Virus record (IMG/VR): IMGVR_UViG_3300020349_000356
Location: 1-42,516 of that record
Length of the DNA: 42,516 nt
Origin: a virus
Taxonomy: Duplodnaviria; Caudoviricetes
Direction: 5' to 3' (one strand)
Made by a program: the position numbers and the translations under genes. Shown piece by piece: positions 1 to 42,516 of this stretch. Every line of letters begins with the position of its first letter. The stretch's first letter is position 1. The notes below the pieces were generated by a model. It searched no databases, had not been told where the DNA came from, and saw only the letters and a program-made list of their open reading frames with translations.

Positions 1-673
1 TTCGAATTTGGTTAGTGCTCAAAACAGAAAAAGATTATATTGGACTAATATCCCGTTTGATAAAAATATTGAGGATAAAAAAATTGTCCTGCAAGATATC
101 TTAGAAGACGGACTATCCGACGAGCGAATGACTAGCAATGGCAAGGCGCATTGTTTAACTGCTAGATATCAAGGCGCCGTTTATTGGAATTCAATTGAAC
201 GTAACCAACGGACAATGGTTCTAATAGATAACCCGACGACATCTCCAACAGGTATGAAAAGAATTGGAATGGCGACTGATATAAACGGGCACGACATTTT
301 AAAGCGTGTTTATTCCGTCGAGGGTAAGTCACCAACGCTTAATGCTCACGGTGGCGGTAATACTGAACCAAAAATAGGCATAGGCGCTCTGAGAGGACGT
401 AAAAAGCCTAATGAAGTAAAGTATAACCAACAATACGAAATGCGCTTTGACGACAAGTCTAACGCTCTTACAAGCGTACAATCTGACAATCACTTAATTA
501 AGCAGGAAACCGACAAATATAGTTGGCGTAAGCTAACGCCTGTTGAATGCGAGAGATTGCAGAACGTACCCGATAATTACACTAACCACGTAAGCAAAAC
601 CCAACGTTATAAAATGATTGGTAACGGTTGGACTATCGGGATTATTAAACACATTTTAGAAGGGATGAAATGA
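1..673 (+). CDS. C5-cytosine DNA methyltransferase, C-terminal part (5'-truncated by window edge)
   Basis: Frame open from position 2 (SNLVSAQNRKRLYW = motif VIII, Q-x-R-x-R); RKLTPVECERLQ (motif IX) and YKMIGNGW (motif X); catalytic PC motif absent from window. Confidence 0.9.
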   Translation, partial: SNLVSAQNRKRLYWTNIPFDKNIEDKKIVLQDILEDGLSDERMTSNGKAHCLTARYQGAVYWNSIERNQRTMVLIDNPTTSPTGMKRIGMATDINGHDILKRVYSVEGKSPTLNAHGGGNTEPKIGIGALRGRKKPNEVKYNQQYEMRFDDKSNALTSVQSDNHLIKQETDKYSWRKLTPVECERLQNVPDNYTNHVSKTQRYKMIGNGWTIGIIKHILEGMK

Positions 674-891
674 CTAAAATATTCGCAAAAATAGTTGACG
701 AGGACGGCGGAAAATCCGTCGTCTTCGGCACCGAAAAAGACGTTCCCGAATGGGAAGAACAATTTCGTGAGTGGGAAGAGGAAGAGGATTTCTCAACCGA
801 CGGCGATAGCATACAGGAAGTAGGAACGACAGACGACGTCGAAAAATTACTTTCTAATATAAACCAACTAATAGAGGACAATTATGAGTAA
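670..891 (+). CDS. Small highly acidic early protein (73 aa)
   Basis: Start overlaps the MTase stop (ATGA); 23 D/E versus 6 K/R. Confidence 0.7.
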   Translation: MTKIFAKIVDEDGGKSVVFGTEKDVPEWEEQFREWEEEEDFSTDGDSIQEVGTTDDVEKLLSNINQLIEDNYE

Positions 892-1075
892 ACCATCGAA
901 TGACAATCAAAAGGACGTCGTAAAATTAAACGTCGTGATCGAAATTGATATCACTAACGAGCCGATATCTAAGTTTGAAAAGCGAGACGACATCCAATTG
1001 AAATCACTTGTAGCGACACACATTCTAAATAATTCTGCGGACGTCATAGACGTAGCGTTGAAGAAAGTTCGTTAG
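884..1075 (+). CDS. Hypothetical early protein (63 aa)
   Basis: GAGG RBS, overlaps upstream stop, ends immediately before hammerhead 1. Confidence 0.7.
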   Translation: MSKPSNDNQKDVVKLNVVIEIDITNEPISKFEKRDDIQLKSLVATHILNNSADVIDVALKKVR

Positions 1076-1076
1076 T

Positions 1077-1136
1077 CGGCGAAACAGGGTGCCCTCGGGT
1101 GCCCTGTCTGTCCCATATAGGGGCACTGATGAGCCG
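1077..1136 (+). ncRNA. Hammerhead ribozyme 1 (type II permutation)
   Basis: Stem II CGGC(1077-80)/GCCG(1133-36); GAAA 1081-84; stem III ACAGGGUGCC/GGUGCCCUGU with 2 GU pairs; GUC triplet 1106-08; stem I UGUCCC/GGGGCA with loop AUAUA; core CUGAUGA 1126-32. Confidence 0.92.
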
Positions 1137-1155
1137 TGAAAGGAGGTGATTATCA

Positions 1156-1371
1156 TTGAGTAATGTTTTATTTCCCGAGCAAGATATCTCGGATTTAAAA
1201 GCTGAACAAACAGAACCCAAAGAATATATGAGTTGGATTGAAGCTCGACGTACGATCGAAGAGGTCATTAACGAAGTTATTGACGCTGAGAGAGACTGCG
1301 TTGGCGGTGGCGCTGCGGAAAGTCGCATCAAGAAAATTCAAGATTCTTGGACTCGTATTTTGCAAGGCTAA
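1156..1371 (+). CDS. Hypothetical early protein (71 aa, TTG start)
   Basis: Strong RBS AGGAGGT at 1141-47. Confidence 0.75.
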   Translation: MSNVLFPEQDISDLKAEQTEPKEYMSWIEARRTIEEVINEVIDAERDCVGGGAAESRIKKIQDSWTRILQG

Positions 1372-1394
1372 ACGTAAACAAACAGGAGTGCTAA

Positions 1395-1514
1395 ATGAAT
1401 AAGCAACTTTACGACTCCTGCAAGAATGTCCAGGTGCCATTGTATCCCGAGATGCCGTGGCGTCTGATTGGGTTTATTATAATAATATTCCTAATAATTC
1501 TTGCTAACATTTAG
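1395..1514 (+). CDS. Small membrane protein (39 aa; not in ORF track)
   Basis: AGGAG RBS at 1384-88; MNKQLYDSCKNVQVPLYPEMPWRLIGFIIIIFLIILANI with a C-terminal hydrophobic helix. Confidence 0.65.
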   Translation: MNKQLYDSCKNVQVPLYPEMPWRLIGFIIIIFLIILANI

Positions 1515-1538
1515 GTCGTCCTTATGCCCATTGGGGGG
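1509..1538 (+). promoter_or_regulatory. Candidate phage RNAP promoter P1
   Basis: ATTTAGGTCGTCCTTATGCCCA matches 5622-5643 at 20/22; followed by TTGGGGGG. Confidence 0.55.
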
Positions 1539-1544
1539 TCAAAT

Positions 1545-1592
1545 GTATACTATAGACTTAAAGTATACGTTAAGACTCTCTAATGGTCTTAA
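1545..1592. repeat. Two adjacent inverted repeats upstream of integrase
   Basis: GTATACT(1545-51)/AGTATAC(1562-68) and TTAAGAC(1570-76)/GTCTTAA(1586-92). Confidence 0.6.
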
Positions 1593-1625
1593 GGTTATAC
1601 AAACAGTAGACGAAAGGAAAAACTA

Positions 1626-2696
1626 ATGTCCGTATATAAGAGAAACGATAGTCCGTACTATTGGATGTCATTGCCCGTGGTAGATGACAGAGGGAATATC
1701 GTGAGATACCACAAGCAGTCCACGAAAAGAACACGGTTAGATGAGGCTAAAGAGGTCTTTCGTAGAGCCAACAAGCAGAGCCTTGATGAGGTGCAGCTCG
1801 ACCGACGTAAGAGAATATCAATCGGTGAAGTGGCGAGACAATACATCCTGGAACTTAAGATGTCGGGTCGCCCTGCTTTTAAAGACTATCAATCAATTTT
1901 AAACAAATTATCTCGCCTGGAATTTGACTTGCCGATACAAAGGCTAGACCGCAGCTTTTTACAGATGATCAAACAGAAAAGGATCACTGATGGTTTGAAC
2001 CCGTCGTCAATCAACAATGAAATAACATTTTGGATTGCCTGTTTTAATAAGGCACAAAATGATTATGATTGTGATTTAAACAAACAGAATTTTAAAAAAC
2101 TAAAACTAAAGACGGTGAGAAAAACTAGATATCTATTAGACGGTGAGGAAGAGGATCTGTTCGAACATTTACCGCCGTCGGACTCAAGAGATTTAGTTAT
2201 CTTACTATTAGATACAGGTGCCCGTATCAATGAGGTCTGTTCATTGACGTGGGACTCTGTCGCTGCGGATCTGACTACAATAAATTTTTACAGAACCAAA
2301 GTGCAAAACGAAGGACTCATCTTTACTACAGATAGAGTCAAAGAAGTTTTATCAAGACGTAAGACCAACGGAAGTATTTATGTCTTTCCTTCCAGGTGTG
2401 GAACTAAGCCACGTGGATATTCCACAAGGACTATATGTGACGCTATCGAATTGGCAGGACTGAATGCATACCACAAGGTCGAGCGTTACGGTAAATTTAC
2501 TCCGCATTCTTTTCGTCACACATTCGCATCCCGTTTGGTGCAAGGTGGTGTATCTCTCTATGCGGTAAGTAAACTACTTGGTCATTCTGATATTCAGATG
2601 ACTCAACGGTACGCCCACCTTGTGCCAAATGAAGAGGCCCAACAGGCAGCGGATCTACTGACGAGACGTGCAATTATGAGGTCACGTTATGGCTAA
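1626..2696 (+). CDS. int: Tyrosine recombinase / phage integrase
   Basis: Full catalytic set: TGARINE (R), RTK (K), HSFRH, LLGHS, RYAH (Y); N-terminus resembling an arm-binding domain. Confidence 0.95.
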   Translation: MSVYKRNDSPYYWMSLPVVDDRGNIVRYHKQSTKRTRLDEAKEVFRRANKQSLDEVQLDRRKRISIGEVARQYILELKMSGRPAFKDYQSILNKLSRLEFDLPIQRLDRSFLQMIKQKRITDGLNPSSINNEITFWIACFNKAQNDYDCDLNKQNFKKLKLKTVRKTRYLLDGEEEDLFEHLPPSDSRDLVILLLDTGARINEVCSLTWDSVAADLTTINFYRTKVQNEGLIFTTDRVKEVLSRRKTNGSIYVFPSRCGTKPRGYSTRTICDAIELAGLNAYHKVERYGKFTPHSFRHTFASRLVQGGVSLYAVSKLLGHSDIQMTQRYAHLVPNEEAQQAADLLTRRAIMRSRYG

Positions 2697-2871
2697 AGAA
2701 TTCAAACTCGACGACAGACTCGAATGCGTCGTGACGAAACTCAAAGAGTATCGGCGCAAACAATACGATGCTGAATGGAACGAGGATGATAGGTCTGAAT
2801 ACTACAGGCAACAGGCAGACCACTATCAAAACCTGTTGCTGAATGGGATTGTTTTACATCCGAAATTTTAA
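2689..2871 (+). CDS. Hypothetical protein (60 aa)
   Basis: GAGG RBS, overlaps end of int. Confidence 0.65.
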   Translation: MAKEFKLDDRLECVVTKLKEYRRKQYDAEWNEDDRSEYYRQQADHYQNLLLNGIVLHPKF

Positions 2872-2885
2872 CGAAAGGAGCACTT

Positions 2886-3119
2886 ATGTATGACACTATA
2901 ATGATTTCTGTATGTAATTGGTGTATCGATTTTTTAAGAAAGGTTGCCGAGATTACAGGATTCAGCTACGAAGAAATCAATGTTTGGTTGTTTATTATTA
3001 TTCAACCTGGATTGATTGTTTTTTACTACTTGAGAGCAAGGCATTGGAAACGACAAGCACAGAAAAGTATGTCCGATGTCCGAAAATTAATACAAACAAC
3101 ACTCGAAAGGAAAAAATAG
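2886..3119 (+). CDS. Hypothetical membrane protein (77 aa)
   Basis: GAAAGGAG RBS; hydrophobic INVWLFIIIQPGLIVFYYL. Confidence 0.7.
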   Translation: MYDTIMISVCNWCIDFLRKVAEITGFSYEEINVWLFIIIQPGLIVFYYLRARHWKRQAQKSMSDVRKLIQTTLERKK

Positions 3120-3120
3120 T

Positions 3121-5619
3121 ATGTCCGAATCAATGCAAACTCAATTAGCCACGTTGTTGAAAGACACGTTCCAAGAAGAAAAGGAACAGGTCAATTTCGA
3201 AATGGCTGCCATCAACGAAGGTGTTGAAAAGTTTCGACGCCTGTTAGTTGATAAACAAACCCGACTCGTAGATACAGGAGTCGGTCGGGAAATTTTTAAA
3301 GATCAAATGTCTTTACTAATTCCTGCCATCAAACGTGAGCAAGAGATTGCTATTGAAGGTATCGCCAACAGTGGACGTGGAGTCCGTCCTGTTTGGTGGT
3401 GGTATCTACCACAGGTAGAAGCAGACAAACTTGCTTACCTTTCCATTAAAAATTTACTGTCTATTCGTATGTCAGATAACGGTTTAGGCAGACCCGCAAG
3501 AACCATTTGTATGAATATCGGTCTAGCCGTAAAGCAACAGATGGAATTCGAAAAATGGTTGCGGGAAAGTAAACAGACGAGCAAGACCACGGGCACTCCC
3601 GACGTGGCAGCTCGTCTGTTGCGAAGGGCTAAGAATTTTAATCAAAGGCAGTGGGGTAATTGGACTCGTAAACTACAAGCCATTGAGACATTGGATTGGA
3701 GACGTGACGTAAAGATGCACGTCGGATCTAAACTATTAAAGATACTGATTGAAGAGTCGGGCGGGTTCTTCGAAATGAAATACGTTCAGATGAGAAACAA
3801 GACTGAGCGTCAAATATTTTTGTCTGAACTTTGTCGTAAGATGATTGAAGATATTAATAATGATATCGGATACAACAGTCCGTCATTGCGACCGATGTTG
3901 ATACCGCCGAGAGGATGGTATTGGGACTTACAGAATAAAAGATATGTCGGTGGATATTATATGATACCGATTGATTTTATTCGTGGTGGTTTACATAAAC
4001 ACACGGCGTCCCTAGAAAATCCATTAGCAAAAGAAACCATCACCGCAGCAAATCAACTTGGTAAGGTTCCTTTTATTGTTGATACAGATATGCGTGATGT
4101 AGCACGTGAGGTCTACAACGCTGATCTAAATCTAATTGAATGTATGCCATCACCAAACGCAGAGAAACTCCCACCGAAATTAGATGATGAGACGTGGGAA
4201 AAAATGAACAAGCAACAACGTGCAGAATATAAATATAATTTGTCAAAGATACACGGACGTAATGCACAGGAGATGTCAAAACGTGAAGCCGTAATTCGTA
4301 AGTTAAAACTTATGGATCAGATTGGTGAGCGTCCTGTGTATCACGTAATTAAATGTGATAGTCGAACACGTATGTATTACGTCACTCCCGATTGGAATCC
4401 ACAGGCTGATAGTCTTGGTCGAGGAACAATGAGGTTCGGCGATTCACAAGAATTAGGTAAGCGTGGATTGTATTGGCTTGGTATCAAACTTGCGAACACA
4501 TATGGTTATGACAAGACGAAGTTTGATGATATGCAGAATTGGGTCAAAGATCATACTGAAGAAATTTTAGACTCAGCTAATCAACCATTCGATGGTAATA
4601 AATTTTGGACAACGGCTGATAAAGAGTTAGAGTTTCTACAAAGCTGCGTGGAATATCGCAATGCTATCAATTCTGAGAATCCCGAAAAATATAAATCCAA
4701 TATAATTGTACACCAAGACGGTAGTAACAATGGACTACAAATTTTAAGTTTGATTGGTCGTGATCCTGTCGGCGCCAGGCTGACCAACTGCACGTCTAGT
4801 CCCGAACGTTTTGATATCTATGACAACGTCGCTGAAGTTGTAAAAGAACTTGTTAATGAAGATATCAAGATGGGATTAAACCTAGACAAGGCAAGGCGTT
4901 GGGTCGGTAACATTACACGTAAGACGGCGAAACGTGCCACGATGACTACAAGCTATGGTGTGACTCCGAGAGGTATACAGGATCAATTAATTAATGATGG
5001 TTTCTGTGACAAACTCGAAGGTGGTCGATTGGAAAATGCTGCATACCTTCGAGATAAATTAGTTATAGCACTCGAACAAACAGTAGTCGCATCCAAACCT
5101 ATAATGGCTTACTTCCAAGAGGTGGCTACTTCACTTGCTGAGTTTGATATACCACTTAAATGGCAAACACCTGTCGGTAGCGTGGTTCAACAATCATATT
5201 GGAATATCGCAAAGTCTGACGTTAAGACGGTGATGGGTTCGTACTTTATGTGGGATGAGAATGCCGAAGGCGGTGGACTGAATTCCAGGAAACAAATGCT
5301 ATCAAGTTCACCAAATGTTATTCATAGTTTGGACGCATCCATATTGCAGAGAGTTATTGTCAGACTAAACAAGAAAGGTGTCCACTGTATTGCAGCCGTT
5401 CACGATTCATTTGGTGTTCATCCTTGTAATGTAGACTTATTGAGAGACACCATTAGAGAAGTGGTCGTTGAGATGTTTAGAGGTGATTGGTTAAGAGAAC
5501 AATTTCATCCTTTTGTTGAAGAAACTTTTTCAAATGGTAAGGTGGAATTACCCGAACCACCAAAACAAGGAGAGTTCGATATTAATGAGGTACTAAATGC
5601 AGAATACTTTTTCGCTTAA
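3121..5619 (+). CDS. T7-like single-subunit DNA-directed RNA polymerase
   Basis: PMLIPPRGW, DSRTRMY, motif A HQDGSNNGLQ, motif B RKTAKRATMTTSYG, PNVIHSLD, motif C VHDSFG, C-terminal YFFA. Confidence 0.98.
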   Translation: MSESMQTQLATLLKDTFQEEKEQVNFEMAAINEGVEKFRRLLVDKQTRLVDTGVGREIFKDQMSLLIPAIKREQEIAIEGIANSGRGVRPVWWWYLPQVEADKLAYLSIKNLLSIRMSDNGLGRPARTICMNIGLAVKQQMEFEKWLRESKQTSKTTGTPDVAARLLRRAKNFNQRQWGNWTRKLQAIETLDWRRDVKMHVGSKLLKILIEESGGFFEMKYVQMRNKTERQIFLSELCRKMIEDINNDIGYNSPSLRPMLIPPRGWYWDLQNKRYVGGYYMIPIDFIRGGLHKHTASLENPLAKETITAANQLGKVPFIVDTDMRDVAREVYNADLNLIECMPSPNAEKLPPKLDDETWEKMNKQQRAEYKYNLSKIHGRNAQEMSKREAVIRKLKLMDQIGERPVYHVIKCDSRTRMYYVTPDWNPQADSLGRGTMRFGDSQELGKRGLYWLGIKLANTYGYDKTKFDDMQNWVKDHTEEILDSANQPFDGNKFWTTADKELEFLQSCVEYRNAINSENPEKYKSNIIVHQDGSNNGLQILSLIGRDPVGARLTNCTSSPERFDIYDNVAEVVKELVNEDIKMGLNLDKARRWVGNITRKTAKRATMTTSYGVTPRGIQDQLINDGFCDKLEGGRLENAAYLRDKLVIALEQTVVASKPIMAYFQEVATSLAEFDIPLKWQTPVGSVVQQSYWNIAKSDVKTVMGSYFMWDENAEGGGLNSRKQMLSSSPNVIHSLDASILQRVIVRLNKKGVHCIAAVHDSFGVHPCNVDLLRDTIREVVVEMFRGDWLREQFHPFVEETFSNGKVELPEPPKQGEFDINEVLNAEYFFA

Positions 5620-5621
5620 TT

Positions 5622-5646
5622 ATTTAGGGCATCCTTATGCCCAAGC
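5622..5646 (+). promoter_or_regulatory. Candidate phage RNAP promoter P2
   Basis: ATTTAGGGCATCCTTATGCCCA directly after the RNAP stop, where the first T7-like class II promoter is expected; 20/22 to P1. Confidence 0.55.
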
Positions 5647-5825
5647 ATAATGTAAAATATAGTAGGGAACTCGAAGAGTTAATCGTCGAAGCCTATCATA
5701 TTTATGAAAGCGAAGGAGCACTGCCTGTTGACGTGTTGGCGTCACTCGCAGCTAACGGAATAAACATTGCTAAATTTTTAGATGAATGTTTATACCATTT
5801 ACCAACAGAACCAACCGTACATTAA
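5637..5825 (+). CDS. Hypothetical protein (62 aa)
   Basis: Fills the RNAP-SSB gap; start uncertain because the ATG lies inside the P2 motif. Confidence 0.55.
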   Translation: MPKHNVKYSRELEELIVEAYHIYESEGALPVDVLASLAANGINIAKFLDECLYHLPTEPTVH

Positions 5826-5836
5826 GGAGTAAAAGT

Positions 5837-6397
5837 ATGGCTAAAAAGCAACTACAAATAGTAGTCTCACCCGTAGCAACCGCAGCATACGCTTGGTTAG
5901 CGAAACCCGATGAAGGACAGGAGTATTCTGATGGCAAGTATAAAGTTACACTTGTATTTGATGCTAAAGATAAATCCGTGTCTGAATTCATTGAAGACGT
6001 GAGAGAAAAATCTAAAGCAGAAGCTGAAAAAGAATGGGGCAAAATCCCAAAGAATATTCGTTACTGTTTTAAAGACGGTGATGACACCGATAAAGAAGAG
6101 TTTGCAGGTAAAGTAATGATTACCGCAAAGACCAAGTATCAACCTGGATTTGTTGATGCTAAGAAAGTACCACTTGGTGAAGAGGAGTTTCCCGCATCGG
6201 GAGATTTAGTACGTGCATCGTTTGCACTACTGCCCTACAAAGCAGGTGGAAACATTGGTGTTACTGCCCAACTACGAAACGTTATGTTGGTGGAACAACG
6301 TAACTTTGGTGGTAGTCCTTCGAACGACTTCAATGATGTAGAAGTCCAAGAGGATAAAACCGATGAAAAAACAAAAGACTTCGATATCAATATCTAG
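5837..6397 (+). CDS. Single-stranded DNA-binding protein (T7 gp2.5-like)
   Basis: AAGGAG RBS before ATG 5837; YAWLAKPD, GKYKVTL, KDGD, acidic C-tail; synteny. Confidence 0.9.
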   Translation: MAKKQLQIVVSPVATAAYAWLAKPDEGQEYSDGKYKVTLVFDAKDKSVSEFIEDVREKSKAEAEKEWGKIPKNIRYCFKDGDDTDKEEFAGKVMITAKTKYQPGFVDAKKVPLGEEEFPASGDLVRASFALLPYKAGGNIGVTAQLRNVMLVEQRNFGGSPSNDFNDVEVQEDKTDEKTKDFDINI

Positions 6398-6815
6398 TTT
6401 TGTATCGAAATTTAAAAATCTTTTGGGCGAAGACGCAAAGGAATTTGTGATTAATGTTAATCCTGTTCCTGCGTCTCGCCCTAGAGTCACACGTTGGGGT
6501 ACTTATTATGGAAAGAACTATGAAAAATTTCGTAGAGAAGTTCGTGATCAGATACACCAACATAGGGGTAAGCCGACAAATGGAGCAATCGTCGCTTTGA
6601 TTGAAGTCATTTGTCCATTACCTAAAACCGTACAACGGAACTATCCTAGAGGTGACGTTGATAATTATGCCAAAGGGCCACTTGATTCAATGACGAGTCA
6701 AGGTAGCTTTTGGAATGATGACGATCAGATCGTTTTACTAGAAGTGGTAAAAAGATTTGTCACCGAAGGAGAAACGCCCTGTATAAAAGTAACTTATAAT
6801 GAGGCAACTGAATGA
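6363..6815 (+). CDS. rusA: RusA-family Holliday junction resolvase
   Basis: PVPASRPR, GDVDNYAKGPLD (DxDNxxK), WNDDDQIV; occupies the T7 gp3 slot; start uncertain. Confidence 0.85.
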   Translation: MKKQKTSISISSFVSKFKNLLGEDAKEFVINVNPVPASRPRVTRWGTYYGKNYEKFRREVRDQIHQHRGKPTNGAIVALIEVICPLPKTVQRNYPRGDVDNYAKGPLDSMTSQGSFWNDDDQIVLLEVVKRFVTEGETPCIKVTYNEATE

Positions 6816-8371
6816 CAAAAACACACTTACCTTGTCCCGACTGTGGGTCAAGCGATGCGCTGACTGAGTATGATGACCATACGTATTGTTTCTCTTGTGA
6901 AACACACAAATTTCTAGACGATAAAACTAAAGTACCAAACAACTTAATACAAAGTGGTGAGTACTATGATTTAACGGAAAGAAAAATTTCAGAAAAAACG
7001 TGCAAACGTTTTGGATACCGAGTAACGAAAGTAAAAGGTAAAGCCTGTCACATAGCGCCGTACTATAAAGACGGCAAAGTTGTGGCACAAAAACTAAGGT
7101 TTCCGAATAAGCATTTTGAAACACGTGGTGACTTTCAAAGTATAGAACTTTTCGGACAACATCTATGGAAACAAGGTGGTAAACGTTTAGTGATATGCGA
7201 GGGTGAAATTGATGCCCTTTCATATAATGAATGTAATCCCACTTGGCCTGTAGTTTCCATTCCTAACGGAGCACCATCAGCCAAGGCTGCCATATCACGC
7301 AACATAGATTTCATCGAAACTTTTGATGAGGTCACGTTTATGTTTGATGCTGACCCGCAAGGTCAAAAGGCATCTAAAGATTGTTGTGAGATACTTTCAC
7401 CAGGCAAAGCAAGTAACGTTGAGTTACCGTTGAAAGATGTTAATGAGATGTTAAAGGCTAGTCGGGTCAAAGAATTAATATCATCTGTTTATAATGCTAA
7501 ACCGTTAAGACCCGATGGCATTGTAAATGGAAAGGAGATATGGAAAAATGTTAAAGAGCCTATTGCAAAAGGTTTGGACTATCCGTTTCAAGATTTCAAC
7601 AGAGTACTCTTGGGTTGTCGCCCACGTGAGATTGTTACCCTCACGGCTGGAAGCGGCGTTGGAAAGAGCACGTTGGCAGCTCAAATTGCGTATGATATTG
7701 CTATCCGACACAATCAAAAGATTGGGTACGTGGCTTTGGAAGAAAGTTTGGGTCGAACAGGTTTGCGGTTTATGTCGATGGCTATGCAAAAACCTTTGCA
7801 TCTGTCTGAAGAAACAACGGAAAGTGAAAAAAGAAAAGCGTTCGACAAAACTCTAGGTCAAGGTAACTTCTTTTTATATGATCACTTTGGATCTGTAGAG
7901 TCAGACAACTTGATGAACAGATTAAAGTATATGGTCATTGGATGTGGTGTGAAATATTTATTTATTGATCACCTAAGTATTTTATTATCGGGCGCCGAGT
8001 TTATGGCGGTCGGTGGAGACGAGCGTAAACAAATAGATTATGTGATGACAAAACTTAGATCATTCACAGAGCAAACTAATTGCGGAATGTTTTTGATTTG
8101 TCATTTACGTCGAGCCACTTCGTCTGATCAAGGATTCGAAGATGGACTAGACCCAACGCTTTCATCATTACGAGGTAGTCAAAGTATTAGTCAGTTGAGT
8201 GATGCCGTGATTGCCGTTTCAAGAAACACAAGTAAAGGTGAAAACAAAATTAAAATTAGGTGTTTGAAAAACAGACACGTTGGAGTGACAGGAGATATTT
8301 GTGAACTATCTTATAATACCAAAACGGGAATGCTTATGTCCGACGACTTTCAATCGGACTTAGGCATATGA
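6812..8371 (+). CDS. Primase-helicase (T7 gp4-like)
   Basis: Zn finger CPDC...CFSC, TOPRIM ICEGEIDA and FDAD, Walker A AGSGVGKS, FIDHL, LRGS, KNR. Confidence 0.97.
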   Translation: MTKTHLPCPDCGSSDALTEYDDHTYCFSCETHKFLDDKTKVPNNLIQSGEYYDLTERKISEKTCKRFGYRVTKVKGKACHIAPYYKDGKVVAQKLRFPNKHFETRGDFQSIELFGQHLWKQGGKRLVICEGEIDALSYNECNPTWPVVSIPNGAPSAKAAISRNIDFIETFDEVTFMFDADPQGQKASKDCCEILSPGKASNVELPLKDVNEMLKASRVKELISSVYNAKPLRPDGIVNGKEIWKNVKEPIAKGLDYPFQDFNRVLLGCRPREIVTLTAGSGVGKSTLAAQIAYDIAIRHNQKIGYVALEESLGRTGLRFMSMAMQKPLHLSEETTESEKRKAFDKTLGQGNFFLYDHFGSVESDNLMNRLKYMVIGCGVKYLFIDHLSILLSGAEFMAVGGDERKQIDYVMTKLRSFTEQTNCGMFLICHLRRATSSDQGFEDGLDPTLSSLRGSQSISQLSDAVIAVSRNTSKGENKIKIRCLKNRHVGVTGDICELSYNTKTGMLMSDDFQSDLGI

Positions 8372-8658
8372 ATTGGACTCCAGAAGGTAGAAAAAGATTC
8401 AGAAGGAATCGAAGAAAGAAATTGATTGAACACAAAGGCGGACGATGTGAGCGTTGTGGCTTTTGTTATCCTGTCGAGGTGTTTGACTTTCATCACCGAG
8501 ATCCAACTGAGAAAGAATTTAATTTAACTGTTGTAGGTATGGGCGCACGTTCTTGGGAACGTATTGTTGCTGAAGCTGACAAGTGTCATTTGCTTTGTGC
8601 TAACTGCCACAGGATCGTACACGTAAACAAAGAGAAAGGCTTTATAGATGATAACTAA
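8368..8658 (+). CDS. HNH endonuclease
   Basis: CERCG...FDFHH...LLCANCHRIVH. Confidence 0.85.
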   Translation: MNWTPEGRKRFRRNRRKKLIEHKGGRCERCGFCYPVEVFDFHHRDPTEKEFNLTVVGMGARSWERIVAEADKCHLLCANCHRIVHVNKEKGFIDDN

Positions 8659-10369
8659 AATTGTGGACATTGAAACTGATGATATTAATGCAACTGTAAT
8701 ACATTGTATTGCGGTTGGTGACTTAGAAGGGAAGGTAAATTTATATGCAGATCACCCTAATTATTTACCAATTGAGGATGGTGTTAAAGAGTTGGAAGAT
8801 GCGGATCGTGTCGTTATGCACAACGGACTCAACTTCGACTACCCAATTATCGCTCGACTTACGAATGCCAAAATCAAAAGAGAGAAAGTTTTTGACACGC
8901 TTATTCTGTCGAGGTTCATCGACCCGAGACAAAGGAAACACTCGTTAGCAGAGTGGGGAGAACGTTTAGGTTTTCCTAAAGGTGACTTTAAAGATTTTGA
9001 AAAGTTCACTGATGAGATGGCAACGTATTGTATTAGAGACGTTGAGGTCACAACAAAACTTTATAAACATTTAATGGAAAAGTTTGAACCCGAAATGGCA
9101 CAGGCTCTACGAACAGAGTTTGATTTTGCTTATGTCTTGGGTATTCAAGAAAGACACGGCTTTCGTTTAAATGTGAAAGCTGCACAGGATCTTGCCGCAG
9201 AAATGCGACAGGAGATGTCGGACATAGAAGATCAGTTACAATCTATTTTCCTTCCCCGTGTAATTGAACGATATTCCGATAAAACGGGTAACAGGCTGAA
9301 GGACAAAATTGAAGTCTTTAATCCTGGTTCCCGTAAACAAATCGGGGAGCGTCTTACGGAAAAGTATGGTTGGAAGCCCACCAAGTATACTCCGCAGGGC
9401 GCTCCTCAGATTGACGAAAAAGTTTTAAACGAATTAAATTATCCCGAAGCTAAACTTCTAGGTAGATATTTTCTTTGTCAAAAACAATTATCACAAATTA
9501 GTGAAGGTGACGCAGGATGGCTTAAGCGTGTAACTGATGATGGATATGTTCACGGTAAAGTAAATACAATCGGAACGAACACATTTCGATGTTCACATTT
9601 CTCACCCAATATGGCGCAGATTAGTAAAAGAGATTTACGAATGCGTGAAGTTTGGTTGCCCGATGAAGGCGACAAACTTGTGGGTGTAGATGCCGACGCC
9701 TTGGAACTTAGGATGTTGGCTGCAATGCTTGGACACTTCGATGATGGTGCATATGCCAAGGCTTTACTTGAAGGTAGTAAAGAAGACGGCACAGATGTTC
9801 ATAGTCGAACAGGAAAGATTGTTGGCGTAGAAAACAGAGACGTCGTAAAGCGTCTCACGTACGCTTATTTGTACGGCGCATCCGATAGAAAACTTTCACA
9901 GATATTACGTGAAGGTAAAGCACCACTCTCTGACGGTAAGATTATCCGTTATAGAATGAATCAAGGTATTACAGGTTTAGGTACTCTTGCTGATATTTTA
10001 AAAAGTAAATATGAGCGTGGCTACTTAATAGGGGTTGATGGTGGACGACGCATCCCGATTGTTTCAGAACACTCGATGTTAAATTTCCTCCTACAATCGA
10101 TGGGCGCCATCGTTATGAAAAAGGCTTTGTGTCTATTTCATTATGAATTGGCTCCCGCAGCGGGACACGTTGTAGACGATCAACCCCAAACGTTTAATTA
10201 TTGTGCCAACGTACACGACGAGGTTCAACTTACCGTTCGACCTCAACACGCCAAAGAGATAGGACAATTGTTTGCTGATGCAATTAAACTTGCAGGTGAG
10301 CGTTTAGAATTGAAGTGTCCGCTTTCGGGATCGTATGACGTTGGTAATAATTGGAAGGAGACACACTAA
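8648..10369 (+). CDS. Family A DNA polymerase (T7 gp5-like)
   Basis: Exonuclease motifs DIETD, HNGLNFD, YCIRDV; motif A DADALELR; motif B KRLTYAYLYG; motif C VHDE. Confidence 0.97.
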   Translation: MITKIVDIETDDINATVIHCIAVGDLEGKVNLYADHPNYLPIEDGVKELEDADRVVMHNGLNFDYPIIARLTNAKIKREKVFDTLILSRFIDPRQRKHSLAEWGERLGFPKGDFKDFEKFTDEMATYCIRDVEVTTKLYKHLMEKFEPEMAQALRTEFDFAYVLGIQERHGFRLNVKAAQDLAAEMRQEMSDIEDQLQSIFLPRVIERYSDKTGNRLKDKIEVFNPGSRKQIGERLTEKYGWKPTKYTPQGAPQIDEKVLNELNYPEAKLLGRYFLCQKQLSQISEGDAGWLKRVTDDGYVHGKVNTIGTNTFRCSHFSPNMAQISKRDLRMREVWLPDEGDKLVGVDADALELRMLAAMLGHFDDGAYAKALLEGSKEDGTDVHSRTGKIVGVENRDVVKRLTYAYLYGASDRKLSQILREGKAPLSDGKIIRYRMNQGITGLGTLADILKSKYERGYLIGVDGGRRIPIVSEHSMLNFLLQSMGAIVMKKALCLFHYELAPAAGHVVDDQPQTFNYCANVHDEVQLTVRPQHAKEIGQLFADAIKLAGERLELKCPLSGSYDVGNNWKETH

Positions 10370-10578
10370 TGTTCGAAGCAATAATTATTGTTTGTAATAT
10401 TATGTTTCAAAATTGTGTTCAGCTTAACGACACCTTTGGGCCATACCCAACAAAGCAAGATTGTTTTGATAGGTTGGTTGTTATGGAACAAGGTGTATTA
10501 GAAGCCTTTCCCGAAACACCACTAAGATATCAGAAACATTGTATTCAAATAACCGATGGAAAGGAACTAATCATATGA
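10369..10578 (+). CDS. Hypothetical Cys-containing protein (69 aa)
   Basis: TAATG coupling with polymerase, AAGGAG RBS; four Cys. Confidence 0.65.
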   Translation: MFEAIIIVCNIMFQNCVQLNDTFGPYPTKQDCFDRLVVMEQGVLEAFPETPLRYQKHCIQITDGKELII

Positions 10579-11519
10579 CTATCGCTTTAGTAGATGGAGA
10601 CATCATTGCATTTAAATCTGCGGTTGCAGTTGTTGATAACAACGACGAACTTGCACCTCTTGTTCCCGAGAATGCAGAAAAATATGCAGACGTGATGATT
10701 GAAGAATGGACTCGGAAAATTAAACCACGTAAAATTATTATGTGCTTTAGTGATCCTAGTCGTCATTACTTTCGGCACGATATCTATCCCGAGTATAAAG
10801 CAAATCGTAAAACGGTCGAGCGTCCTAAACTTTTAAAACATACGTATGATTATCTTAAAGATAAATATGATGCGATATGGCGTGAAGGTTTAGAAGCCGA
10901 CGATCTGTTAGGCATCTTAGGTACTGATCCTAATGTGCCCGACCCTGTCGTTGTTTCGATTGATAAAGATATGTTGACCTTACCCGTGAAATTTTTTAAT
11001 CCCGACAAGTTTAATCGGGCAGTTAGAATTAATAGAAATATTGCTGATTTAAATATGTTCAAACAGGCAATGATTGGTGACTCTTCGGATAACTTTAAAG
11101 GTATTCCAGGTATTGGCACTAAGAAAGCTAACGCAATAATTGAATCAGATATTAGAAACCCTTGGGGTGTAACGCTCCAAGCATTTAAAGACAATCACCT
11201 GTCAGAAGAATACGCCATTCAGATGGTACAACTTGCAAGAATTCTTAGGTATGGCGATTACAAAGTAGATACAAGAGAGGTAAAACTATGGCACCCAAAC
11301 GAAGACAAATGGATGAAGCTATCAACCCCGACCACTACAAGTATGGAGGCATTGAAGCAATCGACTACATCCAACAAGTCTGCCGAGGACTCAAAGGAGA
11401 CGAAGCAGTCTGCGTCGCAAACGCAATCAAATACATCAGTCGATACCAAAGGAAAAACAAAACGAAAGAAGACCAAATCAAAGACGTCAACAAAGCGATC
11501 TGGTATTGTCAAAGATTAA
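10575..11519 (+). CDS. 5'-3' exonuclease (T7 gp6-like) with low-complexity C-terminal extension
   Basis: LVDGD, YKANR, EADD, SIDKD, GDSSDNFKGIPGIG; start chosen from AAGGA RBS. Confidence 0.92.
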   Translation: MTIALVDGDIIAFKSAVAVVDNNDELAPLVPENAEKYADVMIEEWTRKIKPRKIIMCFSDPSRHYFRHDIYPEYKANRKTVERPKLLKHTYDYLKDKYDAIWREGLEADDLLGILGTDPNVPDPVVVSIDKDMLTLPVKFFNPDKFNRAVRINRNIADLNMFKQAMIGDSSDNFKGIPGIGTKKANAIIESDIRNPWGVTLQAFKDNHLSEEYAIQMVQLARILRYGDYKVDTREVKLWHPNEDKWMKLSTPTTTSMEALKQSTTSNKSAEDSKETKQSASQTQSNTSVDTKGKTKRKKTKSKTSTKRSGIVKD

Positions 11520-11569
11520 TAACAACAATAGAGAAAGGGGAATCCAATGTCAGAAAAACAATCACGTGA
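11309..11569 (+). CDS. DUF3310 / SaV-like protein (related to T7 gp1.7 nucleotide kinase)
   Basis: INPDHYKYGGIEAIDYI, ANAIKYISR, DVNKAIWY. Confidence 0.85.
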   Translation: MDEAINPDHYKYGGIEAIDYIQQVCRGLKGDEAVCVANAIKYISRYQRKNKTKEDQIKDVNKAIWYCQRLITTIEKGESNVRKTIT

Positions 11570-11960
11570 ATCTAACATAATTGATTTCAATAAAGCTGCG
11601 GGGCACAGTGTTAACAATTGTCTCAACGTTATGGACTTACGTCAAAGTCTTACATTGATTAAAGAGGAATATTTAGAACTACAAGAGGTAGCACTTGAGT
11701 GTCTACATTGTTTGTCAAATAGTCGATCTCTTACAAAAGAACAAAAGGTTCATCTTATAAAAGAATTAGGAGATTTACAATACGTTGTATCTAGAATGGC
11801 AGTCGTGTTTGGTATTAATCTTCAAGAAGTTTTTGAGAGAATTCATAAATCAAATATGTCTAAAGTAGAAAACGGCGTTACTAAAGATCCTGTTAGCGGT
11901 AAAATTTTAAAAGGCCCAAATTATGTTCACCCTAACTTAGAGGATCTGATTAATGACTAG
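11547..11960 (+). CDS. MazG-like NTP pyrophosphohydrolase
   Basis: LIKEEYLEL, KELGDLQYV, RIHKSNMSK, GKILKGPNY. Confidence 0.88.
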   Translation: MSEKQSRESNIIDFNKAAGHSVNNCLNVMDLRQSLTLIKEEYLELQEVALECLHCLSNSRSLTKEQKVHLIKELGDLQYVVSRMAVVFGINLQEVFERIHKSNMSKVENGVTKDPVSGKILKGPNYVHPNLEDLIND

Positions 11961-13941
11961 CACTAGAGCACAGGTAATTACACGTCGTACATATAATAGA
12001 CCACTTGAGAATGAGACATTTGAGACGTGGGAGCAAACTGTTGATAGAGTTATTACTCATCAAGAGTGGCTTTGGGAAAGAGCACAAAAAAATAAACTTA
12101 ATAAAAAACAAAAAGCAGAATTAGAAAAACTAAAAGACATAATGATGAAACGCCAAGGAGTTATGGCGGGACGTACGCTATGGCTTGGTGGAACTGAGGT
12201 TGCTAAACAAAGAGAGATTAGTCAGTTCAACTGTTCGTTTACTGAGGTTGCATCTGTCAGTGATATTGTTGATGTGATTTGGTTATTGTTGAATGGTTGT
12301 GGTGTAGGATTTAAACCACGTACAGGAAACCTTTCGGGTTTCTTAAAGCCTGTTCGCAACATTAGAGTCACCCGCAGCGAAAGAACTAAAAAGGGTGGCG
12401 TTGAGAAAAACGTTGAAACGTACGAACCAGGTAACATTGATCCAAAAGATTTGCACAACTCGGGCGGGACTTGGACAATTAAAGTTGGTGATTCAGCCGA
12501 AGCGTGGGCAAAAGCCGTTGGTAAATTATTGGCAGGTAAATATCCTTGTCACGAATTACATTTAGATTTTTCAGAAATTAGACCCGCAGGTGAAAGACTT
12601 GCAGGTTATGGTTGGATCAGCGCAGGTGATGAAGCAATCTGTAAAGCGTTTGTTGCTATTGCAAACCTACTGTCTTTACGAGCAGGACAACTACTTACGG
12701 TGATTGATATATTAGATATCGTCAATTGGCTTGGCACAATTTTATCAAGCCGTAGATCAGCCGAGATTGCTTTGGTTGAATATGGTGATCCCGAATGGAA
12801 AGACTTTGCTCTTGCCAAGAAAAACTTTTGGGAACACGAACCACAAAGAGCACAATCAAATAATTCATTGTTGTTTTATAGCCGACCATCAAGACAACAA
12901 CTGCAAGAAATTTTTGATTTGATGCTAGACGCAGGTGGATCAGAGCCTGGATTTATAAACGGAAGTGCGGCCAAAGCTAGAGCGCCGTGGTTCTCGGGAG
13001 TTAATCCGTGCGCTGAGATATTGTTGTCTTCGAAGTCTGTATGTAACCTAGTCGAAATAGATGTTGCTAAGTTTGGAAGTGATATTGAATCACTACACGA
13101 AGCGGCAAAGATTATGGCACGGGCAAACTATAGACAAACTTGTGTTAATTTTAACGACGGTGTTCTGCAAACGCAGTGGCATCAAAACAATGAATTCTTA
13201 CGTCTATGTGGTGTAGGTCTGACAGGTATAGTTAAAAGTAAACTATCCCCTTATGACTACAAGACTCTAAAAAATATTGTGGTTCAAGCGGCCTTTAGTA
13301 TGGCAGATGAACTACATTTACCTAGACCAAAGAATACCACTACGATTAAACCTAGTGGAACAGTAAGTAAAATTATGGACACGACTGAAGGATGTCACAA
13401 ACCTTTAGGTCGTTACATATTTAACAATGTTAACTTTTCAAAATATGATCCCGTACTTAAACACTTAAAAAGTGCAGGGTATCGTATCTTTGAAAACCCA
13501 CTCGACAAAGACGCTATGTTAGTAACATTTCCTGTTGAATATAATGATGTTCAATTTGATGTTGTTGACGGTAAGTATGTAAATCTTGAGTCGGCAATTG
13601 ACCAACTAGAAAGATACAAAGTCTTGATGTCAAACTACGTTGAACAAAACTGTTCAATAACAATAAGTTACTCGCCCGATGAGGTTGGTGATATTATTGA
13701 TTGGCTGATAAGAAATTGGGATACCTATGTTGGGGTGTCATTTATACTACGTAATGACCCTACAAAAACTGCCCAAGATTTAGGTTATCTTTATCTCCCA
13801 CAAGAGGTGGTTACACAGGAAAAATATGAGGAATATGTCTCTCAAATAGAGGACGTAAACCTTGATGAAACTGTGGGAACCGCTGATTTTGATGACTTAT
13901 CGGACGACGAATGTGCAACAGGCGCCTGTCCTGTGAGATAA
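11953..13941 (+). CDS. nrdJ: Class II (adenosylcobalamin-dependent) ribonucleotide reductase, monomeric type
   Basis: GRTLW, FNCSF, RRSAEI, NPCAEI, CNLVE, TTIKPSGTVS, C-terminal CATGACPVR; no nrdB nearby. Confidence 0.92.
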   Translation: MTSTRAQVITRRTYNRPLENETFETWEQTVDRVITHQEWLWERAQKNKLNKKQKAELEKLKDIMMKRQGVMAGRTLWLGGTEVAKQREISQFNCSFTEVASVSDIVDVIWLLLNGCGVGFKPRTGNLSGFLKPVRNIRVTRSERTKKGGVEKNVETYEPGNIDPKDLHNSGGTWTIKVGDSAEAWAKAVGKLLAGKYPCHELHLDFSEIRPAGERLAGYGWISAGDEAICKAFVAIANLLSLRAGQLLTVIDILDIVNWLGTILSSRRSAEIALVEYGDPEWKDFALAKKNFWEHEPQRAQSNNSLLFYSRPSRQQLQEIFDLMLDAGGSEPGFINGSAAKARAPWFSGVNPCAEILLSSKSVCNLVEIDVAKFGSDIESLHEAAKIMARANYRQTCVNFNDGVLQTQWHQNNEFLRLCGVGLTGIVKSKLSPYDYKTLKNIVVQAAFSMADELHLPRPKNTTTIKPSGTVSKIMDTTEGCHKPLGRYIFNNVNFSKYDPVLKHLKSAGYRIFENPLDKDAMLVTFPVEYNDVQFDVVDGKYVNLESAIDQLERYKVLMSNYVEQNCSITISYSPDEVGDIIDWLIRNWDTYVGVSFILRNDPTKTAQDLGYLYLPQEVVTQEKYEEYVSQIEDVNLDETVGTADFDDLSDDECATGACPVR

Positions 13942-13947
13942 ACCATC

Positions 13948-13973
13948 AAATAAAGGGGGGTTCTGCCCAATGG
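13948..13973 (+). promoter_or_regulatory. Candidate phage promoter P3 (start of late region)
   Basis: GGTTCTGCCCAAT shares TTCTGCCCAAT with P4/P5; lies at the replication-virion boundary. Confidence 0.4.
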
Positions 13974-14182
13974 CAATCAAACAAATAACAATAGACGAAG
14001 AGTCTTTTCCTGTTAAATCAACAGATTTAATAGAAATGTTGGATAAGACTTATCCTGCTAGATGTATCAAGAAGGGTGAGTCTGAAATCGAAGCTCATAG
14101 ATATGCAGCAAGACGTGAACTCATAGATGAACTCCTAGTCGCTAAACAAGAATACGAGGAAGGTACAAATGAAGATACGTAA
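13970..14182 (+). CDS. Hypothetical protein (70 aa)
   Basis: Purine-rich RBS; first gene of the virion block. Confidence 0.75.
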   Translation: MAIKQITIDEESFPVKSTDLIEMLDKTYPARCIKKGESEIEAHRYAARRELIDELLVAKQEYEEGTNEDT

Positions 14183-14624
14183 AATGATAGAAGAGGACGT
14201 GCCTACGATTATTGGCTATGGTTCTAAAATGCATCAAGAAAGTTATTTCAAAAATTTCAATTTTGATGAAAAGAAACTATATCAATTGTGGGTTCTTATA
14301 GATACTAATCCTAACTATTGTGCGTTAGTAGCTGAGAAATCTGACGGTGAACTTGTAGGGTTCTTTGTTGGGTGTATAACTGAACATTGGTTTGGTAACG
14401 ATAAGGTTTCATCTGACCTTGCACTATATGTCGATCCCGAGTTTAGAGGAACTTCAGCAGCCATAAGGCTTATGAAGGGATATCAAACGTGGGCAGAGAT
14501 GGCAGGTGCAGCTGAAATTCATATTGGTACTTCAACCGATATTAACACTAACCAAAACTTATCACTATTTCAGAAGATGGGATATGAGATAGGTGGAACA
14601 TTTTTAAGAAAAAGGAGCAAGTAA
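14169..14624 (+). CDS. GNAT-family acetyltransferase
   Basis: LYVDPEFRGT acetyl-CoA motif A; LFQKMGY motif B. Confidence 0.85.
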   Translation: MKIRKMIEEDVPTIIGYGSKMHQESYFKNFNFDEKKLYQLWVLIDTNPNYCALVAEKSDGELVGFFVGCITEHWFGNDKVSSDLALYVDPEFRGTSAAIRLMKGYQTWAEMAGAAEIHIGTSTDINTNQNLSLFQKMGYEIGGTFLRKRSK

Positions 14625-14625
14625 G

Positions 14626-14850
14626 ATGTGTTTTTCATCACCTAAACCACCGCCTCCACCTCCACCTCCTCCACCACCGCCTCCTGCACCTACGCCACCT
14701 GCGCCAAGTGCATCAAATTTGCCAGATTCACAGGCATACACAGAGGCGCTAAAGAAGGGGAAAAAGAAGGGGATGCGTAAAAATCTTCAAATCGAACTTG
14801 GATCGGGCGGCGGATCGTCGGTCGGTACAGGAGTCAACACTAATCAGTAA
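14626..14850 (+). CDS. Proline-rich small virion protein (T7 gp7.3 position)
   Basis: MCF start, 13-Pro run, basic patch, immediately before portal. Confidence 0.7.
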   Translation: MCFSSPKPPPPPPPPPPPPPAPTPPAPSASNLPDSQAYTEALKKGKKKGMRKNLQIELGSGGGSSVGTGVNTNQ

Positions 14851-14861
14851 AGGGGTTCAAT

Positions 14862-16418
14862 ATGGCAGAGACTGCACGTTCTCGTTATGAGACAATGAAA
14901 CGAAAACGTGACCCCTATTTGACTAGGGCACGGGCTTGTGCGGAATTAACTATCCCCGCACTTATGCCACCCGAAGGTCATAACGAGTTTGCAACTCTGC
15001 CCGAGCCTTATCAAGGATTGGGAGCGAGAGCGACCGTTAGTTTGGCGTCACGATTAATGATTGCAATGTATCCACCTGGTAAATCTAGTTTTAAATTAGA
15101 TGTACCGCCAGAGATGAAGATGCAATCGGGAAGTATGTCACTTGATAGCGAAGTAGAACAAGGGCTAGTACTTTCAGAAAAACTAATAGGACAAGAAATA
15201 GAACGATCTCAATGGAGACGATCTACTAATCTTTGTCTACAATATCTGTTAGTTACAGGTAATTGTCTTGAGGTAATGCAACCCGACAATACCATAAGAA
15301 TTTTTAGGCTAGATCAATATTGTGTCAGTCGAGATATGCAGGGCATAGTTAAAGAAATTATTACGGAAGAATATTTATCTCCCGAACAACTTCCCGACAA
15401 TGCTAAGAAATTTGTATCGGCTGATGACTTTAGTCAAAATCGTATACCACTATATACACACATTAAAATTAAACCAAAAGGTGTTGGTTTTGATGTCTAT
15501 CAAGAAATTAATAATAAAGTAATACCCGACTCTAGAGGTGAGTACGAGGTGATTCCATACAACGCACTTAGATATACTGCCGTTGTAGGTGAGGATTACG
15601 GACGAGGTAAAATAGAAGAACACTTGCCCGACTTTAGATGTTTAGATGCATTGTCTAAATCTCTAATTGATGGTGCATCTATGGCATCTCGAAACGTAAC
15701 AATGATCCGACCTAACGCAGCAGGTGGTTTAAACCTGCGTAGAAAAATTGCTAAAGCAGATAATGGTGACATTGTTGTAGGAAATCCCGAAGATATTACT
15801 ATGCTTCAATTCCAAAACAATAACGGAATGCAGTTGTGCGCTGCCGAGATGGAAAGACAATCACGTGAAGTTTCACAGGCGTTCCTAATGGGCGCAGCAA
15901 CAGTGCGTGATTCAGAGCGTACAACTGCTTTCGAAGTAAGACGTATGACTGAAGAACTTGAAGCTACACTTGGTGGAGTTTACTCACAATTAAATCAAGA
16001 TATGCAACAAGCACGTCTAACAAGATTAATTTTACAGATGAAACGAAATGGTCAGCTACCCGATTGGCCCGACGATTTAGTTGAGCCTGTAATATTAAGT
16101 GGGATGGAAGCGTTAGGAAGAGAACAAGCGGTTAATAAAGTACAAGTTGCTTTACAATTCCTACAAGGAATGCCACAGGATATTCTTCCTTATATTAAAT
16201 TTGATGCATTGCTATCTAAAGCATTTCACGGTTTGGACTTGCCCGACGCAGTGAGAAGTCAAGCAGAAGTCCAAGAGATGCAACAAGCACAAATGCAACA
16301 ACAGATGGCTCAAGCAGGGGGTCAAGCCGCTGCACAGGCCGCAGGACAAATGGGCGCTGAAGCCGTAATGCAAGAAGCTATGGCACAACAACAACAACCA
16401 ATGACACCACAGGAGTAA
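14862..16418 (+). CDS. Head-tail connector / portal protein (T7 gp8-like)
   Basis: GEDYGRG, RDSERTTAFEVR, LGGVYS, EALGR. Confidence 0.95.
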   Translation: MAETARSRYETMKRKRDPYLTRARACAELTIPALMPPEGHNEFATLPEPYQGLGARATVSLASRLMIAMYPPGKSSFKLDVPPEMKMQSGSMSLDSEVEQGLVLSEKLIGQEIERSQWRRSTNLCLQYLLVTGNCLEVMQPDNTIRIFRLDQYCVSRDMQGIVKEIITEEYLSPEQLPDNAKKFVSADDFSQNRIPLYTHIKIKPKGVGFDVYQEINNKVIPDSRGEYEVIPYNALRYTAVVGEDYGRGKIEEHLPDFRCLDALSKSLIDGASMASRNVTMIRPNAAGGLNLRRKIAKADNGDIVVGNPEDITMLQFQNNNGMQLCAAEMERQSREVSQAFLMGAATVRDSERTTAFEVRRMTEELEATLGGVYSQLNQDMQQARLTRLILQMKRNGQLPDWPDDLVEPVILSGMEALGREQAVNKVQVALQFLQGMPQDILPYIKFDALLSKAFHGLDLPDAVRSQAEVQEMQQAQMQQQMAQAGGQAAAQAAGQMGAEAVMQEAMAQQQQPMTPQE

Positions 16419-16424
16419 CATTAT

Positions 16425-17261
16425 ATGTCTGATGAACAGAATGTATCCACTGAAGAGACTAAAGAAGTCACACCAGGTTCAGATGAATACAACCAAGAAA
16501 TGGCTGATAAATTTCAGCAACAACAGAATACACCCGCAGACTCTGAAGTAGACGAAGTACCCATTCCACCAATGCCCGAGAATGGATATGAAAAATTCTA
16601 TAATAAGGAGAATGGCGAATATGATTGGCAAAACCACGCTAAAGAATTGCAATATCGTTTGGAACAAACAAATCAACCAAATGCTAAAACAGAAGAACAA
16701 AATTCTGAGGTGCAACAGAATGGCGAGGAGCAAACCGAACAACAAGCCGTCAATTCGATTATTGACCGTGCAGGATTAGAGTCAAATAATCTTCGACAAC
16801 AACTCGAAGACAATGGAGACTTTGATGCGGACACATATAAAAAATTAAATGAGGTCGGAGTTACAAACGATCTGATTAAAAGTTACGTAGACAATCTAGC
16901 TTATCGTAGAGAAAAAACTGTAGGTGATGCTTTAGATTATGTAGGCGGTGAAGACGCTTGGCGTAATATGAATCAGTGGGCAGTTGATAATTTAAATAGA
17001 GATGAGATATCTAAATTTAATGAACTACTAGCAAGTGACCAATGGAAAATTGGTGTAGATGCTATGAAGGTACGAATGGGATCTAACACGTTTGAGCCTC
17101 ATATTACGACAGGAAATCAACTACCTGGAACAACGTATGGATACCGAAGTAAATCTGAAATGAAAACAGATATGTCTAATCCTAAATATAAATCTGACCC
17201 TGTATTTCGAAGAGAAGTTATGGCGAAAATACAATCAGCAACGTGGGACGCAGAACAATAA
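16425..17261 (+). CDS. Capsid scaffolding protein (T7 gp9-like)
   Basis: Acidic; VGGEDAW..M.QWA; MSNPKYKSDPVFRREV; lies between portal and capsid. Confidence 0.9.
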   Translation: MSDEQNVSTEETKEVTPGSDEYNQEMADKFQQQQNTPADSEVDEVPIPPMPENGYEKFYNKENGEYDWQNHAKELQYRLEQTNQPNAKTEEQNSEVQQNGEEQTEQQAVNSIIDRAGLESNNLRQQLEDNGDFDADTYKKLNEVGVTNDLIKSYVDNLAYRREKTVGDALDYVGGEDAWRNMNQWAVDNLNRDEISKFNELLASDQWKIGVDAMKVRMGSNTFEPHITTGNQLPGTTYGYRSKSEMKTDMSNPKYKSDPVFRREVMAKIQSATWDAEQ

Positions 17262-17275
17262 TAATAAACAAAACG

Positions 17276-17306
17276 CAGGGTGGCAAAAGTCACCCTGTTT
17301 TTTTTT
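17276..17306 (+). terminator. Intrinsic terminator after scaffold gene
   Basis: CAGGGTGGC-AAAA-GTCACCCTG followed by T9. Confidence 0.85.
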
Positions 17307-17309
17307 GCT

Positions 17310-17337
17310 TTTTAAGAAAGGCTTCTGCCCAATAGGG
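17310..17337 (+). promoter_or_regulatory. Candidate phage promoter P4 (capsid, phi10 equivalent)
   Basis: TTTTAAGAAAGGCTTCTGCCCAATAGGG between terminator and capsid gene; 22/24 to P5. Confidence 0.65.
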
Positions 17338-17460
17338 TATTTAAAGGTTTTTAACGACAAAGTAAGATAGACCCGATACGTCGGACAATCTATATAGAAA
17401 AGGCGCTAAGACCCATCTTTAAATCTAGTAAAACAACATAAACAAAGAAGGAGTGTAATT

Positions 17461-18453
17461 ATGGCTTTTGGCGATAATTCAAGTCCAGTTCGTTTTGGTA
17501 AAGGTGCGTCGAATCCAGTAGATAATCGTTCATTGTATTTGGACGTATTTGGTGGTGAAGTCTTGACTGCTTTTGACAATGCGACAGTGACTTTAGACAA
17601 GCATACTGTTAAGTCTCTTAGCGGTGGTGCTAAATCATACCGTTTCCCTAAAACTTGGAAGGCAAGTGCTGAATATCACACGCCTGGTCAAGAGATGCTT
17701 GGAAACGATTTTGATACTTCGGAACTCACTATTAACGTAGATGATATCCTAGTATCACATTACGCAATAGCAGACCTAGATCGTATTCTATCTCACTTTG
17801 ATATGAGGTCGATCATTTCTAATGAAATGGGAAGGGCTTTGGCTAAAGTGTTCGATCAGAACGTTTTCAGACAAATCATTCTCGCTTCAAGAACTGCTGC
17901 AACTAGTCCATTCCCAGGCGGTAACAACGTTACTGACGCTTCACTTGCGGCGACCGCAGGTGTATATAGTGGAATTGATTGGATTGATGCAATTAGGGAA
18001 GCTAATACTAAGTTGTTCAACCAAGATGTGCCGGAAAATATGCAAAGGTATCTTGCCGTTAAGACTGAAGTCTTTGATGCAATTAAATATGCAAAAGACT
18101 CTAACGGTCAGTACTTAGTGCTTAACCGAGACTTCGGTCACGGTGGTGCAGGTGGCATCGACCAAAGAGCAGAAACAATGAACATCGATGGAGTAATAAT
18201 CGTTAAATCGAAAAATATTCCAGAAACCGATGAATCATCTGCTACAGGAGTTTTCTCTAAATATAGAGGTGACTATTCAAATACGGTTGGTGTTATGTGG
18301 TGTCCACAATCAGTTGCAACTGTAAAACTTCTTGATATCTCAATGGAAACCGAAAGGGATGTGAGACGTCTTGAGGACTTTATGGTCAGCAAAATGTTTG
18401 TTGGTCACGGTACAATGAGACCAGAGATGGCGGTTGAATTTAAAACTGCTTAA
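17461..18453 (+). CDS. Major capsid protein (T7 gp10-like)
   Basis: LYLDVFGGEVLTAF, KSYRFP, EMGRALAKVFD, GHGTMRPE. Confidence 0.97.
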   Translation: MAFGDNSSPVRFGKGASNPVDNRSLYLDVFGGEVLTAFDNATVTLDKHTVKSLSGGAKSYRFPKTWKASAEYHTPGQEMLGNDFDTSELTINVDDILVSHYAIADLDRILSHFDMRSIISNEMGRALAKVFDQNVFRQIILASRTAATSPFPGGNNVTDASLAATAGVYSGIDWIDAIREANTKLFNQDVPENMQRYLAVKTEVFDAIKYAKDSNGQYLVLNRDFGHGGAGGIDQRAETMNIDGVIIVKSKNIPETDESSATGVFSKYRGDYSNTVGVMWCPQSVATVKLLDISMETERDVRRLEDFMVSKMFVGHGTMRPEMAVEFKTA

Positions 18454-18461
18454 TACACAAT

Positions 18462-18492
18462 GGGTGGCGCTTCGGTGCCACCCTATTTTTTT
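18462..18492 (+). terminator. T-phi-like terminator after capsid gene
   Basis: GGGTGGCGC-TTCG-GTGCCACCC then TATTTTTTT; cUUCGg tetraloop. Confidence 0.9.
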
Positions 18493-18511
18493 ATGATAAG
18501 GAGAGTTACAT

Positions 18512-19108
18512 ATGCTTACAAAACTTGAAGCCGTAAACGTAGTGCTTGATTCTATAGGTGAAACACCTGTGTCATCACTAACATCGGGTCTACCAGATGC
18601 GGAAGCGGCGGAAGCCAAACTTGACGAAGTTACTACAGAAGTTTTGGCTAAAGGTTGGCATCAAAATACTAATTATAATGTTAAATTAACTCGTAATTAT
18701 CTAAACAAAATTGTTATTCCGAACACGTACATTAAGGTTGATACGGTTGGAGAAAACAAAGAGTTGAACGTTACAGTAAGAACGGAACAAAACGTTAGAT
18801 ACTTATTTGATCTTAAAGAACAAACATTTATTTTTGATACTGACCCATATTGCAATGTGGTCATCAAACTAGATTTTCCAGATTTAACACCAACGATGCA
18901 ATTATATATTGCACGAAAAGCTGCACGAACATTCCAAGAGTCGGCAATGGGTTCGGCTGCGCTAGATAGTTTTACAGTTAGATCAGAAGCGGAATCTTAT
19001 GCGGCACTATTAGATGCCGAAGCCGAGGTAGAGGATAATAATATATTAAAAGATAGTCCTCACGTTTTACAAGCTACACGTAGATATAACGTGTTATTCG
19101 GGAGATAA
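18512..19108 (+). CDS. Tail tubular protein A (gp11-like)
   Basis: TKLEAVNVVLDSIGETPV, GWHQNT. Confidence 0.93.
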   Translation: MLTKLEAVNVVLDSIGETPVSSLTSGLPDAEAAEAKLDEVTTEVLAKGWHQNTNYNVKLTRNYLNKIVIPNTYIKVDTVGENKELNVTVRTEQNVRYLFDLKEQTFIFDTDPYCNVVIKLDFPDLTPTMQLYIARKAARTFQESAMGSAALDSFTVRSEAESYAALLDAEAEVEDNNILKDSPHVLQATRRYNVLFGR

Positions 19109-19111
19109 ACT

Positions 19112-21466
19112 ATGGGAACACTAATCGAACAATCGATCAAAACTCTGTATCAAGGAGTTTCACGTCAGCCCGACCCTGTTCGATTACCAGGACAAGTAGA
19201 AGAAGCAGATAACATTTTAGTGTCAGTGGTTACAGGGGGGTTTGAAAGTCGTCCCGCATCAAGACACATCAGTGCTTTAACAAGTATATCTGATACCGAT
19301 ACACCTGCTATTTACGCTTATAGTCGAGACGCTATTGAGCAATATATGATTGTAATTAATAATCAAGATTTGAAAGTGTTTACACTTGATGGTGTAGAAC
19401 AGACCGTAAGTTTTCCAAATGGTAAAGGCTATTTAAATCTACCAACAGGCTCTACAGAAGAGACATCATTTAGTTTTGTTACTATTGGTGATTTTACAAT
19501 CATTGCTAATAATACTAAAACTGTAGTGATGTCACCATCTACATATGTTAGACCCCACCGAGCATTGATTAACTGCCGAACTACAAACACATCTACGGCG
19601 TATTCCATTAATATTAAAGAAACTGCAAGTGGTGTTAGCACTCAAGTTTGGACATATAGTGCAACCACGGCATTAAGTAATACCGCAATCACTAGTAATA
19701 TTATGAATAATATTTCTTTTGCAGGAATGAACGGAACTTATACAACACAACAAATTGGTGAAACAATTGTTATTACAGGTAGTGAAGCGTTTACTATCGA
19801 ACACACAGGAACCGACGCAACGTATGGCCCATACACAATGACAAACAACGTGTCAGACAGACAGTATTTACCTGCGTCTGCACCTGGAGATTATTACATA
19901 AGAGTTGGTCAAAACATCGACGGAGAACAGTTTGGATATTGGGCAAAATTTAGTACTGAAAACGGTGGTTGGGTTGAGGCGGCAAATCCGAGTGATGATA
20001 ACGCTTTTGATGCAACTACAATGCCACACTTTCTAGTTAGAAAAGCTGACGGCACATTTGATTTTAAACAGGGCGACTATCCCGAGAGAATTGCAGGAGA
20101 TCCCGAGACAGTCTCTGATCCCGATTTTGTAGGCAATGAGATAACGGCAGTAGTTTTTCACCGTAATAGATTAGCGTTTGTTTCGGGAGAAAATATTAAC
20201 TTTTCACAAGCGGGTTATTATTTTACCTTTTGGCCCGACTTCGCAACACAAAGTCTTGACAGTGATTCGTTTGGTTTGACGGCATCTTCATCAACAGTGA
20301 ACGATTTAAAACACGCAGTGGGCTTCCGAAAATCACTATTCTTAACTAGTAACAAAGCACAGTTTGAAGTGTCTTCTGCCACGGCAGGTGCACTTTCGCC
20401 AACAAATGCGTCGGTTGATTTATCTACTACTTATCTAACCGAAGCACGATGTAAGCCAATTACACTTGGTAATACGCTTTACTTCGCAGCGAAATCGGGT
20501 AGGGATGCAATTGTGTTTGAGTATACGTTCGATGATGACACGCTTTCTAACGTGGCTGCGGACATTACTCTACACGCTTTATCTTATGTACCTGCGCCGA
20601 TCTTTCGTATGACGGGCGACCCGACTAACGATATGTTGATGTGTCTAACTGACTCTGATCGTACATCATTATATATTTATAAAATGTATGTTGACGGAGA
20701 AACCAAAGCCCAATCAGCTTGGTCAAAATGGACATATGGTTCTGACGCTAAGATTAAATGGATGGAAGTTATTGATGGTGAACTTTATATGGTTCTATCA
20801 AGAAACGGACAGGTCTTCTTTGAAAAAACATTTTTAAGATATGAATTGTCTGAAGAAAAACATCCGTATCAAGTTTCTATGGATCGTATCGTAAGAGTCA
20901 CAGGTGTATACGATATAAATACCGAAACAACTACTTGGACTCTTCCGTATGAACACAACAATAAAACTAGTGCGGTTTTGTCTACAGATTTTCCCGCAGG
21001 TGAAGTGGGTGAGGTTTTAAAATTAACCTATCCAACATCAACTACAGTTACCACGCCTGGTAACTATAGTGCAGGTGAAACCATACTAGGAGAAGTGTTT
21101 ACCTCTTCTGTAACGTTCTCAAAACTATTTCCTAGAGATCCACAAAACCTAAGACGAACAATTACTAGTGGTCGTTTCCAACTAAGAAACATTACATTTA
21201 ATTTTAAAGACACGGGTTTCTTTCGTGTCGAAGTTACGCCCGAGTTTCGTAACTCAACAACGTTTGCTTTTACAGGACGTATTGTCGGTTCGGGTGACTC
21301 AAAGATTGGACAGGCTGCGATTGCTAAACTTGGTGGATTTAAAGTGCCTGTTAAATCAAATGGTAAAAGTGCAAAGATTCGACTTTTTAATGATACAGAA
21401 AAACCAATGAATATCACTTCAATTGATTACATTGGATTCTATAATGAAATAACAAGACAGGGGTAA
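19112..21466 (+). CDS. Tail tubular protein B / nozzle (gp12-like)
   Basis: GVSRQPD, TMPHFLVR, FHRNRLAF, QSAWSKW, GRFQLR. Confidence 0.93.
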   Translation: MGTLIEQSIKTLYQGVSRQPDPVRLPGQVEEADNILVSVVTGGFESRPASRHISALTSISDTDTPAIYAYSRDAIEQYMIVINNQDLKVFTLDGVEQTVSFPNGKGYLNLPTGSTEETSFSFVTIGDFTIIANNTKTVVMSPSTYVRPHRALINCRTTNTSTAYSINIKETASGVSTQVWTYSATTALSNTAITSNIMNNISFAGMNGTYTTQQIGETIVITGSEAFTIEHTGTDATYGPYTMTNNVSDRQYLPASAPGDYYIRVGQNIDGEQFGYWAKFSTENGGWVEAANPSDDNAFDATTMPHFLVRKADGTFDFKQGDYPERIAGDPETVSDPDFVGNEITAVVFHRNRLAFVSGENINFSQAGYYFTFWPDFATQSLDSDSFGLTASSSTVNDLKHAVGFRKSLFLTSNKAQFEVSSATAGALSPTNASVDLSTTYLTEARCKPITLGNTLYFAAKSGRDAIVFEYTFDDDTLSNVAADITLHALSYVPAPIFRMTGDPTNDMLMCLTDSDRTSLYIYKMYVDGETKAQSAWSKWTYGSDAKIKWMEVIDGELYMVLSRNGQVFFEKTFLRYELSEEKHPYQVSMDRIVRVTGVYDINTETTTWTLPYEHNNKTSAVLSTDFPAGEVGEVLKLTYPTSTTVTTPGNYSAGETILGEVFTSSVTFSKLFPRDPQNLRRTITSGRFQLRNITFNFKDTGFFRVEVTPEFRNSTTFAFTGRIVGSGDSKIGQAAIAKLGGFKVPVKSNGKSAKIRLFNDTEKPMNITSIDYIGFYNEITRQG

Positions 21467-21470
21467 TAAT

Positions 21471-22040
21471 ATGTGTACAGGATTTTTGATTGCTGCATCA
21501 ATTGCGTCGTCTGCTATGCAAATGCAGATGCAAATGCAACAGGCTAGGAGAATGGAGCAAAGAGCCGCCGCACAAGCACAATCAGAATATCGGGCTGCCG
21601 AAGCCAACGTTAAAGCACAATATGCTGAAGAAAATAGAAAGATTGCAGAAAAATCGTTAGACGCCTTAGATGAACAATCTGACCGAATTAGGGCGGCGAA
21701 TGAAGCTATGGGTACTTTTATGGCTGCGGAAAATTCATTAAGTGATGGAACGTTTGCGTCCCTTGTCTTCGAGGAAGCCTATGGTGACGCTTTGAATTAC
21801 GTTCGAATGGATCGAAACGCTAAACGTGAGGTTGCATCTTACGATGCTAATAAATATGCGGCCGAACAAAATTATATTAATACAGTCACACAATCTAAAA
21901 ACCAAGCGGACAACTATATGCAAGAAGCAAACGCAAGAAAGACGGGCGCCATACTTGGGTTTGTTGGTAGTGGCTTACAGGTTGGTACAAGTTACTATGC
22001 AAACCAAAACGTTGTTGACGCAATTAAAGGAGTAAATTAA
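21471..22040 (+). CDS. Internal virion protein (gp14-like)
   Basis: MC start, Ala/Gln-rich helical, hydrophobic ends; synteny. Confidence 0.75.
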   Translation: MCTGFLIAASIASSAMQMQMQMQQARRMEQRAAAQAQSEYRAAEANVKAQYAEENRKIAEKSLDALDEQSDRIRAANEAMGTFMAAENSLSDGTFASLVFEEAYGDALNYVRMDRNAKREVASYDANKYAAEQNYINTVTQSKNQADNYMQEANARKTGAILGFVGSGLQVGTSYYANQNVVDAIKGVN

Positions 22041-24832
22041 TGGCAAGATTTAGAAAAGGAACAGGCGGTAATGAGTTTCGACGTCCCGCAAACGCAGGTT
22101 TAGCAACTGTTCAGAACCAAAGATTTAATCAAGCGGTTCCTAAAAAGGTTGGAGACTTAGCAGGTCGAAACGTTATGGCTGGTGATTTAACTAATGTCTT
22201 TAATAACTTTTTTAATCAAGTCCAAGGATCTATTCAAAATATAAATGATTCGTATTGGGCGGTCGAAAAGATGGACGCTCAAAAATATGCCAACGAACAA
22301 AAAGCGAAAGCAACCGCAGACGCTTTTAATGAAGTTAGAAACAATCCTAAAGGTGAAGGTGTTACTAATCAATCTTACGTAACTACGGCACTAGACAACA
22401 TAGAAAGCACAAACACACACTACATTGATACATATAAAAAGTCTCTTGGTATGGCTTTAGGATACGATATGTACAACGACTTTACTACATTTTCGGCACA
22501 ACAACCGCCCGAGAAATTTGAAGAAAATAGTCGTACGTGGTGGAATGATAATTTTAAAAATGGAACAGGTGATGAGATTGTAGATACATACGCCTCACAC
22601 GCTTGGCAAAAGAATTATTTTAACGACGAACTTAAATATAAACTAGAAACAGTTAAACTTCAGCAGACCAAAAAGTTTAATGCTATTGCAGCCACCGTTC
22701 CAACATACTATGCCAACAACACTTTGGAACAAGCATACTTTTCGTTAACTTCGGATTTGAAAAAAAGTTTCCCACATCTTAACAGTAATTTAAGTGAAGG
22801 AACTATTCGATCACAAGCAATTGGTATGCTAATCAACGGCGCTAAAAGTTATGATGACACAATGAAATTAAGCACGTTTATTAACAGTGCTAAAATTATT
22901 GATGTACCAGGCGGGGCGCCAGGTCAAAAACAAAGTTTGATGGAAAGATTTCCTACTGAGATGGCACCACTATCTAGAGAACTTTTAAAACACGCTAATA
23001 ATCTAAAAAATCTAAATGGTATTTCTGCGGTTACTGAGTGGCAAAGCGGTTACAACAAAGTAATGGGTCTTCTTAAAAACGATTGGAAAGAGACATTAAA
23101 TATGCACTCTATGTTACTTAGTGGTAAAGATTATGTGCATAAAGGTATAAACGGGAAAGATACTGTTATAAGAAGTCCAGGAAGTTTGTACAACACACCT
23201 GGCGTTAGTGCCGATCTTTGGTCAGCCGTTAATGGTGATCTTACAAAAAATCTAAACGCTGCTATCGTTACGGGTGCTAACGTAAATAAAATGTTAATGG
23301 TCGCAAATAGTAGCAAAATGGCTAATGGTATGCCGTACACATTACCTAGCCAAGACGATACAAAAAATAATTTATATAATACGCTGACTAGTGACAATAT
23401 GAATATGATGTCAGACTCTGAAGTTAGTCCTGGCAAGATAGTGGCTAACACAAAGCTATTACAACAAGTCTATAAAACATATGGTAAAGACGGATTCGAC
23501 GGTAACACCATATCTTATATGACGTCATTAATGCTTTCTGAAAACGTTGAGCATCAAAAAGCAGCCGTTGGTGTTATGCTAGGAATTGATGGTGGAAACG
23601 GAATAGCAGCTAATATTCTTCTTAAAGATAATCCTGTAGCAATGGCAAACTTTAATATGATTAAGACTGCTATTAATGCGCCTGGTGCAACCGCTAATCT
23701 TGTTAGAATGAATAATGATATACAGTTTAAAAATGCAATGGCATTAGTTTCTGATCCCGAAGGCCCGTACAAAGGTGACTTTAATAAATACGTTTGGGAA
23801 CAGGCGGGTAATGATATTGCTGATTATAATTCAAAAACTAAAACTAATTTTATGGATTTTAAAAATGAGGTTGCTGATTATTTAAATCCTTCGATGGGTA
23901 TTTTTTCAAAAGATTCACAATGGGACGACCTAACGCCAACGGCACAACGACTAGTTACAAATAATATGTTTACTGCCGTGATGAATTTAAAACAGGCAAA
24001 TATGGAAGTTAATGAAGAAAACATTGCAGATCAGCTTAAAACTATTCTTGGTGCACAAAACTTTACTATTAATAGCGGACAAATTGATATAAGCGCAAAC
24101 TTTAATTCTAATACCGCACAAAAATATAAAGACGGTACAGCAACTAAAGGAATACCAATGGGTATTGCAGTTCCTAATCCGTTTGTCGAAAACAACACAC
24201 CCGAAAACACCGTTAAAAATGTAACTGACTTAGTTGAAAATATGGATCAAGTGTTTCAAAATTTTGACACAGATAATTGGACATTAGTTACAAATGGTAG
24301 TCCTTTGTTAATGGCTAATGGATTAATGGCGATTAAAAATAAAACAGATGGGACAGACATTGGGTTTCAAGTTGGTCAAGTTTTAGATGTTTACGAAGGT
24401 AAAATGGACGGTGGTAATATTGTCTTAGGCGTTGATCAAAATAATAAACCAATACTTAAACAAGGTATGGGTTCAACTTGGTTTAGTAGTTTTGACCCGG
24501 ATACGAAATCTGCACAATTTACAATTACAGGTGATTACGAAACTGACCAAGCTAACTTTAAAAAGTTTGCTCATCCTGCAATGATGTTAATTCCAATGCC
24601 ACCGCTAGATGAAAATGCAAATCAAGAGTATCTAGCTAAAGGACAAAAAGATGATGGTTCTGGAAGGTTTGTACAAATCACAGGATATCAACTTGCGGTC
24701 AAGCCATTCTTTTCAGAATATGATGTTGATAAGTTAAATGATTTTGATTTGAATGAAATGATAAACAGTAATAAAGGCTTCAATACATATCAAAAGAAAG
24801 ATCCACTTGAAGACTTTTATGCTTATCCATAA
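22040..24832 (+). CDS. Internal virion protein (gp15 position)
   Basis: 930 aa, TAATG coupling; assigned by synteny only. Confidence 0.65.
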   Translation: MARFRKGTGGNEFRRPANAGLATVQNQRFNQAVPKKVGDLAGRNVMAGDLTNVFNNFFNQVQGSIQNINDSYWAVEKMDAQKYANEQKAKATADAFNEVRNNPKGEGVTNQSYVTTALDNIESTNTHYIDTYKKSLGMALGYDMYNDFTTFSAQQPPEKFEENSRTWWNDNFKNGTGDEIVDTYASHAWQKNYFNDELKYKLETVKLQQTKKFNAIAATVPTYYANNTLEQAYFSLTSDLKKSFPHLNSNLSEGTIRSQAIGMLINGAKSYDDTMKLSTFINSAKIIDVPGGAPGQKQSLMERFPTEMAPLSRELLKHANNLKNLNGISAVTEWQSGYNKVMGLLKNDWKETLNMHSMLLSGKDYVHKGINGKDTVIRSPGSLYNTPGVSADLWSAVNGDLTKNLNAAIVTGANVNKMLMVANSSKMANGMPYTLPSQDDTKNNLYNTLTSDNMNMMSDSEVSPGKIVANTKLLQQVYKTYGKDGFDGNTISYMTSLMLSENVEHQKAAVGVMLGIDGGNGIAANILLKDNPVAMANFNMIKTAINAPGATANLVRMNNDIQFKNAMALVSDPEGPYKGDFNKYVWEQAGNDIADYNSKTKTNFMDFKNEVADYLNPSMGIFSKDSQWDDLTPTAQRLVTNNMFTAVMNLKQANMEVNEENIADQLKTILGAQNFTINSGQIDISANFNSNTAQKYKDGTATKGIPMGIAVPNPFVENNTPENTVKNVTDLVENMDQVFQNFDTDNWTLVTNGSPLLMANGLMAIKNKTDGTDIGFQVGQVLDVYEGKMDGGNIVLGVDQNNKPILKQGMGSTWFSSFDPDTKSAQFTITGDYETDQANFKKFAHPAMMLIPMPPLDENANQEYLAKGQKDDGSGRFVQITGYQLAVKPFFSEYDVDKLNDFDLNEMINSNKGFNTYQKKDPLEDFYAYP

Positions 24833-24846
24833 CCAAGGAGTAATTA

Positions 24847-26613
24847 ATGAAAATCGCAAATAATAATGTCAGTCCTAATTTAGGGGCAATAGACACAATC
24901 ACAGACGTTAATGATATGAAACGCTACGTGTTTGCCTCTACTGAAAATTCATTAAAATCTAGTGGCGCAATCAAGCCCGATTTAAAAATGAATACAGACG
25001 GTGAACTCGACACTAATAAATTTGCGCTCAACACTTTAACAAAAACTTTAACATTTCAAGGTTCGTCTGCGTACGATGATGCTTTCTTAGAAAGACGAAT
25101 GGATTTTATATCTAACGTTGAGGGCGGATTTAAAGGAACAATGCACTATGTAAATGAAGTTCCGCATATTGGTTATGGTGTAAATCTAGAAGTACATAAG
25201 GATTTAATTCAAGAGAAATTAAATTTTAATGATAATGATATGGCTAAATTAATGAAAGGTGAAAAAGCCATTACACAAACTCAAGGTCGTTTGATTACAG
25301 AATTTATTCTACAAGATATGGATAAATTAGTTACAGATAAAATTGGAGATATTCCTCTAAATACAGATCAACGAATTGCTCTTAATTCAATGGCGTATAA
25401 TGCACCCGCTTTGATTGGCCCGAATCTTGTTAAGCATATACAAAATGGTGATATGGATTCAATTTCTAATGAAATTCTAAATCGTTCAAACAAAAGTAAA
25501 TCTAAAGGTATAGATAACAGACGTAAGATGGAACACGATATGTTCTTTGGGTCTGATCCTATGTACAGTAAACGATTCCCAGGACAAGAAATTACTGAAG
25601 GTGAGTCGGTAGCTGACGCACCAAACCCGTGGCTTAAAAATCTTACTAATTTATTTATTACACCTGTCGCTGCGTCCGAGGTCGATATGTCAGCAAAGGA
25701 ATCAACTAACGGTGCAATTATTGAGTCGAGTCCAACTAATAATAAAGTACTCGCTCACGCAGCTTTGGATATTCAAGACAAAAGTCACTACAAAGATATA
25801 CCAGGCGTGGAAGTTAAAAAAATAGAAAACCCGCCAATTAAAGACAGTGAAGTGTATGAAGATGATATGAACATAGGTGCTAAGTTTTCATCTTGGATTT
25901 TACACAACGCTTTACCCGAAACGGCAGGAGTGTTTTTAAGATACAAAGGTGAATCGATGGGTGTAACAGGCGATTCAAACAAAACTGAAATAATCAGTGG
26001 GGAAACAATTTTTGATGAACAATCTATGAGTGCTTTAAAAGAATTAGTTTCTTGGGCAATTAAAAATAAAAAAACAAGTATTCAATATCAAGACTACGAT
26101 GATTTCTTTGGGATTAACGACAATGGATTATTTCTTAGTGAAATCGTAGGAAGTAAAGATGGCATCAATTGGATCACACAAAATGTACCTGCGGAAGATC
26201 GTGGACTAGGTAGTTATCAAAACGTAGATGTTGCCGTGTGGGATGATAAAAAGAAATCTTATGTAAAGAAAAACAAAGGCTATTGGATAGCTTTACAACA
26301 AGATGCTTTTGATATGCCAAAATTTGCAAATATGGCGATGGGTGCATTAACAGGGTCAGACACAAGTCAACGATATATGTCTTACGTTAACCTTGCGTTA
26401 TCTTCACGAACTAATCAATCAATGACACTTGGTTTAATTTTAGGACGATTTAATTGGAAGATAAACGAAGCGGGAGAAGTTATTATTGAAGACGCTTATA
26501 ACTTTACAGGACATAAAGCTGATGATGCAAACTATGACAAACTAAGAAGTGAGCAAGATACAAGAGGTAAAGCCGATCCATTTAAATTTCGTATTAATTT
26601 AGGAGTACTATAA
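24847..26613 (+). CDS. Internal virion protein with lysozyme (GH24-like) domain
   Basis: VEGGF...PHIGYG, ALNSMAYN, GIDNRRKMEHDMF. Confidence 0.75.
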   Translation: MKIANNNVSPNLGAIDTITDVNDMKRYVFASTENSLKSSGAIKPDLKMNTDGELDTNKFALNTLTKTLTFQGSSAYDDAFLERRMDFISNVEGGFKGTMHYVNEVPHIGYGVNLEVHKDLIQEKLNFNDNDMAKLMKGEKAITQTQGRLITEFILQDMDKLVTDKIGDIPLNTDQRIALNSMAYNAPALIGPNLVKHIQNGDMDSISNEILNRSNKSKSKGIDNRRKMEHDMFFGSDPMYSKRFPGQEITEGESVADAPNPWLKNLTNLFITPVAASEVDMSAKESTNGAIIESSPTNNKVLAHAALDIQDKSHYKDIPGVEVKKIENPPIKDSEVYEDDMNIGAKFSSWILHNALPETAGVFLRYKGESMGVTGDSNKTEIISGETIFDEQSMSALKELVSWAIKNKKTSIQYQDYDDFFGINDNGLFLSEIVGSKDGINWITQNVPAEDRGLGSYQNVDVAVWDDKKKSYVKKNKGYWIALQQDAFDMPKFANMAMGALTGSDTSQRYMSYVNLALSSRTNQSMTLGLILGRFNWKINEAGEVIIEDAYNFTGHKADDANYDKLRSEQDTRGKADPFKFRINLGVL

Positions 26614-29600
26614 ATGAAACTAACTTATCAATCCGCTAATAATCTAGGCGTTAACGTTGCGCTAGAATCTGCCAATTCGGGATTGTCTTTAGTTTCTCCG
26701 CCTAAAAGAGAGGGATTAGGTTTCTTTGCGACAAACTATGAGATGTATATGCAAGAAACTATTCTTGGAGATATGATGCGTTATGGCATTATACCTCAAG
26801 ATAGAAATGCTAGTTTTTATAATTATGAAGATGGTATTAAATTTAATCCATATGCTTTTTGGGATGAGAATAGAGTTGAATATGGAGATGTCGAAGAGTG
26901 GCTTAAACAGGGAATGTTTGAAGACGTATATGGTCAAAAACAATTTAAAGATAGAGTTGCTCGTTTAAGACAACTACAAAAGCATCGTGAAGATTTAGCT
27001 AATGGTAATTTCTTTGGAATGCTTACAGGCGGACTACTTACGTTTGCCGACGTGTCTACATTAATTCCTGCTTATGGTTTATTTAAAAAAGGTAAAACAC
27101 TAGCCACAATTTCTCGTTATGCCGTTGGTGGTGGTATCTTTGTTGGAGCGCAAGAAGCGTCACTACACTTACGACAAGAACTACGAACAGTAGACGAAAG
27201 TGTTGTTAACCTTGCGTTTACAATGGCTATTGGTGGCGGTGTTGGAGCGTTTGTATCTTCGGGTTATAAAGGATCTGCACTTTATCCAGGCGCAAAAAAT
27301 AATCCATTTAATCCAAATAATCCTGTGTATTTAGCTATTGGTGATATTGGTCGAGGAATGAAAAACAGTGTTGTGTTTCAACCAATCATTCAAGGCGGTA
27401 AACGAACTTGGAAAGCAGGTACTGAGAAGTGGGAAGACCTTGGTAAGCCTGGTTCGGTAGGCGCTGCAGCCGTTGTTAAAGCAACAGGCGCCGTGGGTTC
27501 GGGAGTAAAAAGAGTAGGAACAGGAGCCATTCAAGCAGTTGGTAAGGCAGGAATGTATGGACTTAATAAACTAGCAAAAACTAGAATTGTTGGTTCACCT
27601 ATTTATAGATTATTAACAAACAAAAGCCAACGTGCCCAAAGAATTGGTGAACTTTTGTTTGATACAGGTGGCATACTTACTAAAGGAAATCTTAAAGGTA
27701 AGTATCTAGAAAATGTCGAACAGGTTGCTAATCGTATAAGAGCACGATTTGATGAGGTAGTATTTCCCGCAGCAGTACAACGTTATGTTAATCTGCGAAT
27801 AGCGTTAGCTAAACTACAAGGTAAAGACCCATCTAAAATTGGTATTTCTTTGGCTGATACAGGCGCACGTATGGCTACGTTTAGTCGTCAAGTATTGAAA
27901 GGCCCAAGAAAAACACAACCCGAAACACTTAAAACTAAAGGTCAAATCGAAGAGTTTGAGTTTACGGATTTAACTAACAAAGCACTTTATGATGATATTA
28001 CCGACGCTGAATTGAAAAACTTACGTGAGCGTTTTGGTGACGATGGTGCGGACTTGATTGTTAAAGCGGCTAAAGATCAAGCTGAAGCTATCCACGCAAT
28101 GAACAAATCTATTGAAGACGATATGTTAGCAATTGGGATGATTAAACCGTCTCAAGCAATGGGTAGGTCTTATGGTAAGGCACAACTGTGGATTTCTAGT
28201 GGTATTGCTGCCAACACTGACAGGGCTAAAGAATTCTTTATGAGACTTCTTAGTGATGAAATTCCAGACGATTGGCTAAATGCAAACTACGGAATGTCTA
28301 AACAACAGTTTGACGAATTAGGTAAATCTGATGTCAAAGTCGGAGATAATACTTATAGTCCTGCGGACGGATTAATTGTTAAAAATGAAATTTTTGAAGA
28401 TTGGAATGGCGCTCTACGAAGAGACACACTCGAACTTGCAGAAGCCGAAGTAGACGTTGCAACTAAAAGAGTTGAGCGTACAAGAAAAGAGGCGGTAATT
28501 GCAGCTAGTAATGTACGTAAGACAGATACACAAATTAAAAAAAGTGAAGTTAAAGAAGCAGAAGCAATTGTTAAAGAGCGAATGCTCGAACAACAAAAAC
28601 GTAAAGCGCAATTAGATAAAATTAAATTAGAGATTGAGCAAGTAAAACTACAACTACGTAAGCAAGAAGCTGAACAAAATATTAGGGATAATCAATTCCA
28701 CGACGTTACTAAGCAAACACAAAAGCTAAAAAAAGAACGTCAGTCTGAGGTTCTCGAAGCTGAAGAGTTGCTTAAACTTGCGGAGAAAAATGCTGAAACA
28801 CGTTTAGCAAATCTAGATAAACAAGGTAAACAAGAATTAGATGATCTTATTTTTGCTAAAGATAATTTAATTAAAAAAGATAATAATCTAGCAAGTGCGG
28901 GAGATGACGCACTACAAGAAGCGGTTGATAAAGCTAAGACTAAAAAAGTAGGAAACCAAATTACAGGACGTTTAGAAGGACGTCTGCAAATTCTAATGAG
29001 ACAGGGCAGACGTTTACAAGACGCTATTGCTAACGTTGAGCGTAAACTTGGCCCAGTTAAAAAAGCAGTAGCCGAAGCAAATAAAGCAAAGATCGATTTA
29101 CGAAACGCTAAAAAAGTGCGTAATCAATTTAAAAGGTTGACGGCGGGTGAAGCGAAAAAAGCCAAAACCCAACTTAAAAAGGCAAAGCGAATCTTGAAAA
29201 AGACCACCGCCAAGCCATCACTTGAAGAATATGTGGATAAACTTTTGCTTGACCTGTCGTCTCCAAACCACAGAAATTCACTAACGGGCGGACTAGACGC
29301 TGAGTATTTTACATCGGGTCGAACTAAAGACAGGCAGTTTAAACTTACTAATGAGCAAAGACGTGAAGCTGAAGAGATGGGAATACTAAGAAACGATCTT
29401 TATGGCATTATGATGAAATCAATGGAAGACCTTTCGGCTCGTATTGCTATACGTAAAGTGTTTCAAAAAGAGGGTATTGAGATTGGTAATGAAGGTAAAA
29501 TCGTAGATGAACTACAGTTACAAGTAAAAGAAGAATATCAAACCTTAATTAATAATGCCAAGAAAGCGGGGAAAAGTGAAAGGACAATTGTCAAACTAGA

Positions 29601-30936
29601 AAAAGACAGACAGATTGCACTAGATGATATTGAGAAAGGTGTAAAACGCCATCTTGGTATTTTAGGTCGAGCCGACACATCTAAAGGTTATGGTCTTGCT
29701 TGGGCAGGACAAATGGCACGATCTGTAAACTATATTAGATATGGTTCGGGTTTCTTATTGCCATCCCTAGCTGACTTAGCCAACGTTGTATTTACATCGG
29801 GTTGGGGAACATTTTCTTATCTAAATTTGTTTAGTAGAAAAAATTCACAATTACGTAAAGCAGTCGTTGGTCTAAACAACCAAGAGATTATTAGACTTGC
29901 TACGGCATCAGAAAGAATACTTTCGAACAGTCGTACGATGAAAATGGCGGGTGCCGATACGACAAGAGAAATGGCAGGACTTGGAGCACCTGGCAGTCTG
30001 ACTCACTACACGACTTCTAATGCTGAAAAAATCGTTGATGGATTTAGTCAAGCAACCAACGTGGTTAGTTTTATGGGTTGGTGGAACACTCGTATGAAAT
30101 CCTTGGTAATGCTTGAGATGCAACACAACTTTGTTGAGTCCATAAGGAATTACGATAACCTTTTAGCAAAGGCTTCTGCCCAATCAAAAGCCGAACTTGA
30201 GATAGCTAAATTAGCAAATGTCGGTTTAGGACAATCTCAAATAGCAGGTATTCGAAAAATGTTTGCTAAACACCCGCCTACTAAGACGGACGGGCTTTGG
30301 GAAATGGAAATGGGCAGATGGTTAGACGAGGGAGAAGTTGGAGTTAAAGCATTTAATGACGTTATGACTGCCCTCGAAAGTGTTGCTACAAGAGCAATTA
30401 TGACGCCTGGTAAGGGTGATTTACCTTACTTTATGTCCGAAGGGATATGGAAGACGATACTTCAGTTTTGGACATATGGCTTTGTATCAATGTCAAAATA
30501 TATGATTCCTGCGTTTCAACGTATGGCACGATATGGAGATATGGAAGCGTTTGGATCATTGAGTTTAGCCACGGCGCTAGGTACAGGAATTGTAATGCTA
30601 TCCGACCTTAGATACCAAGGTTCAATTAAAGAAAGAAGTTTAGGTCAGTGGGGTTATGATGTTGCTGATCGTGCAGGTTTCTTAATGATGTTGTCTGTTC
30701 CGTTAGCGGAAGCAGGACGTACTTTAGGAATTGCAGAAAAACCATCTAGATATTCATCTGAGAAAAATAGAATGTCATTAATAGGTGGCCCAACGGGTGG
30801 ACTTATAACAGACGTTTTAGATTTAAAAGATGCCATAAGTGATGGTGATGGCGATAGAATCCAACAAGTTGGAAATAAATTACTGCCATTTAAATTATAT
30901 AAACAAATATATGACGTAACAATAGGAGACAAATAA
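26614..30936 (+). CDS. Large internal virion protein (gp16-like)
   Basis: 1440 aa directly before tail fibre; C-terminal IMTPG, KTILQFW, GGPTGG; central K/E/A-rich coiled coil. Confidence 0.8.
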   Translation: MKLTYQSANNLGVNVALESANSGLSLVSPPKREGLGFFATNYEMYMQETILGDMMRYGIIPQDRNASFYNYEDGIKFNPYAFWDENRVEYGDVEEWLKQGMFEDVYGQKQFKDRVARLRQLQKHREDLANGNFFGMLTGGLLTFADVSTLIPAYGLFKKGKTLATISRYAVGGGIFVGAQEASLHLRQELRTVDESVVNLAFTMAIGGGVGAFVSSGYKGSALYPGAKNNPFNPNNPVYLAIGDIGRGMKNSVVFQPIIQGGKRTWKAGTEKWEDLGKPGSVGAAAVVKATGAVGSGVKRVGTGAIQAVGKAGMYGLNKLAKTRIVGSPIYRLLTNKSQRAQRIGELLFDTGGILTKGNLKGKYLENVEQVANRIRARFDEVVFPAAVQRYVNLRIALAKLQGKDPSKIGISLADTGARMATFSRQVLKGPRKTQPETLKTKGQIEEFEFTDLTNKALYDDITDAELKNLRERFGDDGADLIVKAAKDQAEAIHAMNKSIEDDMLAIGMIKPSQAMGRSYGKAQLWISSGIAANTDRAKEFFMRLLSDEIPDDWLNANYGMSKQQFDELGKSDVKVGDNTYSPADGLIVKNEIFEDWNGALRRDTLELAEAEVDVATKRVERTRKEAVIAASNVRKTDTQIKKSEVKEAEAIVKERMLEQQKRKAQLDKIKLEIEQVKLQLRKQEAEQNIRDNQFHDVTKQTQKLKKERQSEVLEAEELLKLAEKNAETRLANLDKQGKQELDDLIFAKDNLIKKDNNLASAGDDALQEAVDKAKTKKVGNQITGRLEGRLQILMRQGRRLQDAIANVERKLGPVKKAVAEANKAKIDLRNAKKVRNQFKRLTAGEAKKAKTQLKKAKRILKKTTAKPSLEEYVDKLLLDLSSPNHRNSLTGGLDAEYFTSGRTKDRQFKLTNEQRREAEEMGILRNDLYGIMMKSMEDLSARIAIRKVFQKEGIEIGNEGKIVDELQLQVKEEYQTLINNAKKAGKSERTIVKLEKDRQIALDDIEKGVKRHLGILGRADTSKGYGLAWAGQMARSVNYIRYGSGFLLPSLADLANVVFTSGWGTFSYLNLFSRKNSQLRKAVVGLNNQEIIRLATASERILSNSRTMKMAGADTTREMAGLGAPGSLTHYTTSNAEKIVDGFSQATNVVSFMGWWNTRMKSLVMLEMQHNFVESIRNYDNLLAKASAQSKAELEIAKLANVGLGQSQIAGIRKMFAKHPPTKTDGLWEMEMGRWLDEGEVGVKAFNDVMTALESVATRAIMTPGKGDLPYFMSEGIWKTILQFWTYGFVSMSKYMIPAFQRMARYGDMEAFGSLSLATALGTGIVMLSDLRYQGSIKERSLGQWGYDVADRAGFLMMLSVPLAEAGRTLGIAEKPSRYSSEKNRMSLIGGPTGGLITDVLDLKDAISDGDGDRIQQVGNKLLPFKLYKQIYDVTIGDK
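30161..30184 (+). promoter_or_regulatory. Candidate phage promoter P5 inside gp16-like gene (phi17-like role)
   Basis: AAAGGCTTCTGCCCAAT (30168-84) identical to 17317-33. Confidence 0.5.
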
Positions 30937-31856
30937 TGGCTTTTGCGAGAGAAGTGTATGAACCTAGTTCAGTCGATCAATATGGAACTGGTAATTTAGA
31001 CTACACTATTCCTTTCGCATATATTGCAAGGTCACACATTAAGGTTGCCGTTAATGGTACTAATACGACGGCATATGATTTTATCGACTCGGCAAACATA
31101 AGACTACAAAGTGCCACACACCAAATTAATATTGGCGATAAAATTGTTATTACACGTGAAACATCTCCCGCAGCTCGTCTTGTTGACTATCAGACAGGCT
31201 CGGTTTTGTCAGAAGAAATTCTTGATCAAGATTCACTTCAAGGTTTCTTTCTTGCACAAGAAGCTAACGACATTAAAGAAGTGGCGTTGGCAAGAGATAA
31301 CTCAAACAATTGGGACGCTTTAAGTTCTAAAATTGTTAATGTGGCAGATGCCACGGCAGACACTGACGCCGTTAACAAAAGAACGGTACAAGCACTTACA
31401 GGTGCAGGAGTCACGGCTGCAAACAACTCAGCAATAGCGGCGGCAAATTCAGCATCGGCTGCGGACGCCGATAAGCAACTTGCTTTGGGTTATAGAAATG
31501 AAGCTGAAACTTTTAAAAATACTTCGGCAACTAATAAAGACGACGCCGAAGATGCAAAAGACGATGCAGTAGCGGCGAAAAACGCAGCCGTTAGCGCACT
31601 TGCTGCGGCCAATATTCCAAGCAGTCTTGCGGGTAACGGAAATAAATTCTTACAAGTTAATTCCGCAGGAACACAATACGATCTTGTGTCGTCTGTGGCG
31701 GCGCCTGTGTTCTATGGACTAAAAGTTAATGGATCAGTTTTAGAAAAAACAGAAACAAGAACTACACCTGTTAATGTAGCAGATTTTGATAATTGGTTGT
31801 TATCTGAAAACATACAAATCAGCATTGTAAATAATACGTTACAGATAGCACTATAA
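30936..31856 (+). CDS. Short tail fibre / adaptor with T7 gp17 N-terminal domain
   Basis: YTIPFAYIARSHIKV, ITRETS, LVDYQTGSVL, DAVNK; Ala-rich stalk; no large receptor-binding domain. Confidence 0.88.
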   Translation: MAFAREVYEPSSVDQYGTGNLDYTIPFAYIARSHIKVAVNGTNTTAYDFIDSANIRLQSATHQINIGDKIVITRETSPAARLVDYQTGSVLSEEILDQDSLQGFFLAQEANDIKEVALARDNSNNWDALSSKIVNVADATADTDAVNKRTVQALTGAGVTAANNSAIAAANSASAADADKQLALGYRNEAETFKNTSATNKDDAEDAKDDAVAAKNAAVSALAAANIPSSLAGNGNKFLQVNSAGTQYDLVSSVAAPVFYGLKVNGSVLEKTETRTTPVNVADFDNWLLSENIQISIVNNTLQIAL

Positions 31857-31866
31857 GGAGAAAATA

Positions 31867-33735
31867 ATGAGTACACAATTTATAGATTACACAAAACTAG
31901 GTTATAGATGGAAGGGAGTCTATTCTGCTAGTTCTACTTATGTAAACTATGATGTCGTACGAAAAGATGGTGAGGTGTATTACTACTATAATGGAGCGTG
32001 GGTTGAGTTTGCAAAAGGTCAACAACACGCCACAACTAAAGGTCAAGTTGTAACCACTTCTTTAACAGGCGCAACAACAGGCGCTAAAAATACATATTTA
32101 CATTCTAATTCAAACACTGTGGAATTTAGATTTCCAGGTGAACGTCCAGGCACTAGAGCCGTTAAGTTAATGCGTAAAAAACACAACGGCGCAAACTATG
32201 CTCACGGTTACGTGCAGGGCGCTATTATGACAGACGGATCACTACGTGTGTGGGGAGACTTACGAAATGGTCAAGCAGGTTTGGGTAATATGGGTGATAT
32301 CTCATCTATGAACCCAACTAGAGTCGCATTGCCAGGTGATCGATATATCATTGATGCATTTCAAATGGACAATAACATTTTTGTCCTCGACCACGAACAC
32401 CAACTTTGGGCAATGGGAAGTCAAAGTGAATGGGGTGGTTGGTCTTGGAAACCCGATCACGGTAATGGTTCAAACCAAGCACAAACACGTTTTGTAAATA
32501 TCAGTGAAGGTACTGATATGGAAGGTAAGAAGATCGTATGGTTTATTGCCGATAGAGATTACAACCAAGGTCAAGGTAAGACTTGTATGTTTGCTCAAGA
32601 TGATGAAGGTGGAATTTATTCTTGGGGATTTAATCAAAACAATCAATGTGCAAGAGAGGGACAAACAAGTCCACTTAGAAAACCCGAAAAAATAACAACA
32701 CTTGAAAACGGAAACCCACTGCCTCCTATTAAATATAGGGGCATATTTTTACACGCAGGTAACTACGCTACAACAACTGTAATTGATACAAGCGGAAAAA
32801 TGTATGTTACTGGATACCAAAGCAGGAATTTATTTACGACTGCTAAATATTATGGCTTTTGTGAATACACGGGAGTCCCTGGAAACACCTATAGTTTTAT
32901 GAAAACTACAGGATCAGACGGACATTGGGCAGCGGGGACACAATACTACGACACAATAGTCGTAGGGGATACAACGGGTCGTCTGTGGGGTTTAGGTAAT
33001 AGTACAGGACAAATATCAGCATTCTCGTCCCATCCTGGTTGGACGCCACCAATACTAGGTGGGTCTTCACAAATGACATCTAACGACGGACAAACTATCT
33101 TTGGAGGCGCCGCTGCATATGGCGGAAACGCAAACGGAGTTAATGTTGGTGGCATTGTTGATGCTTATGGTTTAGCGGGTGGATATGAAGCCTACGCTTG
33201 TTTGACAGGTGAAGGATCTATTTGGCACGTAGGCTACAGTGTCGGCGGAGCATATAATGGTAATTCACAATACAACGCTACAGGTACAGGCACAGGTGGT
33301 GGTTGGAATAGAATTAGATTTAGAACCGAAGACGGTAAAGATCAAACATATAAACACATTCATCCTGGTAATCATTATTATGAAAAATCTAAATTTTATT
33401 CACACCACGGTCGATACGGTAGGTGTTTTGCAAGTTTAACAACTGATGGTTATTTCTTTGCGTGGGGTTATAACAACGCAGGGGGAAGTGGTGTAGGTCA
33501 AACAGGGGATATACATCCATTTAATTATCAGTCAGACGGAATTCCTTCGGCTCAAGTAAACGATAAGATTATCGATTACGAAGTCTCGGGATACATAAGT
33601 GACGCCACAGGTAATAGTAATTGGTTGTTGCTTGGTGAAAACGGAGACGTTTACACCGTAGGTTGGGGTAGTCGTCAACTGAATAACAACGACGACGACA
33701 TCAGCATTACAACACCTAAAAAGGTAATATTTTAA
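31867..33735 (+). CDS. Tail-associated protein with RCC1-like repeats (RBP candidate 1)
   Basis: Repeats DGSLRVWG, GGIYSWGFN, GYFFAWGYN, NGDVYTVG. Confidence 0.75.
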   Translation: MSTQFIDYTKLGYRWKGVYSASSTYVNYDVVRKDGEVYYYYNGAWVEFAKGQQHATTKGQVVTTSLTGATTGAKNTYLHSNSNTVEFRFPGERPGTRAVKLMRKKHNGANYAHGYVQGAIMTDGSLRVWGDLRNGQAGLGNMGDISSMNPTRVALPGDRYIIDAFQMDNNIFVLDHEHQLWAMGSQSEWGGWSWKPDHGNGSNQAQTRFVNISEGTDMEGKKIVWFIADRDYNQGQGKTCMFAQDDEGGIYSWGFNQNNQCAREGQTSPLRKPEKITTLENGNPLPPIKYRGIFLHAGNYATTTVIDTSGKMYVTGYQSRNLFTTAKYYGFCEYTGVPGNTYSFMKTTGSDGHWAAGTQYYDTIVVGDTTGRLWGLGNSTGQISAFSSHPGWTPPILGGSSQMTSNDGQTIFGGAAAYGGNANGVNVGGIVDAYGLAGGYEAYACLTGEGSIWHVGYSVGGAYNGNSQYNATGTGTGGGWNRIRFRTEDGKDQTYKHIHPGNHYYEKSKFYSHHGRYGRCFASLTTDGYFFAWGYNNAGGSGVGQTGDIHPFNYQSDGIPSAQVNDKIIDYEVSGYISDATGNSNWLLLGENGDVYTVGWGSRQLNNNDDDISITTPKKVIF

Positions 33736-33751
33736 CAAGGAGAGATAAATA

Positions 33752-36289
33752 ATGAGTACAGTTTCATTAGGAAAAGTTAAGTTTAGTTGGAGAGGAAATT
33801 ATTCCTCAACGGCAAACTACTTTGAACAAGACATAACGTCGTACAACGGCACAAGCTATGTATGTATACAAGACAACACTACAGGTGTCGTACCTGCTAC
33901 AGTCACAACAAATCTAGGAACATCGACTCTTGAGTACTATGCAAAAGTACAGGCAGATGGTGGTTCTAATTTCTTTTACATTGATGTGACCGACGGTACA
34001 GGCACATATGTAAAACAAAAATATTTAAAATTAATTGAAGGTAACACCTACAAGTTCTATCAAAATGATTCGTCAAACGCTTCACATCCTCTCCTGTTTA
34101 GCGCCACGTCAGATGGAACTCACACAACAGGTGGAACAACCTATTCAAGTGGAATTACATATTACCTAGACGGAGCGTTGGCTGAAAATAAAAATGTTGT
34201 TGGAACTGTCAGCATTACTAGTGGAGCCACAGACGCAAACCGTACTGCAAACATCAACTCAAACGTAGCGACTACATCTAGTGGCTCGGGAACGGGTTTT
34301 GTTTGTGATGTTCAAGTTAATGGTTCGGGTACAGTTACAATTGTAGTTAGAGATAGTGGTTCGGGTTACGCCGTGAACGACACAATCACTATTGCGGCGG
34401 CAGATATTGTAGGTACAGGTACAACTGACGTAGTACTTAACGTAGATTCGCTCGGTAATGGACTAGCTGCTTACACTTCTAGTGCATATACCAACGCAAC
34501 TACAAGGTATGTACAAATTACAGTGCCAGAAGACGCTCCAAATCTTTATTATTACTGTCATAACCACTCTGGTATGGGGGGTTCGGCGCCAACTGCTAAA
34601 CAATCTGTAACAGTTACGGTTAATAGTTCTAATTGGGCACAATTTGCTCAAGGTGTGGACGGTACTGGTAGTGTTGAAGGCGATATTCTTTACTATGATG
34701 GTACACAACTACAAACACTGCCTGTTGGTAATGAAAATGAAGTATTAAAAATTGATGAATCCACATTAATGCCTGTTTGGGCGCCCGAAAGTGTACGTTC
34801 GGGAACTAAAGTTGCAAAACTTAAAGTTGATATGGCGGGAAGTTACCGATCACAAATGGTTCTTATGCAAGACGGATCACTAAGATGGTGGGGTAACAAT
34901 GGGAACTACAAAGGTGGTATCGGATATACTACAAATAACAGATCACAACCAATTCCTGTAGCGTTTCCACAAGAGTTTCCAGGCATTGATATACAATTAG
35001 ATAAAAACTTTATGCAAAACTACAACTCCTTTGGTGCTTGTATTGATAAAAACAATCATCTTTGGACTTGGGGTGCTAATAACTACGGCGAAATGGGTAT
35101 TCAAAATAATACTGCGGGTGGAACTTTTGAAGGACGAAGAGGTGTACCTGTAAATATTTCTAAAAGAACTAACTATACAGGTGGTATTGGAAGTACTACT
35201 TCAGAGTCTGCACGTAAAAAGATTGTTGAGATGGCCACACCTCACGCAACCGATGGTAACAACGGTGCAATTGTAGTTCGAGACGAAGACGGTTTCGTTT
35301 ATGGCTCGGGGTACAACGGGCACGGGGTTATGGGTCAAGGTAATACGAGTGCTCAATATCAGTTTATTGCCTATCCTACATTTGGTGTAGGCGGTGTATC
35401 TAATTACAAAGCAAAACAAATTGAAATTAGTAGTGCGACTAACCCAACACTAATAGTTCTTACAGAAAATGGAGACTGTTATTCAGTAGGCTATAGTGGG
35501 TATTACCAACACGGTGAGAATAATACAACTAATCATCAAACACCTACTATTGTGCCTGTAGTTGGCCCGACAAATTCGGGTGCGGTTATTGATAGAATTG
35601 CTTGTGTAAATCACAAAGGTGTATTTGTTATTGATACTGCCAACAACCTTTGGAATTGGGGATATGACAACAACGGTTATTTCGGTCGAGGTGGAACTGC
35701 GGGTAATTACTATAACCCAACAAACGTGACGTCTAACGTATCAAAAGTAGCGGTTACACATTGTACTGATAACTATAATTCAGCAATGATTATTAAAACT
35801 GATGGAACCGTTTGGGCTGCGGGTTACAACGGCTACGGACAGTTGGCTCAAGGCACAGGAAACACAACGGCGTTAAGTTCATACACAGAAATGAAATTCC
35901 GTTTACTACAAACAGACGGAACTTACGCTGAACAAACACTAAGCGCAGCGGGTAATCCATTTACGGTTACTCAAGCTATGTTTGCAGGTGGATCACAATA
36001 CCAAACTTCTGCGGTACTAACGTCAGAAGGTAAGGTTTGGTGTTGTGGTTACAACGGAGTTGGACAAGTAGGGGTCGGGCAAACAGGTAATAACTATGGA
36101 ATATTTTGGGAAGTTTATGGTCTGCCTGGTAAGGTTATTTCAATATCTCAACACGGACACTCAAGTGAGGGCGGTTGGATTGCGTTAATGGAAAATGGTC
36201 AAACATTTATGTGGGGCTATGGTGGTTCATACGCCATTCCAGAAGATGATGGTCATTCCTTCTATACGCCTAAATTAGTGTTGTATTAG
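33752..36289 (+). CDS. Tail-associated protein with RCC1-like repeats and cupredoxin-like segment (RBP candidate 2)
   Basis: LWTWGANNYGEMG, VWAAGYNGYGQL, VWCCGYNGVGQVG; LYYYCHNHSGMGG. Confidence 0.78.
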   Translation: MSTVSLGKVKFSWRGNYSSTANYFEQDITSYNGTSYVCIQDNTTGVVPATVTTNLGTSTLEYYAKVQADGGSNFFYIDVTDGTGTYVKQKYLKLIEGNTYKFYQNDSSNASHPLLFSATSDGTHTTGGTTYSSGITYYLDGALAENKNVVGTVSITSGATDANRTANINSNVATTSSGSGTGFVCDVQVNGSGTVTIVVRDSGSGYAVNDTITIAAADIVGTGTTDVVLNVDSLGNGLAAYTSSAYTNATTRYVQITVPEDAPNLYYYCHNHSGMGGSAPTAKQSVTVTVNSSNWAQFAQGVDGTGSVEGDILYYDGTQLQTLPVGNENEVLKIDESTLMPVWAPESVRSGTKVAKLKVDMAGSYRSQMVLMQDGSLRWWGNNGNYKGGIGYTTNNRSQPIPVAFPQEFPGIDIQLDKNFMQNYNSFGACIDKNNHLWTWGANNYGEMGIQNNTAGGTFEGRRGVPVNISKRTNYTGGIGSTTSESARKKIVEMATPHATDGNNGAIVVRDEDGFVYGSGYNGHGVMGQGNTSAQYQFIAYPTFGVGGVSNYKAKQIEISSATNPTLIVLTENGDCYSVGYSGYYQHGENNTTNHQTPTIVPVVGPTNSGAVIDRIACVNHKGVFVIDTANNLWNWGYDNNGYFGRGGTAGNYYNPTNVTSNVSKVAVTHCTDNYNSAMIIKTDGTVWAAGYNGYGQLAQGTGNTTALSSYTEMKFRLLQTDGTYAEQTLSAAGNPFTVTQAMFAGGSQYQTSAVLTSEGKVWCCGYNGVGQVGVGQTGNNYGIFWEVYGLPGKVISISQHGHSSEGGWIALMENGQTFMWGYGGSYAIPEDDGHSFYTPKLVLY

Positions 36290-36298
36290 GAGAAGCCG

Positions 36299-36499
36299 AT
36301 GCCAAGAAAACAAACCATAGTAAGTACACAGGCTGAGTTAGAAAAACACGAAGCTGAATGTGCCATTCGATATCAATATGTTTTAGAAAAAATAGAGGGC
36401 ATTTCTAAACGTATTTTTAGGATCGAAGCAATGATGATGATTTCAACAATATCGCTCATAGGATTTTTAGCGATGGTGGTTAACAAAATGTTAGCTTAA
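36299..36499 (+). CDS. Small membrane-anchored coiled-coil protein
   Basis: GGAG RBS; HEAECAIRY followed by a C-terminal TM helix. Confidence 0.7.
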   Translation: MPRKQTIVSTQAELEKHEAECAIRYQYVLEKIEGISKRIFRIEAMMMISTISLIGFLAMVVNKMLA

Positions 36500-36525
36500 T
36501 ATTAATATTTTTACGGGGAAGGGAA

Positions 36526-36975
36526 ATGATAGATCCGATAACTGCTTTTAGTGCGGTATCTTCGGCAGCAACGGCAATATCTAAAGCAGTTAAAGCAGGA
36601 CGAGATTTAAATTCATTAGGACAACAAATTGCAAAATATGCTAGAGCAGAAGCTGATTTACAATTTGGTGAATCACATAAGAAAAAATCAAGGTTTTCAT
36701 TTACCGAAGACGTCGCAATCGAACGGCACTTTAAGAAAGAAGAACTAAAGCAAAAACGAGATGAACTACGTAGTTTGTTTCTTTTGTATGGTGCGCCTGG
36801 TCAGTGGGAAAGACTACAAGCGGAAATAGCTAGTGTTCGTAAAGAACGCCAAGACTATTTAAAGAAACTTGCCAAACAGAAAAAAGATAGACTCAATGCG
36901 TTGTTAATTATAGGCGGATTAATAATTGGAGTCGGTGCAATATCTTTAGAAATTTGGTATCTAAAAAACTTATAA
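36526..36975 (+). CDS. Hypothetical protein with C-terminal TM helix
   Basis: MIDPIT start, helical, LLIIGGLIIGVGAISL. Confidence 0.75.
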   Translation: MIDPITAFSAVSSAATAISKAVKAGRDLNSLGQQIAKYARAEADLQFGESHKKKSRFSFTEDVAIERHFKKEELKQKRDELRSLFLLYGAPGQWERLQAEIASVRKERQDYLKKLAKQKKDRLNALLIIGGLIIGVGAISLEIWYLKNL

Positions 36976-36987
36976 CAAGGAGTTAGT

Positions 36988-37389
36988 ATGTTACCGATAA
37001 TTAACACAATACTACCGATGGTAGGCGAAGTTTTAGATAGGGTAGTACCCGATAAAAATCTTAACGCAAAAACTAAATCTGAAATCGAGAAGATGTTAAT
37101 TGCTAACGCCGCACAGATAAATGTTGAACAAATTAAAACAAATCAAATTGAAGCGGGTCATAGATCAGTTTGGACTTCGGGTTGGCGCCCGAGTCTTGGC
37201 TGGGCGTGTAGTGCTGGGTTCGCTTACACTTTTATACTACAACCGATTTTGCAATGGATTCTTGTTATGGTCGGGAACGATACAATATTGCCCTCCATTA
37301 ATACAGATATATTATTAGAACTTGTATTTGCTATGCTCGGTCTGGCTGGACTCCGTAGTTTCGACAAGATGAAAGGAACTACCAAATGA
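36988..37389 (+). CDS. Holin (3TM, GTA-type)
   Basis: SGWRPSLGW, MLGLAGLRSFDKMKG. Confidence 0.82.
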   Translation: MLPIINTILPMVGEVLDRVVPDKNLNAKTKSEIEKMLIANAAQINVEQIKTNQIEAGHRSVWTSGWRPSLGWACSAGFAYTFILQPILQWILVMVGNDTILPSINTDILLELVFAMLGLAGLRSFDKMKGTTK

Positions 37390-37631
37390 AACCAGCCAAA
37401 GGAAAAGCCAAAGTTAAGATAACCGCAAGTGGAAAAAAGGTATCTTATGGACAGGCAGGTAAAGCAAAAGGGGGTGGCCCAAGGGTCAAACCTGGAACAA
37501 AGAAGGGGAATTCATATTGTGCTCGTAGTGCAGGACAAATGAAACGAAATCCAAAAGCAGCAAAAAATCCTAACTCACCGTTAAGATTATCAAGAAAGCG
37601 TTGGAGATGTAGTGGAAGTAAATCACGTTAA
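37386..37631 (+). CDS. Small basic protein (81 aa)
   Basis: ATGA coupling; KKVSYGQ, SYCARS, terminal RKRWRC. Confidence 0.75.
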   Translation: MKPAKGKAKVKITASGKKVSYGQAGKAKGGGPRVKPGTKKGNSYCARSAGQMKRNPKAAKNPNSPLRLSRKRWRCSGSKSR

Positions 37632-37658
37632 TAACAACCCATATATAAGGAGAAAACT

Positions 37659-37784
37659 ATGCCAAAAGTTGGTAACAAATCTTATTCATACAGTCGTTCT
37701 GGAATGAAAAAAGCTAAAACTGCTGCTAAGAAAAGCGGTAAGAAAATCACATATCGTGGACGTTCACCTAAGAAGGTTAAGTAA
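37659..37784 (+). CDS. Small basic protein (41 aa; not in ORF track)
   Basis: AAGGAG RBS; MPKVGNKSYSYSRSGMKKAKTAAKKSGKKITYRGRSPKKVK. Confidence 0.75.
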   Translation: MPKVGNKSYSYSRSGMKKAKTAAKKSGKKITYRGRSPKKVK

Positions 37785-37927
37785 TGGCTACTAAGAAAAA
37801 ACCAGGGCTATACGCTAATATCAACCGTAGGAAAAAACTTGGTATTTCTAGACCGAAGTCTAAAAGTACAATTACTAAGAAAGCCTATTCGAATATGAAG
37901 AAGGGTTTTCCGAAGAAGAAAAAATAA
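37784..37927 (+). CDS. Small basic protein (47 aa; not in ORF track)
   Basis: TAATG coupling; MATKKKPGLYANINRRKKLGISRPKSKSTITKKAYSNMKKGFPKKKK. Confidence 0.75.
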   Translation: MATKKKPGLYANINRRKKLGISRPKSKSTITKKAYSNMKKGFPKKKK

Positions 37928-37937
37928 GGAGAATACA

Positions 37938-38165
37938 ATGGCAGATACTGCAAACCTAAGAGATAAATTATTGGTAAGGTTGGCTAGTATTGTCGAACAC
38001 GAAGAAGAACTACAACCCGCAATGGTGTCAGCCATTGTAAACTTCCTTAAAACTTTTCCACCTGCGGAACCTCTAGAAGACCTGCCGACTGCAAAGAAGA
38101 TTGCGTCATCACTAGAGCGTTATACGGCGGAGATGCCATTTAAGGGAGCTTCAAATGGTCACTAG
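37938..38165 (+). CDS. Probable terminase small subunit (gp18-like)
   Basis: Size, position upstream of TerL, PAMVSAIVNFLK and MPF resemble T7 gp18. Confidence 0.55.
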   Translation: MADTANLRDKLLVRLASIVEHEEELQPAMVSAIVNFLKTFPPAEPLEDLPTAKKIASSLERYTAEMPFKGASNGH

Positions 38166-38478
38166 AATTCGTTCGGGTTTAGATACAGGACAGTACGCAG
38201 CGCCTTTACAAATAAGACAACCAAATCCGATGCAGGGTACAACCCAACCTAAAACTACAAAAGTTAAAAATACGTTGCTTGAAGATCAAAAACGAAGACA
38301 AAAGAAAACTAAAGTTGGTTTTAGAACGGCGGGTGGTGATTCACCTAACAAAGACTTAGGGTTACTTGAAGGTGTCAAGGATGGCACTGAGGGTACGCCT
38401 GGAACTATTAATGGTGTCAGTGCTTTTATTGATGGATACTTACGAATAAATAAAAGACGGTACACAAGGAGAACTTAA
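38155..38478 (+). CDS. Hypothetical protein (107 aa)
   Basis: GGAG RBS; coupled to TerL by TAATG. Confidence 0.65.
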   Translation: MVTRIRSGLDTGQYAAPLQIRQPNPMQGTTQPKTTKVKNTLLEDQKRRQKKTKVGFRTAGGDSPNKDLGLLEGVKDGTEGTPGTINGVSAFIDGYLRINKRRYTRRT

Positions 38479-40352
38479 TGCTCAGTCCATTAATGCAGGG
38501 TGATAAACCACATTGGGAAGATAACTTTCCGGAAAGCGTTTGGGGAGCGTACGAAGATTTTAGAAATTTTTTATATTTAGTTTGGCAACACTTAGGACTG
38601 CCCGAACCTACGGCAGCGCAATATGAAATTGCACACCGTTTACAACACGGCGTTGATTCTTATGAACACTCGCAAGGTATCACCGTAGATAAAACCCGAG
38701 AAGATATTATACGTTGCTTTAGATCATTGGGTAAATCTTACATCACTTCTGCATATGCAATATGGAGACTGATGAGAAACCCTAGAGACGAAAAGATACT
38801 TGTTGTCTCTGCTACAGGATCTAAGGCTAAAGAATTCGTTGCACAAACAAAAGGTATCTTAGAGTCAATGGACTTAGTTCATTGGTTACTCGAAGGAAAC
38901 CGAGAGAATGGTGCAGCTAGAAGAGATATGGCTGATCAATTTGATGTAGGTAATGCATCCCTGTCGCAGTCGTATAGTGTAGCTGCGAGAGGTATTACAG
39001 GTCAGATTACAGGTAGTCGTGCGACTATTCTAATTGCTGACGATATAGAAGTCGAACGTAACAGTTTGACTGAAGAAGCAAGACAAAGAATTGTTAGAGT
39101 CATTCAATCAGACTTTGTTCCTATTACTAAAACAGAACACGGTAAGGGAGACATTATTCTCCTGGGAACACCTCAGACTGAAGAGTCTGTATATAACAAA
39201 CTAGTTACTGAGATGGGATTCAATTGTTTTACAATTCCTGTTAGATATCCAACAGAACCTAAGTTGAAAAACTATTTATTGACAGACAACAATACAGGAC
39301 AAGAAAAAGATATCTTAGCCCCGTATTTAAAAGATATGTATCTTAAAGGTAAGATTAACTCGGGAGATATTACCGACAAACGATTTGGTGAAGATGAATT
39401 AACTAAAATAGAAGCTAAAGGTAGAGCATCGTTTGCCCTACAGTATATGCTTGATACATCATTGTCTGATGCAGAACGTTATCCATTACGTCAATACAAT
39501 TTGATTACAATGGCAGTAAACCCAATGAAAGCACCAATGACGGTGCAGTGGGGTAGAGACAACGATAAGAACAATTATATTAAAGATATTCCTAATTTAG
39601 GATTTAGTGGTGATCACTTCCTGCGTCCATTGTTTATTGATAAGGAGTGGGAAACTCTAGAGTCTAAAGTACTGTTTGTTGATCCTTCGGGTCGTGGCGC
39701 CGACGAAACGGCGTGGGCAATCGTAGGAGCACTTAACGGCATAATGTATTTACTACACGTCGGTGGTACACAGGGAGATCCATCACAAGCTATGACACAG
39801 ATAGCTATTGATGCCAAAAAGTATGACGTACAAACCGTTGAGGTCGAGCCTAACTTTGGTCAAGGTATGTGGTTGGCAGCGTTCCAACCTGTACTAGCAA
39901 AGATATGGCCTGGCGGTTGTACGGTTGTAGAATCTGAGTGGGCTAAAGGACAAAAGGAACTACGTATTATTGATACGTTAGAACCTGTATTAGCACAACA
40001 CAGATTGGTCATTGATGAAGACCTTGCACGTGCACAGGCTCGTATGGATGACCACACGTTCTCTTTACTGTACCAATTAACACACGTAACGAGAGACAGG
40101 GGTTCACTAAAGCACGACGATAGGTTAGATGCTTTAGCAGGAGCCGTAGCACATTACCAACGCTCTATGGAACAGGATGTTGATGAGGCAGCTCAAGGTG
40201 TTCTTCAGACTCGTATGGATGAGGAGATAGAAGACTTTATTGAGTTTATGACCACAGGAGCACGTGTAGGAATGCGTGGAGTTAAACGAGATGGCGAACG
40301 AACAGAGGTTTGGATGTCAGACCGTAAAGGTAAGGCTTGGAATAAATATTAA
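38478..40352 (+). CDS. terL: Terminase large subunit (T7 gp19-like)
   Basis: FRSLGKSYIT, GITGQITGSRA, IADDIE, LGTPQ, VDPSGRGADET, HDDRLDALA. Confidence 0.97.
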   Translation: MLSPLMQGDKPHWEDNFPESVWGAYEDFRNFLYLVWQHLGLPEPTAAQYEIAHRLQHGVDSYEHSQGITVDKTREDIIRCFRSLGKSYITSAYAIWRLMRNPRDEKILVVSATGSKAKEFVAQTKGILESMDLVHWLLEGNRENGAARRDMADQFDVGNASLSQSYSVAARGITGQITGSRATILIADDIEVERNSLTEEARQRIVRVIQSDFVPITKTEHGKGDIILLGTPQTEESVYNKLVTEMGFNCFTIPVRYPTEPKLKNYLLTDNNTGQEKDILAPYLKDMYLKGKINSGDITDKRFGEDELTKIEAKGRASFALQYMLDTSLSDAERYPLRQYNLITMAVNPMKAPMTVQWGRDNDKNNYIKDIPNLGFSGDHFLRPLFIDKEWETLESKVLFVDPSGRGADETAWAIVGALNGIMYLLHVGGTQGDPSQAMTQIAIDAKKYDVQTVEVEPNFGQGMWLAAFQPVLAKIWPGGCTVVESEWAKGQKELRIIDTLEPVLAQHRLVIDEDLARAQARMDDHTFSLLYQLTHVTRDRGSLKHDDRLDALAGAVAHYQRSMEQDVDEAAQGVLQTRMDEEIEDFIEFMTTGARVGMRGVKRDGERTEVWMSDRKGKAWNKY

Positions 40353-40369
40353 CTTATAATGAGGAAACT

Positions 40370-40840
40370 ATGTTTACATTTAGCAAACGATCAATGGCAA
40401 ATCTTAAAGGCGTACACGAAGATTTGACAAAAATTATGGTAGAAGCCATCACTACATCACCAATTGATTTTGGAGTGTCGTGTGGTCTAAGAACAAAAGA
40501 TGAGCAAAGAGAATTAGTACGTGAGGGTAAATCCACAACAATGAACTCACGACATCTTACAGGACACGCAGTGGATATCTATGCGTACATCGATGGTGCA
40601 GCAAATTGGGAAATGCCTAATTATAAAACTATCGCTGATCACGTTAAGAGTATTGCAAGGAAGAATGATGTCGCTCTTGAGTGGGGTGGAGATTGGGAAT
40701 CATTTCCCGATGGCCCACACTTCCAATTGTCTTGGGGATCATATGTAGAAGAAAGTGAGATACCCGATGAAGATCAAGAGGAATCTATTGGCGAAAGACC
40801 TTCGGACACCGAAGTTCCGTCAGAGGATAGTGAGAAATAG
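40370..40840 (+). CDS. Endolysin, M15 family L-Ala-D-Glu peptidase
   Basis: GLRT, SRHLTGHAVD, WGGDW, DGPHFQL. Confidence 0.9.
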   Translation: MFTFSKRSMANLKGVHEDLTKIMVEAITTSPIDFGVSCGLRTKDEQRELVREGKSTTMNSRHLTGHAVDIYAYIDGAANWEMPNYKTIADHVKSIARKNDVALEWGGDWESFPDGPHFQLSWGSYVEESEIPDEDQEESIGERPSDTEVPSEDSEK

Positions 40841-41023
40841 GAAAAAATACACACGAAAAGGGCACTATGCCTTTAAAGGCGATATAAGAGCCGTAGAAGA
40901 GATATAGGGGGTCTGACGTATGTTTGGTCATTTAGTAGCAACATACGTGCTCCCTGCGCTTCCTAGAGAGCCGTTTTTGAAAAATGCCCCTAATTCGTAT
41001 GGGGATATTTTACCCGACGCACA

Positions 41024-41046
41024 TTCGAATCCCCCCAGGCACCCCA
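41024..41046 (+). other. tRNA 3'-end fragment, candidate attP core
   Basis: TTCGAAT (T-loop) CCCCC (T-stem 3') CAGGCAC (acceptor 3') C (discriminator) CCA with exact 7+5+7+1+3 spacing. Confidence 0.4.
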
Positions 41047-41323
41047 TTGACCAGGTTCCAGGAATCGATGGCAAAAAACCAGGTATCAACACGCCGACAA
41101 AATAAGAATTCATTACGTTGTCGTTACGTTGTTAAATTGACGATATTAAAACGCCTTACGTGGCGCCGTTCGTCGGTCGATATCAATATTGTTAATTACA
41201 AGATTTATTTATTTATTGGACGGCGTTTCGAATTGCTATCCGTCGAACCGTAAGAAAACCCGCCAAAATTTGAAATTCACGGTATCAATGCGAACCCGTG
41301 TAACACTGTTTTTTTAAAATAAT

Positions 41324-41351
41324 TTGACTTTAAGCGAAAAATAACAATAAT
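41324..41351 (+). promoter_or_regulatory. Candidate host sigma70 early promoter
   Basis: TTGACT-16 nt-AATAAT, AT-rich upstream element, about 55 nt before the first early gene. Confidence 0.45.
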
Positions 41352-41379
41352 GATTAATAACGACGTTTAAAAACGTCAA

Positions 41380-41413
41380 AACGTAAGACTAACGAAAGGA
41401 TTAAAAATGTACG
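41380..41413 (+). repeat. 34-nt leader repeat, copy 1
   Basis: AACGTAAGACTAACGAAAGGATTAAAAATGTACG; 33/34 to 42276-42309. Confidence 0.9.
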
Positions 41414-42204
41414 CTTATAAATCAATTGAGAAAATCACCGACGCAAATATCTCAAAACAGATTAACGAAAATAAATCGTTATTCGAAAAATTCCCGTCTA
41501 AATTAATGAGTATCGACGCCGACGCAAAAACAGTTAAAGGCGACAAAAAGAAAGTTAAAACGGGTATCATTTATTTGACGCCGTCAACAACGTTAAATTT
41601 TTATAATACTTGTCCAATGGCAGAATTGGCGGGATGTCAAAAAGCGTGTTTATATTCGGCGGGACGTGGACGGTTCAACAACGTTCAATTATCTAGAATT
41701 AGAAAGACGTTATATTGGATAGATCACCGTTCGGCGTTTCTAGATCAATTAAAAACGGAAATAATAAAAGAAAGTAAAAAAGCAATTGCGAACGGTTACA
41801 CGTTCGCCGTTCGTTTTAATGGTACTAGTGACATTCGAATTGAAAATTATTTTTGGGATGAAATGGTCGAATTAAATAAAACGTACGGCGTTAAATTTTA
41901 CGACTATACGAAAATAGCGAACCGTAAAATTTTAGATACTAACGTTTATGATTTAACGTTCTCATATAGCGGTATGAATTCGCTTTTTTCTCACCACGTC
42001 GAAACGGCTATTAAAAACGGTATGCGAATAGCCGTCGTATTTCGTGATAAAATATTACCGAAAAATTTTCTAAATATGAACGTTATAAACGGCGACGAAA
42101 CGGACGTAAGATTTTTAGATCCGCAAGGCGTCGTCGTCGGTTTATACGCTAAAGGCGACGCAAAAAAAGACTATAGCGGGTTCGTAGTTGACGCAATAGC
42201 ATAA
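41407..42204 (+). CDS. Gp88-like early protein with Cys triad (radical-SAM-like)
   Basis: CPMAELAGCQKAC, VRFNGTSD, FYDYTK, LTFSYS, GDETDVRFLD, VVGLYAKG. Confidence 0.7.
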   Translation: MYAYKSIEKITDANISKQINENKSLFEKFPSKLMSIDADAKTVKGDKKKVKTGIIYLTPSTTLNFYNTCPMAELAGCQKACLYSAGRGRFNNVQLSRIRKTLYWIDHRSAFLDQLKTEIIKESKKAIANGYTFAVRFNGTSDIRIENYFWDEMVELNKTYGVKFYDYTKIANRKILDTNVYDLTFSYSGMNSLFSHHVETAIKNGMRIAVVFRDKILPKNFLNMNVINGDETDVRFLDPQGVVVGLYAKGDAKKDYSGFVVDAIA

Positions 42205-42261
42205 TGCGAAACGGCGTCCATTGTGACGCCGTCCGTCGATAATATCGGCGCTGATGAGCAT
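42204..42261 (+). ncRNA. Hammerhead ribozyme 2 (type II permutation)
   Basis: Stem II AUGC(42204-07)/GCAU(42258-61); GAAA 42208-11; stem III ACGGCGUC/GACGCCGU; GUC 42231-33; stem I CGUCGAU/AUCGGCG; core CUGAUGA 42251-57. Confidence 0.93.
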
Positions 42262-42275
42262 AGGCAATATTCGGG

Positions 42276-42309
42276 AACGTATGACTAACGAAAGGATTAA
42301 AAATGTACG
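42276..42309 (+). repeat. 34-nt leader repeat, copy 2
   Basis: AACGTATGACTAACGAAAGGATTAAAAATGTACG. Confidence 0.9.
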
Positions 42310-42512
42310 TTTTTATAAAACACATAACGGATTTAGATTTAAGCGATAAATGGTTTTTATCTTTTATTATAAATATTCCGTTATTTTTAATAAATTGCTA
42401 TTTATTAGCAGTTTTTCAAAATGGGTGGATATTAACGGCTACGTTAATAAACGCCTTTATGATACCCGTATCAATGGCAATGGCTTTTATTGTTATTGAT
42501 AATAATAACTAA
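42303..42512 (+). CDS. Small two-TM membrane protein (69 aa)
   Basis: Same leader and RBS as the 41407 gene; two hydrophobic segments. Confidence 0.7.
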   Translation: MYVFIKHITDLDLSDKWFLSFIINIPLFLINCYLLAVFQNGWILTATLINAFMIPVSMAMAFIVIDNNN

Positions 42513-42516
42513 CGTA

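Follow-up and report, generated by a model that had tools for sequence, protein, structure and literature searches.

Three hammerhead ribozymes between the early genes of a T7-like marine phage

The early polycistronic RNA of phage T7 is cut at intergenic RNase III sites, and in synthetic insulators of the RiboJ type a cut makes downstream expression independent of the upstream sequence. The closest described systems are clusters of type II hammerheads flanking prophage genes, for which Perreault et al. (2011, PMC3088659) proposed processing into gene-length mRNAs; they report that three of the clusters cleaved in vitro and one in E. coli, and that 14 of 18 consensus hammerheads were active in vitro. 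The same paper describes HHphage of the haloviruses HF1 and HF2, an early-region hammerhead with a mapped transcript 5' end no more than 3 nt from the cut. The theta (HDV-like) ribozymes of gut phages are described as processing tRNA 3' trailers (Kienbeck et al. 2024, PMC10879173), and two reviews (PMC6155905, PMC6765202) repeat the processing idea and call the role of prokaryotic hammerheads an open question. Our literature search, with subscription papers mostly outside its reach, found no report of hammerheads in T7-like (judged by title and abstract) or Autographiviridae early regions, of phage hammerhead cuts in metatranscriptomes, or of an alternative structure in prophage hammerheads.

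We analyzed a window of 42,516 nucleotides, the whole of IMG/VR record IMGVR_UViG_3300020349_000356, whose early region contains hammerheads of this kind. The ribozymes are real and likely active, and they are known in kind, the arrangement having been known in phages since 2011. An earlier note made from the sequence alone had offered them as its best candidate for an undescribed system; in this it was anticipated by Perreault et al., who already describe the clusters, the processing idea and the cleavage. The present locus resembles those clusters in having the same core and permutation, several copies flanking single genes or short blocks, a temperate phage with an integrase gene nearby, and the same proposed role. 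It differs in lying in a T7-like early operon of a phage with its own RNA polymerase (although Figure 3 and Dataset S1 of that paper may hold T7-like cases), in a pseudoknot that is weak or absent, in a predicted hairpin that competes for the core, in slots that are conserved while type I and type II copies swap within them, and in an apparent natural RNA end at one of the cuts. HHphage is likewise an early-region element with an RNA end near the cut, but it has a variant core, belongs to an archaeal virus and is a single copy 13 nt before a helicase gene. The RNase III sites of T7 also divide an early polycistronic RNA by intergenic cuts; RNase III, however, needs a host protein and leaves 5'-phosphate and 3'-OH ends, whereas hammerheads need no protein and leave 5'-OH and cyclic phosphate ends. 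Like the theta ribozymes, these would be phage cis ribozymes in place of host RNases, although of a different class and acting on mRNA rather than tRNA 3' trailers. What is new lies in the detail: a third copy, slots whose occupants swap, a competing hairpin particular to the clade, an RNA end that may be a natural cut, and a cultured phage for testing.

The window is a whole assembly that opened inside the early region. Its genes lie on one strand in a T7-like layout with a single-subunit RNA polymerase, SSB, primase-helicase, polA, portal, capsid and terL, as in the Autographiviridae, and because a tyrosine integrase is encoded we read the phage as temperate. The RNA polymerase is only 27-29% identical to its GenBank matches, among the 40 listed, so the phage has no close named relative there. 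Seventeen DNA runs contain fractions of 0.86-0.99 of the window's words; 13 of the 17 are labelled marine, 13 are marked as a possible source of the window DNA, and the phage is widespread in the sea. The contig termini do not overlap each other, and no tRNA gene was found in the window. A 19-nt motif occurs twice, at 1509-1527 before the integrase gene and at 5622-5640 directly after the RNA polymerase gene (0.02 expected by chance), and is a candidate promoter for the phage polymerase. A 43-kb T7-like phage contig (L295; terL 68% to that of the window) is filed within a Bermanella MAG, which may be either a clue to the host or a binning error. The coordinates of the features are collected in Table 1.

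Table 1. Features of the early region and neighboring genes (window coordinates unless a locus is named)
Feature	Position	Strand	Remarks
C5 DNA methyltransferase gene, 3' part	1..673	+	first gene after the third hammerhead
63-aa ORF	884..1075	+	TAG 1 nt before HH2; weak L002 homologue, 33% over 48 aa, E 3e-4
HH2, type II hammerhead	1077..1136	+	predicted cut 1108/1109 (after C1108); RF02276
HH2 competing helix, predicted	1127..1155	+	UGAUGA with UUAUCA 1150-1155
71-aa ORF	1156..1371	+	3' of HH2; L002 homologue after a type I hammerhead, 33% over 49 aa, E 8e-9
Tyrosine integrase	1626..2696	+	context: temperate
T7-type single-subunit RNA polymerase	3121..5619	+	context: T7-like
Sigma70-like early promoter, predicted (TTGACT-16-AATAAT)	41324..41351	+	consensus match only; similar site aligned in L002, L009
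gp88-family gene (PF17338)	41407..42204	+	first long ORF 3' of the predicted promoter
HH1, type II hammerhead	42204..42261	+	core and stem match, Rfam RF02276; predicted cut 42233/42234
HH1 competing hairpin, predicted	42251..42274	+	CUGA with UCGG 42271-42274; GC 42258-42259 with GC 42264-42265
Leader and ribosome-binding site	42276..42305	+	copies the gp88 leader to 93%
Small hydrophobic ORF, 69 aa	42303..42512	+	first gene 3' of HH1
Long bulged hairpins directly after gp88	L313 2576-2625; L312 about 15138-15188; L218 13756-13830; L295 about 13942-13985		

The first hammerhead, HH1, has a stem II formed by 42204-42207 and 42258-42261 (AUGC/GCAU), GAAA at 42208-42211, an 8-bp stem III (42211-42218 with 42225-42232), GUC at 42231-42233, a stem I (42234-42240 with 42244-42250) and CUGAUGA at 42251-42257. 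The TAA of gp88 occupies 42202-42204, its last base being the first base of stem II, and the next start codon is at 42303. HH2 lies between a TAG at 1073-1075 and an AGGAGG at 1141-1146, which is followed by a TTG start at 1156. Against Rfam RF02276 HH1 scored 38.6 bits (E 1.7e-4), above the gathering threshold of 37, and HH2 34.0 bits (E 2.8e-3), below it. These results bear out the earlier note in its complete type II hammerhead at the gp88 stop codon, in the predicted cut after C42233, with which the GUC agrees, and in a second hammerhead with the same context of stop codon, ribozyme and ribosome-binding site; the Rfam search it had proposed placed only HH1 above the gathering threshold. 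Its description of gp88 as the first early gene stands conditionally: gp88 would be the first, being the first long ORF after a sigma70-like site kept in two relatives, but promoter-like matches in the window do not exceed those in shuffles (4 vs 5.5).

HH1 and HH2 were the only RF02276 matches in the window at E<=1 and the only matches in a scan with descriptors for types I to III, which found no type I or III copy; 40 Markov-resampled copies of the window gave no type II match by descriptor. A blastn search of HH1 against GenBank phages gave a single, chance match. Copies whose stem II is flanked by a bulge, as in L224 and L314, escaped the strict descriptor, and a relaxed descriptor underlies the final counts.

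A third copy lies outside the window. Two metagenome loci 99.7% identical to the window (L413 and L382) close a 980-nt gap between the contig ends with a 147-aa ORF, a type II hammerhead (L413 2274-2329) and the start of the methyltransferase gene, so the phage has three hammerheads. Stem II of the gap copy overlaps a TAA, the predicted cut is at L413 2301/2302, and the RF02276 score is 31.9 bits (E 7.4e-4), below the gathering threshold. An exact 30-nt search of viral contigs gave no match to the gap sequence, which came to light in metagenome contigs by way of the hammerhead pattern. One DNA contig extends 454 nt beyond the window end, where it reads into a diverged HH1 copy. The gap copy and HH1 have in common 19 nt around the stop codon and GAAA, a leader motif and an identical AUGC/GCAU stem II.

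The hammerhead core (C3 U4 G5 A6 N7 G8 A9, G12 A13 A14, A15.1-U16.1 and H17) is unchanged in all three copies and, except for N7, invariant across alignment A5. As in type II hammerheads generally, loops close stems I and III, stem II is open and the core-adjacent pairs are intact, and as in the clustered phage hammerheads several copies lie on the sense strand between genes of an operon, here three, each at a stop codon. The predicted cuts fall 27-33 nt past the stop codon and 47-69 nt before the next start, and therefore break no reading frame or ribosome-binding site. A reading of HH1 and HH2 as RNase III sites was rejected, their stems being 6-11 bp around a hammerhead core, as against a double-stranded hairpin of about 20 bp.

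Around HH1, a 40-nt repeat (93%; 41380-41419 and 42276-42315) takes in the ribosome-binding sites and opening codons of both gp88 and the gene after it. A part recurs 3' of the third hammerhead, and the repeat is a possible recombination point for gene cassettes. Many T7-like phages, marine and rhizobial, have gp88 as an early gene, and its protein has near residue 70 a Cys-x7-Cys-x3-Cys pattern that is reminiscent of an iron-sulphur motif.

The seven type II homologues of the HH1 family paired at 119 of 119 stem cells, and 9 of the 17 pairs showed two-sided change, a result matched by none of 500 shuffles; since the homologues are related, this is not to be read as a probability. Nine viral loci with gp88 were compared. 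The three closest (78%; L001, L002 and L009) each have three hammerheads, two of type II and one of type I, in corresponding slots, while the remaining six (61-65%) have none; no Rfam match reached the gathering level in any of these nine, and the three-hammerhead loci score 27-34 bits. The HH2 slot holds a type II copy in the window and a type I copy in L002 and L009, between homologous flanking ORFs, so that the place is kept and the topology is not. The product downstream of the type I copy would start with a 7-nt strand of stem I and form no hairpin by itself; the conserved feature there is therefore not a 5' stem. In L009 an extra gene has come between gp88 and the ribozyme, and the ribozyme still overlaps the new stop codon.

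The slot after gp88 is not reserved for ribozymes. Of 25 distinct 3' contexts of gp88, five have a hammerhead within 4-29 nt, one has it after an inserted gene, and four have a long hairpin instead, namely Mesorhizobium phage Lo5R7ANS and three other loci. The hairpins resemble RNase III substrates, and their role in RNase III cleavage is putative; their z-scores are inflated when windows are drawn around the hairpins, and range from -1.7 to -4.8 in fixed 100-nt windows. The operon is a defined one, its counterpart in T7 being cut by RNase III, and hammerheads of two topologies and long hairpins stand in for one another in its slots. Rhizobium phage vB_RleA_TRX32-1, which is cultured and temperate, has a hammerhead behind gp88 and a relative, Lo5R7ANS, a hairpin there, which makes the question directly testable.

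Hammerheads in T7-like phages were confined to the early region. In 76 RNA polymerase loci we found 14 in the 209 kb upstream of the polymerase gene and none in 724 kb elsewhere, and in 79 terL loci 18 in the 284 kb downstream of terL and none in 550 kb elsewhere; the seed loci L010, L011, L207 and L033 are excluded from these 155. All 32 lie on the early side and on the sense strand, spread over 13 loci, an enrichment that is inflated because early regions hold more intergenic DNA. The survey of related early regions that the earlier note had called for has a divided outcome, hammerheads being confined to the early side and sense strand but most early regions having none. Where at least 2 kb of the early side was present, a hammerhead was found in 5 of 29 loci of the polymerase set and 7 of 41 of the terL set, and the feature is thus dispensable.

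Two of 18 prophage loci were positive by both descriptors, Caballeronia sp. LZ033 with three copies and Mesorhizobium loti LU with one. The only positive among six GenBank phages was TRX32-1 (MW023914). Its type II hammerhead follows gp88 by 25 nt, scores 32 bits and has a predicted cut at about 39627 of the record (L314 5724); a later gene is followed by a weak type I-like match of 22 bits. For the 44 type II copies from T7-like phages, the median distance from stop codon to GAAA is 14 nt (42 measured) and from the cut to the next start 49 nt (39 measured); two of the 44 are spanned by an ORF of at least 100 codons in any frame.

A pattern scan of viral contigs gave at least 126 loci (about 280 stretches by estimate), with a strict hammerhead in 110 and arrays of up to nine copies. 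Of its 80 long-flank loci, one had a T7 RNA polymerase and two more a similar terL, among the matches listed. Judged from these contigs, the arrangement is common in phages and not special to the T7-like ones. Phage loci L024 (7736-10663), L017, L023 and L056 have arrays of seven to nine type II hammerheads, one at nearly every junction between small genes; no T7 RNA polymerase was detected in these four loci. A T7-like phage contig shared with L068 (L207, 3777-5510) has four type II hammerheads in repeated modules, and their pseudoknot covaries between copies (loop UUGGCA with tail UGCCAA, and UUCGCA with UGCGAA).

RNA from natural samples bears on the cut at HH2, the evidence consisting of assembled contigs rather than reads. 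A 208-nt contig of RNA run X18 covers 1109-1313, with three unaligned letters beyond 1109 (depth 6.6, one sample), and so begins exactly at the predicted downstream end of the HH2 cut. Among the 18 contigs listed for runs X18 and X19 (one running off the window end was left out, and 8 of the 12 X18 records are among those listed), unaligned letters, 1-3 in number, occur in eight, and in every case at the 5' side of the + strand (sign test p 0.008); the four contigs of X20 have no overhang. The overhangs appear to be a library tag that marks RNA 5' ends, although the records do not give the library chemistry. With eight such ends, an exact hit on either of two cut sites has a chance of about 0.003. 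The site 1108/1109 is bridged by DNA contigs of X14 and X17, and a DNA contig of X16 also breaks inside HH2, at 1116/1133. A promoter origin of the end was rejected: no sigma70-like site lies nearby on the + strand, and the candidate phage promoter has no occurrences other than those at 1509 and 5622. A stall of reverse transcriptase at the foot of the 11-bp stem III of HH2 (1106-1107) could possibly mimic the end. At HH1 no RNA contig starts at 42234; gaps in RNA coverage (42161-42324 and 991-1108) are not taken as evidence, such gaps being common. The one contig points to an RNA 5' end at the HH2 cut in natural infection.

We consider it probable that the early transcript cuts itself at the three intergenic hammerheads. 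The proposal of the earlier note that the phage processes its own early transcript is well supported by the covariation, by the confinement of hammerheads to early regions and by the one RNA end at the HH2 cut. Transcription by the host polymerase would begin at about 41358 and continue over gp88, two small ORFs, the methyltransferase gene and further ORFs to give a single RNA, and cuts at HH1, the gap copy and HH2 would divide it into four pieces with 2',3'-cyclic phosphate and 5'-OH ends. An upstream piece would keep stem III and the cyclic phosphate of C17, and a downstream piece would start with a paired 5'-OH; this geometry, with stem III on the upstream 3' end and stem I at the downstream 5'-OH end, is as the note had drawn it and holds for the type II copies. 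In this way the phage would probably control how long each early mRNA lasts and how it is translated, gene by gene and with no host nuclease; the cuts might protect the products, destabilize them or gate expression, and the insulator-like protection of both ends that the note proposed is a putative role.

The cuts could, alternatively, serve mainly to shorten the life of the early mRNA and shut the early genes down, much as cleavage of glmS RNA is reported to lead to degradation by cellular RNases (PMC6765202). The strong leaders after each cut, the hairpins that close both new ends in the type II copies, and the assembly of RNA downstream of the HH2 cut from a natural sample speak against it, and we regard it as quite unlikely. 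The ribozymes could also be neutral or slow hitch-hikers of mobile cassettes of stop codon, ribozyme and leader copied by recombination. The 19 nt and leader motif common to HH1 and the gap copy, the arrays of up to nine copies in unrelated phages and the patchy presence would fit this; yet the stems have been rewritten while pairing and core stayed perfect, a type I copy replaces a type II copy in one slot, and an RNA end lies at 1109. These findings make hitch-hiking a very improbable account.

Self-cutting of the early transcript may nevertheless be incomplete. A pseudoknot between loop I and the tail belongs to the consensus of Perreault et al. and speeds type II hammerheads. It was detected in 115 of 186 non-T7 type II copies (distal control, 43) and 17 of 44 T7-like copies (control, 11), and is weak or missing in the clade of the window: HH1 has only 4-5 A-U pairs (p 0.05), HH2 gives p 0.8 and the relatives p 0.75-1.0. 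Since this pseudoknot is common in type II hammerheads but not required, the assignment to type II stands without it. In all eight clade sequences CUGA is predicted to pair with the tail 13-23 nt downstream, as against 32 of 342 other type II sequences, and RNAfold placed this competing fold 1.1-7.6 kcal/mol below the active fold in all eight, tertiary energy being ignored. In HH1 the predicted hairpin and stem II exclude each other; in HH2 the tail strand sits between the Shine-Dalgarno sequence and the TTG start. With a weak or missing pseudoknot and a competing fold of lower energy, cleavage may be slow or partial. Before cleavage the hairpin would rival the active fold and thus make cutting partial, and after it the freed 3' piece would refold its CUGA core and stem II strand into a second hairpin beside stem I, which would block re-ligation.

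Shuffled tails reached the competing hairpin in 18 (HH1), 6 and 3 (HH2) of 100 trials for the three copies of this phage, which is weak, and in none of 100 for the five sequences from relatives, which is strong. Seven aligned copies paired at 47 of 49 cells, with two-sided change at two pairs; these involve N7 and a base of stem II for which covariation with the 5' strand is seen as well, and 135 of 500 shuffles reached the covarying-pair count. An anti-core helix as a feature of all type II hammerheads was rejected, since type II hammerheads as a whole show no enrichment for it. Outside the clade, covariation between N7 and the tail is not relied on (p 0.012 with two of three motif definitions and 0.12 with the third, uncorrected and in related sequences).

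It is tempting to read the hammerheads as two-state ribozymes coupled to translation. A ribosome halted at the upstream stop codon would sit over stem II and GAAA, which would drive the RNA into the competing hairpin (off), and loading of a 30S subunit at the downstream site, in HH2, would free the core (on), so that cutting would report the translation state of each gene. The stop codon lies 4-7 nt before GAAA in all six clade copies measured, the type I copy has its stop codon in loop II so that the core would be translated, and the bias of the competing fold toward the clade and its nearly complete pairing point the same way. Compact genomes, however, place stop codons close to anything, the sequences are seven and related, the shuffle results for the covarying count and for HH1 are weak, type II hammerheads in general show no anti-core enrichment, and the hairpin is equally explained as a fold of the product. 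The coupling to translation therefore seems doubtful to us. We think it similarly unlikely that ribozymes replaced host RNase III punctuation of the early operon in a branch of temperate T7-like phages and, in the present clade, act as two-state switches, with a conserved hairpin concealing the core and ribosomes at the adjacent stop and start codons determining each cut; if true, this would be a natural translation-gated ribozyme and would explain the purpose of bacterial and phage hammerheads.

The competing hairpin bears as well on the idea that pairs of ribozymes excise and circularize genes, the 774-nt piece between HH1 and the gap copy rebuilding a hybrid hammerhead. Their identical stem II strands would permit this and the ends suit ligation chemistry (PMC6765202), but in L002 and L009 no more than 1-2 pairs would form in the hybrid stem II, the hybrid would be blocked by the competing hairpin, and Perreault et al. 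(PMC3088659) report that they sought circular products in other clusters and found none; such excision is highly improbable. Self-processing of the early transcript is the reading that we retain.

Two observations concern related phages. RtcB is the type of enzyme that joins cyclic-phosphate and 5'-OH ends, and a putative RtcB is annotated in phage Lo5R7ANS (KM199771; L313, 9397-9546), no hammerhead being found in the stretch read. A fragment of a tmRNA end (61 bits) at the genome end of another relative (L224, 12361-12440) is possibly an attachment site.
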